From the NCBI GenBank assembly GCA_965223005.1, contig CBDCVK010000010.1:1-64000 (forward strand): a stretch of DNA of 64,000 nucleotides. Direction: 5' to 3'. The position numbers were made by a program, and so were the translations under genes. This document shows positions 1 through 64,000 of the stretch, piece by piece. A model generated the notes under the pieces. That model did no database searches and was not told the DNA's origin. It was given only the letters and a program-made list of their open reading frames with translations. Positions within the stretch are counted from its first letter, which is position 1, and each line of letters starts with the position of its first letter. This DNA comes from Terriglobia bacterium (GTDB lineage: Bacteria > Acidobacteriota > Terriglobia > JAJPHL01 > JAPKYU01).

Positions 1-1
1 G

Positions 2-448
2 GCCGTACTCTGCAATCTGCCATACCGATTTGTTGTCCCGCTGCCCGTACGCGAGTCCGAAGTCCTCAACTTCTCCAACCAGCACTGGCGACAGCTCGAC
101 GATGCCGGCATGATCACCCACGACCTGGCCCCAGACGAAGTCGCTCAAGCCCTTGCACTCAAGAAGCGCCATCCCGCCCTCTCCGCCAATGACTGCTTCT
201 GTTGCGTCACAGCACTCGCGTACCCCGGCATCCTGCTGACCGGCGACGCTCTGCTCCGTAGAGTCGCGTCCGACAACGGCCTGCGCGTACACGGCGTGCT
301 TTGGATCGTCGACGAACTAGATGCAACCGGAGGCTGCGCCGGATCGCTGCTGACCCAAGCGCTGAAGGTCTGGCAAGGCGACAACACGGTCTTTCTGCCC
401 CAAGACGAGATCTCCAAGCGACTGAAGTACCTTGCTACGCGGTCGTGA
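2..448 (+). CDS. PIN-domain protein (5' partial)
   Basis: Frame is open from the window edge (AVLCNLPYRFVVPLPVRESE...) through ORF 110-448. Contains PIN-like C-terminal motifs LSANDCFC, LLTGDALLR, VHGVLW. Confidence 0.75.
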   Translation, partial: AVLCNLPYRFVVPLPVRESEVLNFSNQHWRQLDDAGMITHDLAPDEVAQALALKKRHPALSANDCFCCVTALAYPGILLTGDALLRRVASDNGLRVHGVLWIVDELDATGGCAGSLLTQALKVWQGDNTVFLPQDEISKRLKYLATRS

Positions 449-885
449 CGGCTACAGCTACGACGATCAACCCCGAGCGTCAGATGCTCTAAGGGCGCAC
501 AGGTCGAGTTCGAGTCGTGCGTCTCATCACGGACCCAGATACGTGCTCGAGTGTTCCTATTGCGGAAAACGCTTCGAGCACCGGACGAACGACCCGACGT
601 TGCGGGCCCACAAGGACAAGGGCAGCTCCAGAGCTCTTATTTTCTGCTGCAATTGCGGATGCGGGCCGGGGGATTGCAGCTGCCGATCATCCGTGTCCAT
701 TCGCATGCTCTAATACTCGTTTCTTGCGCCGAATGTCCCGCTGAGCTGTGTTCATGACCGACCTCCAGATTCTGGACACCTACGGTTACACAATGTGTCC
801 AGCGAGGTCGGAATTTTCTACAAACCACGTATCGAGTACCGCCAGCCGTCCGGAATCCCAGGTGCGGTTGATATGGCGCGCGTGT

Positions 886-2105
886 TTACTCGACCAAAGC
901 AGCTTCCTTGAGCGGCTCGATCACCCCATTTTCTAACTTGCCTTGGTCAAAACCCTTTTCGGACTCCGCGCGCACCGAGACGGAGACCTTACCGGCGAGG
1001 TCGGCGAGGTTCGCAACGGCGTTCCAGGCGGAGAAAAGCTGATTACGGTCGGCTGAGAACGCGATCTCCACCACTTTCTGCTGGGCGGCATCCTCCGTCG
1101 TGGTCTGTCCTAGGGACGGATCGACTGCGGGTCCTGCACCGACCGGTGGCGTCAGTGTCAGGTCCTGGGGCGCAGCGGCTGCAGGCTGCGGAATCGCCTG
1201 GGGCATCATGATGAAGCCAGACTCAAGGTCGATCTCGTCCTCTGCGATATCAGTAGCGATGAGGACTTTGGCAAGCGAGACCAGGTACTTTCCGTCTGGG
1301 CCAAGATCCGGTATTGCCCCCGAGACGTAACCGAACGTCCCTTCTTGGACACCCCTTGCTATCGCCTTCCGGATAACACCGCTCGTCGTGAGCCGAGTAA
1401 ATCCGAGGAAGGAGAAGAACCCATCCATGACTTCAGTTGTCCGCACAGCGAATTTCGGCGACGTACCCTCGCCGAGCTTGAAGAGTTCGACAATCTTTCG
1501 AGGTGTAAGAGTAGAAAACACCCGCGGCTAGACCGTCATCAAGAGTTCCATGATCCGCTCGTGGATCATTGCCTCCTTCTTCTCGTTCAGCGTCGTCTGC
1601 AGTGGGCGGCCTCCCACTGCAACGGTCTCGATGCCAATCGTACCGCCTTCGGCACGTGGGAGGCGGACTTCTGTGTACAGCTTCAGGAAGGCGGACTCGG
1701 CCGCCGCCTTCTCGGTGGCCTCGCGCTCTCGAAGTTGGCTCCTCTGTTCATCAGTGAGGTTGTGTTGCCTCGCCTTCGCCTTGACCTGCTCAATTGCGAC
1801 CAGGTATCTCACGGACCGTCGGAGGCTCTCAACTTGATCGCCAGAAGGAACGGCCAGTCCGAGGCCATTGCGATACCCGCGCGGTTTCTCGCCGTACTTC
1901 CCAAAGATTTCCTTCGCTTGGGTTTCCTGGCCGGCCTTCGATCTTGTTGCGAACTCAAGAGGAAGGTAGGCGATCAGAAACGAAGGATCGTCATTTGGCA
2001 CGCTTACCGTCTTGTCAGGCCAGACAATGGCTGAACGGCGACCCGCAAGCCGTGCCTCCAACATTTCCTTGATTCGATCACGGACTCGGTTTTCGTCCCG
2101 GGCGA
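886..2105 (-). pseudogene. C-terminal part of a DUF499-like AAA+ ATPase, truncated by IS5 and carrying an internal TAG
   Basis: ORFs 1528-2064 and 886-1521 are in the same frame, separated by one TAG (GTC TAG CCG CGG GTG). Motifs PRGYRNGL and RKAIARGVQEGTFGY resemble DUF499 C-termini. The frame runs up to the IS end at 2106. Confidence 0.65.
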
Positions 2106-3167
2106 GGCGTTGTTGCGTAATTCGCGCTCGCGGCGAACCGGGCCGAGAAGCTCATCCGCCTCAGCACACGCGCTCCGATCGTGGCATTCCAAGCTCCGCC
2201 ATCCGGTTCAGCACAGCGCACTTGATCGCGGCTTCGACTTTTTGGTTCTTGACCGTGCGGGCCGAGAGGCTTACCCCGAGTATCGCCTTGTACCGTGAGA
2301 CCGTATTCTCCGCCACGCTCTGGCGAGTGCAGCCACTCGACTTCCGCCACTCATAACGGCCCTGCGTCCTAATACGCCGGAGATGGGTATCACGCATCGC
2401 ACGCCACAGAGGCGGATGAGAGTCTCGGCTGCATCGTGCATTGCGTTGCGGCAAGATCGTCACGATAGCGTCGTGCTGGAGCACGGCCTCGTAGCAGGAA
2501 CCCGTGTCGTAGGCCCGGTCTGCGGAGACTTGCCCGATCGAACCAGGAGTCTTAGACAGCAACGAAGAGAGCCTTCGGGCGTCGTGGACGTTGCTCGCAG
2601 TCAGGTCCATCGCAACGATCTCTTTCGTCGTCTCATCGACGCCTAGGTGGAGCTTTCGCCATGTCCTACGGCGGAGGGTTCGGTGTTTTCTGATGTGCCA
2701 CTCACCGGCTCCGTAGATCTTCAGGCCCGTCGAATCGATGACGACATGTCGTGGTCGATCCGTGGGCCCTACACTCAGTCGGACGTCGACGGCGCTTTGC
2801 CTTCGGCTCACCGTGCTGTAGTTGGGCACTGGGAGGTCGAGAGCCATGAGCGCCACGATGGATTGAAGGAACCCTTGAGTGGTCCGTAGGTTGAGGTGAA
2901 ACACCGAATTCAGGACCAGCGCACATTGGATCGCCGCATCTGCGTAGACCTTGGGCCGGCCTCGCCCTTCGAAGGGTTCTGGATGACGCCAGGCAGCGAC
3001 TGCCTCCGTGTCGAACCACAGTGTCAGCTGCCCACGTTTCACCAGAGCCCGCTTGTACTCCGGCCAGTTGCGAACCTTATATCGGAAGGTGTAGTCGCTT
3101 TTGCCCATCCCCTAGCCGATCAGGAGGGAGAGCGTTGGGGATGGAGTCAGATTTCTGCAACAACGCC
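2106..3167 (-). mobile_element. IS5 family (IS903 group) element, copy 1
   Basis: 1062 bp. Terminal IRs GGCGTTGTTGCGTAA / GGCGTTGTTGCAGAA. Single transposase. No target-site duplication. Confidence 0.92.
2161..3108 (-). CDS. IS903-group DDE transposase
   Basis: YKVRNWPEY..ALVKRG, IDSTGLK.YGAGEW, WRKLHLGVD, SADRAYD motifs. Confidence 0.93.
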   Translation of the reverse strand: MGKSDYTFRYKVRNWPEYKRALVKRGQLTLWFDTEAVAAWRHPEPFEGRGRPKVYADAAIQCALVLNSVFHLNLRTTQGFLQSIVALMALDLPVPNYSTVSRRQSAVDVRLSVGPTDRPRHVVIDSTGLKIYGAGEWHIRKHRTLRRRTWRKLHLGVDETTKEIVAMDLTASNVHDARRLSSLLSKTPGSIGQVSADRAYDTGSCYEAVLQHDAIVTILPQRNARCSRDSHPPLWRAMRDTHLRRIRTQGRYEWRKSSGCTRQSVAENTVSRYKAILGVSLSARTVKNQKVEAAIKCAVLNRMAELGMPRSERVC

Positions 3168-4379
3168 CTCGTCATCATATAAAGCATCGGATAAAAGCGA
3201 TTTCCTCTGCCCGGAACCTCCAAAATCGCTTTCGTTCAGCCTCAGATTAGCTCGCCCCTGTCGAAGAATTTCTGTAAGTCGACTCAAAGCCTGACCGGGG
3301 GTATCCCCCGTCGCATCCTCGATGGCTTCCAAATCGGTATTCAATTTGCTCTCCGTCGAGCCGGAGTATCGGCCCCAGAGCATTGTGTGGATGTACCAGA
3401 ATAACAACCGGTCTCGTTCCTCTTGGTCGGTAAGCTTTCCACCGCGTTGGACCAAATAGCGGCTCATGAGAGGAATCGCATAGCGGCTTCCAAGAACTCG
3501 GTCGTGATCGAGTCCAAGGCGGCTGGCAATGAGATTCAGAAGTCGATCGATAACTTTCTCGGATTTTTCAAGGCCTTCACGAAAAGTCTCAGCACCGATG
3601 TTTTTCATCGCCGTAAAGAGTGCCTCGCCCGTCACGACAGCATTGATGTTTCGAAGCAGCCAATCAAGCTTGAATTGGTAGCCCGCCTTCTGCCATTTCG
3701 ACAGCCTCTTTTTCATCTCGGCGCGGGCTTCCGGCCACTCAGCGCAAATCTTGGCGAGCGTCAGGTCACCCTTTGACAGCTTGGTTCCACCGCTATTGAC
3801 GCGGTTAAAGATGTCCACCACAACGTCAACCGTCTTATCTCCCCCGGTGACCTCTTCCATGTGGAGGTCAGTCGCCGTGATGTTCTCAATGGCATTGATG
3901 CGATTCAAATACTCGGAAATGTGCGGCTGGAATTCGGGGACTAGTAACAGGTGCTGCATCGTCGCCCCTGCCCCGTCTCGCATGACCGTGGTGACGCTCA
4001 GCCAGCGAGGGTCATCTTTCATTTTCGTTGGTGAATAGAACTCGAATGTCTCTTCTTCAAGGTTGAAATAGAGCCCCGTAAAGGTTTGGACGTTACCGTC
4101 GAAGAACTGGGGCGGCTTTCCACGAACGATGCCGTACAGAGAGGTGATTCGCTGTTGTCCGTCCAAAAGTAGTTTGACTGTGCCGGGCGTTAATTGTTGA
4201 TCGCCTCTCGCGTCAGCGGTTTCAGTCTTCGTGACCCATACAAGCAAACTCCCAACTGGATGCTTACGGTAAAGCGAGTACATTAGCGCGCGAACTTGGT
4301 CACGGTTCCAGACGTAGCCTCGCTGAAATTCTGGAAGTGCCATCGAGCCTAAGTCGATTTGGTTAAGAATAGTTTGAAC
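3168..4379 (-). pseudogene. DUF262 (GmrSD N-terminal-like) protein, clipped at both ends
   Basis: LPEFQRGYVW, LLLDGQQR, IFNRVNSGGTKLS motifs. The IS3 IR at 4380 removes the first codon(s). A +1 shift near 3210 (shifted frame reads GRGNRFYPMLYMMT) precedes the cut by IS5. Confidence 0.85.
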
Positions 4380-5075
4380 TGACCTGGCCCCCTTCAATCG
4401 GTCCAGTTGATAAGTTAGAGGTTAGGGTACGGACTGGACATGGAAGGGGGGAGGAATGCCCCGCAGAGGCCGGCTGTGGTTGAACGATGGGTCATGCCTT
4501 CGGTTAAGACCGTGCTGGCAGGATCATGTCTGGGCGTACGATTTTGTGACAGATCGAACCCACGATGGTCGTCCACTGAAGATCTTGACGGTGGTGGATG
4601 AATACACGCGAGAGTGTTTGGCAATCGACGTAGAACGGCGAGCCGATTCGATGAGTGTCTTGGAACGGCTAGCAGCCTTGTTTGTGGAGCGGGGAGTTCC
4701 CGATTGCCTTCGCTCGGATAATGGGTCCGAGTTCACCGCTCGGTTGGTACGGGACTGGCTGGAACGGGTCGGGGTAAAAACCCTGTTCATCGAGCCTGCG
4801 AGCCCCTGGGAAAACGGGTATGTGGAATCGTTTAACGGGAAGTTTCGAGACGAGTTTCTGAATGGAGAGATCTTTTACACCTTGCGGGAAGCGAAGGTGT
4901 TGATTGAGGGATGGCGGCGGGAGTATAACAGAGTTCGCCCGCACAGCGCGTTGGGCTACCGGCCGCCAGCCCCGGAAGTGATCCTGCCGTTACCGCCGGG
5001 TTCCGCCCCGCTCCACCCGGCTGCAACGGCGTATGGACTAACATGGAAGGTGGACCAATAACCGGGGGCAGGTCA
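4380..5075 (+). mobile_element. Internally deleted IS3-family element
   Basis: IRs TGACCTGGCCCC..TCGGTCCA / TGACCTGCCCCC..TTGGTCCA. Only 696 bp. Encodes an rve/DDE domain but no OrfA HTH. Confidence 0.85.
4456..5061 (+). CDS. IS3 OrfB catalytic (rve) domain fused to an OrfA-like start
   Basis: WAYDFV, VVDEYTRE, SDNGSEF, SPWENGYVESFNGKFRDE, RPHSALGY motifs. Strong RBS GGAGG before MPR. Confidence 0.8.
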   Translation: MPRRGRLWLNDGSCLRLRPCWQDHVWAYDFVTDRTHDGRPLKILTVVDEYTRECLAIDVERRADSMSVLERLAALFVERGVPDCLRSDNGSEFTARLVRDWLERVGVKTLFIEPASPWENGYVESFNGKFRDEFLNGEIFYTLREAKVLIEGWRREYNRVRPHSALGYRPPAPEVILPLPPGSAPLHPAATAYGLTWKVDQ

Positions 5076-5267
5076 TCGGTCTCCAGCGTGAACAGGCTAA
5101 AGCGCTTGGACGCATGGTCGATGTCAAAACCGAGAACGCTGCCGACTGCGTAGAGCTCGCCATCTCCGGCCGTCCCAGACTTGAATGCGGACGTCTCCGA
5201 AACCCGGTCTTGCCATAAGTCTCCTGACATAGAGTCTGTCCACCTCGGGGTAGTAATGAAGCTGCAG
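5076..5267 (-). pseudogene. DUF2283-like antitoxin remnant
   Basis: LQLHYYPEVDRLYV in one frame and VLGFDIDHASKRFSLFTLET in another. Cut by the IS3 end. Confidence 0.55.
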
Positions 5268-5771
5268 TTGGCCCTTTCGAAATCTCCGATGCGAGGTAGG
5301 CAATCTGCGGCCATGCGTCGCTTTGCCGCCCAATAACTGGTCATCGACGGGCATGTTGTGCGTCGTGAACTTCAGAAGCTTGATAGCTCAAATAAAGGGG
5401 ATTATAGACCTAAGTCACAACTCCGCTCATCTTGCGCTTGTACAGCACAGGCCCGTTGCCGCCCAATAGGAGCGGGCCAATTCGTACAGGCGATTGCCAG
5501 ATGTCACTCGATGTCGGCCTCCAACTCAGCTTTGGAAGGCTTGTACGAATTAGGCATAAGATGCGCAAGAAGCTTCATCTACGGCTTAGGTTACTTCACG
5601 GCTTTAAGAACGCGCTGTGTGAAAGTACTGGCTGCCAACTCCATGGTGATCTCCATAGTTCAAGACCACAGCTCGTTTGGTAACTTCGTACGCTTGCTCG
5701 ATAGTGTAAGGCGAGACGTATTCGAGTATTGTCAAGGACTGATTTCTTTAGACACTGATTCTGAGAGTTTT

Positions 5772-6560
5772 TTACGCGACTAACGCATACCGTTTGGCGA
5801 ATACCACAGGCGGCATGTTGAGCGCGGAGTGAATCCGCGTGTTGTTGTAGTCCCACAGGGTGCGGTAGATCTCCGCCACTAGCTCCCCCAGTGTTTTGAA
5901 GCGGTTCGGATCTCCCAGGTCAACCTTGAATTTGTCGTAGAACGATTCCTGGTATCCGTTCTCCCAAGGGCACCCCGGGCGGCTCCGTGAAATCACGATG
6001 CCGCATCCATCAAGGATTTCAGTGAACGCCATCGCCTCATACTCCCTCCCGTTGTCGGAGTGGAATAGATCCGGGCGCGGATGATGGAGCAGGGCGTTGG
6101 AAAGCGCCTGAATGGTGAGCGCGGCTCCCTTTCTCACCGTAACCTGGATTCCCAGGATCCGGCGGGTGTAGAGATCGATCACGGTCGCCACATAGACCTT
6201 CTTTCCGTGCTGCACGAACTCGGTGAAGTCCGCTGCCCAGATGTGGTTTGCATATGCGGGCATGACCGCGAGCAGGAGGTTGGGATAGGTCCGGGAAACC
6301 TTGGATTTTCTCCATTTTCTGCCTCTCCTGCGGTAGGGCTTGATGCCAAACAGACGCATGACCCTCTGCGCCCGCTGGCGGCAGAGTCCCAGTGCCGTAG
6401 CAATTCGCCGGGAGCCGTAGGAGGGATGGATCTGCAGCTCTTCTTCCAGGCGGACCTTGAGGCGCCAGTCCTTCTCCTTCATTCTTGGGACGTAATACAG
6501 GCTCGCGCGGGATATGCCAAGGGCTCGGGCAAGCGCTGATTTGTTTCTTCCTTCGCTCAA
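5772..6560 (-). CDS. IS3 transposase OrfB
   Basis: YGSRRI, WAADFT, VIDLYTR, FHSDNGREY, CPWENGYQESF, RIHSAL motifs. Confidence 0.9.
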   Translation of the reverse strand: MSEGRNKSALARALGISRASLYYVPRMKEKDWRLKVRLEEELQIHPSYGSRRIATALGLCRQRAQRVMRLFGIKPYRRRGRKWRKSKVSRTYPNLLLAVMPAYANHIWAADFTEFVQHGKKVYVATVIDLYTRRILGIQVTVRKGAALTIQALSNALLHHPRPDLFHSDNGREYEAMAFTEILDGCGIVISRSRPGCPWENGYQESFYDKFKVDLGDPNRFKTLGELVAEIYRTLWDYNNTRIHSALNMPPVVFAKRYALVA

Positions 6561-6816
6561 TTGTTTTTTGGGTCATGGAGAGCTTGAGCGTGATCTCGCC
6601 CACGAGTTCCAGGAGTTCTCTGTTCTGCTTCTGAAGCCGGGAGAACTCCGCCCAGGACGGGGCACCGGTTGCTCCCTTTACCATCCAACCATAGATGGTC
6701 CCTTCAGAAATACCGTGATCCTTGGCGGCCTGGGCCACCGAGATGCCTTCTTCCTTGACGCGGCGTAGGATATCGGCTTTTACGTCGGCTGCAATACGAT
6801 GATGTTTCTTGTTCAT
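6561..6816 (-). CDS. IS3 transposase OrfA (HTH); stop lost by an apparent A7>A6 deletion
   Basis: HTH region SVAQAAKDHGISEGTIYGW plus leucine zipper. Adding one A to CAAAAAAC restores a TGA and puts OrfB in the -1 frame. Confidence 0.8.
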
Positions 6817-6974
6817 ATGACACCAGGGTAGTTAATTCCCAACCTCAGTGTCTAAATTACCCAGTCCAGGGCAAACACTCGCGTTCCATCGGTTAAATGC
6901 AAGAAACCGCTATTCGTGCTCTTCGTCAGAGAGTTTAGGCGGGCGTTCAGCCAGGTCTCCTGCGTGGAAGCGGC

Positions 6975-7520
6975 GGCGGCAGTGCGCTTACGTGGTTTGT
7001 TTGGCGGTCCTTCGCGCCCACTATCGCAGACTTGCCAACAGTCCCCCGCCCAACATTCAGCTTCTTGGAACTATGCTTGTTCCTTTCAAGCCCCCCAGTT
7101 AGGTCTCATCAACTTCGACCGGGCCTTCGAAAAGTTTACCAGCCACCTCTAGAGACTTTCGCAACCTATGGGCCAGGTGCCATGCGGACTTTTGACTGAT
7201 CCCCAAGTCCCGATGGAGCTTCATCGACGAGACACCTTTGAGACTCGTGGTAAGCAAGTATACCGCAATCGCCCATACCTTGTACGGAAGCTTGGACCCT
7301 TCCATGACGGTTCCCGTTTTCAGGGAGAACATCCTCCGGCCAGGGCATTCACGGCAACGATGCGTCATGGTCCGGTGCTTGATGTTAGCCTGAACGTTTG
7401 ACGATTCGCAGTAAGGACACACTGGGCCATTCGGCCAAAATTGCTGCTCGAACCATGCTTTTGCAGTGGAATCGTCATGGAACATGTCCATTAGTGCCAC
7501 GAGAGTTACTCCCTTACGGT
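6975..7520 (-). pseudogene. IS1595-family transposase remnant
   Basis: Zn ribbon CPYC/CREC, KGVSSMKLHRDLGISQKSAW and VEVDET followed by a premature TAA. A shifted frame continues RNKHSSKKLNVGRGTVGK. The N-terminus is cut by IS5 copy 2. Confidence 0.85.
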
Positions 7521-8582
7521 GGCGTTGTTGCGTAATTCGCGCTCGCGGCGAACCGGGCCGAGAAGCTCATCCGCCTCAGTACACGCGCTCCGATCGTGGC
7601 ATTCCAAGCTCCGCCATCCGGTTCAGCACAGCGCACTTGATCGCGGCTTCGACTTTTTGGTTCTTAACCGTGCGGGCCGAGAGGCTTACCCCGAGTATCG
7701 CCTTGTACCGTGAGACCGCATTCTCCGCCACGCTCTGGCGAGTGCAGCCACTCGACTTCCGCCACTCATAACGGTCCTGCGTCCTAATACGCCGGAGATG
7801 GGTATCACGCATCGCACGCCACGGAGGCGGATGAGAGTCTCGGCTGCATCGTGCATTGCGTCGCGGCAAGATCGTCACGATAGCGTCGTGCTGGAGCACG
7901 GCCTCGTAGCAGGAACCCGTGTCGTAGGCCCGGTCTGCGGAGACTTGCCCGATCGAACCAGGAGTCTTAGACAGCAACGAAGAGAGCCTTCGGGCGTCGT
8001 GGACGTTGCTCGCAGTCAGGTCCATCGCAACGATCTCTTTCGTCGTCTCATCGACGCCTAGGTGGAGCTTTCGCCATGTCCTACGGCGGAGGGTTCGGTG
8101 TTTTCTGATGTGCCACTCACCGGCTCCGTAGATCTTCAGGCCCGTCGAATCGATGACGACATGTCGTGGTCGATCCGTGGGCCCTACACTCAGTCGGACG
8201 TCGACGGCGCTTTGCCTTCGGCTCACCGTGCTGTAGTTGGGCACTGGGAGGTCGAGAGCCATGAGCGCCACGATGGATTGAAGGAACCCTTGAGTGGTCC
8301 GTAGGTTGAGGTGAAACACCGAATTCAGGACCAGCGCACATTGGATCGCCGCATCTGCGTAGACCTTGGGCCGGCCTCGCCCTTCGAAGGGTCCTGGATG
8401 ACGCCAGGCAGCGACTCCCTCCGTGTCGAACCACAGTGTCAGCTGCCCACGTTTCACCAGAGCCCGGTTGTACTCCAGCCAGTTGCGAACTTTATATCGG
8501 AAGGTGTAGTCGCTTTTGCCCATCCCCTAGCCTATCAGGGGGGAGAGCGTTGGGGATGGAGTCAGATTTCTGCAACAACGCC
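7521..8582 (-). mobile_element. IS5 family (IS903 group) element, copy 2
   Basis: Near-identical direct copy of 2106-3167 with the same IRs and length (1062 bp). No TSD. Confidence 0.92.
7576..8523 (-). CDS. IS903-group DDE transposase
   Basis: 315 aa with a few substitutions relative to copy 1. Confidence 0.93.
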   Translation of the reverse strand: MGKSDYTFRYKVRNWLEYNRALVKRGQLTLWFDTEGVAAWRHPGPFEGRGRPKVYADAAIQCALVLNSVFHLNLRTTQGFLQSIVALMALDLPVPNYSTVSRRQSAVDVRLSVGPTDRPRHVVIDSTGLKIYGAGEWHIRKHRTLRRRTWRKLHLGVDETTKEIVAMDLTASNVHDARRLSSLLSKTPGSIGQVSADRAYDTGSCYEAVLQHDAIVTILPRRNARCSRDSHPPPWRAMRDTHLRRIRTQDRYEWRKSSGCTRQSVAENAVSRYKAILGVSLSARTVKNQKVEAAIKCAVLNRMAELGMPRSERVY

Positions 8583-8624
8583 CATCCTAACCTCCGAATC
8601 GTCAGCGCAGCGGAGCCGGGTTCG

Positions 8625-9056
8625 TCAGTCATCCAGAAGGTTGATCAAGCGCAACCCGGGGTATGCCGAAAAACCGCGGTCCAGGGTCACCCATTCGCAA
8701 CCGTGTTCGATTGCCAGGGCCGCATGATAGGCATCCGGAATCCGATTGCCCGTTAGTTGGAGCGTCTCAGACATGCCGCGAAATATGCGCCAATGAGCGC
8801 CGCCGGGACGCAGGGCCGTGCTCGCGGGCTGTGCAAGCAACGCATCAACGAAGGCGATGGCTGCCGCACCAGGCGTAGGCGGATGGAATATCCGAGGGTG
8901 CGTCAATACGCGGAGCACACCGCTGAGCACGAGTTCGAACAGGCCGACCCTATCCCGGCCCGACAAAGCTTCGGCCAGCCACCTCCGGCAGCGTGCGTGA
9001 TGGATTGCGTCCTCGCGGAATGCGCTCACCAGAACATTGACGTCAGGACTCTGCAT
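8625..9056 (-). CDS. vapC: VapC PIN-domain toxin
   Basis: DVNVLV, acidic PIN residues, IPDAYHAALAIEHG, TLDRGF. Overlaps the upstream antitoxin. Confidence 0.9.
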   Translation of the reverse strand: MQSPDVNVLVSAFREDAIHHARCRRWLAEALSGRDRVGLFELVLSGVLRVLTHPRIFHPPTPGAAAIAFVDALLAQPASTALRPGGAHWRIFRGMSETLQLTGNRIPDAYHAALAIEHGCEWVTLDRGFSAYPGLRLINLLDD

Positions 9057-9282
9057 TCATGATGGCTTCGAGCGACGCGTTGTCCGTCAAATCCACGCCA
9101 GGTTGCACACCTTGTCCACGAAACACCGGTATGGGTGGAGCGTCGGCAACGGCGTGAGTTGGGCCCGCCAGGAACTCGCGAAGAGCCTGCTCGATTGTTA
9201 CTTTCAGAGTCTTGCGCTCACACGCCGCATGGGCCTTGACCGCCCGTAGCAACTCCTCATTGATATCTATCGTCGTTCTCAT
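9043..9282 (-). CDS. vapB: VapB RHH antitoxin
   Basis: MRTTIDINEELL...GVDLTDNASL, typical of actinobacterial-type VapB. Confidence 0.88.
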   Translation of the reverse strand: MRTTIDINEELLRAVKAHAACERKTLKVTIEQALREFLAGPTHAVADAPPIPVFRGQGVQPGVDLTDNASLEAIMNAES

Positions 9283-9286
9283 GTGT

Positions 9287-9312
9287 GAAAGCATACTCGT
9301 AAATATGCTTTC
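9287..9312. promoter_or_regulatory. Putative VapB operator
   Basis: Perfect 9-bp inverted repeat GAAAGCATA-N8-TATGCTTTC immediately upstream of the vapB ATG. Confidence 0.65.
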
Positions 9313-9324
9313 GCGCAATAACTG

Positions 9325-9507
9325 CCACTAAAACGACGACATCCCCGGCACGAAGATGATCGAGGAGCCGGAGGAGTTGGGACCGGTCCCAACTCTTCTG
9401 GAAGCCTTCTCGCGAAAGATGCATTCGCACCCCGCCTCTTTCAGCGCCGCTACCTGAGCAGTAGTGTCCTGATCTTCCGTAGATACGCGGGCGTAACCAA
9501 TCAGCAT
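9325..9507 (-). pseudogene. Serine recombinase (resolvase) N-terminal remnant
   Basis: MLIGYARVSTEDQD..QVAALKEAGCECIFREKAS, then a frameshift to WDRSQLLRLLDHLRAGDVVV, then truncated. Confidence 0.85.
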
Positions 9508-9606
9508 TGCGCAAACATATTGCCAATCGAATCAGTACAGCAATAAAGTTGTTGATAACGCAAAGAATTGAACGTAACCGATGGAGAGAAAAGAAGCAGT
9601 GACGGC

Positions 9607-9647
9607 GCTTAGAAGGCAGATGCTCTGTCCGCCTGAGCTACGGGCGC
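9607..9647 (-). tRNA. 5' half only of tRNA-Arg(TCT) (fragment, att-like)
   Basis: GCGCCCGTAGCTCAGGCGGACAGAGCA-TCTGC-CTTCTAA-GC contains the acceptor 5' strand, D arm, anticodon stem 5' strand and loop. No T arm follows. Confidence 0.85.
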
Positions 9648-9784
9648 GATCTTAGGAATTCTAACATGGGCGCGCGTGGGTCCTGCTCCTGCGTGCAAAC
9701 CATTCGCCTTACATGCCGGTTCGCCGGGCGGCAGTCTGTCTATGTTGCGGTTGGCCGCCGCCCGCTCTTTAACGATCTGCCGCC

Positions 9785-10231
9785 TTAGCCGGTGTTGGAG
9801 ATTTGCAGGCGCGCGGCCTCTTGGGCCACCTTGTCCGCACGTAGGTTGTCGGGATGCTGGGCATGCCCCTTCACCCATTGCCAGCGCATCCGGTGGCGCG
9901 CCAAGCTTCGGTCCAGCGCCTCCCACAGGTCCTTGTTTTTCACCGGCGTCTTCCCTGAGGTTACCCAATGGTTCTGCTTCCATTTGGACATCCACTGGGT
10001 CACTCCGCGGCGGACGTATTCCGAGTCGGTGACGACGGCAACCTGGCAGGACTCTCTTAGCGCGCTGAGCCCCGCAATCACCGCAGTCAGTTCCATGCGG
10101 TTGTTGGTAGTGTGGGGCTCGGAGCCGCACAATTCACGATAGCGCCCCCGGTAGCGCAGCAGGCAGGCCCACCCGCCCGGCCCAGGATTTCCCAGACAAG
10201 CGCCGTCTGTGATCAGTGTCACCTGTTTCAT
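9785..10231 (-). CDS. rnhA: Ribonuclease HI
   Basis: TDGACLGNPGPGGW, TTNNRMEL, TDSEYV, VKNKDLW, WVKGH, NLRAD. Confidence 0.95.
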   Translation of the reverse strand: MKQVTLITDGACLGNPGPGGWACLLRYRGRYRELCGSEPHTTNNRMELTAVIAGLSALRESCQVAVVTDSEYVRRGVTQWMSKWKQNHWVTSGKTPVKNKDLWEALDRSLARHRMRWQWVKGHAQHPDNLRADKVAQEAARLQISNTG

Positions 10232-10791
10232 TGAGGTAGGCCGCGAGCGCATGCCAGGGCGTATCGGCCTGCGATGATTTAACCACATCAAGGATTGGAT
10301 TCGTGGTGCCGCGCCTCTGAACGGACAGTTGGGGAGCGAGCGGAATTCGTTGTCACGGCCCGTGTTCAGCCAAATGTCCCTCTGTACACTGTGAGGCACA
10401 TCGGGGGCCAAAGACGCGTGGTTGCCCGTGCCAGGGCGCATCTTGCTTGTACTGAGGAGGATAGCACCAGCTCAAGGGGTTTCCCGCAATCTGGGCACGG
10501 CTGGGAAGAGCAAACTCTTGCTCACAAAAGTGCGTTTTGTCTTGACATGAAAAGCTTCCCCGCCAAAACTAGTAAGTAAGTTGCTTGGCTGGATCCCCCA
10601 GTTGACTCCCCTCGATGTATAGGTGTAGGTCTTAGCACACCGGCCGCGTTGGTGGGTGATTAGTTCTTTTCGGCCGAACTAAGAATTTGCGAAGTGTAAA
10701 GCTCCCCCTGTCGGACACGTACGTTTTGTGCGGGTCTGGCTGAGCCACAATGCCACGTGACCTGAGACAACCACGTGCACGGTGAAACGCC

Positions 10792-12048
10792 ATGACTACC
10801 ACAGCACAATTGGGCTCCTTGCACCTGTATGCCCCACTGGAATCGCACGCCATGGAGGCGGTCAAGGTCGCCATTTGCGAACAGACCCAGGATTACTGCT
10901 TGCAAAAATACAGACGGCGTCTCAGGGCCATCGTGCTGACCGGTAGCCTGGCGCGCGAGGAGGCCACGGTGGTCAGGGAGGCCCAGCGCTGCCACCTGCT
11001 CGGGGACGCCGATTTTCTCTTGTTGTTTGATGGACACTCCCCCCTTCCTCCCACGCCCGATGTGGAGGGGCTTCGACAGCAAATAGAAACTGCTCTCCTC
11101 GCTTGCGACTTGGTCTGTCACACCACGTTGGGCGTTGTGCGCACCAGTTACCTGCGCAAGCTGGCGCCGACCGTCTTTGCCTACGAACTGCAGGCCTGTG
11201 GCCAAGTGGTGTGGGGCGACCCGGAGGTGCTCTCACTGATTCCCACGCTTTCGCCATTAGACATTGCCCTGGAAGACGCCTGGCGCCTGCTCACCAACCG
11301 AATGATTGAGCATCTGGAGACCGTCGAGGAGCGCCCAGGCGCCTCGGCAACCATGTCGCACACGGCGTACTACCGGACGACGAAGCTCTACCTGGACATG
11401 GCCACCTCGTTTCTTCTGTTTGCCGGGGCCTATGCGCCAACCTACCGGGAACGAGCCAAGCACCTGGCCGGGCTGGTGAAAAACCTGCCTGCCGAGCAAA
11501 TCCCCTTCCCGCTGGCACGTTTCTCAGAAACAGTCACTGCCTGCACCCGCTGGAAGTTATGCCCATCCGAGAGCGATCCCCGGCCGGGGTGGGAGTTCTG
11601 GGACGAAGCAGTCGCCTACGCACGCCGGTTGTGGCGATGGGAACTGGAGCGTCTGACGGGCGCACCTGCGAATGCTTCTGAACAGGAATTGCGGCAGCAG
11701 TGGATGCGGTGCCAGCCGGTCCATCGCCGCCTGCACGGATGGCTGTATGTGCTTCGCAAGCACGGATGGCACCGCAGTTGGCGCCACTGGCCGGAATGGA
11801 CACGGTTGGGCTGGCATGCCTCGCCCCGCGACTGGATTTACGCCGCTGCCGGCGAACTGTTCTGCCGGCTCCCGGATTCGCCCAGCCGCGCCAATGGGCA
11901 GCCGGCGCAGGAGCTGGACTGGGAACAAGTGCGAGGTTGGCTGCCGGTGCGGAGGGACGAGCCGAACGGCCATCCGCCCCCGTGGGGTCGTCTGGCTTCG
12001 GAAATTATGTGGAACTACCAGCAGTTTCTGGGAGGAACACGGGCATGA
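10792..12048 (+). CDS. Pol-beta-like nucleotidyltransferase with helical C-terminal domain
   Basis: hGS motif LTGSLAR followed by GDADF. Long ORF with typical codon usage. Confidence 0.6.
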   Translation: MTTTAQLGSLHLYAPLESHAMEAVKVAICEQTQDYCLQKYRRRLRAIVLTGSLAREEATVVREAQRCHLLGDADFLLLFDGHSPLPPTPDVEGLRQQIETALLACDLVCHTTLGVVRTSYLRKLAPTVFAYELQACGQVVWGDPEVLSLIPTLSPLDIALEDAWRLLTNRMIEHLETVEERPGASATMSHTAYYRTTKLYLDMATSFLLFAGAYAPTYRERAKHLAGLVKNLPAEQIPFPLARFSETVTACTRWKLCPSESDPRPGWEFWDEAVAYARRLWRWELERLTGAPANASEQELRQQWMRCQPVHRRLHGWLYVLRKHGWHRSWRHWPEWTRLGWHASPRDWIYAAAGELFCRLPDSPSRANGQPAQELDWEQVRGWLPVRRDEPNGHPPPWGRLASEIMWNYQQFLGGTRA

Positions 12049-12229
12049 GACCTCCCAGCCAGCTTGCCGGTGCCGGCGCACCGCTAAACAGGGGAGGAGC
12101 GGGCAAGAAACAGAGGTAGAGATTCGGAACTGCCCTGCTGGCGATGGGCGACGTTTTACGACGGCTCTTGGAGCCATAGGGAACCGATCACCGGCTGTCT
12201 CACAGGCAGGCAGGTGTGCTGAAAGCTTT

Positions 12230-12265
12230 AGAAAGCGGCAGGGATTACCTGCCGCTTTCTTCTTT
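12230..12265. terminator. Intrinsic terminator-like hairpin
   Basis: 13-bp stem AGAAAGCGGCAGG-gatta-CCTGCCGCTTTCT followed by TCTTT. Confidence 0.7.
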
Positions 12266-12321
12266 AGCTTGAGATTCGCCTTTTCGCTTAACCTACCCTG
12301 TGTGGCTCTGCCTCGCAGGCA

Positions 12322-14250
12322 GTGATCAACAAAGTCAGAACTGAGAGGTTTGTGGCCATGACCCGTCCGAATCTCCAAACACATCCGTTCAAGAGCTTCT
12401 TCCAGATCGTATTGTGTGTTCTGGTTGGTTTCATCTTTCTTCTTGGCGCGAAACCTTCCCGTGCCGACTCTCCAGCCGTAACAGTAAGCAGGAACCGGAT
12501 GATGCCCACGCGGGACGGGATTCGGTTGGCCACCGATATTTACCTTCCCACCGTTGAGGACCAATCCAACCTTGGGCCGTTTCCCGCAATTCTCATTCGC
12601 ACGCCCTACGGTAAAAATAGCCTGAATTCATCCGGGGAATTTTTCGCCAAGCGAGGATATGCGGTTGTTACTCAGGATGTGCGCGGCAGGTATGACTCTG
12701 AAGGTGAATTCTATATCTACGTAAACGAGGGAAAGGACGGATATGACGCAGTTGAATGGGTCGCAGGCCAGCCATGGTGCAACGGCGATGTAGGCACTTA
12801 TGGTAGATCGTACATGGCCGCGACCCAAAATGCTTCGGCTGTGTACAGCCCTCCCCACCTCAAAACGATGTTCGTCATTGTCGGCACATCCAATTACATA
12901 GAAGACGGGGCCGGACGTGGGGGCGCCTTTGCGTTGCTTCATAACATGGCATACGCTTTCCGGCTTGCCTTCACGGGGAAGGAAGCGCGAAAGGATGCCA
13001 AGGTTGCGGCTGCACTGCGCCGGGCATATGACCACCTGCCTGACTGGCTCCGCGCAGCTCCGCTGAAATCTGGTTCTCCCCTGCAATGGGCACCGACCTA
13101 CGAACGATGGTACGCGGATTGGCGGATGCATCCGGCCTATGACCACTATTGGAAGCAGATCGGTTACAACTTTGAGGAATATCACTCCCGCTATCCGGAG
13201 ATTCCGATTTATTTTGTCGGTGGTTGGTATGACCTGTTTAAACGGGGAACGTTAAGTAATTTTGAGGGACTTTCCCAAAGGAACGCCTTTACGAAGCTCT
13301 GTATGGGTCCCTGGACGCACAGTGCGGGGATCACGCCTGCCGGGGATGTTGATTTTGGTCCCCGGGCCAAGATGTCCATTCAGGATGAAGCCGCACGCTG
13401 GTTCGATCAATTTCTGAAGGGTAAAGACATGGGTATCTTGCAGGAACCGCCTGTGAAATATTTCCTGATGGGCGGGGGGGATGCGACCAGAAACAAGAAT
13501 GGCCGTTTACAAAGCGGAGGTGTTTGGAAGGAAGCTCAAACCTGGCCTCCAAGCGGGTTCCGGGAGCAAAAGTTCTACCTCCATGGGGACGGTACGCTCC
13601 AAGCAACTTCCCGCGAGTCAACAGTCCCAAGCCGCTTTCAATTCGATCCCAGAAAGCCTGTGCCGACGGTGGGCGGGAATATTGACTCCGGGAAGCATTT
13701 GGTCCGCAGGGGCGCGCAGAATCAGGTGCCGCCAGCCAACTACTTCGCCGCCGACAATCAAATGCCATTGTCGGCGCGGCATGATGTTCTGACCTTTGCG
13801 ACCCCTCCCTTGACACATGATATGGAGGTCACTGGTCCCATGCGCGTTACCCTCTGGGTCTCCTCGGAAGCCAAAGATACGGATTTTACCGCCAAACTGA
13901 TCGACGTTTATCCACCTTCCGATGACTACCCAGCGGGCTACGCGATGAATCTGGAAGACGGAATACTCCGCATGCGTTTTCGAAAGTCTCGGGAGCGGGA
14001 AGGACTGATGAAACCGGGAACCATCTATCAGATTTCCATCGACCTCTGGGCTACCAGTAACCTGTTCCGCAAGGGCCACAAAATAAGATTGGATATCTCC
14101 AGCAGCAATTTTCCCATGTACGACGTAAACCCGAACACCGGGGAGCCTTTAGGGCGCCACACGCACGTGATTTCCACAGTCAACACTGTTTATCACGATC
14201 CTGAGCACCCATCATGTTTAGTCCTCCCGGTTCGTGGCGAGTGGAGGTAG
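12322..14250 (+). CDS. CocE/NonD (S15) family hydrolase, secreted
   Basis: RDGIRLATDIY, RTPY, QDVRGRYDSEG, nucleophile GRSY, GGWYD, GPWTH. Has a signal peptide; the start may be 12358. Confidence 0.92.
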   Translation: MINKVRTERFVAMTRPNLQTHPFKSFFQIVLCVLVGFIFLLGAKPSRADSPAVTVSRNRMMPTRDGIRLATDIYLPTVEDQSNLGPFPAILIRTPYGKNSLNSSGEFFAKRGYAVVTQDVRGRYDSEGEFYIYVNEGKDGYDAVEWVAGQPWCNGDVGTYGRSYMAATQNASAVYSPPHLKTMFVIVGTSNYIEDGAGRGGAFALLHNMAYAFRLAFTGKEARKDAKVAAALRRAYDHLPDWLRAAPLKSGSPLQWAPTYERWYADWRMHPAYDHYWKQIGYNFEEYHSRYPEIPIYFVGGWYDLFKRGTLSNFEGLSQRNAFTKLCMGPWTHSAGITPAGDVDFGPRAKMSIQDEAARWFDQFLKGKDMGILQEPPVKYFLMGGGDATRNKNGRLQSGGVWKEAQTWPPSGFREQKFYLHGDGTLQATSRESTVPSRFQFDPRKPVPTVGGNIDSGKHLVRRGAQNQVPPANYFAADNQMPLSARHDVLTFATPPLTHDMEVTGPMRVTLWVSSEAKDTDFTAKLIDVYPPSDDYPAGYAMNLEDGILRMRFRKSREREGLMKPGTIYQISIDLWATSNLFRKGHKIRLDISSSNFPMYDVNPNTGEPLGRHTHVISTVNTVYHDPEHPSCLVLPVRGEWR

Positions 14251-14266
14251 GTGTTCACGATTCGGC

Positions 14267-14295
14267 TTTACATTCGCTTTATATTCGCCTAGACT
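14267..14295 (+). promoter_or_regulatory. lexA sigma70 promoter with overlapping SOS-box-like direct repeat
   Basis: TTTACA-17bp-TAGACT. ATTC-N7-ATTC at 14272-14286 resembles the GTTC-N7-GTTC box known for Acidobacteria and Alphaproteobacteria. Confidence 0.65.
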
Positions 14296-14304
14296 GTACT
14301 TAAG

Positions 14305-14946
14305 ATGGCCTTGACCCGCAGGCAGTGGCAGGTTCTCGAGATCATCGCCGGTTTCATCCGCGAGCGCGGCTACTGCCCCAGCTACGAAGAAATCTGCGAA
14401 GGCTTGGGGGTCTCTTCATTGGCTACCGTGCACAAGCACGTCTCCACGCTCGAGCAGAAGGGCTTCTTGGTGCGCGGGCCACACCAGAGCCGTTCGATCG
14501 AATTTGGCCCGCGCTACTACCAGGAAGCGCGCAAGCGCGCGCGCGCGCAGCGCAGCGCGGCCGCTGTCTCGGGCACGCTCCCCCTTTTGGGCCGTATTGC
14601 AGCCGGCCGTCCTCTGGAAGCAGTCGAGAATCCGGAGACCATCTCGCTGACCGATTTTGCCGGCAAGAAGGAAGTTTTCGTGCTTCAGGTCAAGGGCGAC
14701 TCGATGATCGAAGAGCACATCCTGGACGGGGACTATATTCTGGTGGAGCGCACTCAGGCCGCCCACAACGGCGACGTGGTCGTGGCTTTGGTGGAGGGCG
14801 CAGAAGCCACCCTGAAGCGTTTCTTCGGTGAGTCAGACGGTCGGGTGCGCCTGCAACCAAGCAACCCGGAAATGTCCCCCCTAATCCTGCCGGCCGACGC
14901 CATCCAGATCCAGGGGCGGCTGATCGGCGTGCTGCGCCGCTACTGA
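14305..14946 (+). CDS. lexA: SOS repressor LexA
   Basis: N-terminal wHTH, IAAG cleavage site, GDSM (Ser), TLKR (Lys). Confidence 0.96.
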   Translation: MALTRRQWQVLEIIAGFIRERGYCPSYEEICEGLGVSSLATVHKHVSTLEQKGFLVRGPHQSRSIEFGPRYYQEARKRARAQRSAAAVSGTLPLLGRIAAGRPLEAVENPETISLTDFAGKKEVFVLQVKGDSMIEEHILDGDYILVERTQAAHNGDVVVALVEGAEATLKRFFGESDGRVRLQPSNPEMSPLILPADAIQIQGRLIGVLRRY

Positions 14947-15111
14947 ATCCGACCGATCCCCGTCACGCTTCCCTTCCGCACTTGCCCCTGCTCGGGCGCG
15001 CTCGCCGGAAACGGGTGTAACTCATACTGAACGAATCAGCATCGCCGTTCGGAGACAGCGCAGGCGACGGGGTAGAATACGCGTGCGCACTAGAGAACAA
15101 AGGAGGCCAAG

Positions 15112-17244
15112 ATGCGCTGGAAAGGCAAGCGCCAAGTCATCTCGATTGCTGCGGTGTTGTTGCTGGCTCCGCCGTGCCTGGCTCGAGATCAAGCTGCCGA
15201 TTCCCACTGGAGGGGGCCGTCGCCGCCTTTGACGAGGTGTTGCGCGAGGCGGGCGAGAGGAGCGCCCGGGACGCGCTGGAGGCTGAGATCAAGCTGACTT
15301 CCCACGCCGCGCCAGTTAGAGGAGCGCCCGGGCCGATTTGTGCTTCGGGCCCCGTTGACCATTGCGCTGCCTCCGCAGGCTAGCGACGACGATCGCTTCG
15401 CGGCCCAGTTGCTCCAGCAGGAGATCGCCGCCGTGTCGCGAGTCAAGGCCAAGGTAGAGTCCGGGCCCCAGGCTCAGATCATTCTCACCCTCTTGGGCGC
15501 GCCGGTAGTGGTTGGCGAAGAGGGCTACCTTCTCCGGGTCAGCCCGCGACGAGTCACGATTTCGGCGCACACCTCGGCAGGTTTGTTCTACGGCGTGCAA
15601 ACGCTGCGACAGCTGATCGGCCGCAAGGGGATTCCGGCGGTGCGGATCACCGATTGGCCAGCAATGCGCTGGCGCGGCCTGCACGACGACCTGAGCCGCG
15701 GCCCCATCCCCACCATCGACTTCATCAAGCGGCAACTGCGTACGTGCGCCGAATACAAAATCAACCTCTACTCGTTTTACATCGAGCACACCTTCGCCTA
15801 CCGTCGCCACCCGCTGATCGGCCCACCCGGCGGCTCCTTGACCGCCTCGGAGGTGAAACAGCTGGTCGCCTACGCGCGCAAGTACCACATCGAGCTTGTT
15901 CCAGAGCAGCAGACCTTCGGTCACCTCCATCACGCGCTGAAATGGGAGAAATATTCCTCGCTAGCCGAGGTGCCGCACGGACACGTGCTCGCGCCAACCA
16001 ACCCGCAGACGTACAGGCTGGTGAAGTCGCTGTACGACGAGTTGGTGCCGCTGTTTCCGGGGCGGTTTCTGCACATCGGAGCGGACGAGACCTTCGAGCT
16101 GGGACGGGGCAAGTCGCTCGAGCTGGTGAAGCAGAAGGGTCTGGGACAGGTGTATTTCAACCACATCCAGCGCGTCACTGAGATTCTAGCCCCTTACAAG
16201 AAGCGGCTGATGTTTTGGGGCGACATCGCATTGCATTACCCCGAGCTGTTACCGAAGCTGCCCAAAGACATGATCGTGATGAGCTGGAATTACTCGCCTC
16301 GCGAAAACTTCAACCGCTACCTGGAGCCGTTCCGCAACTCGGGGCTGGACGTGTTTGTCTGCCCTGGAGTGAACAACTGGAGCCGTATCTTCCCCAACCT
16401 GGACCGGGCGCTGCCCAACATCCGCAATTTCGTCCGCGACGGCCAGGAATTTGGCGCGCTGGGTGTGCTGAATACTACCTGGGATGACGACGGGGAAGCT
16501 CTGTTCGGCATGACCTGGTACCCGGTTCTGTACGGGGCGGCGGCCTCCTGGCAGCTAGGCACGGCCGACCCCGAGGAATTTCGCAACGCCTTCGACTGGG
16601 CCTTCTTCCGCAATCCCAGGAGCACGCCGTTTGCCGAGGCTATCGAGCGACTCAACCGGGTGCATGGGCTGCTGGATCTGGCGGGTGTAAGCGACGCTCG
16701 CAACTGGCTGTTCTGGCTCAACCCCTTCCATCCAGAACACCGCCAGGTGCTTGAAAAGATTCATCCCGTGGCGCGTGAGATCCGGCTGGCGGCAGAAACC
16801 GCACTGGAGATCGTCGAGCGGAATGCCTGGCGCGCCCGTCGCAACCGGGACCAGCTCGACTACCTGAGGCTGGCGGCGCGCCGGATGGACTATCTGGGCT
16901 TCAAGGCCCTCTACGCCCGGCAGATTGCAGACCTCTACCAAAAGGCTTACGACAACCAGCAGGACCGAAAGGTGGCGCGACGGGCGCTGAGTCGCATCGA
17001 CAACATAAACGGCCTACTCCAAGATGGCCGCGATTTCTCCACAGCGCTTCGGAAGGACTATCGCGCAGCCTGGCTGGCCGAGAACCGGCCCTACTGGTTG
17101 GCCAACGTTCTGGCTCTCTACGACCGCGAAACGCGCATGTGGATAGACAAGATCAGCGAATTTCAGATGCTCCGGTATAACTACCGCCGGCAGAAGAAAC
17201 TTCCTCCGCCAGAAACTCTGGGTCTTGCCGCGCCGGAGGAATAG
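15112..17244 (+). CDS. GH20 beta-N-acetylhexosaminidase (5' region scrambled)
   Basis: DWPAMRWRG, DDLSRG, FGH, HIGADE motifs. The signal peptide at 15112 is disconnected from ORF 15340 by an imperfect duplication. Confidence 0.85.
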
Positions 17245-17320
17245 CGGTGTTGCGAGATGGGGAGTAAGCTCGAAGGAAGCCGCGTCTTACTACAAAAGGG
17301 CTACAAAAGGGATCGGAATC

Positions 17321-17746
17321 ATGACTGAGGAAGCTGTCCAGGCGAGACTGAAACAAGCCCGTGTCGCCCGGCTGGCTACCGGAGACGAACAAGGCCGTCC
17401 CCACATGGTCCCGATCTGTTACGTCTACGACGGCCAGCGCTTCTATACCGCCCTGGATCAGAAGCCCAAGCAGGTGTCTCCGGAGAGGCTTGCCAGGATG
17501 CGTCACATTCAGGCGAACCCCAACGTAGCCCTGCTGGTTGACGAGTACGGCGAGGATTGGGGAAAACTTTGGTACATCCTGGTTCGAGGCAAGGCAGAGA
17601 TCCTCTCGAAAGGAGAGAAGCACGATAAGGCACTCTGCCTTCTCAAGGAGAAGTATCCGCAGTATGCGTCTGGCACGCTGCTGCCCCAACAGGCCCTTGT
17701 GATCCAGATCGTGCCCACCCAGATCATTAACTGGGGCAGAGTCTGA
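17321..17746 (+). CDS. PPOX-class F420-dependent oxidoreductase (Rv0121-like)
   Basis: ARVARLAT, PHMVPICY, DQKPK, NPNVALLVDEYGEDWGKLWY, KYPQY. Confidence 0.85.
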   Translation: MTEEAVQARLKQARVARLATGDEQGRPHMVPICYVYDGQRFYTALDQKPKQVSPERLARMRHIQANPNVALLVDEYGEDWGKLWYILVRGKAEILSKGEKHDKALCLLKEKYPQYASGTLLPQQALVIQIVPTQIINWGRV

Positions 17747-17907
17747 ACCGCAACGGGGGTCTGGGAGAGCCCCTGAGAGGGCCAATGCTGTCGTGATCAC
17801 GTGTATCGGGCGGACGACGTAGTTGCCTAACGATTTTTTATTGAATCTTTGTACGGCCTATGGCAGGGTAGCGGAGCCTATCAAATCACCGAAAAGGAAG
17901 AGCGCAA

Positions 17908-18825
17908 ATGAAGGTAGGATTTGGCCTCCCGCAGATGGGACCGGCTGCCAGCCTGGATGCCGTCGTCAAGGCGGCCCAGCGTGCCGAGGAGTTAGGCTAT
18001 GACAGCGTGTGGGTGGTCGAGCGGCTCCTCTATCCGTTAAAGCCCCAGACGCCGTACCCCGCGACGCCCGACGGGTCCCTTCCCGATATCTACAAACGGG
18101 TTCTCGATCCGCTGGCGACGCTAACCTTTTTGGCCGCCAAGACGTCGCGCGTTGGCCTAGGAACCAGCGTGTTGGATATGCCCTATTACAATCCGGTGAT
18201 GCTGGCACGCCAGCTTACGACCCTGGATGTGCTTTCGCAAGGACGCCTGCGCCTGGGCCTGGGGCTGGGCTGGTCCAAGGACGAGTACGATGCGGTCGGG
18301 GCGACATTCAAAGGGCGCGGGGCCAGGGCGGACGAGTTCATCCACGTGCTCAAGGCCATTTGGACCACCGATCCGGTGGAGTTCCAGGGCAAGTTCTACA
18401 ACATCCCCAAATCCATCATCCAGCCCAAGCCCGTGCAAAAACCGCACCCGCCCATTTACCTGGCTTCCTTTAGCGAAGTCGCCCTGAAGCGAGTGGCGAA
18501 GCTTGCCGATGGCTGGAACCCAGTCGGGATACCCGTGGAAGCAATGGGGCAGATGTTCCAGGGAGTGAAGGAAATGGCAAAAGCTGCGGGACGTGATCCC
18601 GCCAGCTTGCGACTCCTTGTGAGGGCCCACCCGGACATCACCGAAAAGCCACTGGGCAAGGACCGTTGGGCCTTTGCCGGCACCCTGGACCAGATCAAGG
18701 AGGATATCAGCCGCTGTCGGGAGTTAGCGGTGGAGGAGCTCTTCTTCGATCCAATCTTTTCCCCGGATGGGCAGTCATTGGATGGGTTCCTCAGCCGCAT
18801 GGAACAGATGCGCGGGCTTGTCTAG
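17908..18825 (+). CDS. LLM-class probable F420-dependent oxidoreductase
   Basis: AEELGYDSVWV, LDPLATL, LDVLSQGRL.LG.GW, PKPVQKPHPPI, ADGW. Confidence 0.88.
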   Translation: MKVGFGLPQMGPAASLDAVVKAAQRAEELGYDSVWVVERLLYPLKPQTPYPATPDGSLPDIYKRVLDPLATLTFLAAKTSRVGLGTSVLDMPYYNPVMLARQLTTLDVLSQGRLRLGLGLGWSKDEYDAVGATFKGRGARADEFIHVLKAIWTTDPVEFQGKFYNIPKSIIQPKPVQKPHPPIYLASFSEVALKRVAKLADGWNPVGIPVEAMGQMFQGVKEMAKAAGRDPASLRLLVRAHPDITEKPLGKDRWAFAGTLDQIKEDISRCRELAVEELFFDPIFSPDGQSLDGFLSRMEQMRGLV

Positions 18826-18875
18826 GTGCCCTGCGGGTCGGTCCCCTTGACGGCAGCTTTCGACGGAGTACCCCG

Positions 18876-20057
18876 ATGCCTCCGCACTTGACAGCAATTC
18901 TGGAGGCCCTCCGTACCGGCCGACGACCCACACGAGACGAAGCAGTTGCGCTGGGAAGTGCGGCCGGTGAGGAATTCGCCGCACTGATGGCTCTGGCGGC
19001 GGAGCGGCGCAAGGCCGCTTGGGGAACTACCGTCACTTACTCTAGAAAAGTCTTCATCCCTCTAACGAACCTGTGCCGGGACACTTGCGGGTATTGCACG
19101 TTTGCCCAGCCCCCCTCCTCTCCTTCGGCACGCTGGATGACGCCCGAGGAGGTGCTGGAGGTGGCCGAGGCGGGCCGTCGCCTGGGCTGTAAGGAAGCTC
19201 TCTTCAGCCTCGGCGAGAAGCCCGAACTGCGCTACGCAGAAGCCAGGCAGGCTCTGGCCGCGCTAGGCTATACCCGCTTGATTGCTTATCTTCGCGATAT
19301 GTGTGAACGAGTGCTCCGGAAAACCGGGCTGCTACCCCATGCTAATCCCGGCACCCTCTCCACAGAGGAGATGGCTTTGCTCCGCCCCGTCACCGGAAGT
19401 ATGGGCGTAATGCTAGAAAATGTCAGCCGGAGGCTTATGGAGAAAGGAGCCGCCCATGAAAGCTGCCCGGATAAGCACCCGGAGGTACGCTTGCAGACAC
19501 TGGTGACCGGTGGCCGGCTGGGCGTGCCTTTTACCACCGGGATTCTCATCGGCATCGGCGAGACATGGGCCGAGCGCGTGGATTCGTTGCTGGCGATCCA
19601 GACCGTTTTCGAGCGCTACGGAAACATTCAGGAGGTCATTATCCAGAATTTCCGGGCCAAGCCCGACATTCGTATGCGCCAATGGCCCGAGCCTGGGTTG
19701 GAAGACATGCTGCGGACTCTGGCGGTCGCGCGGTTGTTGCTGGATGGGAAGGTGAGCCTCCAGGCACCGCCCAACCTGAATCCTGGGCAGTACGCGGAAT
19801 ACCTGGACGCCGGCTTGAACGATTGGGGCGGAGTCTCGCCCGTGACCATGGACCACATCAATCCCGAAGCGGCCTGGCCGCGGATTGCCGAGTTGCGGCG
19901 CAGCACCGAGTCGCGGGGCTGCCGGTTGCGCGAACGCCTCACGATCTACCCGCGATACCTGGCAGAGCCGGAGCGTTTCGTCGATCCCAAGATGTCGTCC
20001 TACTTAGCGGCCCTGGCCGGCGGTGACGGCCTGGCCGCCGAGCAGAACCTGAATTGA
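18876..20057 (+). CDS. cofG: FO synthase subunit CofG (radical SAM)
   Basis: VTYSRKVFIPLTNLCRDTCGYC, CPDK, FTTGILIGIGET, QAPPNL, DWGGVSPVT.DHINPE. Confidence 0.94.
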   Translation: MPPHLTAILEALRTGRRPTRDEAVALGSAAGEEFAALMALAAERRKAAWGTTVTYSRKVFIPLTNLCRDTCGYCTFAQPPSSPSARWMTPEEVLEVAEAGRRLGCKEALFSLGEKPELRYAEARQALAALGYTRLIAYLRDMCERVLRKTGLLPHANPGTLSTEEMALLRPVTGSMGVMLENVSRRLMEKGAAHESCPDKHPEVRLQTLVTGGRLGVPFTTGILIGIGETWAERVDSLLAIQTVFERYGNIQEVIIQNFRAKPDIRMRQWPEPGLEDMLRTLAVARLLLDGKVSLQAPPNLNPGQYAEYLDAGLNDWGGVSPVTMDHINPEAAWPRIAELRRSTESRGCRLRERLTIYPRYLAEPERFVDPKMSSYLAALAGGDGLAAEQNLN

Positions 20058-20065
20058 AGGCCTGA

Positions 20066-21304
20066 ATGGAAGGGAAGTTAACTATGGCGGCACCCATTGC
20101 TTGCGCGACCACATCCGTCGAAAAGCTTCTCAGTGACATTGACCCGGCGGTGAGCCGAATTCTGGACAAGGCCCTGGCCGACGTGGAGATCACGCCCGAG
20201 GAGGGCCTCACGCTGTTCCGCGCCCAAGGACGAGAGCTGCAGGCCCTGCTGCTCGCCGCTGACGCGATCCGCCGAGCCAAGGTGGGCGAGCAGGTGACCT
20301 TCGTAGTGGTCCGCAATATCAACTTCACCAATATCTGCTACACGGGCTGTCGCTTTTGTGCCTTTGGCAAGCACCGGGACGACCCGCAGGCTGAATTCCT
20401 CTCTCTGGAGGAGGTTGCTGCTCGGGCCGAGGAGGCCTGGGGGAGGGGCGCCACCGAAGTCTGCATCCAGGGCGGTCTGCATCCGGAGATTGACGGGTCC
20501 CACTACCGGGACATTCTGGTGGCTATTAAGTCGCGCGTCCCCAAAATCCACATCCATGCCTTTTCCCCATTCGAGATTAAATACGGCTCCGAACGGAGCG
20601 GGCTCAGCGTGGGGGACTTTCTGCGCATGCTGCGGGAGCACGGACTGGGCTCCACTCCCGGAACGGCGGCCGAGATTCTGGACGTTGATATAAGACGGAA
20701 ACTCACGCGCAACAAACTTTCCGCCGCGGAATGGGTGGGCGTTATCAAGACGGCCCACCGCCTGGGCATCCCCACCACATCGACCATCATGTATGGGCAC
20801 ATTGACGGGCCCGAGCACTGGGTGGCTCACCTGGCGCTGTTGCGCGACATCCAGAAAGAAACGGGGGGCTTCACCGAGCTGGTGCCTTTAGGCTTTGTGC
20901 ACTGGGAGGCGCCCATTTACCTGGCAGGGGAGGCCCGTCCCGGACCCACCGGCGTTGAGGATCTGCGCATGCACGCGGTCGCGCGGCTGATGCTGAACAA
21001 CTGGATCAACAACATCCAGGTCTCCTGGGTCAAGCTGGGCCCCAAGTTGGCCCAATACCTGCTCACCACAGGGGCCAACGACTTTGGCGGAACGCTGATG
21101 AACGAAACTATTTCCCGAGCCGCTGGTGCTCCCCATGGTCAGGAGCTGACGCCCACCGAGATGTGCCGCATGATTCGAGAACTGGGGCGCATCCCGGCGC
21201 AGCGCAACACCCTCTACGAGATTCTGGAAGTTTTCGACGACCACGACCCGCCCGACGTGAGCCCGCTCGTTCCTCGCACCGGACTTCAGCAGCTTCCTTC
21301 TTAG
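20066..21304 (+). CDS. cofH: FO synthase subunit CofH (radical SAM)
   Basis: RNINFTNICYTGCRFC, PGTAAEIL, NIQVSWVKLG, GGTLMNETISRAAG. Adjacent to cofG. Confidence 0.93.
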   Translation: MEGKLTMAAPIACATTSVEKLLSDIDPAVSRILDKALADVEITPEEGLTLFRAQGRELQALLLAADAIRRAKVGEQVTFVVVRNINFTNICYTGCRFCAFGKHRDDPQAEFLSLEEVAARAEEAWGRGATEVCIQGGLHPEIDGSHYRDILVAIKSRVPKIHIHAFSPFEIKYGSERSGLSVGDFLRMLREHGLGSTPGTAAEILDVDIRRKLTRNKLSAAEWVGVIKTAHRLGIPTTSTIMYGHIDGPEHWVAHLALLRDIQKETGGFTELVPLGFVHWEAPIYLAGEARPGPTGVEDLRMHAVARLMLNNWINNIQVSWVKLGPKLAQYLLTTGANDFGGTLMNETISRAAGAPHGQELTPTEMCRMIRELGRIPAQRNTLYEILEVFDDHDPPDVSPLVPRTGLQQLPS

Positions 21305-21369
21305 GGCTTGCTATCTCGCTTCGAACTCCTGGGTCTGCGACCGTTTCGTGATAGAGTTCTCGTATAGGG

Positions 21370-24234
21370 ATGATCCACAGGTCGGCCTGCCTCCTGCTGT
21401 TCCTCCTGTTTCTACTCGGCCCCGAGTTGCTTGGCGCCCAGGCTCGCCGGGAAGCGATCCTGGTGCTGGCCCAGCCGCCGGTGATTGAGCAATTCCTGGC
21501 CATCTACCCCGAGCGACCACTGCACCGCCACCGCCTCCACTCGCCCGAATGCACCGTGCGGATGGATCGGCTGCGGGCGCTGAAGGCCCGGCTCACCGGT
21601 GCAGTCCGTGCCGCGGGCGCCGAGGTTGTGGGAACTACCGAGGTGGTGCTGAACACGCTGCTGGTGCGGGCTACCGTCGAACAATTGGCCGTTTTGCGGA
21701 ACTTGCCTGGGGTGGAGTCCGCAGAATTTGCCCGCCAGTACACACTCTCACTCGATGGCGCGGCTCCCTTGCTACAGCTTGCCGAGGCGTGGACCCATCC
21801 GGCGATCGGCGGGGAGGAGAACGCCGGTCGAGGCATCAAGATCGCCATCGTAGATAGCGGTATTGACCACACCCACCCGATGTTCCAGGATGCGCAGCTC
21901 AGCCCGCCGGTTGGATTCCCCAAGGGGAACACGGCCTTGACCAACAACAAGGTGATTGTGGCGCGAAACTTTTCCACTGAATTCAGCGCGGCCGACACCG
22001 TGGGACATGGCACATTCGCCGCCGGGATTGCTGCCGGGCGTCGCGCGCAGGCACCGCAGGCTTCCATCAGCGGGGTAGCTCCGAAGGCCTTTCTCGGCAA
22101 CTACCGCGCCACCGACGACGAAGGATCGGCCACCGGATCCCGTGTTCTGGCGGCCATTGAGGCGGCCGTGCTGGACGGCATGGACGTTATCAACCTGAGC
22201 CTGGGCACCCGTGGAGCCCTGCCGCCCAGCGCAGATCCCTTTTTTGAAGGCATCAGCAACGCCACCGCGGCGGGTATCCTTGTGGTGGCGGCGGGCAATG
22301 ACGGCCCGGGAGTGCGCACGGTTACCTCACCCGCCACCCTCCCCCAGGTACTGGCCGTCGGCTCAACTACGAACTCCCGCGCCTTCTTTGCCACCGTGAA
22401 GGTCACTGCGGCAGAGCCCGTGCCCCCCTCGTTGGACGAAATCCGGGCCTTGCCTGGTAACGTCCCGGAGCAGACCGGACCCTTCGGGCCGGCCCCGCTA
22501 GCCGATGTGACCACGCTGGATCCCAGCGGGCTGGCCTGCCCACCCAGCGCCGAAGTTCCTTCCGGAATCAACCTGCCACCCAACAGCCTCCAGGGGAAGG
22601 TGGCGCTCGTCCGGCGGGGCATCTGTTTTTTCCGAGATAAAGTACAGAACGTGGCGGCCGCCGGCGCCGTCGGCGCCGTCATTTACAACCACCTTTCTGA
22701 TGCCGGGCCATTGCAAATGGACACGTCCGGAAACCAAATTCCCTCCATGAGCATCGGGAATGAAGACGGCCTGGTGTTTCGTGACTTCCTGCCCGGCAGC
22801 GGGCAGGTGCAAGTCTCCTTTGACCCGCAATTGGCGGCATGGCCAATCGAACCTGACGTGCTGGTGAGTACCAGCGGGCGCGGGCCGGCCCCAGACTTTA
22901 CAGTGAAGCCGGATCTGGTGGCACCGGGGGACTTTATCCTGTCCTCCACTCAGAGCCTCAACCCTTTCGGCGACATGTTTAGCGCCACGCGCTTCCTGGT
23001 GTCCGGTGGCACCAGTTTTGCCACGCCGATGGCTGCTGGAGCGGCGGCCTTAGTGCGCCAGGTGCATCCCGGCTACCGGCCCGAGCAAATCAAGTCTGCG
23101 CTGGTTAACACTGCCCTGCTCGTGACGACGACGGAAGACGGAGCGCCGGTGACCGCACAGAACGTTGGGGCGGGGCGGCTCAACGTGTTGGCTGCCCTGA
23201 CCACGCCCGTAGTGGCGGAGCCGGTGTCGCTCAGCTTCGGGGCCCGCTCACCGCTCTCTACGTTTCGGGACACCCGGCTGCTAACAATCTCCAATACCGG
23301 CAGCGCTTCGGACACGTTTACGCTGAGCGTCGTGCCCCAGCAGGCGGATCCCAACCTCACTATTGGACTGGACCGAACTGAGCTGACGCTGCCCCCCAAC
23401 CAGAGTGCCGAGGTGATCGTAACCATGTTCAATAGCGGATTGGTCCAGACGGTGGTCGAAGGGCGGATCAACGTGCTGAGCCAGGGAACCAGCGACAGCA
23501 TCCATGTTCCCTACTGGGTTACCTCCGTCGTGCCGGAAGTGAACCCGGGTGGGGTTGTGAACGGCGCCGATTTTCAAGCCGATGTAGGATTGGCACCCGG
23601 CTCCATCGTTTCGATTTTCGGTGTGGGGCTGGCTTCGGCAACCGCCGGAGCCACTGTCTTGCCGCTACCGACGGAACTTGGAGGTGCGAGCGTTGATTTG
23701 GAAGGGGTTCCCATGCCCCTGTTTTTCAGTTCAGCTGGCCAGGTGAACGCGCAAATTCCCCTCGAGGCGGCGCCCAATAGCACTGTTCTGGGGACGGTGA
23801 GCGTGGACGGCATCCGTAGCCAACCTTTTGAGGTACGCCTTAGCCCCTTCAGTCCTGCGTTATTCAGCCTCAGTCAGGACGGCCAAGGGCCCGGCGCTAT
23901 TCTCCACGCCAGCGGCGCGCTGGTGACGGCGGACAACGCGGCGCAAGCCGGGCAAACGGTGATGTTGTTTGGCACCGGGTTAGGCACGGTAACGAACCCG
24001 CCTGACACCGGCCAGATTGCCTCTTCCAATCCGCTTTCCATGACCATCACTACCCCGGGGGTGACGATTGGGGCAAGGGAAGCGCCGATCGACTTCTCGG
24101 GGCTGGCCCCGGGGTTTGTTGGCCTCTACCAGGTGAATGTCGTGGTCCCTTCCGGCTTGCCGCCAGGAGAGCATCCTGTGGTGCTCACCATAGGAGGCGT
24201 TTCCAGCAACACGGTTACGGTCTCCACCCGCTAA
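21370..24234 (+). CDS. S8 subtilase with PA domain and TIGR03437-like C-terminal domain
   Basis: Catalytic triad DSG/HGT/GTSFA. PA domain (VRRGIC). C-terminus LAPGSIVSIFG...QVNAQIP...GLAPGFVGLYQVN. Confidence 0.92.
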   Translation: MIHRSACLLLFLLFLLGPELLGAQARREAILVLAQPPVIEQFLAIYPERPLHRHRLHSPECTVRMDRLRALKARLTGAVRAAGAEVVGTTEVVLNTLLVRATVEQLAVLRNLPGVESAEFARQYTLSLDGAAPLLQLAEAWTHPAIGGEENAGRGIKIAIVDSGIDHTHPMFQDAQLSPPVGFPKGNTALTNNKVIVARNFSTEFSAADTVGHGTFAAGIAAGRRAQAPQASISGVAPKAFLGNYRATDDEGSATGSRVLAAIEAAVLDGMDVINLSLGTRGALPPSADPFFEGISNATAAGILVVAAGNDGPGVRTVTSPATLPQVLAVGSTTNSRAFFATVKVTAAEPVPPSLDEIRALPGNVPEQTGPFGPAPLADVTTLDPSGLACPPSAEVPSGINLPPNSLQGKVALVRRGICFFRDKVQNVAAAGAVGAVIYNHLSDAGPLQMDTSGNQIPSMSIGNEDGLVFRDFLPGSGQVQVSFDPQLAAWPIEPDVLVSTSGRGPAPDFTVKPDLVAPGDFILSSTQSLNPFGDMFSATRFLVSGGTSFATPMAAGAAALVRQVHPGYRPEQIKSALVNTALLVTTTEDGAPVTAQNVGAGRLNVLAALTTPVVAEPVSLSFGARSPLSTFRDTRLLTISNTGSASDTFTLSVVPQQADPNLTIGLDRTELTLPPNQSAEVIVTMFNSGLVQTVVEGRINVLSQGTSDSIHVPYWVTSVVPEVNPGGVVNGADFQADVGLAPGSIVSIFGVGLASATAGATVLPLPTELGGASVDLEGVPMPLFFSSAGQVNAQIPLEAAPNSTVLGTVSVDGIRSQPFEVRLSPFSPALFSLSQDGQGPGAILHASGALVTADNAAQAGQTVMLFGTGLGTVTNPPDTGQIASSNPLSMTITTPGVTIGAREAPIDFSGLAPGFVGLYQVNVVVPSGLPPGEHPVVLTIGGVSSNTVTVSTR

Positions 24235-24292
24235 ATCCGGGGAAATCCGAGGTCCGAACTCCAACGTCAAGAGTCGGGGGCAACGCAAAAAC

Positions 24293-24344
24293 GAATTAGC
24301 TCTTGGGTCTGGCCCGAGAATTAGCTCTTGGGTCTGGCCCGAGA
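24293..24344. repeat. 25-bp exact tandem duplication
   Basis: GAATTAGCTCTTGGGTCTGGCCCGA x2. Confidence 0.9.
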
Positions 24345-24379
24345 CTTTGGGCCCGGGACTTGGGACGAATGGCCCTGGA

Positions 24380-24529
24380 CTAGCCGATCCCCAGTTCGTC
24401 CGTGCGTTCCAGGGGCGAGCCGCACTGGCTGCAGATCATTGCGTGGCAGTCGCCGCATTCGAGCGGACGCGCCGGGGCGTCGCACCGCGGGCAGTACATC
24501 GTTTCGGGCGCCTCCCATTGCTCGGCCAC
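24380..24529 (-). CDS. Small Cys-rich (3x CxxC) metal-binding protein, 49 aa, not in the ORF track
   Basis: MAEQWEAPETMYCPRCDAPARPLECGDCHAMICSQCGSPLERTDELGIG with GTG start. Divergent from pfkA. Confidence 0.75.
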   Translation of the reverse strand: MAEQWEAPETMYCPRCDAPARPLECGDCHAMICSQCGSPLERTDELGIG

Positions 24530-24588
24530 GTCCTGTATTATATCCGCGCGGTGGAACAGAGGGGCTTCGCCACTCGGAGAGGAAAGCG

Positions 24589-25687
24589 ATGAGCGACAAG
24601 GTGAAAACCATTGGCGTGTGCACCGGTGGAGGTGACTGTCCCGGGTTGAATGCTGTCATCCGCGGGCTGGTCAAGTCAGCTATCGGGGCGCACGGCTGGC
24701 GTGTGGTGGGCATCGAAGACGGTTTTGACCGGCTTGATCTGGCCGGACAAGAGCCGCGAATTGACGCTCGCGAACATCAGTGGCATCCTGCCTCGCGGCG
24801 GCACCATTCTGGGGACAACCAACCGTGGCAACCCGTTCTCCTACAAGCTGGAGGAAAGGGGACAGACGGTGGTCAAGGATTATTCCGGTCGGGTGATCGA
24901 CAACGCCCAAGCGATGGGCGTAGATGCCGTGGTGGTGATCGGCGGCGATGGCACGCAGAAAATTGCGCTAGATCTGTTCCGTAAGGGGCTACCGGTGGTC
25001 GGCGTGCCCAAGACCATTGACAACGACCTGTCGGCCACTGATCAGACGTTCGGGTTTGACACCGCCGTCCAGACGGCCAGCGAGGCAATTGACCGGCTGC
25101 ACACCACCGCGGAGAGCCACCATCGCATCATGATCCTGGAAGTGATGGGGCGCGATGCCGGTTGGATCGCGCTCCATGCCGGCATCGCCGGCGGCGCCCA
25201 CATTATTCTGATCCCCGAGATTGCCTTTCGCCTGCAGAGTATCCAGCGCAGCGTCCAGCATCGGGAGCTGGATGGAAGTAAATACAGCCTGGTGGTGGTG
25301 GCCGAAGGCGTCACCCACGTTGACGGCCGGCCCATTACCGAGGTAGCCGAGGAGCGCAGGCAGACCCTTCGCGGCGGGTCAGTCTCCAGCATCCTGAGCG
25401 AATGCATTGCCTCGGCTTGCCGTCGCGAAACGCGAGTGACCGTGCTGGGGCACATCCAGCGTGGAGGCTCACCCTCCGCCTTCGATCGCGTGCTCAGCTC
25501 CCGCTTCGGCGTTGCGGCCGTGGACCTGGTTGCTCGGGGCGAGTTCGGGCGCATGGTCTGCCTGCGCGGCAGCCGCATCGCAAGCACCACCCTGGAGGAG
25601 GCGATCGGCGTCATAAAGGCCGTGAACCCGAACGACGAACTGGTGCACACCGCCAAAGCTCTGGGGATTAGTTTCGGAGACTCCTAG
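24589..25687 (+). CDS. pfkA: 6-phosphofructokinase (group III-like), +1 frameshift at about 24730
   Basis: TGGGDCPGLNAVIR in one frame; GGTILGT, GGDGT, PKTIDND, MGR in the next. Removing one C gives DGFDGLIWPD. Confidence 0.9.
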
Positions 25688-25718
25688 CGCCCTGAACTTT
25701 GTGGTATGATCTGCGCCG

Positions 25719-26087
25719 ATGCCGAGTAACTACATCCCCATCGTCATCTTTGTTCTGCTGGCCCTTGCCTTTCCCACGGTGACGCTGCTGGCCGCCAAGC
25801 TGATTCGCCCCGAAGCGCCCTATAAAGAGAAGATGACTCCCTACGAATGTGGGGTTGAGCCGGTCTCCAATTCCCGAGGCCGGTATGCCGTGCGCTTCTA
25901 CATCATCGCCATCCTGTTCGTCATCTTCGGGGTAGAGACCATTTTCCTTTTCCCCTGGGCCGTCCAATACACCGGTTGGATTCCCAAGTTCAAGTTCTTC
26001 GGTATGGTGGAGATGGGAGTCTTCCTCGGAATCCTGCTCGTCGGATACATCTGGATTTACAAGAAGGGCGCGCTGGAGTGGATCTAG
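25719..26087 (+). CDS. nuoA: NADH-quinone oxidoreductase subunit A
   Basis: PYECG, FYIIAILFVIF, FLFPWA, KKGALEW. Confidence 0.93.
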   Translation: MPSNYIPIVIFVLLALAFPTVTLLAAKLIRPEAPYKEKMTPYECGVEPVSNSRGRYAVRFYIIAILFVIFGVETIFLFPWAVQYTGWIPKFKFFGMVEMGVFLGILLVGYIWIYKKGALEWI

Positions 26088-26138
26088 TGAGCAGGCTTCC
26101 TGCCTGTCTACATACGCAGTTGGCTTGAGCTTGCCCTG

Positions 26139-26249
26139 ATGGTGATTGGAATTTCCGGCGGCTCCGGCTATGGCAAGACCACGGTCGCAGGCCACATCGT
26201 GGATGCCCCGGGCGACCCCATCATTTGACTTCAGCAAGACCGTTACTGC
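26139..26249 (+). pseudogene. Uridine kinase-like P-loop remnant
   Basis: MVIGISGGSGYGKTTVAGHIVD..., an in-frame TGA at 26226, then LQQDRY. Confidence 0.55.
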
Positions 26250-26329
26250 CCACTACCGCCCACTACTGCTAAGGATCTCTCGTACCTGCCTCCGAAAAGG
26301 CCGGCCCCACGTTCGCACGGCCTGTGCGC

Positions 26330-26818
26330 TTAGGCCTGGCTGCCGAAGTGGGGCAGGAGGCGGCGATAGGTCGTGGGCAGGTCTTCTGGCAGAACGCGGG
26401 TTTCGCCCACAACGGTCATGAAGTTCGAATCGGCAAACCAACGGGGCAGCAGGTGGAGGTGGAGATGACCGGCGACGCCGGCTCCGGCACACTGGCCGAT
26501 GTTGATGCCGACGTTAAAACCGTCCGGGCGGTACTCGGCGCGCAGGGCGCGCTCGGCCACCTGCGCCAGCCGCATCATTTCGGCTAGCGTTTCCGGCGCC
26601 ATCCCCGACAAGTCCGGCACGTGGTCGTAGGGCACGATCATCAGATGCCCGGTGCTGTAGGGGTAGAGGTTGAGCAGGACGTAGTTCCAACGCCCACGGT
26701 GGAGGATGTAGCTCTCCCGGTCTTGCGAGTTCTGCAGGTGCGCGCAGAAGATGCAACCGGAAGGCTCCGGGCCCCGGCTCACATACTGGTAGCGCCAGGG
26801 GCTCCAGAGGTAGTCCAT
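26330..26818 (-). CDS. HIT-family (Ap4A/FHIT-like) hydrolase
   Basis: LWSPWR, CIFC, NLYPY, GAGVAGHLHLH. Confidence 0.92.
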   Translation of the reverse strand: MDYLWSPWRYQYVSRGPEPSGCIFCAHLQNSQDRESYILHRGRWNYVLLNLYPYSTGHLMIVPYDHVPDLSGMAPETLAEMMRLAQVAERALRAEYRPDGFNVGINIGQCAGAGVAGHLHLHLLPRWFADSNFMTVVGETRVLPEDLPTTYRRLLPHFGSQA

Positions 26819-26827
26819 AGTGGACGG

Positions 26828-27175
26828 TCAGCTGGAGGCTGCCGAAGTGGGCTGAGGCGGCTGCGCTGGTTCCGGCGACGTATGGGCTCCCGCTCCGGCG
26901 TTGGCATTGATCAGATCCTTCAGTTCCTTGCTGGGCTTAAAGAAGGGAATCTTCTTGGCCGGCACTTCCACCTTCTCGCCGGTCTTCGGGTTGCGGCCGG
27001 TGCGCGGTTTGCGCTGCCGCGTGCGGAAGCTGCCAAAGCCGCGAATCTCAATCTTTTCATCGCGGCGCAGCGCCCGGACGACGCTGTCAAAAACGGTTTC
27101 CACAATGGACTCGGAGTCCTTGCGGGTCATCTCTACTGCTCGGGAGACTTCATCGATCAGATCCGCTTTGGTCAT
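26828..27175 (-). CDS. ihfB: HU/IHF-family protein (IHF beta-like)
   Basis: MTKADLI, IEIRGFGSF, GRNPKTGE, FKPSKELK. Lies downstream of rpsA. Confidence 0.85.
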   Translation of the reverse strand: MTKADLIDEVSRAVEMTRKDSESIVETVFDSVVRALRRDEKIEIRGFGSFRTRQRKPRTGRNPKTGEKVEVPAKKIPFFKPSKELKDLINANAGAGAHTSPEPAQPPQPTSAASS

Positions 27176-27302
27176 AGCAGTATTCCCCAGCGCCTTTCGC
27201 AACAAAGCCCTTATTTACTAGAAAAACAGTCGCAGATGCAACCACTCTTTAGGCGTGAGGGGAGTGCGCGGCGGCACCTCCCGCCACCTGCCGAAACCGC
27301 TG

Positions 27303-29060
27303 TCAACTTTCCGTTTGCGAGCCACCCCGTTCCTTCAAGCCGACCATCTCTTCCAGAGTGGACGTGGCGGGGCCCTGCTGTTGCAGGTATTCCTCGATAT
27401 CCCGGCGCTCGGCCTCCGTAGCAACTGCGCGCAGGCTCAACCCGATCTTCTTTTCCGCCGGGTTCAGCTTGATGATCTTGAAGTCGTACTCCCGCTCGAG
27501 TTCCAACAGTTCGGCGGCCTGCGGGCGATTCTGAGGCGTGCCCGAGGGCAGTTCCGAAATGTGACAGAGCCCTTCGACTCCCTCGGCCAGTTCGACAAAT
27601 GCGCCAAAGGAAGCCAGCCGCGTCACACGCCCCCGCACCACGTCCCCCAATTGGTACTGAGTGAAGAACGATTCCCACGTGTCCGGTTGCAGTTGCTTGA
27701 TGCCCAGCGAGAGGCGCCGGTTTTCGGCGTCAATGTGGAGGATGACGGCTTCCACTTTGTCCCCTTTGCGGAGCGCTTCCGAGGGGTTCTTGATGCGCTT
27801 GTTCCGCGAGATGTCGCTAACGTGGACTAGGCCATCAATGCCCTCTTCCACCTCGATGAAGGCGCCAAAATCCGTCAGGTTGCGAACGCGGCCCTTGACG
27901 CGGTCACCTACCTGATATCGCTCGGCAAGCGTGTCCCAGGGGTTGGGCTCGGTCTGCCGGAGGCTGAGGGAGATGCGCCGCTCAGCCGGGTGGACATCCA
28001 GGATGTCGGCCTCCACCATGCCGCCAATCGAGACAATCTTGGACGGGTGCTTCAGCCGCTTGCTCCAAGTCATCTCGGAAATGTGGATCAGGCCTTCCAC
28101 ACCCGGTTCCAGCTCCACGAACGCGCCGTAATCAGCAACACTGACCACTTTACCCCGCACACGATAGCTTACCGGGTATTTCTCCTCGGCGTTGGTCCAC
28201 GGGTCCTGGTAAAGCTGCTTGAGGCCGAGCGAGACCCGCTCTTTGTCCCGGTCGAGTTTGAGTACCACCACATCCACTTCGTCATTCACCTGAAGGATTT
28301 CCGACGGGTGGTTTACTCGCCCCCAGGACAAATCGGTGACGTGCAACAGACCGTCGATGCCACCCAGATCAATGAATACACCGTAATCGGTGATGTTCTT
28401 CACCGCGCCGCGGACCACCGCCCCTTCGAACAGCGCGTTGAGCGTTCGCTCCTTGCGGAGCGCGCTTTCTTCCTCCAGGAGGAGTTTGCGCGACACGACG
28501 ATATTGCCGCGTTTCCGGTTCAGTTTGATCACTCTCACCTGGATCTGCTGGCCCCGGAGGGCATCCAAGTGACGTACCGGCTTCGTGTCCACCTGAGAGC
28601 CGGGTAGAAAGGCGCGGACCCCGACATCCACCGACAGCCCGCCCTTGATTCGGTCAATCACTCGCCCGCTCAACGCTGTCTGTTGCTGGTAGGCGCGCTC
28701 AATCTCCTCCCAGACCTTAATGCGCTCCGCTTTCTCCCGCGAAAGCCGGATGTAGCCTTCGTGTTCCGCGGGATTTTCCAGGATGACATCTACCTGGTCG
28801 CCGACCTGGACGGTAATGTTCCCCTCCTGGTCGCGGAATTGCCGGACTGGGATCAGCCCCTCGCACTTGTACCCAACGTCCACAATGACCTCGTTCTCGG
28901 TGATCTTGAGAATCCGGCCCGGCAAAAGGTCGCCTTGCTGAAGGGAGGCGGAAGCAGAGTAGGAATCCAGCAATTTCTGGTAGTCTTCGGCGGTGCTGTT
29001 GGCGGAAGTTGCGCTGTGCTCCGTTTGCGTGCGCTTCAGCAACTCCTGTTCGCCTGCCAC
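27303..29060 (-). CDS. rpsA: 30S ribosomal protein S1
   Basis: Six S1 repeats (FLPGSQVD, DGLLHVTDLSW, EGLIHISEM). AGGAGG precedes the GTG at 29060. Confidence 0.96.
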   Translation of the reverse strand: MAGEQELLKRTQTEHSATSANSTAEDYQKLLDSYSASASLQQGDLLPGRILKITENEVIVDVGYKCEGLIPVRQFRDQEGNITVQVGDQVDVILENPAEHEGYIRLSREKAERIKVWEEIERAYQQQTALSGRVIDRIKGGLSVDVGVRAFLPGSQVDTKPVRHLDALRGQQIQVRVIKLNRKRGNIVVSRKLLLEEESALRKERTLNALFEGAVVRGAVKNITDYGVFIDLGGIDGLLHVTDLSWGRVNHPSEILQVNDEVDVVVLKLDRDKERVSLGLKQLYQDPWTNAEEKYPVSYRVRGKVVSVADYGAFVELEPGVEGLIHISEMTWSKRLKHPSKIVSIGGMVEADILDVHPAERRISLSLRQTEPNPWDTLAERYQVGDRVKGRVRNLTDFGAFIEVEEGIDGLVHVSDISRNKRIKNPSEALRKGDKVEAVILHIDAENRRLSLGIKQLQPDTWESFFTQYQLGDVVRGRVTRLASFGAFVELAEGVEGLCHISELPSGTPQNRPQAAELLELEREYDFKIIKLNPAEKKIGLSLRAVATEAERRDIEEYLQQQGPATSTLEEMVGLKERGGSQTES

Positions 29061-29269
29061 TGTGGCTTGCCTCCTAAAAAGACCTGTCTTCTTGTCTGCC
29101 TTACGGAGATCTGGTAGCCGCCGCCGCACCCTCAGGCCTGGGTAGCGGTGCTCGCGGGCTGGCCTGTTGCCAAATCACTGGCCCAGAAGTCAAATACTCT
29201 CCCTCGAACTAACGGAATCTGTGTCCTGCCAATTCATGGGTACATTACATGGATACGTGGCGTAAAGCC

Positions 29270-29298
29270 ACTATATCGAATTCACCCAGCGGTGTCAA
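29270..29298 (-). promoter_or_regulatory. Near-consensus sigma70 promoter of rpsA
   Basis: TTGACA-17bp-TATAGT. Confidence 0.8.
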
Positions 29299-29425
29299 CG
29301 AACGGTCCGACTACCGCCGTCGCCCGCAGGTAAGCCAAAAGAGGTGCCTCGGCCCCCAGTCACGTTCTTACAAACTCTCGTCGAAGTCAACGGCCGAGTC
29401 GGCTGGATTCGCGGCCCAGGAAGCG

Positions 29426-29830
29426 TCACAGGAGAGCGGGGTCCAACGCGCCGGCTTCCTCCATAGGAGCGGCGGAGGGTGCTGCCGGAGCCGAGGTCCC
29501 GGAGCCAGGCAGGTGCGCCAGCAACAGATCGCGCGACCCCCCGAAATAATGTTCCAACAGTCGCGCCAGAGCTGCTTCGCGGGCTGCGGCCTGCGTGTAC
29601 ACGGCGTCATAGACGTGGGCACGGCCCGACTTGCGGCGGCTCACGATGCCTTTCCGCGCCAGCCGGTCGAGCACGGTCAGAACGGTCGTGTACGCCAGCG
29701 CGCGGCGCGGCAGCAGGCCCTCGCGAATGTCTCGCACTGTCAACGAGCCGTTGTCCCACAGCACGTTCATGCATTCCAGTTCCAGTTCGGGCAGGTCCCT
29801 TCGACGGCCGGTTCCAGGCTTACGGGACAT
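29426..29830 (-). CDS. BlaI/MecI/CopY family regulator
   Basis: LELECMNVLW, LAYTTVLTVLDRLARKG, RAHVY. Confidence 0.9.
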   Translation of the reverse strand: MSRKPGTGRRRDLPELELECMNVLWDNGSLTVRDIREGLLPRRALAYTTVLTVLDRLARKGIVSRRKSGRAHVYDAVYTQAAAREAALARLLEHYFGGSRDLLLAHLPGSGTSAPAAPSAAPMEEAGALDPALL

Positions 29831-29956
29831 GGCTATTCCTCCGAGTGCTGGGCCGGGGCGCAAGAGGCAGCCGGGAAGGAGTGGAGGAAGCTGGGGCAGC
29901 AGGTAGCAAACCAGAACGGATTTCACGCAACTTCCACAGCCCGCTCAGACTCCGCG

Positions 29957-31072
29957 CTACTCTTCTTCCTTTGGCTTTTTTCGCCGCCAGGGAGGAAGCC
30001 AGGAGCGCTTTCCACGCCTGTCCTTGGGCGCAATCAACTCATCCTCGCTGATGTCCCTCGGGGTCAGCCGGGCGTAGTCCGGGTTGGCGGGAGCTCCGGT
30101 GTCAACATAGCCGGCTTTCACCTCGATATAGGCTTGCTCGCGGAGCTTGGCCAGGAACTTCCGCAGCGCCGGCTGCATCTCCTGCATGTACAGCATCTCT
30201 CGAATCTGTGGCTCGGCCGCGGCCAGCGGCGGGATGCCGCCCTCGTGTTTCGCTTCGACTTTAATCACCAGCCATCCATACTTGGTCCGGATCAGGTCGC
30301 TGGTCTCCCCTCTGTTCAGGCGAAACGCGACATCTTCGATTTCTTTGGCCAACTGGCCTCGGCGGAAGAAGCCGATGTCGCCGCCGCGGGTCTTGGCGGT
30401 GACGCCGTCGGAGTACTCCTCGGCCAGTTCGACAAAGTCGCGGTCTGTACGGACCTTCTCCAGGATCTCACCGGCGCGCTTCTCAGCAGCTTCCAACTCG
30501 GCGCCTTCCTTTCCCTCGGTGGAGATCAGGATTTCTCGGATGCGCACCTGCTCCGGCTGGTCAAACTTGTTCTTGTTTTCCTCGTAATATTTCGTGATCT
30601 CCTCTTGCCGGATCTTGATATTCGAGCCGACTTCCTGCCCGATGATCTGCTGGGTCATCAATTGGGTCTTGATGCCGGACTTGAAGTCCTCGTAACTCAG
30701 CCCCTGCGCCGTGACTGCCTGCTCCAGATCCTCCACCGTTTTCAGACCTGCGTCTTTACGGATTTGATCCAGACGTTTGATCACCTCGATGTCCACGTTC
30801 ACGTTCATTTGCTTGGCGCGTTGCTCGAGCAGCAACTGGTCGATCAAATTGCGCAGCACCTCCTTTTCCCGCTCGGCAAAGGCAGCTTCCAATTTCACGG
30901 TCTGCCCGGGAAACTGCCGCTGCAATTCCTGGCGCAGAGATCCCCGGCTGTTTTCTAGGTCGGACTTGGTGACGATTTCATCGTTCACCTTAGCGACAAT
31001 TTCCTCGACGATCTCGCCGGCGGCAGCCGGCCCACTCCAGGCCAACCATAAACAGAGCAGCAACCAGTACAC
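29957..31072 (-). CDS. SurA/PrsA-like parvulin PPIase
   Basis: Signal peptide, IVAKVNDEIVT, ILIST, FVELAEEYSD, GGDIG. Confidence 0.9.
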   Translation of the reverse strand: MYWLLLCLWLAWSGPAAAGEIVEEIVAKVNDEIVTKSDLENSRGSLRQELQRQFPGQTVKLEAAFAEREKEVLRNLIDQLLLEQRAKQMNVNVDIEVIKRLDQIRKDAGLKTVEDLEQAVTAQGLSYEDFKSGIKTQLMTQQIIGQEVGSNIKIRQEEITKYYEENKNKFDQPEQVRIREILISTEGKEGAELEAAEKRAGEILEKVRTDRDFVELAEEYSDGVTAKTRGGDIGFFRRGQLAKEIEDVAFRLNRGETSDLIRTKYGWLVIKVEAKHEGGIPPLAAAEPQIREMLYMQEMQPALRKFLAKLREQAYIEVKAGYVDTGAPANPDYARLTPRDISEDELIAPKDRRGKRSWLPPWRRKKPKEEE

Positions 31073-31215
31073 AGCGCACCTCTCAACGGGCTTCTGTCCC
31101 TACTTTACCCGCACCAGCGCGATGGCGGCAAGGCCCAAGTCGCAGGCGCCCGCTCCTGACGGGCAAACGGCTGGAAATATTTGGAATCAGCATGCGGGCA
31201 GGGGTGCGGCACCTT

Positions 31216-34200
31216 TCACAGGTGCGCAGGAGAAGGATCGGGAGTTGCCTGTCGCAATTGCTCAAGCAGCCGCTGGACTTCCTCCAGGGCTCTGGTGCGA
31301 TTCGGGCCGATCGGGATGCGCAGAATGCCGGCCGGGGTGAACTGCGCTCCCGGACGCGAGGCGACCAGTTTCATCAATCGTTCCGGATCCACCGGTGAGT
31401 TTTCGCCGAAGCGGATGCTGAGGAAGTCTCGCTTGCGATCGATGGAATGAATCTGAAGTTGCCCGGCAAGGAGCTTCAGTCCGGCATATTCCAGCAGGTT
31501 CCGAACTGGCCCCGGTGGTGGCCCATAACGATCCGCCAGTTCTCGTTCCAGGGCAGTGCGCTCCTCCAGGCTGGCCACGCTGGCCAGCCGCCGGTACATG
31601 CGGAGACGCTGCCCTTCCTCCGGGACATACCCAGGCGGGATGCGGATATCGAGACCCAGGTGAATGGAAGTTTCCATCTCTGCGGGCGGCAGCTCCTCGC
31701 CCTTCAGCTCGCGGACCGCACGCTCCATCATCTGGCAGTAGAGGTCGAACCCCACGGCGTTGACGTGGCCGTGCTGCCGGGAGCCCAGCAAGTTGCCGGC
31801 GCCGCGCAGTTCCAGGTCCAGTGCCGCGATCTTGAACCCGGAACCCAGGTCACTAAACTCTCGCAACGCGCTCAGACGCTTGCGAGCCAGAGGAGTCAGG
31901 TCCCGCCCCTCTGGCACCAGCAGGTAGGCGTAGGCGCGGCGGTTGGAACGGCCCACCCGGCCGCGCAATTGGTAGAGCTCCGAGAGGCCATAGCGATCCG
32001 CCCGGTTCACCAGGATCGTGTTGCAGCGGGGAATATCCAGGCCGTTCTCGATGATGGTGGTGGAGACCAGCACGTCCAACTCGTGGCGCACAAAGCGCAG
32101 CATCACCCGCTCCAGCTCACGCTCCTTCATCTGTCCGTGAGCCACCGCGGTCCGCGCCCGGGGAACCAATTTCCGAACTAAGGCGGCGATGGAGGGGATG
32201 GTGTCCACCCGGTTGTGCACGAAATAGACCTGCCCGTTGCGGGCCAGCTCCTGCTCGATGGCGCTACGGATCACACCTTCCTGGAAAGGGGTCACGACGG
32301 TCTGGATGCTGAGGCGATCCTTGGGTGGGGTCTCGATGACGGAAGTGTCCCGCAGGCCCACCAGCGACATGTGCAAGGTGCGGGGAATCGGCGTGGCCGA
32401 CATGGTCAGCACATCCACCTGCTGACGCATCTGCTTGATGCGCTCCTTGTGGCGAACCCCGAACCGTTGCTCTTCGTCAACAACCAGAAGGCCCAGGTCG
32501 CGGAACACAACGTCGGTGGAAAGCAGCCAGTGGGTCCCGATGACAATGTCCACCTTGCCCAGCTCCAGGTCTTTCAGAATCTGGTTCTGTTCCCGGGCGC
32601 TTCGGAGCCGGCTCAGCATCTCGACGCGAACGGGAAAGGGAGCAAAGCGCTGGCGGAAGGTTTCCATATGCTGGAACACCAAGACGGTCGTCGGCGCCAG
32701 CACGGCCACCTGCCGGTTGTCCTGGACCACCTTGAAGGCCGCGCGCACGGCGATTTCTGTTTTCCCGTACCCCACATCCCCGCACAGCAACCGGTCCATC
32801 GGTTCGGGCTTCTCCAAATCGCGCTTGACGTCGGCGATGGCACTTAACTGATCGGGAGTTTCGCCGAACTCGAAGGCGTCTTCAAACTCGCGCTGCCAGT
32901 GGGTGTCTGCACTGGATGCGATTCCGCTGGCCAACTTGCGCTGGGCGTAGAGCTTCAGCAGCTCTTCGGCCATGTCGCGGAGGGATTTTCGGACACGCGC
33001 CTTGGTGCGCTCCCAACTAATGCCGCCTAATTTGTCCAGTTGTGGCCGGGCACCTTCCAGGCTCCGATACTTCTCCACCAGATCCAGACGCTCCAGCGGG
33101 AGGTAAAGCCGGGCCTGGTCGGCGTATTCCAGCAGCATGAATTCGCCTTGCGAGCCGTTCTCTCCTACCTGGATCTCTTTCAGGCCCTGGTAGCGTCCTA
33201 CGCCGTGGTCCCGGTGCACCACGTAGTCGCCCACCTGCAGGTCGCGGAGGTCGGAGAGCAAAGCGGCCAGCCGCGAGGGACCAGGCGCCACCGCCGGCCG
33301 CCTGGCCACGAGGTCCCAGGTCTCGAACAGGTCCTGGGTGCCGAATATCGCCAGTCGGTTGTTGGGCAACAGGACGCCGCGCGACACCGCACCCTTCAGA
33401 ATGACCATTGAGGTCACGGGCGTGGCAATGTAGGCTTTTTCTTCCAGGTAACCATCGGTGCCCGGGGGCACCTGACGCACCCCAACTTGGTAGGCAAGTC
33501 CGTACTCGGAAAAAATGTCGGACAGGCGTTCCACATCGCCGGTGGTACCGGCAAAGAACACGATGCGGTACCCCTGCGTAACCAGTCGGCGAAGCTCCTC
33601 CGTGCACTGTTTCACGTTGCCATGGAAGCGGGGAGCCGGCTGGCTGGCCAGAGCGAATTCCTGCAGTGTGGCGTCGGGCTCCGGTGGGGTCAGCCCCAGT
33701 TCTTCCAGGTAAACCCGACGGGTTGTCGCCAAACGGGCCTTCAGTTCCTCGCTGCTCAGATAGAGCTGCTCGGGGCGAACCTGCGCGTGCCGGCCGGCTT
33801 GCTGAAATTCTGCCTCCAGGCGCCCGGCCTGCCGTTCCAGTTCGGCGAAGGCACTCTGGGGCTCTTCCGCGATGACCAGGGGATCGGCAGTCAGGTCGAA
33901 GACCGTGCTTGTGAGGGGTCTGACCAGAGGCACCAGGAACTCCCAGCCGGGGAATGGCTCCCCTGGCGCGTAGCGGGCCTCTTCATGCCGGTAGAACTTC
34001 TCCGCCAGCGACGCTACAAGGTCGTGGTGCACGGGAAAATCGGTGAGAGGAAGCAGCGTGACTTCTTCGCGTGGGCCGGTCGAGCGCTGGCTCGCTACGT
34101 CAAATTCTCGGATGGATTCCAGCTCGTCGCCGAAAAACTCCAGCCGGACCGGACGCGGGCACTCGGGGGAGAAGACGTCCACGATCCCGCCCCGTACCGA

Positions 34201-34749
34201 AAACTGCCCCACCATCTCCACCGGTTCCCGGCGCAGATAGCCCACCGCTTCCAAGTGGGCGACCAGCGCTTCCAGCGGGAGCGCATCGCCCCGACGCACG
34301 ACCTGGGCCAACTCTGCGTAGAACTCTGGCGGCTGCAGCCGCATGGCCGCGGCCGCCAGCGGAGCCACCACCAGTCGGGCCTGTCCCCGGGCCAGCTTCC
34401 ACAGCGCAATCGCTCGCTTCTCGCAAATATCCGGGTGGGGTGAGAGTCCCTCGTAGGGCAGCGTGTCATGAGCAGGCAGCAGCACGACGTCACCGCGGCC
34501 CGCTGCGGGGTTCAGTAGCTTGTAAAAAATTTCCAGAACGTCAAAGGCGGCCTCGGCCTGTTTGTTGTCAGCGGTGAACAACAGCGCCGGGCCCGCTGCG
34601 GCGCGGGCCAGCAGTGCTGCGTAGAGCCACCGAGCAGTGTCGGTGAGCCCGGTCAGGCGCAGCGTTCCGTGCGTTGGTCTTAGCCCCGTCCGAAACACTT
34701 CGTCCTTTTCCAGTTCCAGGAAAAGGTCTCGGACGAACGGCAGAAGCAT
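31216..34749 (-). CDS. mfd: Transcription-repair coupling factor
   Basis: RGGIVD, CarD/RID domain, GDVGYGKTE, DEEQRFG, SATPIPRTL, QLRGRVGR, RGAGNLLG. Confidence 0.97.
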   Translation of the reverse strand: MLLPFVRDLFLELEKDEVFRTGLRPTHGTLRLTGLTDTARWLYAALLARAAAGPALLFTADNKQAEAAFDVLEIFYKLLNPAAGRGDVVLLPAHDTLPYEGLSPHPDICEKRAIALWKLARGQARLVVAPLAAAAMRLQPPEFYAELAQVVRRGDALPLEALVAHLEAVGYLRREPVEMVGQFSVRGGIVDVFSPECPRPVRLEFFGDELESIREFDVASQRSTGPREEVTLLPLTDFPVHHDLVASLAEKFYRHEEARYAPGEPFPGWEFLVPLVRPLTSTVFDLTADPLVIAEEPQSAFAELERQAGRLEAEFQQAGRHAQVRPEQLYLSSEELKARLATTRRVYLEELGLTPPEPDATLQEFALASQPAPRFHGNVKQCTEELRRLVTQGYRIVFFAGTTGDVERLSDIFSEYGLAYQVGVRQVPPGTDGYLEEKAYIATPVTSMVILKGAVSRGVLLPNNRLAIFGTQDLFETWDLVARRPAVAPGPSRLAALLSDLRDLQVGDYVVHRDHGVGRYQGLKEIQVGENGSQGEFMLLEYADQARLYLPLERLDLVEKYRSLEGARPQLDKLGGISWERTKARVRKSLRDMAEELLKLYAQRKLASGIASSADTHWQREFEDAFEFGETPDQLSAIADVKRDLEKPEPMDRLLCGDVGYGKTEIAVRAAFKVVQDNRQVAVLAPTTVLVFQHMETFRQRFAPFPVRVEMLSRLRSAREQNQILKDLELGKVDIVIGTHWLLSTDVVFRDLGLLVVDEEQRFGVRHKERIKQMRQQVDVLTMSATPIPRTLHMSLVGLRDTSVIETPPKDRLSIQTVVTPFQEGVIRSAIEQELARNGQVYFVHNRVDTIPSIAALVRKLVPRARTAVAHGQMKERELERVMLRFVRHELDVLVSTTIIENGLDIPRCNTILVNRADRYGLSELYQLRGRVGRSNRRAYAYLLVPEGRDLTPLARKRLSALREFSDLGSGFKIAALDLELRGAGNLLGSRQHGHVNAVGFDLYCQMMERAVRELKGEELPPAEMETSIHLGLDIRIPPGYVPEEGQRLRMYRRLASVASLEERTALERELADRYGPPPGPVRNLLEYAGLKLLAGQLQIHSIDRKRDFLSIRFGENSPVDPERLMKLVASRPGAQFTPAGILRIPIGPNRTRALEEVQRLLEQLRQATPDPSPAHL

Positions 34750-34800
34750 GGGGTGGAGAGTCCTTGGTCTTACGTGTCAGGTCCGAAGCCGGCGTCTCTT

Positions 34801-35316
34801 TCAGAGGGCCTCGGGCTTCGAACTTTGGACCCCCGGCTGATTTGCAAAGCGCTCGCGCACGGTCTGGATGAGGCAGGAGGTGGACCATCTCGGCTCGAGT
34901 TCGGCCGAGACGACGCACCCGCCACCGGCTTCGACCTCCTCGCGACCCACAATGGCGTCGGGACCCCAGTCCGCGCCCTTGACCAGCACGTGCGGCAGTA
35001 GTGCGGCGATCAACTCCCGGGGGGTGGGTTCGTCAAAGATGGTAACAAAGTCCACGGCAGCCAGCCCAGCAAGCACCTCAGCCCGCTCCTGTTCAGGAAC
35101 CAGCGGGCGGTGCGGGCCTTTCACTACGCGAACACTGCGGTCGCTGTTAACACCCACCACTAGCACGTCGCCCAGCGAGCGGCCGTGCTCCAACAGGGCC
35201 ACGTGGCCGGGATGAAGCAGGTCGAAGCAGCCGTTGGTGAACGCAACGCGGCGGTTCGCCTTTTTCAGTAAGAGCACGCGCTCCAGTAATTGTTCCCGGC
35301 TTAAGGTTTGTCCCAT
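34801..35316 (-). CDS. rfaE2: D-glycero-beta-D-manno-heptose 1-phosphate adenylyltransferase
   Basis: FTNGCFDLLHPGH, NSDRSV..KG, LVKGADW. Confidence 0.92.
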   Translation of the reverse strand: MGQTLSREQLLERVLLLKKANRRVAFTNGCFDLLHPGHVALLEHGRSLGDVLVVGVNSDRSVRVVKGPHRPLVPEQERAEVLAGLAAVDFVTIFDEPTPRELIAALLPHVLVKGADWGPDAIVGREEVEAGGGCVVSAELEPRWSTSCLIQTVRERFANQPGVQSSKPEAL

Positions 35317-35617
35317 GACCGTTGTAGCCGTGACTGTTGTAGTAAAGCCGCCAGCAGAAGTCCGACTGGACCATTCTAGTCGGATTGCCTCGAAACAGAT
35401 GTTTTTTACACAGGCAAAGATTTCGGGACGCATCCTGTGAAGGAGGGGCCCCGTTGGGACCACGGGCTAGACGCCAGAGTTTGACACCAGAGCTGGACGC
35501 CAGAGAAGGCTACGCCACCGGGGAATGTTAGGGAGTGGCCGGGCAGGTCTCCCTGCCTGTCGGTCGAACAGCCAGGGGAGTCATTTACAGGTGTGCAGAG
35601 TGCCAACTGGTAGTTTG

Positions 35618-35842
35618 CTAAGGAATTCCAAAGTGCCACAGAATGGATCCTCCCGCGAGCATACCGACCATCGCCAAACTCCAATGCGTGATCTTGCTCT
35701 TCACTTCACTGCCGAGCATGGTGTAGAGGGTCGCGGCAACCGCGGTTGCCGCAATTCCCACCGGCAAGCTGTAATGCTCGCGGAGACACAGCGACCAAGC
35801 GTAGGCCCCGCATATCAGTAGAGCCAACCGAATGATTGTCAC
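35618..35842 (-). CDS. Small membrane protein (hypothetical)
   Basis: 74 aa with three hydrophobic segments. Co-oriented with its neighbours. Confidence 0.45.
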   Translation of the reverse strand: MTIIRLALLICGAYAWSLCLREHYSLPVGIAATAVAATLYTMLGSEVKSKITHWSLAMVGMLAGGSILWHFGIP

Positions 35843-35984
35843 CAGCGAAGCCTCAACATTAGAAGAGTCAGGTCCCGAACAGCGCAGCCATGGCTTGAGC
35901 TGTCACGCTGCCTCTCCTGCATCAAGGATAGGCCTCACGCCGTTCTTTCCAAAACTGTTTTCTCGAGGGGATTCCCGAACTGAA

Positions 35985-36603
35985 CTAGCCAGTGGCAGCG
36001 CGGTTGGCGTCGAGGATTTCGCGCACCAGGGAAGCGAATTGCAGCACCTTGATGGGCTTGTGTACGTAAGGGCAGCCAGTGCTTTCCAGGAACTTGCGGG
36101 TCTCCGAGCCGGTGTCTCCGGTGATGAACATCATCTGGCGCTTGCTACCGAGGGCCTGCGCGTCAAAGAAGCGGAACAGCTGCTTGCCGTCCAGGCCGGG
36201 CATGTGGATGTCAGAAATCACCAGGGAGTACTGCCTGTCCACCAGCTTTTGCAGGCCTTCCTTGCCATCGTTGCCTATTTCCAAAATGCAGTTCTCGTCT
36301 TCCAGAACCTTGCCGAGCAAAATCGTGGTGAGGTCCATCGTCGTCAATCACCAGGATCCGGTCCGGAGGATGCCCTTCAGCAGTGGACGTTCCAGAAGTA
36401 TCGGATTTCACTCTGGCCTGGGCAACGGATGGCGGATTACCCTTCCAGTCTAGTAATTCCCATTCGGTCAAGCCCGCGCAAAACTCGCAAGAGCGCTTAA
36501 GTGGCTTTTTCTGTTGCAAGGCCACCACTTCGTCCGTGCGAAGCTTGTGGAACATACGGGTGCCGCAGTAGGTGCACCGCATTGAAGCTTCGTAGAGAAT
36601 CAT
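35985..36603 (-). CDS. Zn-ribbon + receiver (REC) protein, +1 frameshift at about 36335
   Basis: CTYC...CEFC, linker, RILVIDDD | DLTTILL...ISDIHMPGLDG, FITG, HKP. Removing one G joins the two frames. Confidence 0.8.
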
Positions 36604-36627
36604 AGGCGTATACCTAGGAATCCATGG

Positions 36628-37005
36628 TCAGGGTTTCAGGAAAACGCTCAATAGCTTGACCGCGACGCCTTTTATCAGCGAGTCTTGGATCTCCTCGACC
36701 CGCACCACTTCCGCCTGCTGCGGCCGTTCGAACGATGACTTTGCGGGGTCGTAAGGGAACACGACCTCAATCATCATTCCCGGCTGGTAGTCGCCGAAAG
36801 CTCGGAAAAAGATTCCGGTGCGGCTCAGGTCCCTCATGGTCCCCACTTGCGAGGACAGGTGGGAAACCTTGACCAGGATTTTAGCGTCGCTCTTGAGGCG
36901 ATAACGGTCCCGCCGATTGGACGCCTCATGTTTGGGCTTGTCAGGCAGCCGCTGCGAGTCGACAGGCGCCTGTGAATCCATCACTCCAATTGACCTGAGT
37001 TCCAT
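36628..37005 (-). CDS. PilZ-domain protein
   Basis: RxxxR (RRDRYR) and DLSRTG motifs. Confidence 0.85.
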   Translation of the reverse strand: MELRSIGVMDSQAPVDSQRLPDKPKHEASNRRDRYRLKSDAKILVKVSHLSSQVGTMRDLSRTGIFFRAFGDYQPGMMIEVVFPYDPAKSSFERPQQAEVVRVEEIQDSLIKGVAVKLLSVFLKP

Positions 37006-37388
37006 TTCTTTTTAACCTCTCATGTCCTGCAAGCACCTAGTTAAACGCAGTGGCCTCGAGCAGCCAATAGGCTAACAGTTACATTTTGCTCGGTACTTTT
37101 GGACCAGCGGGGACGCACCCAACAGGTGCCCCCAATTCTCTCAGGAGAGAGGACAAGCTAGCTGTTTAGAAGTCTTTCAGTCAGAAGTCTTCGGAAGGAT
37201 AAGTGTCAGCAACGACGCGGGTTGGAGGTGAGAGAAAGACCAAACCAGTAGCGGAACGGTCAAAGCCGGCCGCGATGCCACCCGGGAGATGGCCATGGCG
37301 ATCTGACCTTGAGTCGACAGGTTAGCTAGCGTATGCTCTTGGGCGAAAGGGAGGCTCAAAGTGGCAATTCCGGCAAGGATACTTAGCT

Positions 37389-38222
37389 GTGGCTGATCCT
37401 GAACTGATTGATCCCACGATTGATCCGGTCTCGGCTCCGACCCTGTTGGAGTACGAGAATATAGGTGTTGACATCCTCGGCTCGGTGGCGCAGCTGACCC
37501 TGAACCGTCCCGCTACGAACAACTCGCTCACCATTCGCATGATGCAGGAAATCACCCAAGCCATCGAGCAACTGCACGATGCCAACCAGGTGCGCGTGGT
37601 CCTGCTGCGCGCCAGCAAGGACTCCAAGGCCTTCTCGGCCGGAGTGGCCCTGACGGATGCCACGCCCGATCGCGCGTTCCAGATGGTGGAAAGCTTCCAC
37701 GGCATCTTCCTGGCTATGCTGCAAATCTCGAAGCCCGTGGTGACGGTGGTCAATGGACCGGCCGTGGGCGCCGGCTGTGAGCTGGCCTTGTTTGGCGACC
37801 TGGTGTTAGCAAGCGAAAAGGCGGTGTTCGCGCAGCCGGAAGTGAAAGCTGGCCTATTTCCGCCGATCGCCGCTGTTTTCCTGCCGCACCTGGTCGGTCC
37901 CAAACGCGCCCTGCAGATGATCCTGACCGGCGAGCGCATTGTCGCCCAGGAAGCTTTGCGCCTGGGCCTGGTGAACAGGCTGGTGGCCGAGAAGGAGTTG
38001 GAGAAAACGGTCGAGGCACTGGTGACCCAAATTTCCGAACAGAGCGCGCCGGTACTGGAGATGGCCAAGAAGGTGATCTATCTTTCAATGGGCCTGCCGC
38101 TGCAGGATGCGATGAAAAAGAGCGCCGATCTGTATCTGAATCACCTCATGGAACTGGAAGACTCGCAGGAAGGCCTGCGGGCCATCCTGGAGCGGCGCAA
38201 GCCGGTCTGGAAGAATAAATAG
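37389..38222 (+). CDS. Enoyl-CoA hydratase/isomerase family protein
   Basis: TLNRP, FSAG, GPAVGAGCEL, FAQPE, EG...RRKPVW. Confidence 0.9.
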   Translation: MADPELIDPTIDPVSAPTLLEYENIGVDILGSVAQLTLNRPATNNSLTIRMMQEITQAIEQLHDANQVRVVLLRASKDSKAFSAGVALTDATPDRAFQMVESFHGIFLAMLQISKPVVTVVNGPAVGAGCELALFGDLVLASEKAVFAQPEVKAGLFPPIAAVFLPHLVGPKRALQMILTGERIVAQEALRLGLVNRLVAEKELEKTVEALVTQISEQSAPVLEMAKKVIYLSMGLPLQDAMKKSADLYLNHLMELEDSQEGLRAILERRKPVWKNK

Positions 38223-38223
38223 C

Positions 38224-38517
38224 ATGTCTACCCCACAACAGCCGAAGATCAACACCACCAAGAAATTTGACTACCGCGAAAGCTACTCCAACAGCGTACA
38301 AATCCGTGTCAACGTGTGGGACTTTTTCCTCCAGTTCGGCACTTTCAACCAGACGGTGCCCGACGCGGTGGAGATCGAATACTTCCAGGGCATCTACCTG
38401 AGTCCCCAACAGGCCAAGGCGCTGTTAAACGTTTTACAGCAGAACGTGGCCACCTACGAGAGCACCTTCGGGGAAATCAAGCTGGACCCGCGCATGGGGA
38501 CGGTGTCGGTCCAGTGA
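38224..38517 (+). CDS. DUF3467-like protein
   Basis: YSNSV, WDFFLQFG, LSPQQAKAL, YESTFGEI. Confidence 0.8.
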   Translation: MSTPQQPKINTTKKFDYRESYSNSVQIRVNVWDFFLQFGTFNQTVPDAVEIEYFQGIYLSPQQAKALLNVLQQNVATYESTFGEIKLDPRMGTVSVQ

Positions 38518-38527
38518 CCGCTGCTCC

Positions 38528-39166
38528 ATGAGGGCCCGCGCTCTTGCGGTTGTCGGGCGACTAGAGGCCCGCGACGGCTGGGGAGCCCATCTGGCCATGG
38601 TGGTCCTCTGCATCCTCATCGTCATCCTCCTTCACTTCCCTCTTAGGTTGGCAGCAGGGCCGCTGCTTGCTCCGCTCCACAACAAGGTTGAACGCGAAGG
38701 CGGGGTCCGGACGGAGAAACAGTCCGGCCGGAAGGAGGGGCAGGAGCAGAAGCAGAAGAAATCAGGTCAGCAACGAGAGGGGCCGGGCAAGTCGGACAAC
38801 GTCCAGCGGGAAATCGCCCGAATCGTGCGCGACCTGCAGTTCGCGTTGGAAGGTGGCTCGGCGCAGGGTGTGCTGTCGCTGACTGATTCGACGAAGTTCC
38901 GCAACTATGCGAGCTTCCAGGACACAGTGGAACGGCTGGTGCGCGAGGACACCATCCGCGCCTACTTCCGTCAGGTAAGCGGGTCCCGGTCGGCGGAGAA
39001 AGGCAGAGCCCGGAGCCGGGTGGATGCGGAAATGGAGCTGGCGCGCAAGGACGCTGCTGGGCAGACGGAGCGCCGCCGCCGGCAACTGGAGTTCGAATTC
39101 GAGCGCACCCGGCGCGGCTGGCGTATCACCAACATCACCCCGCGCACCTTTTTTGAACCGCTCTAG
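38528..39166 (+). CDS. Hypothetical exported protein (NTF2-like C-terminus)
   Basis: Hydrophobic N-segment and GWRITNITP end. Start uncertain. Confidence 0.6.
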   Translation: MRARALAVVGRLEARDGWGAHLAMVVLCILIVILLHFPLRLAAGPLLAPLHNKVEREGGVRTEKQSGRKEGQEQKQKKSGQQREGPGKSDNVQREIARIVRDLQFALEGGSAQGVLSLTDSTKFRNYASFQDTVERLVREDTIRAYFRQVSGSRSAEKGRARSRVDAEMELARKDAAGQTERRRRQLEFEFERTRRGWRITNITPRTFFEPL

Positions 39167-39187
39167 CGGGTTCTGAAGGTGGCATCG

Positions 39188-40027
39188 TCAGTCGGTTGCG
39201 TTAGCGCGCATCATTCTGCGCCTGTGCTCCAGCGTGCGCAATTGGCCGGCAAAATTGCCCAACTGTTGCTGCAGGTGCTCCACCCGGCGCATCAACTCCG
39301 CCTCCGGATTCTGCGCCTGCTCAACGGCTACTTGCTCGGCCTTGACCGATTGGAGATTGTTGATCAGAACGGCAATGAACAGGTTGGTGACCACGAACAC
39401 CGCGATGACGACGAAGCTCGTGAAGTAAATCCACGACCAGGGATATGCGGCCATGGTAGTCTGCTGCATCTCGTTCCAGCCTTCCAGCGTCAGGATCTGA
39501 AAGAGGCTCAACAGGGCCGTGCCCAGGCCACCCCAGTGTGCCGGAGCCACTGAGGAAAAAAGGTAGTACCCCAGGATGGCATAGACATAGAGCACCACAG
39601 CCAGCAAGGTCACCACATGTGCCATGGAGGGGATGGAGCGCAGCATGGTGTCCACGATCAGCCGCAGGTTGGGTGACACGGAAACCAGCCGGGTCACCCG
39701 CGCCACCCGGGCCAAGCGTGCCACCGTCGCAAACGGCCCGGCGACCGGGAGTAAGGAGAGGGCCACCACTGTGAAGTCGAAAACGTTCCAGCCGTCGCGG
39801 AAGAACCGCGATGTACGAGGCCAGTAGGCCAGCATCCGCACCGCGATCTCGAAGACGAAGATTGTCTGAACAGCCATGTTCAGGACGTGGAACAGCCGCC
39901 CGTAGGCGGCCATCAACCCCCGCGACGTCTCCAGCCCAATGACCACTGCGTTGAAAACGATCACAGCTATGATGAAGGACTGAAACGACTCTTTCTCAGC
40001 GACTCTACGGCACCAAGCTGTCATCAC
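39188..40027 (-). CDS. Bacterial voltage-gated (BacNav-like) ion channel
   Basis: DGWNVFDF, S4 RLARVARVTR, filter TLEGW, S6 NLFIAV, C-terminal coiled coil. Confidence 0.92.
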   Translation of the reverse strand: MMTAWCRRVAEKESFQSFIIAVIVFNAVVIGLETSRGLMAAYGRLFHVLNMAVQTIFVFEIAVRMLAYWPRTSRFFRDGWNVFDFTVVALSLLPVAGPFATVARLARVARVTRLVSVSPNLRLIVDTMLRSIPSMAHVVTLLAVVLYVYAILGYYLFSSVAPAHWGGLGTALLSLFQILTLEGWNEMQQTTMAAYPWSWIYFTSFVVIAVFVVTNLFIAVLINNLQSVKAEQVAVEQAQNPEAELMRRVEHLQQQLGNFAGQLRTLEHRRRMMRANATD

Positions 40028-40195
40028 AAACCTCCTGGAATGGTTTTTGAAGTGGCCCGACTCACAAGCGTTTCCTGGCTCCGAATGGGCCCAGGGTCAG
40101 AATCAATTCGAGGGAGAAATTGGCTGTGGAAACGTGCCTCGTGGCTACAGTGGTAGGACATCCACCCTAGGCTGGGCCTGCCCTCCGACCGGGGC

Positions 40196-40774
40196 TTATC
40201 CCTTCTTCAATTCGGCCAGCACCAGGCGGGCGACTTCTTTGAGGGTCTCAAATACCCCGACGTTCTTAAAGGCGATCGCCTCGAAGACCGGTTCCCCTTT
40301 GCGCACCAACTCCTGCTTGAGTACGTCGAGCGGGAGGGCGTTGGGAAGGTCGCGCTTGTTCAACTGAAGCGCGTAGGGGATCTTGGCGAAATCGTAGCCG
40401 TGCTCCTTCAGGTTTTCTTCCAGGTTTTCAAGCGCTTCCATGTTGGCATCCATACGCTCTTCCTGAGAATCGGCCACGAACACGACACCGTCCACACCTC
40501 GGAGGATCAGCTTACGGCTGGCGTCGTAGAAGACCTGTCCAGGAACCGTGTAGAGGTGAAAGCGCGTCTTGAAGCCTCGTACTGTGCCCAGATCCAGGGG
40601 GAGGAAGTCAAAAAACAGGGTCCGGTCACTTTCGGTGGCCAGCGAGATCATCTTACCCTTGTTGGGCGCATTGTCGAAAACCACCTGCAGATTGGTGGTC
40701 TTCCCGCCCAGCCCGGCTCCGTAATAGACCAGCTTGCAATTAATCTCGCGGGCTGCAAAATTGATGAAGCTCAA
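40196..40774 (-). CDS. mglA: MglA small GTPase
   Basis: [41 protein letters not shown]. Confidence 0.95.
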
Positions 40775-40999
40775 ATCATCTCCCGGATTCAGCTAATTGC
40801 ATCCCTTTGAAAAATAAGGGCGATCCCGAATGGCTCGGAACAAGCGAAGGTATACCATGAGGGGCTTCCTAGTTGCAACGGTTTTGGCGCTTGCGCCGTG
40901 GCCTTGTTGCCCGATGGGCAGGCCCCTTGCAACCCCTTGATATTTCTGTTATAAGTATACGATTGGCCGTGATCTGGAATCTTCGGCAAGGGAAGCTTC

Positions 41000-41698
41000 A
41001 TGCCGGGAGGCAGCAAAATGAAGAAGCAGGTCAGAAGGAAGCCTGCCCGAGTGGCCAGGGCTACTTCATTGAAGAAAAAGAGGCCTTTATCTAAGCCATT
41101 GAAAAAGAATAAGATATCTGTCCATGGCAGACGCCGTGGCAGTACCGCTCTGCCCGCGAAGGCACGTCGAGCCCGGCAACGGGAAGTCGTGCCGCTGCCG
41201 AACCCGGATCCCCGCGCTAGACTGGCCGTAGAGCAATACGAAGCGGCCGTCCGGCTACTGCAGAAACAGAAGTTCGAGAAGGCTAAGTTGTTGTTCGAGA
41301 AGGCGATGGCCGGACCTACGCAGGAACTGACCGACCGGGCGCGGGTGCACCTGAACATTTGCGAGCAGCGCCTGCGGCGGCGGACCGTGCCTATTCGCAC
41401 TCCCGAGGATCACTATAACGTCGCTGTGGCCCTCATCAACTCCGGGCGTCTGGAGGAAGCTGAGCAACATCTGAACCGGGCCCTGAAGCTAACTCCGCGC
41501 GCCGACCATGTCTATTACGCTCTGTCGGCGGTCCAGTCCTTGCGGGGAGATATCGAAGGCGCGCTGGAGAATCTTCGGACCGCCATTGACCTGGAGCCTC
41601 GCAACCGGTACTTGGCTCGCAATGACCGGGATTTCACGGCTTTGACCGAAGATCCTCGCTTCGCCGACCTGGCCTACCCGGAGAGCAACGTCATCTGA
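41000..41698 (+). CDS. TPR-repeat protein with basic N-terminal tail
   Basis: HYNVAVAL, YYALSAV, ARNDRDF TPR end. Start is 41000 or 41018. Confidence 0.8.
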   Translation: MPGGSKMKKQVRRKPARVARATSLKKKRPLSKPLKKNKISVHGRRRGSTALPAKARRARQREVVPLPNPDPRARLAVEQYEAAVRLLQKQKFEKAKLLFEKAMAGPTQELTDRARVHLNICEQRLRRRTVPIRTPEDHYNVAVALINSGRLEEAEQHLNRALKLTPRADHVYYALSAVQSLRGDIEGALENLRTAIDLEPRNRYLARNDRDFTALTEDPRFADLAYPESNVI

Positions 41699-41875
41699 AG
41701 GCCGACCAAGGGTCATTCCTGTGCCTGAGGGTCGCCCCTTTTCCCGAAGCTACGTTCGGAGAAAACAGCGATAATGCGGTTGGACCCAAGCCGGGTGAGG
41801 CAAAACCGGAAGGGAGCCGTACCCGCGCGCTCCAAGTCACCAACGCGTCGTGCTGATCGCTCCACTCGGGACACC

Positions 41876-43291
41876 ATGAGCACCCCTGACTTGGCTATCG
41901 CGATTCTGGCCGCAGGGCTGGGAACGCGACTCAAATCCGGCATCGCCAAGGTCTTGCACCGTGCCGGCGGGCGAGCCTTGGCCGAGCATGCGGTGCGTGT
42001 GGCGCTGGAGTTGGTCCCGGCCGAGCGGGTCTTTGTGATCGTGGGCCACCAGGCCGAAACGGTACGCCAGTTGCTGGGGCCCTACGGCGTGCGCTTTATT
42101 CACCAGCGCGAGCAACTGGGGACGGGCCACGCGCTGCTGGTCGGGCAGAAACAGTTGGAAAGAACAGCCCGGCACCTGCTGGTGTTGTACGGCGACGTTC
42201 CGCTACTGACCGCAGACACACTACGGCGCCTGATCGAAGCGCACCTGGATGCAAGCGCGGCAGCGACGCTGCTCACAGTGGAGCTGGATGATCCTGCCCA
42301 GTACGGTCGCATCCTCCGCGACGCCACCGGCCGTCTGGCCGACATCGTCGAGCACAAATCCTCGACGCCGGAACAAGCTGCCATCCGGGAAGTTAACGCC
42401 GGCATCTATTGTTTTCTCTCCGGCCCGTTATTTGCTCACCTTGGCAAGGTCAGCAATCAGAACAAGGCAGGCGAGTATTACCTGACGGACCTGCCCGCCA
42501 TGTTGCGCCGTGCCGGCGAGCATGTGCTGGCGGTTCAGTTGGGTGAGCCTCACGAAGTGCTGGGGGTCAACACCCGGGTCGAATTGGCCGAGCTGGACGC
42601 GCTGCTGCGTGAACGCAAGGCCCGCGAGCTGATGCTCAGCGGCGTCACCATTTACCGCCCGGAAACCTGCGTGATTGATCCGGACGTCGAGGTGGCCCCT
42701 GATTCGGTGATCGGCCCTTGCGTGGCGCTGCACGGGCGTACCCGGCTGGGGGCCAACTGCGTTGTGCGCTCCTACTCAAGCCTGGCGGATACAGTGCTGG
42801 AGGAGGGTGCCATGGTACACGAGTGTTGCTGGCTGGAGCACTCTCACGTTGGCCGGCGAGCTTCCATTGGCCCATTTGCCCGCCTCCGTCCCGGCAGCCA
42901 GATCGGCGCCGAAGCCAAGGTCGGCAACTTCGTCGAGACCAAGAAAACGCGCTTGGGGCGCCGCAGTAAAGCGCAGCATCTGGCTTACCTGGGCGATGCC
43001 ACTATCGGCGAAAACGTCAACATCGGCGCGGGCACCATCACCTGTAACTACGACGGGGAGAAGAAGCATCCCACCCGGATTGAAGACGGCGTGTTCATCG
43101 GCACCAATACTTCGCTGGTAGCCCCGGTGCGTGTGGGCAAGAATGCCTACGTGGCCGCCGGCTCGGTGGTTACCGAAGACGTCCCGGATGACTCCCTGGC
43201 CATTGCGCGCGCGCCTCAGACCACGAAGTCGGGCTGGACTCGCAAGCGCCAGGCTCGCCGTCGAGCCAAAGCCACCGCCAAAAAATCCTGA
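41876..43291 (+). CDS. glmU: Bifunctional UDP-GlcNAc pyrophosphorylase / acetyltransferase
   Basis: LAAGLGTR, QLGTGHA, GEYYLTD, GNFVE, GAGTITCNYDG. Confidence 0.97.
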   Translation: MSTPDLAIAILAAGLGTRLKSGIAKVLHRAGGRALAEHAVRVALELVPAERVFVIVGHQAETVRQLLGPYGVRFIHQREQLGTGHALLVGQKQLERTARHLLVLYGDVPLLTADTLRRLIEAHLDASAAATLLTVELDDPAQYGRILRDATGRLADIVEHKSSTPEQAAIREVNAGIYCFLSGPLFAHLGKVSNQNKAGEYYLTDLPAMLRRAGEHVLAVQLGEPHEVLGVNTRVELAELDALLRERKARELMLSGVTIYRPETCVIDPDVEVAPDSVIGPCVALHGRTRLGANCVVRSYSSLADTVLEEGAMVHECCWLEHSHVGRRASIGPFARLRPGSQIGAEAKVGNFVETKKTRLGRRSKAQHLAYLGDATIGENVNIGAGTITCNYDGEKKHPTRIEDGVFIGTNTSLVAPVRVGKNAYVAAGSVVTEDVPDDSLAIARAPQTTKSGWTRKRQARRRAKATAKKS

Positions 43292-43415
43292 AATCGCAGA
43301 GGCCGCGTCTCAAGAGCCACGTCGAGTGGGGGTACGTCAAAGGCGCTCATCCGCAGTCAGTCCAACAGGCAGCATGCCCTGGGTCCGACACACCTGGGGA
43401 TTTGGTGGATTTTAA

Positions 43416-44849
43416 TCAGGCATCAGACTGTTCGACGTATCCTGCGTTGGAGGATTCGCGCATCCGCCGCTCCAGCCATTGCCGCGATATCTTGGCGTCG
43501 ATTTTGTTACTAAGGCCGTGACACATCTCCATGAAACAAACCACTGCACGGGACTCAGTTAGCTCGTGGGCCGAAAACCCACCAAGAGCCTCCAGTCTCA
43601 GGGAAGTCACTTCGTTGAGCAGGTTTTGTAGACTTTCCACATTACCGGCCGCCGGACGGGCAGCGAGAGACATTTGACGTCGCTCAATTTCGATAAGCGA
43701 CTGCACGTAGCCGGTTAGCTTCTCCTCCTTTTTCTTTACCTTCTTTTGCCTCAGCCATCGGACACCAAGGAAGGCCGCAACGAGAAAAGAGGCAATAAAC
43801 GAGCGTATCCCTTCTGTTGCCTCAACAAAGTCAGGGTCCAGCAGCGGACGCGGCGCAGGATTGTAGACCCTCAGAGCGCCTTTGTGTATTGCAAAGCCAG
43901 GTCTTTCCTGGGCAAACGGACGGCCTTTGGCAATCAACTCTGTCAATCGATTCTTCTTCAGAAAGTTCTCGCTGAGGACAATCTTGGTCACCTCCTCCAC
44001 GAGCCCAGCATGAAGGTCGCCACGTGTCAGTAGTTGTGCGCCCAAAGCGACGGTAGCAATGTCAGTGGCTGGCGCTGCGGGAGACCGGTACCGGTAAAGT
44101 CCTGCCGGGATCTTGTATTGCGACATGAAGACGTATTTTGCTGCTAGAGCTTCCGCGTAGGGAATGCTGAGCATAAAACACAGTCCTGTCTCGAATAGTT
44201 CCGGGAAAATCGGCGCTTGCACTCCCGCTGTAACGAAGGCCGCATCGAGTGTACCATCTAGGAATCCTTCTTTGACTTTCGGAAGTTCTAGGTATTTTGC
44301 GTCAATCGACTTTTCGTCCAAGCCGAAATGCTGTAAGAGAACTAGACCCATGGCGTAGCTCCCTGACTTCTTCAACCCGAGATGTACGGTCTTACCTTCT
44401 AAGTCAGCAGGGCTCTCGATGCCGCTGTCGCGGAGAACGATGAAATGTACCGGCTGCAAGTACAGGTTGGCGACAAAGGCGACGCTTTTAGCTTCATCCT
44501 CTAGTGTTTGAGGCAACAAACCGACCTTTGTTGCAAAATCTGGATCGTGCTCGCTCACAATTTCCAGCGTTCCCGTCTGGTACAGGCCAAAATCGGCCTT
44601 TCCTGTTCGAAGAAGGAACAAGTTTTCGAGTGAGCCGTCTGTCGCAACGGTATGGACCTCTGCCTTGAGCTTTTTCTCAATCTTTCCGGCCAGATCCTCG
44701 CTTAGCGGACGAAAGAGACCGGCTGGTGCCCCAGTAGCCATGGTAATTTCAGTTGGTACAGCTGTTATTTTCTGGTAGACCCAACCAGTCAACAACGGAA
44801 GAAGAATTAGGACTATAACTACCGCTATCTTGGCCCGTTTTTTCCTCAT
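43416..44849 (-). CDS. TAXI-family TRAP solute receptor with C-terminal TM/helical extension
   Basis: TDGSLENL, SPADLEGK, LDAAF, HKGA..Y. Visibly more AT-rich than its flanks. Confidence 0.82.
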   Translation of the reverse strand: MRKKRAKIAVVIVLILLPLLTGWVYQKITAVPTEITMATGAPAGLFRPLSEDLAGKIEKKLKAEVHTVATDGSLENLFLLRTGKADFGLYQTGTLEIVSEHDPDFATKVGLLPQTLEDEAKSVAFVANLYLQPVHFIVLRDSGIESPADLEGKTVHLGLKKSGSYAMGLVLLQHFGLDEKSIDAKYLELPKVKEGFLDGTLDAAFVTAGVQAPIFPELFETGLCFMLSIPYAEALAAKYVFMSQYKIPAGLYRYRSPAAPATDIATVALGAQLLTRGDLHAGLVEEVTKIVLSENFLKKNRLTELIAKGRPFAQERPGFAIHKGALRVYNPAPRPLLDPDFVEATEGIRSFIASFLVAAFLGVRWLRQKKVKKKEEKLTGYVQSLIEIERRQMSLAARPAAGNVESLQNLLNEVTSLRLEALGGFSAHELTESRAVVCFMEMCHGLSNKIDAKISRQWLERRMRESSNAGYVEQSDA

Positions 44850-45000
44850 AGCGTATTTCCAGCCCTTCTTTAGAATTTCCGATATCAACACTTACCGTTA
44901 CGCGAAATCATACTACGAGTACAATGTGAAAGGCAGGGAGGACGGTCGCTAAGCCCGGTGGGGAAACCCGGTCGGTAAACCCGGTTGGAAAGCAAGGAAA

Positions 45001-45501
45001 ATGACAGTTGAATTCGTGAAGGGCGACATCACCGAAGCGGACGGGGACGCGGTAGTGAACGCGGCCAATACGCGACTGCAACTGGGAGCGGGGGTGGCCG
45101 GGGCCATCCGCCGGAAGGGTGGCCCGACGATCCAGCAGGAGTGTGACCAAGTTGGCCCCGTCGAGCTCGGCGAGGCAGCCATTACAGGCGGCGGACACCT
45201 CAAGGCCCGCTACGTGATTCACGCCGCCGGGATGCACCTCGGGGGCGGCGTCACCGCCGACTCCTGCCGGGCAGCCACCGTGAACTCGCTGCGCCGCGCC
45301 GAGGAGAAACAGTTGCGCAGCATCGCTTTCCCGGCCATCGGCACCGGCGTCGGCGGCCTGGACATGGGGAGCTGCGCCGAGATCATGCTGCGCGCAGTGC
45401 GCGAGCACACGCCCGGCTCGCTCCAGCGCGTGCTGTTTGTTCTGTTCGACGACGCGGCACTAGCCGCTTTCCAGAAAACGTGGAAGCAACTGAGCGATTA
45501 G
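45001..45501 (+). CDS. Macro-domain protein
   Basis: GDIT, VNAAN, GAGVAGAI, YVIHA, AFPAIGTGVGG. Confidence 0.93.
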   Translation: MTVEFVKGDITEADGDAVVNAANTRLQLGAGVAGAIRRKGGPTIQQECDQVGPVELGEAAITGGGHLKARYVIHAAGMHLGGGVTADSCRAATVNSLRRAEEKQLRSIAFPAIGTGVGGLDMGSCAEIMLRAVREHTPGSLQRVLFVLFDDAALAAFQKTWKQLSD

Positions 45502-45767
45502 CCCGAGTCCAGACCGAGCTGGCCAAGTACGAGCACCCCTTGTTCGAGTTGGGCGCCCGGCTCAAGGGAGAGGCCGTCGAGCTTTCCATTGACTTCAAGC
45601 ACCGCTCACTCGGCGTCCACACCTACCAGTTTGAGTTCCACCCGCGCGACATCGAACACCCGCAATTCACCTGGACCTTCCAGCGCCAGCTCTACGACTG
45701 CCTGCACGATTACATCATCGAAATGTTCACCCGGAACCCGCAGTACCAAGGGGAAGGCGGCCAGTAA
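45480..45767 (+). CDS. Uncharacterised small protein overlapping the macro gene
   Basis: Strong GC3 codon bias and protein-like sequence (HPRDIEHPQFTWTFQRQLYDCLHDY). Confidence 0.75.
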   Translation: MEATERLARVQTELAKYEHPLFELGARLKGEAVELSIDFKHRSLGVHTYQFEFHPRDIEHPQFTWTFQRQLYDCLHDYIIEMFTRNPQYQGEGGQ

Positions 45768-45863
45768 GTTCTCCCTGCAGGCTGCCGGGTAGCCCGGTAA
45801 TCCCCGTCCTGCCGGGACTGTGGTACACTCCGGCCAACTAGTTCGCTATCGGAGAGGTTGGCA

Positions 45864-45959
45864 ATGAGCTTTCTCCGCATGATTTTGTTCGCAGCGTATC
45901 TGGTTGGGGTGGCGGCGATGGTGTTCGGGGTGCTATCTGCTTTGAGCTCATCGGCCTGA
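45864..45959 (+). CDS. 31-aa single-TM peptide, not in the ORF track
   Basis: MSFLRMILFAAYLVGVAAMVFGVLSALSSSA, with RBS GGAGAGG and extended -10 TGgTACACT at 45821-45829. Confidence 0.6.
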   Translation: MSFLRMILFAAYLVGVAAMVFGVLSALSSSA

Positions 45960-46100
45960 TGGGCCTCCAGGCCAGGGGGGCGCTGCTTGTAGCCGCCGCC
46001 GGAACTTGCTGACTGCGGTGCCCAAGGGCAGCCTAGCGACACTCCACCTGTTGGCGGACTCTTTCCACCACCATGTCTTCGTGTTTTCATTGAGCTACAC

Positions 46101-47117
46101 GTGAGCTTGCAAGCTGAGGTTGTGGCCGAGGTCCGCGCCGACGGTCCCATCACCTTTGCGCGCTACATGGAGTTGTGCCTCTATCATCCCCGCTATGGCT
46201 ACTACCGCGGCTCCTGCAACTCCGGGCACGAGAAGTTCGGCGCAGCGGGCGATTTTTATACCAGCGCGCAGGTACATCCTGGCTTTGCGCGCTTGCTGGT
46301 GCGGCGTTGGGTGGCGATGTGGGAATCCTTGGGGCGCGGCGAGTTCACCCTTCTCGAGCCGGGCGCCGGCCGGGGTGAGGTCGCGCGTGAGGCGCAGGCC
46401 TGGGCTGCCCGTGCCTACCCCGAGTTTTCCCGCGCCCTGCGGTATCTGCCCCTGGAGTACGGCGATCCCCTCCCCCCGCCTTTCTCGGGCGCCATCTTTT
46501 CTAACGAGTTCTTCGACTCCCAGCCCACGCACGCGCTCCGCTTCTGCGCAGGTCGCTTGCGGGAGCTGTACGTGGCCGAGCGCGACGGCTGTCTTTGTTG
46601 GCAGGAAGGGGAGCTTTCTTCGCCGGAGTTCGAGTCCCGGCTGACCCGGTTGGGAATCGAGCCCGCGGAAGGGCAGGTGCTGGAGCTAAGCCTGGCAGCC
46701 GCCGACTGGATGCAGCGCTTCAGTACGCTGCTCGAACGCGGGTACGTTTTGAGCTTCGACTACGGCTATCGCGCCCGCGAGATCAGCCGCGGGATGCGTT
46801 TCCCCAATGGCTCGCTGATGACCTACCGCAAGCACATCGCCACCGAAGAAGTGTTTCGCCAGCCCGGCGAGCGCGACATCACCGCTCACGTGAACTTCGA
46901 CCTGTTGCGGGGGGCGGGCCACGATGCCGGTTTGCATGAGACACGCTTCTGCACCCAGGGGAGCTATCTGATGGAGTTGGGCGAGGCAGGCCAGTTCGCA
47001 GAAGTTTTCGCCGACTGCGCCACCGACGCCGACCGCCTGAAGCCGACTCTGTTGCTGAAGAACCTTCTGTTCGGCCTGGGCGAGACTATCCAGGTCTTAG
47101 AGCAGGCTAGGTTCTAG
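46101..47117 (+). CDS. MidA/NDUFAF7-family SAM methyltransferase
   Basis: YMELCLYHPRYGYY, GDFYT, EPGAGRG, NEFFD, DYG, DITAHVNF. Confidence 0.9.
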   Translation: MSLQAEVVAEVRADGPITFARYMELCLYHPRYGYYRGSCNSGHEKFGAAGDFYTSAQVHPGFARLLVRRWVAMWESLGRGEFTLLEPGAGRGEVAREAQAWAARAYPEFSRALRYLPLEYGDPLPPPFSGAIFSNEFFDSQPTHALRFCAGRLRELYVAERDGCLCWQEGELSSPEFESRLTRLGIEPAEGQVLELSLAAADWMQRFSTLLERGYVLSFDYGYRAREISRGMRFPNGSLMTYRKHIATEEVFRQPGERDITAHVNFDLLRGAGHDAGLHETRFCTQGSYLMELGEAGQFAEVFADCATDADRLKPTLLLKNLLFGLGETIQVLEQARF

Positions 47118-47229
47118 AGCAGGCCAGGTTTTGGAGCAGGGGCGGACCGCTTGCTGCCGCGGGCGGCTCGGATTGAGGAAGCCTCACCCACGGGCGTGAG
47201 GGGGTGGTCGTTCCAGTCGGGTGGTCGAG

Positions 47230-48258
47230 TTATAAGATGCGGGCCAGCTGTTCCATCTCCGGCTCGCCGGGTTCCAGCGGCAGTTGAATGGGACGGCGCT
47301 CGATGGCAGAGCGGCAAATCGCCATGAGGATCTCCAACCCCTTATAGGCGCTCTCGCCGTTGCACGGATGCACCTGCTTGGGATCGTCCAGCCACAGGGC
47401 AATGTCGCGGATGTAGCGGGGTTGATCATTCGGGGCACTCCAGCCACCCGGGCCGGAAATGGGCCCGCCCGAATCGCGGGTGACCGCCCGCCATCCCCCG
47501 CCGATTAAGGCTTCCGCAAAGCCCTCCGTGCCCTGAGCGCCAATTCGCACCTTGTGCCAGAAGTATTCCACCTCCGGGACATCCTGGGCCAGGCTGCCGA
47601 TCTCCACAATGCCGCGCACCCCGTTGTTGAACTGAATCAGACCAGTCGCGAAATCGGGAGAGGGGTGCGAGTCGGTCAGCTTCTCCCGTCCGTGCACCTG
47701 GCCCAGCACCCAGACGGCGTCGGCCTCGTTGTTGAAGTAGCGGACATAGTCCACGACGTGGGTGCCCATCTGGAGCAGCCAGCCCAGGGTTGTTCCGTAC
47801 ACGGTGTGGATGCGGCCGAGCGCCCCGCTGGAGATTATTTCCTTGGCTTTCTGGAAGTGGGGACCGTACTTGAGCTGGTGGCTCAGCACGGTCTTCACAC
47901 CGGCCTTGCGACACAGCTCAGCCATCTCGACGGCCTCCCGGAAGGAGGTGGCCATCGGCTTCTCGTAGGCGATCAACTTGCAGCCTGCTTCCACTCCCGC
48001 ACGCATCATGGGCAGACGCACCGACGGCGGCGTGCAGAAGCAGAAAACATCCGGCTTCGTTTCCCGGAGCATCTGCGCCAGATCCGAGTAAAACTTCGGG
48101 TTGTCGGCAAGCTGGAGGGCCGCCTGCGCTCGCTCGCGATCGCGGCCGCAGATGCCTACCACCTGGAACCGGTCATCCTTGTGAAAGTAGTCGGCGTGGA
48201 CCTTGCCACGCTTGCCAGTGCCGAGGATCGCTACAGAATAGGTTTTCTTGGAGGCCAT
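47230..48258 (-). CDS. Gfo/Idh/MocA oxidoreductase
   Basis: Rossmann GTGKRG, EKPMA, GALG, MGTHVVD. Confidence 0.9.
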   Translation of the reverse strand: MASKKTYSVAILGTGKRGKVHADYFHKDDRFQVVGICGRDRERAQAALQLADNPKFYSDLAQMLRETKPDVFCFCTPPSVRLPMMRAGVEAGCKLIAYEKPMATSFREAVEMAELCRKAGVKTVLSHQLKYGPHFQKAKEIISSGALGRIHTVYGTTLGWLLQMGTHVVDYVRYFNNEADAVWVLGQVHGREKLTDSHPSPDFATGLIQFNNGVRGIVEIGSLAQDVPEVEYFWHKVRIGAQGTEGFAEALIGGGWRAVTRDSGGPISGPGGWSAPNDQPRYIRDIALWLDDPKQVHPCNGESAYKGLEILMAICRSAIERRPIQLPLEPGEPEMEQLARIL

Positions 48259-48268
48259 GAATGGGTCT

Positions 48269-49405
48269 TCAGTCGGCGCTCTGGGCCGCCGCCTTGGTGC
48301 TCGCCCAGCTCAGAACTGCCTCCGCCGTATATTGCGCCTCTCCTTCGGTGAGTTCCGGATACATGGGCAGCGAAAGCACCTGCGCCGCGGAGCGCTCCGT
48401 TTCCGGCATGGCATGGACCCGCGCTTCCCGGTCAAAGGGGAAGCCCTCCTGCTGGTGAATGGCGATGGGGTAGTGGGTCTGGGCAGTGATGCCGCGCGAG
48501 GCCAGGTAGCTCTGCAGCCCATCGCGGTCTTCACACTCGATGACGTACAGATGGTAGACGTGCCGGTAACCCTCGGGGACATGGGGCAACGTCATTGGGG
48601 CCCCGGCCAGCAACTTGTCGTACTGGCGGGCACGAGCCTGCCGCAGCCCGGTCCATTCGTCCAGGTGTTTCAGCTTGACGCGCAGCACCGCGGCATGCAG
48701 GTCATCCAGCCGGCTGTTGTACCCGAGGCTGTGATGGGAGCGCTTGAGCGAGCCGTGATTGCGCAGCTTGCGCACCTGCGTGGCTAGTTGCTCGTTGTTG
48801 GTGACTAAGGCGCCGCCGTCGCCGAAGCAGCCCATGTTTTTCTGGATGATGAAGCTGAGGCAAACGGCGTTGCTGAACTCCCCGATGGCGAAGTTATCGC
48901 CGCGGGCTCCGATGGACTGCGCGTTATCCTCCACCACCAGCAGGTTGCGGGCTCGCGCGATCTTGGCGATGGCCGGCATGTTGGCCGGCAGCCCGTACAA
49001 GTGCACGGGCACGATGGCGCGGGTGCGGGGTGTGATGGCCGCTTCGATCTGGGTGACGTCAATATTGCGCGTCTGTGGATCCATGTCCACAAAGACCGGG
49101 GTCGCCCCGGCCAGCCAGATGGCCTCGGCAGTGGCGAAGAAGGTGTTGGAAACTGTGATGATCTCGTCGCCCGGCTTGAGCCCCATCGCCAGAAACACCA
49201 GCCACAACGCGTCGGTGCCGGAGTTGACCCCGACGGCGTGTTTCTTGTTGTGGTACTGGGCCAGCTCTTCTTCAAACTTCTTGAGCTGCGGTCCCATCAC
49301 GTAGCTGCCGCTCTCCAGCACGTCGTGGATGGCTTGGTCGATTTCGGTGCGCAGGTTGTGGTATTGACGAACGTGTCCGTAGAAACCCACTTTCATTTCC
49401 GCCAT
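48269..49405 (-). CDS. DegT/DnrJ/EryC1/StrS aminotransferase
   Basis: NSGTDAL, VHLYG, EDNAQ, QKNMGCFGDGG, NSRLD. Confidence 0.93.
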   Translation of the reverse strand: MAEMKVGFYGHVRQYHNLRTEIDQAIHDVLESGSYVMGPQLKKFEEELAQYHNKKHAVGVNSGTDALWLVFLAMGLKPGDEIITVSNTFFATAEAIWLAGATPVFVDMDPQTRNIDVTQIEAAITPRTRAIVPVHLYGLPANMPAIAKIARARNLLVVEDNAQSIGARGDNFAIGEFSNAVCLSFIIQKNMGCFGDGGALVTNNEQLATQVRKLRNHGSLKRSHHSLGYNSRLDDLHAAVLRVKLKHLDEWTGLRQARARQYDKLLAGAPMTLPHVPEGYRHVYHLYVIECEDRDGLQSYLASRGITAQTHYPIAIHQQEGFPFDREARVHAMPETERSAAQVLSLPMYPELTEGEAQYTAEAVLSWASTKAAAQSAD

Positions 49406-49529
49406 GGTATGCCGCCTGTTGCGTGAGATTGTCTGCTTTCCCTGCCAACTGTAGCAAGCAAAGCGGGTTTTCCGTCATGCGAGTTTCTTTGCTTCTGGAT
49501 AGGTAGCGGTTATAGCTCTTGCCCGCATG

Positions 49530-50546
49530 CTACTGCGCTGTGGCGCGGGCGGCCCCGGCCTGCAACGCAGTAATGGCCGCGACATTAACCACGTCGTCGG
49601 CCGAGCAGCCACGGGAGAGGTCGTTGGCCGGCTTGGCCAGCCCTTGTAAGACCGGTCCAATGGCCGCCGCCCCGGCCAGCCGCTCGACCAGCTTGTAGCC
49701 GATGTTGCCCGCATCGAGGTCCGGGAAAACCAGCGTGTTGGCGTAGCCGGCCACCGGGCTGCCCGGCGCTTTGCTGGCGCCGACCTTGGGAACCAGTGCC
49801 GCGTCGGACTGCAGCTCCCCGTCGGCCAGCAGTTGGGGCGCCCGCGCCCGCAACGTCTTCAGCGCTTCCTGGACCTTTTCGGCGCGCGGGTGCTCGGCGC
49901 TCCCCTTGGTGGAAAACGACAGCAGAGCCACCTTGGGTTCGGTCTCCAGGAAGATGCGGCAACTGTCGGCCGAAGCCAAGGCGATTTCGGCCAGTTGCTT
50001 CGGTGTGGGGTCGGGAATGACGGCGCAGTCGGCGAAGATGAGTGCACCAGACACGCCGAACTCGGGCTGCGGCAACACCATCAGGAAGAAGCTGGACACC
50101 AACGACAGGCCGGGCCGCGGCCCCAAGCAATGTAGTGCCGAGCGCACGGTTTCGGCGGTGGTGTTGGTAGCGCCAGCCACGCTGCCGTCGGCGTCGCCGC
50201 TGCCCACCATCAAGTCGGCGAAATACAGTGGTTGCGTCGCCACTTGGCGCGCTTCCTCCTGCGTGACACCCTTGGCCCGCCGTCGCTCGTAATACAGCGC
50301 CGCGTAGCGCTCCAACCTCGGGTCCTGTTGAGGATCAACCAGGGCCACTGCCGAGAGGTCTACTCCCAAGGCGGCGGCACGCGCTCGCATGGATTCGGTT
50401 TCCCCCAGGACGGTCACCTGCGCGATGCGCTGGCGCGCCAGGCTCTCGGCGGCGCGCAGGATGCGGTCATCGCCGCCCTCAGGCAGCACAATCCGCTGGA
50501 AATGGGTCCGAGCCCGATCCCGAATGCTTTGCAAAAGATCAGCCAT
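49530..50546 (-). CDS. pta: Phosphate acetyltransferase
   Basis: IVLPEG, ADCAV, LSFST.GS, DGELQ.DAA, GNIGYK, NDLSRG. Confidence 0.95.
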
Positions 50547-50714
50547 GACAATTCCCCTCCGACCGGCGCATTCTAGTGCATTGGGGGCCATACGGGAAAC
50601 GCACAATTGGGGGCTGCCACCCTGGCAGGTCGAGAATTTCAGGCGGGCGGGGCTCCAGCATCCGTCCGAAGGTGGTGACAGGATCGGCAGCCTAGCTGTT
50701 CACAGCTTTGGGCC

Positions 50715-51395
50715 TCAAGCTTTGAGACCCAGGCCCGCCACGCAGTCGCGCACTCGCTCCCACATCGGCTCCAGCACGTCCAGCAACTGGTGATCCGAAT
50801 CGTAGAGAATGAGTTCCACGTTGGGATGGCCTTCGGCAAAACGCACTGAGAGCCGGTGGTCCACGGCCTGGTCGCGTCGCCCGTGCAGAACCAGCGCCGG
50901 CTGGCGAACCTCGGGAAACTCCTCGTATTGCAGGCCGTCGCCGAGAAGGCCATAGCCGATGCGCCGCTCCTGTTTTTCGCCGTAGTGGTAAACGGAGCGC
51001 CAGCCGCACTCGCGCCACTCCTGCATGGTTTGCTCGCCCAGCGACTCGGCCCAACGCCGTGCAAACCCGAAGGCCGGGGCCAGCAGCACCACGCCCAGCA
51101 CGCGCTGCCGATGGCCGGCGGCAAACAGCGCTGCCAGGTAGCCTCCGAGGCTCGAGCCAAGCAGAATGGCGGGCCCGTTGCCTACCAGCGTGTCGAGGCA
51201 ACGCAGTTGCTGCGTCAGGGTCGTGTGCTGGAAATCACCCTGGGTCAAATCGGGCAACTCCACAGGGCGGCCCATTTCCGCAAAGCGCTGCCGGAAAAAT
51301 TGTCCCTTGCTGGATTGCGGGCCGGAAGCGAATCCGTGCAGGTAGATCAGGCGGTGCATGCTGTTATCGGGGGCTTCCCCCGCACTTCTGGACAC
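50715..51395 (-). CDS. YqiA/YcfP alpha/beta hydrolase
   Basis: YLHGFASGP.S.K, GSSLGG, SDH. Start may be 51359. Confidence 0.9.
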   Translation of the reverse strand: MSRSAGEAPDNSMHRLIYLHGFASGPQSSKGQFFRQRFAEMGRPVELPDLTQGDFQHTTLTQQLRCLDTLVGNGPAILLGSSLGGYLAALFAAGHRQRVLGVVLLAPAFGFARRWAESLGEQTMQEWRECGWRSVYHYGEKQERRIGYGLLGDGLQYEEFPEVRQPALVLHGRRDQAVDHRLSVRFAEGHPNVELILYDSDHQLLDVLEPMWERVRDCVAGLGLKA

Positions 51396-51452
51396 TTCTA
51401 CGCGGTGGCCATGGTTGAATCGGAGTTCTGGGCCCTACCCGCAGCAAGGAAT

Positions 51453-52517
51453 CTATCTGCCAGTGACGAAAAGATCCACGATGCGCCTAGCCGTATCCAG
51501 CAGCAAGGCGCGGTTGCCCAGAAAGACGCGAGAGAAGCCGGTTGGCAGGGGAGGCAGTTGCGCCGCAAGCCCGGTCGGGAACGGCTGCAGACGCTTCTGT
51601 AGTCCCGGCGGCAGCTTCCCGTCGCGTCGGAGCTTGCGTTCCAGTCCGGGTGGCAGCTTTTCGCGCTTGGCCAAACCCGGAGGAAGGTTGGCGCGGTTGG
51701 TGGACAAGTAACTATTGATGGTCCGGCGATCAAAACTAGAGAACGAGGAAACGGCAGCTTGAGGCGAGGTTCGCCGCAGCGTGCCCTCCTCGACCGTGCC
51801 TTCCACTCGTTTCTCGCGTGGCTGTCGCGGTTTGGGATGATCCACGAACACCTGGGTCTCCCCGGCACTGAGTTGCCGTGCCGTGGTCGCGCTGCCAGCC
51901 GTCACAAAGCCGATCAAGAATTCCACCGGCAGCACCAGTTCCTTTTTGCCGGTCAGGTAGGCCGTACCAGTGCCCGCGCCAGCGCCGATGGCCGCTCCAA
52001 TCACCGCGCCTTTCTTGCCGCCGGTAAGTGCGCCAATGATGGCGCCGGCCGCGGCGCCCCCGCCAATCAGAGCGGCATTGCGCCCGGCATGGGACTCACC
52101 ATCCAGGGTGACCGGCTCGGTGCGCAGGCTGTAGCCGCCGGCATCCACCAGCTCCAGTGTGAGCGCGGCTGGCCTCTTCAGGCGCCCGGAGCTGACCGCC
52201 TCGACGACGCGACCTTTAGCACTGGTGTTCTTCGGCAGCACCGTCCGCCCGTCTACCACGAGCGGTTTGGCCAGCGTGGCCTCGAAGGTATCGCCCTCTT
52301 GGGCTTCTCCCGAGTGAATCTGGCTGAGCAGACGGATTTCAATGGCCGTGCCAGGATCCAATCGCAGGGCTTTGAAGCGGCTCACCTTGCGTTTGCCGGC
52401 TGGCGTTGTCGCCGCCGCCACGCAGACCAGCAGCAACACGCCCAGGACTCGCACGAGCAGGCGAGCCAGTGAAGATGCCGGTGAAGATGAAAGCTGAATC
52501 TTAGCTGGATGTTTCAT
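51453..52517 (-). CDS. Exported glycine-zipper protein with LPPGL-repeat C-terminus
   Basis: IGGGAAAGAIIGALTGGKKGAVIGAAIGAGAG; LPPGLAKREKLPPGLERK..LPPGLQK. Start uncertain. Confidence 0.75.
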   Translation of the reverse strand: MKHPAKIQLSSSPASSLARLLVRVLGVLLLVCVAAATTPAGKRKVSRFKALRLDPGTAIEIRLLSQIHSGEAQEGDTFEATLAKPLVVDGRTVLPKNTSAKGRVVEAVSSGRLKRPAALTLELVDAGGYSLRTEPVTLDGESHAGRNAALIGGGAAAGAIIGALTGGKKGAVIGAAIGAGAGTGTAYLTGKKELVLPVEFLIGFVTAGSATTARQLSAGETQVFVDHPKPRQPREKRVEGTVEEGTLRRTSPQAAVSSFSSFDRRTINSYLSTNRANLPPGLAKREKLPPGLERKLRRDGKLPPGLQKRLQPFPTGLAAQLPPLPTGFSRVFLGNRALLLDTARRIVDLFVTGR

Positions 52518-52652
52518 TTCGAGACTTCCTTGCTGGCGAGACCTCCATGCCGGTGGATACAGGGTCTCAGGAACTGTTGCGATGGACATCGTATCACACT
52601 GTAATCCTCGCCCCGGGCAGCTCGCGGCGGCAAGCCTCGGCCACGCCAGACG

Positions 52653-53387
52653 CTACCGTTTCCGCTTGAGACGGATCTTAACTTCCTCTTCCGGATACGC
52701 AGCAAACAGGCGCCCCGTTTCGGAGAATTGCAAGGCTGGGACCACCTGCACCGAATTGGGCAGGAAGCCTGGCATCTCGGCGGTCGCCACCAGAGCCATC
52801 GCCTTTGCCGGCCGGAGGTGAGATTCGGGGATGCGGAAGACGAACCGCCCATCCGGCGCGGCTTCCAGTTGCCCGCCGGTTTCATTCTCGCCTTCGGCGG
52901 TGAACTCGTAGACGGGTACGCGGGCCCGGCTGCCGTCACGCAGCAGCGCCTCCAGGGTCACCTTCGCAGGCCCGATGCCCCGCCCCCGTTCGTTCACCAC
53001 CTGCCATTCGCCCAGAACGTCATACTCCGCGGCTCCAGGAAAAGTTCCCTTCGGAACTCGCACGTTCACCGTGATCTCTTCGCGGTTGCCGAGCCAGGCC
53101 CGCCCCAGGCGCGGAGCAGTTCTCTTCGGCAGGTAGAGCAGAATGTCGTAGGTCCCGGCAGGGAGGCTCAACGAGTATTTGCCCTCCGGGCCGGTAACCG
53201 CTGATTTCCTCTCCGGCGACCCGGGGCGGAGGAATTCCAGGCGCACACCCTCGACCGCGGCGCCGTCCGTGTCCTCAGCAGTCCCATGCACGGTAATCGT
53301 CTCCGTGGCACCGCGCGTCGTTGCGTGTTCCACCTGCCCAGCGAGGCCACCGAATAGCACGAGCAACCAGAGCAACAACCACGTCAT
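52653..53387 (-). CDS. Secreted carboxypeptidase-regulatory-like domain protein
   Basis: Signal peptide; GTAEDTDGAAVEGV, TGPEGKYSL, LPAGTY. Confidence 0.7.
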   Translation of the reverse strand: MTWLLLWLLVLFGGLAGQVEHATTRGATETITVHGTAEDTDGAAVEGVRLEFLRPGSPERKSAVTGPEGKYSLSLPAGTYDILLYLPKRTAPRLGRAWLGNREEITVNVRVPKGTFPGAAEYDVLGEWQVVNERGRGIGPAKVTLEALLRDGSRARVPVYEFTAEGENETGGQLEAAPDGRFVFRIPESHLRPAKAMALVATAEMPGFLPNSVQVVPALQFSETGRLFAAYPEEEVKIRLKRKR

Positions 53388-53447
53388 CGTAGCGAATCTA
53401 CGCCCTTGGCCGGCTTGCGTAAAGCGGTTACGTTCGACTAGAGTGCT

Positions 53448-55190
53448 ATGTCGGTGTCCCGAAACGGCTCCAGGCTCTTCTGCTTCCTGTTTGCTGCGCT
53501 GTTTGCTGCCTCCTGGGGTGTGGCGGTTGGCCGGACGGCCAGCCCGGCGCCGGTGCGCGCTCGTCAGGGAATGGTGGTTTCGGTGGACGAGCAGGCTTCG
53601 CGAGTCGGGGTGCAGGTCCTGAAGGAGGGCGGCAACGCCGTGGATGCGGCCATTGCTACCGCCTTCGCTCTGGCAGTCACCCATCCGGCAGCAGGCAACC
53701 TGGGCGGCGGCGGCTTCTTGCTGCTCCGTTTTAAGGATGGCCGCGCGACCTTCCTGGATTTTCGCGAGCGAGCGCCGGCTGCCGCCTCTCGCGACATGTA
53801 CCTGGACGCCTCCGGCAGCGTAATCCCGCAGGCATCCACTGTCGGATTGCGCGCCGCCGCCGTGCCGGGCACGGTGGCCGGCTTGGAGTATGCCAGCCGC
53901 AAGTATGGCCGGCTACGCTGGAGCCGTCTGGTGGCGCCTGCCGTGGCTCTGGCGCGAAAGGGCTTCCCGGTCAGCTTCGAGCTCGCTCGCTCGCTCTCCA
54001 GCCCGAAGACGGTAGAGCGCCTCAGCCGCTTCCCGGCTTCCAACCGCATCTTTCTTCGAAATGGGCTCCGAAACGGGCTTCGCAACGGGCGGTTCTACCA
54101 ACCGGGCGAGCGTTTCGTGCAACGCGACCTGGGGCGCACGCTGGAGCGTATCCGGCGCAGGGGCGCCCGCGACTTCTACCATGGGCGAACAGCACGTGAA
54201 CTGGCTGCCTTCGTGGAGCAACACGACGGCCTGATCACGCTGGAAGACCTGAAGAACTACCAGGTGGCGGAACGCGAGCCGATCACGGGCACCTACCGCG
54301 GCTACCACATAACGAGCGCGCCGCCGCCCAGTTCGGGCGGGGTTGTGCTGCTCCAGATGCTGAACATTCTGGAGGGAGTCCCGCTGGCCGAGAAAGGCGC
54401 ACTGTCGGCCGACGCCATTCACTGGACGGTGGAGACGATGCGCCGCGCCTTCGCGGACCGTGCGCGCTATTTGGGCGATCCGGATTTCGTGCGTATTCCG
54501 GTGCGTGGCCTCACCGACAAGGAATACGCTGAGAGGCTGCGCGCCTCGATTGACTCGGAGCACGCCACGCCCTCGCTCAACGTTGCCGCCGGGGACCCGA
54601 TGCCCTTCGAAGCGGGCGAAACCACCCACGTGTCGGCCGTGGACCGCGAGGGCAACGCCGCCGCGCTCACCTACACCCTGAACGACCTCTACGGATGTGG
54701 GGTAACGGTGGAGGGACTGGGGTTCCTGTTGAACAACGAGATGGATGATTTTACCGCCAAGCCCGGTGTTCCAAACGATGCCGGGCTGATTCAAGGGGAG
54801 ACCAACAGCATCGCCCCGGGCAAGCGGCCGCTTTCCAGCATGACCCCCACGGTGGTGGCCCGCGACGGCAAGCTGGTGCTGGTGTTGGGCAGTCCGGGCG
54901 GGCCCAAGATTATCAGCACGGTGTTGAACGTCCTGCTGGGCGTCATAGACTACAAGCTGGACGTGCAGCGTGCGGTGGATGCCCCGCGCTTTCACCATCA
55001 GTGGTTGCCCGACAGCATCCGCATGGAGTCTGGCTTCTCGCCGGACACCATCGCGCTGCTTCGGGCGCGAGGCCACCAGTTCGACATTGGAGACTATTTT
55101 GGGGATGCGCACACTATCGCGCTTGGCCCGGACGGTTGGCTGCTGGGCGCCGCCGACCCTCGGCGGGGCGGCAAAGCGGTGGGCTACTAG
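53448..55190 (+). CDS. ggt: Gamma-glutamyltransferase
   Basis: GGNAVDAA, DFRE.AP, PPPSSGG, ETTH, LNNEMDDF, RPLSSM, GSPGG. Confidence 0.96.
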   Translation: MSVSRNGSRLFCFLFAALFAASWGVAVGRTASPAPVRARQGMVVSVDEQASRVGVQVLKEGGNAVDAAIATAFALAVTHPAAGNLGGGGFLLLRFKDGRATFLDFRERAPAAASRDMYLDASGSVIPQASTVGLRAAAVPGTVAGLEYASRKYGRLRWSRLVAPAVALARKGFPVSFELARSLSSPKTVERLSRFPASNRIFLRNGLRNGLRNGRFYQPGERFVQRDLGRTLERIRRRGARDFYHGRTARELAAFVEQHDGLITLEDLKNYQVAEREPITGTYRGYHITSAPPPSSGGVVLLQMLNILEGVPLAEKGALSADAIHWTVETMRRAFADRARYLGDPDFVRIPVRGLTDKEYAERLRASIDSEHATPSLNVAAGDPMPFEAGETTHVSAVDREGNAAALTYTLNDLYGCGVTVEGLGFLLNNEMDDFTAKPGVPNDAGLIQGETNSIAPGKRPLSSMTPTVVARDGKLVLVLGSPGGPKIISTVLNVLLGVIDYKLDVQRAVDAPRFHHQWLPDSIRMESGFSPDTIALLRARGHQFDIGDYFGDAHTIALGPDGWLLGAADPRRGGKAVGY

Positions 55191-55274
55191 CCGGCATCAG
55201 GTGCCAGGAATATCTCCTGCTCGGTAGCCACGGCGATCTGGAATCTGACATCTGGCACGTGAAACCTGGTTCTT

Positions 55275-56117
55275 ATGCAAAAGGCATTGTCCACACACAT
55301 GTTCGTCAACCAGCGGTTGACGGTCTCGATACTGGAGCGCATTGAGAAGGCCGGCGTTGAGCTGGTGGAGATTTTTTGCGCTCGCCAGCACTTTGATTAT
55401 CACGACAGCAACCAGGCGCAGGAACTCGCCGCTTGGTTCCGGGATTCCCGGCTCCGGTTGCACTCCATCCACGCACCGATGTACCGGGACAAGGAGTGGG
55501 GGCGCAGCGGGCCTCAGGCGGTGGTGTCGATCGCAGAAACGGAGAAGGTGCGTCGCATTGCGGCTTGCGACGAGATCAAACGGGCGTTGGAGCTGGCCGA
55601 GCAGGTGCCGTTTCGTTACGCAGTGACCCACCTGGGCGTCTCGCGCGAAGAGTACGACCTGCGCAAGATGGATGCGGCGTTTTCCAGTATCGAGGTTCTG
55701 CGCATGTTTGCGCGCCAGCGGGGCGCCGACCTGGTGCTGGAGAATATCCCCAACGAACTGGCCACCCCCGGCCGCCTGCTGGAGTTCCTGAACTATACGC
55801 ACCTGAACGACGTGGGGCTGTGCTTTGACAGCGGTCACGCGCACATGGGCGAGGGGGTGGCGGCCAGCTTCGAGAAGATGGGGTCGCGGGTCTTCACCAC
55901 CCACCTCCACGACAACCTGGGAGACAAGGACGAACACTTGTTTCCCTTCGAGGGTACCATTGAGTGGGGACGCACCATCCGCGACTTTAGCGCCGCGCCC
56001 AACTCGTTTCCCATTCTGCTGGAGATTCGCGAATTCCCCGAGGTGAAGGACCCGCTGGCCCGCGCCAGCGAAGTGTTCGACAAGTTCGAAGAGTTGGAAG
56101 CCGCCGCATCCCGATGA
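55275..56117 (+). CDS. Sugar phosphate isomerase/epimerase (AP endonuclease 2 TIM barrel)
   Basis: LENIP, FDSGH, HLHDN, DEHL.P.EG, LE. Confidence 0.85.
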
Positions 56118-57433
56118 CCCCCTCAGCCGACCTCCCGGTAACCACCATCGCCAAAATCGGAACCTACGACGGACAGCAAGTCGTGATTCGCGGCTGGCTG
56201 TACAACCTGCGCGAGGCGGGCAAGCTGCTGTTCCCGATCTTCCGCGACGGCACCGGAGTCCTGCAGGGCGTGGTTTCCAGAGGCTCGGTGCCGCCGGAAT
56301 CCTTCCAGATGCTCAAGCACCTCCAGCACGAATCGTCGGTGAGTGTCGTCGGGCGTGTGCGCGCCGACCGGCGCGCCCCCGGCGGCTATGAACTGGAGGT
56401 TTCCGATGTCGAGGTGGTACAGGCGGTTTCCCCCGAAGAGCCGTTTCCCGTCACCCTGAAGGAGCACGGGGTGGACTTCTTGCTCGACCGGCGGCACCTG
56501 TGGATTCGGACGCCGCGCCAGAACGCCATCCTGCGGGTGCGGCACGAAGTGATCCGCGCCGCGCGGGACTATCTGGACGACCACGGCTTTATCCAGGTGG
56601 ATACGCCCATTTTCACTCCGGCGGCCTGCGAGGGCACGACCAGCCTGTTTGAGGTGCAGTACTTCGAGGAGAAGGCCTACCTGACGCAGTCCGGCCAGTT
56701 CTATAACGAAGCCACTGCCGCCGCCCTGGGTAAGGTGTACTGCTTCGGGCCCACCTTCCGCGCCGAAAAATCCAAGACACGCCGCCACCTGACCGAGTTC
56801 TGGATGGTGGAGCCGGAGATGTCCTACGCTCACCTGGAGGACGTCATGGACGTCTCCGAGCAACTGGTCAGCCACATTGTCCAGCGGGTGCTGGAACGCC
56901 GCAGCGCCGAGCTCGCAACGCTCGAGCGCGATCCGGCTCTTCTCGAGCGGGTGCGGCCACCCTTTCCTCGCATCAGCTACGACGAGGCGATCCGGATTTT
57001 GCAGCGCAAGGGTAGCCTGATCCAGTGGGGCGGTGACGTTGGCAACGCCGACGAGACCCTGCTCGGCGAGGAGTTCGACCGGCCCGTGATGGTCCACCAC
57101 TACCCGTCGGCCATCAAGGCCTTCTATATGCAGCCCGACCCCGAGCGGCCGGAGCTCGCAATGGGCGTGGACGTGATTGCTCCGAAAGGCTATGGGGAAA
57201 TCATTGGCGGCGGGGAGCGGATCTCGGACCTGGAGCTTTTGCAGGCGCGCATCCGCCAGCAGAACCTGCCGGCGGAATCTTTCGCCTGGTACGTGGACCT
57301 GCGCAAGTACGGTAGCGTCCCGCACGCCGGCTTCGGCATGGGCATCGAACGCGTGGTGACTTGGATGTGCGGGCTGGAGCACGTGCGGGAGACCATTGCG
57401 TTCCCGCGGATGCTGTATCGTCTGTATCCGTAG
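56114..57433 (+). CDS. asnS: Asparagine-tRNA ligase
   Basis: [42 protein letters not shown]. Confidence 0.95.
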
Positions 57434-57494
57434 CGGCGGCGTTCAGGACGCCAGCGGGGTGGCAGGCTGAAACGCGGCGCTACGAGCGGCGTAC

Positions 57495-58403
57495 ATGCGA
57501 AAGATCAAGATCATCGGCGTTCCGCTGGATCTGGGTCAGGACCGCCGCGGCGTGGACATGGGACCATCGGCGCTGCGGGTAGCTGGGTTGAACGCGCGCC
57601 TGCGTCGCCTGGGCTGCGAGGTGGAGGATGGGGGCAATGTGTCGGTGGCCATTGCCGAGATGCACGCCTTTGGCACGGAGAAGGCGAAGTACCTCGATCA
57701 GGTGGCCGAAACCTGCCAGCGGCACGCCGCCTGGGTGGAGGATATCTTGCGCGAGGGATCCACTCCCCTTGTGCTGGGCGGCGACCATTCCATCGCCATC
57801 GGCACCGTTTCGGGCGTGGCCAATTTCTATCGCAATAAGAAACGGACAATCGGACTCCTCTGGCTGGACGCCCACGCCGACATGAATACGCCGGAGACGA
57901 CTCCGAGCGGGAACCTGCATGGCATGCCGCTGGCCTGCTGCCTGGGCTTGGGCGCGCCGGAGCTGACGCACATCGGCGGCTTCAGTCCCAGGGTGAAGCC
58001 CAGGCGGGCGGCGCTGATCGGGGTGCGGGCGGTGGATGCGGAGGAAAAAGACAACGTCCGCAGGTCGGGCCTGCGGGTCTTCAGCATGCGCGAGCTGGAC
58101 GAGCGGGGCCTGCGCGCGGTGATGCGGGAAGCCCTGGCCCTGGCTTCCCGCGGGACTGCGGGCTTCTGCGTCACCGTGGACATGGACTTTCTGGACCCGG
58201 AGGATGCACCAGGGGTAGGCACGCCAGCGCGCGGCGGCGCCACCTATCGTGAGGCGCACCTGGCCATGGAGATGATTGCGGATTCGGGTCGTATGCTCTC
58301 CTTCGAGCTGACCGAAGTGAACCCGGTCATTGACGAGGCCAACCGGACGGCTGAGCTGGGTGTTGAGCTCGCGCTCTCAGCCTTCGGCAAGAAAATCCTG
58401 TGA
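57495..58403 (+). CDS. rocF: Arginase
   Basis: [37 protein letters not shown]. Confidence 0.95.
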
Positions 58404-58410
58404 GCGAAAT

Positions 58411-58466
58411 GGCCACAAAGAGGCAGCGGCACAGAGCAGACGCCGTGTCTCTGTGCCTCGGTGGCC
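58411..58466. repeat. REP-like palindromic element
   Basis: GGCCAC..GGCACAGAG / CTCTGTGCC..GTGGCC between rocF and ddl. Confidence 0.55.
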
Positions 58467-58476
58467 GATAGATCTT

Positions 58477-59655
58477 ATGGCTAGGAAACTGCGGGTGGGG
58501 GTCCTGTTTGGCGGGCGGTCGGGCGAGCACGAGATCTCGCTGCGCTCGGCCGCTTCGATCCTCGCGGCCCTGGATCGGGAGAAGTACGAGGTCGTGCCCA
58601 TCGGCATCACCAGGGAGGGGCGCTGGCTCACTGCCGACGCCTCGCAGAAGCTGCTGGCCGGGGAGTATCAGCCGGAGCCGCGTGCCGGCGCCGGCGACGC
58701 GAGCGCGGCGGTCCAGACCGAAGCAGGCGTACTTGCGCACGGACTGGGGATGGTGCTGGCGCCGGCCCCGGCCCAGCAGCAGGCTGGCAACCGGACGGTG
58801 GACGTGATCTTCCCCGCGCTCCACGGCACCTTCGGCGAGGACGGCACCGTGCAGGGCCTGATGGAGCTGGCTGGACTTCCCTACGTGGGCGCGGGCGTGC
58901 TCGGCTCAGCCGCGGGCATGGACAAGGAGGTGATGAAGCGGCTGTTCCGCGACCACGGCCTCCCGGTCGTTCCCTGGCTGGTGTTTCTGCGCGGCGAAAT
59001 CCTGGAGCGCCCACGCGGGGTGATGTCGGCAGTGGAGAAAAAATTCCGTTATCCGGCGTTTGTCAAGCCGGCAAATCTGGGCTCGTCGGTGGGCATCACC
59101 AAGGCGCACCATCGAAGGGAACTGCGACGCGCCCTTGAACTAGCAGCACAATTTGATCGCAAGGTGCTGGTGGAGCGGGGCGTGGATGCCCGGGAGCTGG
59201 AATGCTCGGTGCTGGGCAACGACGCGCCCCGGGCGTCGGTGCCCGGCGAGGTCATCCCGGTCAACGAATTTTACGACTATGCCGCCAAGTACCTGGACGA
59301 AGGTTCCGAGCTGGTGATCCCGGCCAGCATCACCCCCGCCCAGGCTCGGCGGGTGAGAGAGCTGGCGGTGGCGGCCTTCCGGGCGGTGGAGTGCGCCGGC
59401 ATGGCGCGGGTGGATTTGTTTCTGGAACGCCGAAGTGGCAAAATTTACGTGAATGAGATCAACACCATTCCCGGGTTTACCTCGATCAGCATGTTTCCCA
59501 AGCTTTGGGAAGCCTCCGGCTTGTCGTATCCGAAGCTGATTGACCGGCTGATCCAGCTGGCGCTGGAGCGGCACCAGGAAAAGCAGGGGAGCCGCTATAC
59601 AATTGAACTTCCCCGGCAAAGAGGCAAGCGTGGCAGAACCCGCAGATCACGGTGA
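58477..59655 (+). CDS. ddl: D-alanine-D-alanine ligase
   Basis: [45 protein letters not shown]. Confidence 0.96.
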
Positions 59656-60101
59656 CGTTCATGTTTGATGAAGTTACCGATCCCAAAGTTCTGGGCCGTG
59701 AGCGGCGAAATCGGCGGATTCTCATTGGCGCCATCCTGCTCCTGGTGGTGGCGGCGTTGCTTTATTGGCAGTTCAAGAACTACCGCCAGGAGCGCGCCGC
59801 CAAGAGGTTTCTGGCAGCGCTCGAACGCCAGGAGTACCGCGAGGCGTACGACATGTGGATGAGTGAAGAGTCAAGCGTGAAGAGTGGCGCGCGGCAGCCG
59901 AAGCCCCTTCCCTCATACCGCTATCAGGACTTCCTACGCGACTGGGGGCCGGAGGGAGACTACGGGAAAGTCGAGAGCTTCGAGATGGCCGGCTCGCGCA
60001 GCCGTGGCTCCGGCGTCATTGTCACCTTCCGCATCAACGGTAAGGAAGCCCGCATCTGGGTGGAGAGAGAAGACAAGAGCCTCACCTTCCCGCCCTTCTG
60101 A
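59652..60101 (+). CDS. Hypothetical membrane-anchored protein
   Basis: N-terminal TM; FLRDWGPEGDYG. Coupled to ddl. Confidence 0.7.
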   Translation: MTFMFDEVTDPKVLGRERRNRRILIGAILLLVVAALLYWQFKNYRQERAAKRFLAALERQEYREAYDMWMSEESSVKSGARQPKPLPSYRYQDFLRDWGPEGDYGKVESFEMAGSRSRGSGVIVTFRINGKEARIWVEREDKSLTFPPF

Positions 60102-60181
60102 CGTGCGACGAGTGATGAATCAAGAACGAAGGAATTGCTGGGACTGTCGCAACTCACTACTCGCGCTTCACCCTTAACTCT

Positions 60182-61243
60182 TCACTCTTCACTCATGACT
60201 GCTTCGGCCTCGGCCAGCACCCGCTGCGGGGAGATGGCTTCCATGCAGATATTGCGCTGGCAGGTTTTCATCATGGGCGTCCCGTAGCAGGGCGCGCAGA
60301 AGACACGGTGGCGCACGATGCGGATGGGAGTCGTGGACGATAGCGGTCGGGTTTGTTCCAGGATGGCTGGCCCCCAAAGGACCACCAGCGGCGTGCCCAC
60401 CGCGGCGGCCATGTGGGCCGCCCCGGTGTCCACCGAGATGAACAGTTGGAGGCGGCGAATGACGGCTGCCAGTTGCCGCACGGTGGTGCGGCCGGCGAGT
60501 TCCACAAAGCTGCCGGCGGGAAGCTGCGCCGCGATGGCTCTGGCGTCGTCTCGATCATCGGTCGAGCCAGTCAGCACCAAACGCACGCCCCGTTGGACCA
60601 GAAGGCGGCCGAGCTGGTTGAAGTTGTCCGTCCCCCAGCCCTTGAGTCGCTGGCCCTGATTCTTCTTTCCGCGCCGGGGTCCGTAGCCGGCGTGCAAACC
60701 GACCAGCGGCGGCCGGATTTCGCCCAGAAGCTGCTCCGCGGCGCGTTCCTCCTCGGGCGAACCCGGCAACTCCATGTCCAGTGACCCGGCCGGGGCCTGT
60801 TGCCAGTCGGGGAAGCCGGAAGCGCGCAGGTTGTTTAAGATGGCGTGCAGTTTGGGGGCGACCGGAGTTTCTCGGAAGCTTCGAATTTGCTTCACCTCGG
60901 CGCGTTCCAGAAGACGGCGGAAGTGGGGGGCGCTTTCCAGCAGTACGGCGAACTCGTAGCGGGCGGCTCGCAACCTTCGCCCCAGCCGCTGCTTCTCCCG
61001 CGACAGCCACCAGGGCAGGTGGCGGTGACGCAGTCGAAACAGCTGGGTAATTCCCGGATTAGCCTCCAGCAGGGGCGTGGCCGGCTCCCAGCCGAGAAAG
61101 TCAATGGCGGCTTGTGGATAACGTGCCCTTAACGCGCGCACTACCGGGGTGGCCATCAATGTGTCGCCCAGCGCCCCGACGCGGACTACCAGGATGCGCC
61201 CACCGGACTCCTTGCTGCCAGAGGTGCCCGCCACCTGCTCCAT
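60182..61243 (-). CDS. GT9 glycosyltransferase (heptosyltransferase-like)
   Basis: GALGD, K.W, LAGRT, DTGAAHMA, CAPC, CM..ISP. Confidence 0.92.
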   Translation of the reverse strand: MEQVAGTSGSKESGGRILVVRVGALGDTLMATPVVRALRARYPQAAIDFLGWEPATPLLEANPGITQLFRLRHRHLPWWLSREKQRLGRRLRAARYEFAVLLESAPHFRRLLERAEVKQIRSFRETPVAPKLHAILNNLRASGFPDWQQAPAGSLDMELPGSPEEERAAEQLLGEIRPPLVGLHAGYGPRRGKKNQGQRLKGWGTDNFNQLGRLLVQRGVRLVLTGSTDDRDDARAIAAQLPAGSFVELAGRTTVRQLAAVIRRLQLFISVDTGAAHMAAAVGTPLVVLWGPAILEQTRPLSSTTPIRIVRHRVFCAPCYGTPMMKTCQRNICMEAISPQRVLAEAEAVMSEE

Positions 61244-61625
61244 GCAGTGATTCTAGTACGTCCCGGCAACGGCTGTCAGGCAATGCTCGGCCATTGCGGG
61301 ATCCGGCTTGGCAGCCGTCTGGGGTCGTGCGGCATGGAGTGCAGGATCTTCGGGGTCCGAACAGCGTTGCTTTCAAGAAATTCGGCTGCAAGGAAACCGC
61401 GTGAACCAGCCCGCGTAGCGCTTGACTGCCGTGTTAGGCTGGTTTTGAGTTATCCCACAATTCGAGCACGAAGGCTGGAGGGGGGTATGAAGGACAGTAC
61501 AGTTTTTCCTCCTCGTAGTGCCGTTTTCACTGTGCCGACAGCCGGGATTGGTTCCGGCTTCTCCTGCCCCGAAGACTGTCGTAGCAAGGGTGACAAACCC
61601 AGGGTGACAAACAGGGTGACAAACA

Positions 61626-62282
61626 ATGATGAGGAACGCAAAACTATTGTGGTTCTTGATTGTGGTGCTGGCGCTGGGGATCGCTGGCTGCACTGAGAAG
61701 GAAGAACCCCCACCAGCCCCGGCGGAACCGCCACCCACGCCTGCCACCACCGGTCCCCAAACGGTTAGCGGAACGGTGAAAGGGCGCAGCGGCAAACCCC
61801 TGGCCAAGGCCTGGGTGTGCCTGGGCCAGCTTGAGCAATCAGCGATTGAAGGGAAGGACGTGAAGCTTGAGCTGACCCAGTTGACCGCCGTGACGGATGA
61901 CGATGGGCGCTTCCAGATTGAGGGGGTGCCTGCCGGCACCTACACCTTGGTCTACCAGCCGTCGCCCGCAACCGGTGCCAGGGGCGGCCGCGAGATTTCG
62001 GTCGCCAACCTCTCGGCTGGGCAGCGCTCGACGATGCCGGACTTGCGCGAACGCGAGGTCGGGACATTCAAGCCGTTCAAGCAACGGCCTTGGAGTCGCG
62101 ACTATACTCTGATGAAGGGCCACACGTTGTTCAACACGGCCAGCGGAAAAAGGTGGAAAATCTGGAATGCGTCCGCCCGCCGGGGCCGCCGCGGGCCTTT
62201 CCTGGAGATACGCAAAAACGAAATCTGGCGACAGGACATCCAGAAGGATTCGAACGTCACCTTCGAGGCCTGGAGCTTCTGA
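61626..62282 (+). CDS. Lipoprotein with carboxypeptidase-like beta domain
   Basis: Lipobox IAGC, Pro-rich linker, TDDDGRFQIEGVPAGTY. Confidence 0.75.
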   Translation: MMRNAKLLWFLIVVLALGIAGCTEKEEPPPAPAEPPPTPATTGPQTVSGTVKGRSGKPLAKAWVCLGQLEQSAIEGKDVKLELTQLTAVTDDDGRFQIEGVPAGTYTLVYQPSPATGARGGREISVANLSAGQRSTMPDLREREVGTFKPFKQRPWSRDYTLMKGHTLFNTASGKRWKIWNASARRGRRGPFLEIRKNEIWRQDIQKDSNVTFEAWSF

Positions 62283-62336
62283 ACCGCGGCGCTGCTCCGG
62301 GTTGCCGGACAGGTGAAGCCGACCCGGGGGCCGCCG

Positions 62337-62510
62337 TCAGTCTGCCTCGATCTTGGCCTCATCAACCAACATGACCGGGATATTGTCCCGGATGGGGTAA
62401 ACGCGCCGGCACTGGCCGCATTTCAGCCCCTGCTCGTCGGCGGTTAGCTTGACAGGCGTCTTGCAGACGGGGCAAACCAGGATATCAAGCAGCTCTTTGC
62501 TGATGGGCAT
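62337..62510 (-). CDS. Trm112-family protein
   Basis: LLDILVCPVCK...YPIRDNIPVML. Confidence 0.92.
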   Translation of the reverse strand: MPISKELLDILVCPVCKTPVKLTADEQGLKCGQCRRVYPIRDNIPVMLVDEAKIEAD

Positions 62511-62659
62511 GATAGCGCTCCTCGCTCCGATACCAGGCAAATGTACAACGAAAGCAGAGAAAACAGCTACCGCTTCTCTGGGAGAACGTCGTCATTCCCC
62601 CTGTGCTATGATTTTTCATGGGTTCATCTGGCACCGTTGGAAGGGAAAGGACGCTGCCG

Positions 62660-63610
62660 ATGTCTGCTGCTGCCCGCATTCTTGATGGCAATTCGATTTC
62701 TACCCAGATCAGGGAAGAGCTTGCCCTGGAGTTGAAGGAACTGGCGGCGCAAGGGGTTCGTCCCGGCCTAGCCGCGGTCCTGGTAGGGGACAACCCCGGT
62801 TCGGTCATCTACGTTCGGAACAAGGTTAAGACCTGCCAGTCGTTGGGCATCTACAGCGAGAAGTTCACGCCTCCGGCGACTGCAAGCACCGAGGAGTTCC
62901 TGCGCCTGGTTCAGGAACTGAATGGCCGGGAGGAAATCGACGGCATTCTAGTGCAGTTGCCTCTGCCATCCCAAGTGGATACCCGGCGGGTGCTGGAGGC
63001 GATTGATCCGGCTAAGGACGTTGACGGGTTTCATCCTATCAACGTGGGGAACCTGGTCACCCAGCGGCCGGGACTGGTGCCTTGCACCCCCGCCGGGATT
63101 ATGGAAATCCTGCAGCGCAGCGGCGTCACGCTGAAGGGGGCGCGCGCGGTGGTGATTGGCCGCAGCGACTTGGTGGGCAAGCCGGTGGCGTTGCTGCTGA
63201 TGCACCAGCATGCCACGGTCACCATCTGCCACTCGCGCACGCGGGACCTGCCAGGGGTGGCACGGCAGGGCGAAATCCTGGTGGCTGCGATGGGCAAGCC
63301 GGCGATGATCAACGGGGAATACGTTCAGCCGGGCGCCACGGTGATTGACGTGGGCATCAACAAGATCACCGACCGGGCCGAAGTCGAGCGCCTGTTCCCC
63401 GGAAACGCGCAGCGGCTGGCCGAGCTGGATAAGAAGGGCTACACGCTGGTAGGCGATGTGCATCCCGACTCCGTGCTGCCGGTGGCCGGAGCGCTCACTC
63501 CGGTTCCGGGCGGCGTGGGCCCGCTGACCATTGCCATGTTGATGGTCAACACGGTCCGCGCAGCGTGCCTGCGGCGAGGTTTGACGGTTGGCGCCGGGGT
63601 GACCGCCTAG
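62660..63610 (+). CDS. folD: Methylene-THF dehydrogenase/cyclohydrolase
   Basis: YVRNK, VQLPLP, KDVDGFH, PCTP, GRS.LVGKP, VPGGVGP. Confidence 0.97.
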   Translation: MSAAARILDGNSISTQIREELALELKELAAQGVRPGLAAVLVGDNPGSVIYVRNKVKTCQSLGIYSEKFTPPATASTEEFLRLVQELNGREEIDGILVQLPLPSQVDTRRVLEAIDPAKDVDGFHPINVGNLVTQRPGLVPCTPAGIMEILQRSGVTLKGARAVVIGRSDLVGKPVALLLMHQHATVTICHSRTRDLPGVARQGEILVAAMGKPAMINGEYVQPGATVIDVGINKITDRAEVERLFPGNAQRLAELDKKGYTLVGDVHPDSVLPVAGALTPVPGGVGPLTIAMLMVNTVRAACLRRGLTVGAGVTA

Positions 63611-63791
63611 CAGGCCGCTGCTGCAACTTCTGCAAAGACCAGGACTGGCAGCGGCTGGTAACTTGCCGCCCCGGGCTCCACAGGGCACAAGACGGGTCGC
63701 GAGACTGATTCACTGCCCGGCCATGTTCTAGAACGAATCTCGCAACTAGCAACTCACAGCCGTGGCAAGATCGCGCGGCGGAGCGTTTGGT

Positions 63792-64000
63792 TTGCTAAAA
63801 GTGGGGCTCACCGGCGGGCTGGCGTGCGGCAAGAGCACGGTCGCCGCGCTGCTTCAAGAAAAGGGATGCGGGCTGATCGACGCCGACCGTTTGGGCCATG
63901 AAGCCATCGCCCCGGACGGACCTGCTTACAGCGATGTGGTGGCCGAGTTTGGGCGTGACATCCTGGACGGCGAGGGGCGAGTGGACCGGGCGCGTCTGGC
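63792..64000 (+). CDS. coaE: Dephospho-CoA kinase (3' partial)
   Basis: MLKVGLTGGLACGKST, IDAD, VDR..L. Confidence 0.92.
   Translation, partial: MLKVGLTGGLACGKSTVAALLQEKGCGLIDADRLGHEAIAPDGPAYSDVVAEFGRDILDGEGRVDRARL

Follow-up and report, generated by a model that had tools for sequence, protein, structure and literature searches.

In the window analysed here, which covers the opening 64 kb of contig C10 (1.67 Mb) in an assembly of 3.24 Mb (G000; 10 contigs, 96% complete), a gene for tRNA-Arg(TCT) is reduced to its 5' half, with core genes on one side and mobile DNA on the other. The locus raises the question of how this half became separated from the rest of its gene, and where the working gene is to be sought. 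According to the reading favoured here, to which a probability of about 0.82 is assigned, the half was displaced by a tyrosine-integrase island that recombined in the anticodon loop, the junction has since decayed, and the working gene lies in unassembled DNA.

The tRNA half and its surroundings

Read on the minus strand, the 41 nt of the half comprise the acceptor stem, the D arm, the 5' side of the anticodon stem, the loop CTTCTAA and a final GC (Table 1). After AAGC, two bases past the anticodon loop, the half breaks and is followed by GCCGTC, not by the AGA that would close the stem. The alignment of the half to an intact tRNA-Arg(TCT) from a genome of the same family (L013) has an E-value of 3.6e-11. 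No tRNA was called by ARAGORN in the window, and the Rfam scan of 9000–10400 at E ≤ 10 gave no tRNA match, as expected for a half; the sole match in that interval was a chance, snoRNA-like one (16 bits, where the gathering score is 100). The original prediction had described a clean 41-nt 5' half of tRNA-Arg(TCT) that ends at the anticodon loop, at the point where core genes give place to mobile DNA. The coordinates proved to be exact, rnhA lies to the right of the half and the resolvase fragment, vapBC and insertion sequences to the left, and in 11 other junctions the break falls where it does in the window, or up to two bases before that point. The site at which the fragment meets island DNA is a defined part of the tRNA, namely the anticodon loop.

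Table 1. Features of the window around the tRNA-Arg(TCT) 5' half
Feature	Position	Strand	Basis
IS5-type insertion sequence	7521..8583; second copy 2106–3168	-	98.8% over 1063 nt; DDE_Tnp_1_5, DDE_Tnp_1
IS3-type insertion sequence	5730..6873	-	three more genome copies, 98.6–99.2%; rve, HTH_Tnp_1
vapC/PIN	8625–9056 (cassette spans 8625..9318)	-	PIN, 4.6e-16
vapB	9043–9318	-	VapB_antitoxin, 5.1e-05
Serine resolvase N-terminal fragment (59-aa ORF)	9328..9507	-	PF00239, 7.1e-07, profile positions 2–43 of 145
Breakpoint at which arm similarity ends	9545..9546	.	alignment of 7 junctions
Putative remnant of the island's distal att arm, 61 nt (spacer between crossover and conserved box)	9546..9606	-	identity to relatives' junctions
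tRNA-Arg(TCT) 5' half, displaced, read as native	9607..9647	-	sequence reading; 95% to intact same-family tRNA, positions 1–40
TGTTAGAAT, candidate extended -10 of the native tRNA promoter	9658..9666	-	sequence reading
rnhA, core gene upstream of the tRNA	9785..10441 (RNase H domain from 10231)	-	Pfam RNase_H, 1.3e-45

Since the half follows rnhA as it does in G001, with 98% identity in the flank on the rnhA side, it is read as the host's native 5' half of tRNA-Arg(TCT); in its present state it is a pseudogene-like relic. The rnhA match (Pfam RNase_H, 4e-46 on 9785–10231) is 94% to G001 and 84% to G003. At the same locus in G003, rnhA likewise precedes the half, in the same orientation, and two more ORFs are listed in between.

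In addition to the elements given in Table 1, the DNA to the left of the half harbors an IS1595 fragment and a GmrSD gene. DNA resembling the resolvase fragment is found elsewhere in G003 and G001. The region of the vapBC cassette (8611–9335) shares 87–90% DNA identity with G029, G037 and G060, three genomes of a different family, which indicates that the cassette has spread horizontally on its own. No Phage_integrase domain was detected by Pfam among the 20 ORFs scanned in positions 1–14250 of the window, which reaches just 9.6 kb to the left of the half; the family integrases of G000 are located on C5 and C6, unlinked to this site.

The hexamer of TGTTAGAAT is separated by 10 nt from position 1 of the tRNA. 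A two-hexamer promoter scan did not list this site, the scan requiring a -35 hexamer and having no extended -10 in its model. In relatives, TAGAAT or TAGGAT hexamers are found 9–11 nt upstream of tRNA-Arg(TCT) genes or halves, and the extended -10 in the window is a plausible candidate. Because the half, the resolvase fragment and vapBC are all co-oriented on the minus strand, a transcript might start with the tRNA half and extend into the resolvase/vapBC region; a terminator-like hairpin is present on the same strand at 9358–9340.

A conserved arm that breaks after 61 nt

The 61 nt that follow the half are found at other tRNA junctions. The half and arm together share 96% identity over 102 nt, the tRNA half included, with the Arg(TCT) half of G003, and the arm, read from 9606 to 9546, is 87% identical to the sequence behind a Val(TAC) 5' half on contig C1 of G000, which is broken at the same place in the tRNA. 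In seven aligned junctions, located behind four tRNA species, these 61 nt are nearly invariant. They are therefore best described, on the strength of that conservation, as the putative conserved distal att arm of a family of tyrosine-integrase islands in Terriglobia (Acidobacteriota), the assignment in the window resting on sequence identity over the 61 nt only.

Alignment of the junctions revealed that the window alone diverges after ...CAACAACTT at 9546, whereas all of the six other junctions run on into a conserved box and paired direct repeats. The complete att arm required for excision is missing from the window, as the box and the paired repeats are absent, and the junction is for this reason a decayed remnant, probably no longer capable of excision. 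The resolvase fragment and vapBC have separate relatives, and the DNA left of 9545 is on that account read as a later mosaic and not as the body of the original island, of which 61 nt at its end would be all that survives in the window.

The Val(TAC) 5' half of G000 (C1:9715–9809, minus strand) is displaced as well, and carries a complete arm consisting of spacer, box and paired repeats.

The search for the arm covered 61 genomes of the same class (Terriglobia), G000 included. The arm, beyond the tRNA part, is present in at least five of them (G000, G001, G003, G033 and G054), and an exact scan with 27 nt of the arm returned four stretches in three MAG records (Bryobacterales, Terriglobia and Ca. 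Acidiferrales). It lies behind 5' halves of Arg(TCT), Val(TAC), Lys(TTT) (in G033) and Ala(TGC), and once behind a Pro(TGG) 3' half in reverse complement; the Ca. Acidiferrales MAG has it behind both an Arg(TCT) and an Ala(TGC) half. Arg(TCT) halves in G001, G003, G040, G032 and G054 are followed by two other spacer types, B and C, with an identical layout.

The native half linked to rnhA in G001 (L005; G001:C3:286015–286056) no longer has the T conserved at tRNA position 8 and is followed by a different spacer type. The difference in spacer points to independent integration at the rnhA-linked half within the genus, and the missing T is a sign that the G001 half is decaying.

Public contigs around the junction

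Four public runs were compared with the window as assembled contigs (Logan); three RNA runs contained only 6–14% of the sequence words. Among the contigs listed, none bridges 9607 or 9545/9546 with at least 31 letters on both sides. Record 7 of X1 (673 nt) covers 9601–10273 with one difference and crosses 9607 by 6 nt only, and a 309-nt contig of X3 is identical to 9607–9896 and carries 19 further letters. The loose-end consensus of X3 (six records, agreement 0.82), read on the tRNA strand, resembles the normal 3' continuation, which is a weak hint of an uninterrupted tRNA at the rnhA locus in that other sample.

These contigs bear on the possibility that C10 is chimeric at the 61-nt arm, a sequence repeated in the metagenome, in which case the half and its arm would be genuine, the resolvase/vapBC/IS DNA left of 9545 would come from elsewhere and the true genome would have the full arm and the island. 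In favour of a chimera, no listed contig bridges 9545/9546, and record 6 of X1 (depth 8.2) ends exactly at 9545, with record 7 on the rnhA side having a depth of 15.3. Moreover, in other samples the full arm is present left of 9546 and another sequence follows right of 9545, and the join is located just 9.5 kb from the contig end. On the other hand, a contig end at 9545 is also expected of a branching assembly graph if the join is real, assembled contigs show presence and not absence, and the contig in question is as long as 1.67 Mb. A chimeric contig is considered improbable, and decay of a genuine island junction is retained as the preferred reading.

Intact genes at the far end of related islands

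Three relatives, G040, G054 and G003, retain what the window lacks. In these genomes, an intact tRNA-Arg(TCT) gene, called as such by ARAGORN, lies on the same strand and the same replicon as the displaced half, at a distance of 50.4 kb (G040), 56.8 kb (G054) and 55.7 kb (G003), with the half upstream. A co-oriented integrase ORF of 385–393 aa ends 60–115 nt before each intact gene. One of these integrases, the one submitted to Pfam, matches Phage_integrase (E-value, 1.4e-15), and the others are 54–93% identical to it by blastp. The interval between integrase and tRNA contains a pair of direct repeats and a TAGAAT or TAGGAT hexamer. The repeat motif beside the displaced half is the same as that upstream of the intact gene in G040, G054 and both elements of G003 (E1 and E2).

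The displaced 5' half and the 5' half of the far-end gene are identical at 41 of 41 positions in G003, 40 of 41 in G040 and 39 of 39 in G054; the identity between displaced and island-borne halves runs to position 39–41 and then stops. Integrase, promoter, 5' half, spacer, box and repeats are contiguous in G003 and in the Acidiferrales MAG, an order that corresponds either to attP or to a tandem junction. The earlier suggestion that the locus represents the rarer arrangement, in which an island leaves a 5' fragment, is borne out for the family by these halves lying 50–57 kb upstream of intact, integrase-adjacent genes.

An extra, divergent tRNA-Arg(TCT) gene was found in G040 (L018, 1762–1838, plus strand; G040:C1:1567761–1567837), about 2 kb inside the island end and on the strand opposite to the displaced half. 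Given this gene, some islands may supply tRNA-Arg(TCT) in another way.

tRNA complement and codon use of the assembly

In G000, ARAGORN identified 42 tRNAs, none with the anticodon TCT and no Val(TAC). The assembly contains no second Arg(TCT) 5' half, and pattern searches of it for an Arg(TCT) 3' half yielded none; the matches obtained belonged to Arg(ACG), to unrelated coding DNA and to 3' pieces of other tRNA sites (C2:237823, C2:247624 and C5:13124). A search of the same assembly for the integrase-side promoter region of the islands and for arm types B and C returned only the tRNA half itself. Val 3' pieces with their own anticodon loop are present at C3:11770–11825 and C3:15906–15945, both on the plus strand.

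Both missing tRNAs must exist in the cell, since their codons are in use: of 44,744 Arg codons, 1395 are AGA, and among 986 crude long ORFs, 638 contain AGA and 901 contain GTA. Two genomes of the same genus at 97% completeness measure 4.3–4.4 Mb, as compared with 3.24 Mb for G000. It is most likely that the rebuilt Arg(TCT) and Val(TAC) genes lie in unassembled island DNA.

Two outcomes had been proposed for the AGA-decoding tRNA. That it stays off until excision is unlikely, in view of AGA being used in 638 of 986 long ORFs and of a truncated arm that lacks the two-arm repeats of the relatives. That the island rebuilds it at the far end under its own promoter agrees with what is found in the relatives, but in G000 itself neither the far end, nor the integrase-side region, nor an intact gene was found, and the assembly has no displaced fragment lying upstream of an intact cognate tDNA on the same replicon. 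Restoration at the far end is extrapolated to G000 from the relatives only.

The absence of rebuilt Arg(TCT) and Val(TAC) genes from G000 would also be expected if the island disrupted the tRNA without rebuilding it and brought a separate replacement tRNA, as in tRNA-dependent lysogeny of mycobacteriophages, a phenomenon known to exist (PMC10865867); the extra divergent tRNA-Arg(TCT) near the island end in G040 could be taken in the same sense. However, G000 has no stand-alone Arg(TCT) gene either, and in G040, G054 and G003 the intact gene lies exactly at the integrase-side junction, with a 5' half identical or nearly identical to the displaced one. Such near-identity is what conservative recombination with an attP carrying the 5' half predicts, and replacement by a separate tRNA is regarded as highly improbable.

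The least credible alternative, in which split or intron-containing tRNA genes are joined at the RNA level and the 61 nt are an intron start or a pairing leader, was prompted by the same 61 nt standing behind the 5' halves of two needed tRNAs that lack intact genes, and by the Val 3' half with its own anticodon loop at C3:11770–11825, but it was dropped as almost certainly wrong, because relatives with the same junctions have ordinary intact genes 50–57 kb away beside integrases and cognate arm repeats, the sequence common to the junctions runs on into pairs of direct repeats as are typical for att arms, and Rfam gave no intron or other family at E ≤ 10 in 9000–10400 beyond the chance snoRNA-like match.

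Proposed course of integration and decay

In the preferred reading, displacement by an island followed by decay, the integrase end of the island carries a pair of arm repeats, a promoter of its own and tRNA positions 1–40, and the other end carries the spacer of about 60 nt, the conserved box and the same arm repeats once more, again as a pair. Integration would join the 5' half of the island to the 3' half of the host, so that the far end gains an intact gene driven by the island promoter, and would leave the host 5' half fused to the spacer. In G000, the arm would later have been cut after 61 nt and joined to the resolvase fragment, the vapBC cassette and the IS elements. The crossover would lie within the 7-nt anticodon loop, and the direct repeats are putative arm sites of the integrase.

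Integrases of the heterobivalent lambda type use att sites that have arm-type repeats on both arms and a core between them. Each Terriglobia element appears to be built in the same manner, with paired direct repeats of one motif on both arms and a core in between. The core itself differs from that of lambda-type sites, as in the Terriglobia family it would be the anticodon stem-loop of a tRNA.

Comparison with known systems

According to the literature, islands that regenerate the tDNA they split and leave a fragment at their end are standard (Islander; Hudson, Lau and Williams 2015, PMC4383910). The Terriglobia islands resemble those described there in having a tyrosine integrase, a gene that is split and regenerated by the island, and a co-oriented displaced fragment that marks the end. 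Tandem arrays at one tDNA are also described in that account, and are found here in G003. Unlike in most Islander islands, the displaced piece is the upstream 5' half, an uncommon arrangement that the Islander filter allows (PMC4383910). The window further differs from the cases described in that source by having no island body, no integrase and no regenerated gene.

The 5'-half arrangement is seldom met in bacteria, as stated in PMC8371274 with reference to Williams 2002; the same source indicates that bacterial recombinant tRNA genes keep their own promoter, with very few exceptions. It also describes the pTN3-like integrases of Thermococcales, which use the 5' half of a tRNA gene as attB. 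Like the Terriglobia islands, those elements carry the 5' half, and the rebuilt tRNA is expressed from element DNA beside the integrase gene. They are, however, archaeal and belong to another integrase lineage, and their integrase gene is split on integration, whereas the Terriglobia integrase ORF remains whole and ends 60–115 nt before the tRNA. Islands at the tRNA-Arg gene arg2 of Klebsiella (bioRxiv 10.1101/2020.11.02.365908) are similar in that the 5' part is replaced and the island lies upstream, but the site described for them is in the D-loop, in the acceptor/D-arm region, whereas in Terriglobia the identity extends through the anticodon loop and breaks after position 39–41.

In tRNA-dependent lysogeny (Guerrero-Bustamante and Hatfull 2024, PMC10865867), the nearest model for an island that does not restore its target gene, a tyrosine integrase likewise acts at an attB overlapping a tRNA gene that the host requires, and an orphan piece is left. 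There, as described, no rebuilding takes place and the loss is complemented by a tRNA from the phage, whereas the Terriglobia relatives rebuild the gene at the junction; the intact tRNA-Arg(TCT) called by ARAGORN at the integrase-side junction sets them apart from that system.

A class of sites in the anticodon loop has been defined (Williams 2002, as cited in PMC8371274 and bioRxiv 10.1101/2020.11.02.365908), in which the 7-nt loop forms the overlap, the symmetric stem provides the flanks, and strand exchange takes place inside the loop. The end of identity at position 39–41 is compatible with this class. A non-exhaustive literature search found no paper on such islands in Acidobacteria.

Polarity and target of the integrases

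In G003 (L015; G003:C2:1911000–1918000), one tRNA-Arg(TCT) gene is flanked in mirror image by a 5'-type and a 3'-type element. The integrases of this pair are 70% identical, one being upstream and co-oriented and the other downstream and convergent, and the displaced 3' fragment has its spacer, box and repeats mirrored. For comparison, the 5'-type integrases share 55–64% identity among themselves, with one pair at 93%. Reported alongside the mirror pair is a 98.7% identical integrase at tRNA-Val(CAC) in G000.

The mirror pair, the Val(CAC) integrase and the one near-invariant arm behind several tRNAs suggest, tentatively and with the balance somewhat against it, that a single clade of Terriglobia integrases is flexible in polarity and target. 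Such integrases would recognise little beyond the shared core of the anticodon stem-loop, and the elements would swap the tRNA half that they carry, which would be a 3' half in some cases and a promoter-bearing 5' half in others.

At L015, the Arg tRNA is immediately preceded by, and fused to, part of a Val-like D arm, which may be the scar of a target change. In G011 (L010, 1–540; contig C34), an intact tRNA-Arg(TCT) stands behind three tandem units of about 147 nt; every unit opens with an acceptor/D-arm resembling that of tRNA-Arg, after which a GC hairpin replaces the anticodon stem.

Three further observations concern G000 itself. At C5:11855–13150, a family integrase (62% identical to that of G003) is followed by a chimeric tRNA 3' fragment with an Arg-like T arm and a Val-like acceptor end, which is joined to the apparent 3' end of a protein-coding ORF and possibly represents a secondary integration site. 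At C2:210611–247650, tRNA-Arg(CCG), which has an integrase next to it, precedes two 3'-end direct repeats of about 45 nt (at 237823 and 247624); the arrangement looks like a tandem array of islands with the ordinary polarity. At C10:1410380–1410450, on the minus strand, the CTTCTAAGC motif is followed by a T-arm-like hairpin with a TTCGAAT loop; no tRNA was called there by ARAGORN.

Implications

The 5'-fragment polarity of tRNA islands, seldom documented in bacteria, recurs in soil Acidobacteriota, and the family can be recognised by a signature consisting of tRNA positions 1–40, the conserved spacer, the box and the paired repeats. It accounts for the failure of tRNA finders to detect the essential Arg-UCU and Val-UAC tRNAs in such MAGs, the rebuilt genes lying in island DNA that assembles or bins poorly, and this is a practical warning for judgements of the completeness and decoding capacity of MAGs. 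The window, being a decayed relic only, has modest direct biological weight, and the suggested switching of polarity and tRNA within one integrase clade of the family is the part worth following. If such switching is true, it would constitute a naturally retargetable integration system that leaves behind promoter-bearing orphan tRNA halves, and these halves might be transcribed into the neighbouring cargo, which at this locus is vapBC.
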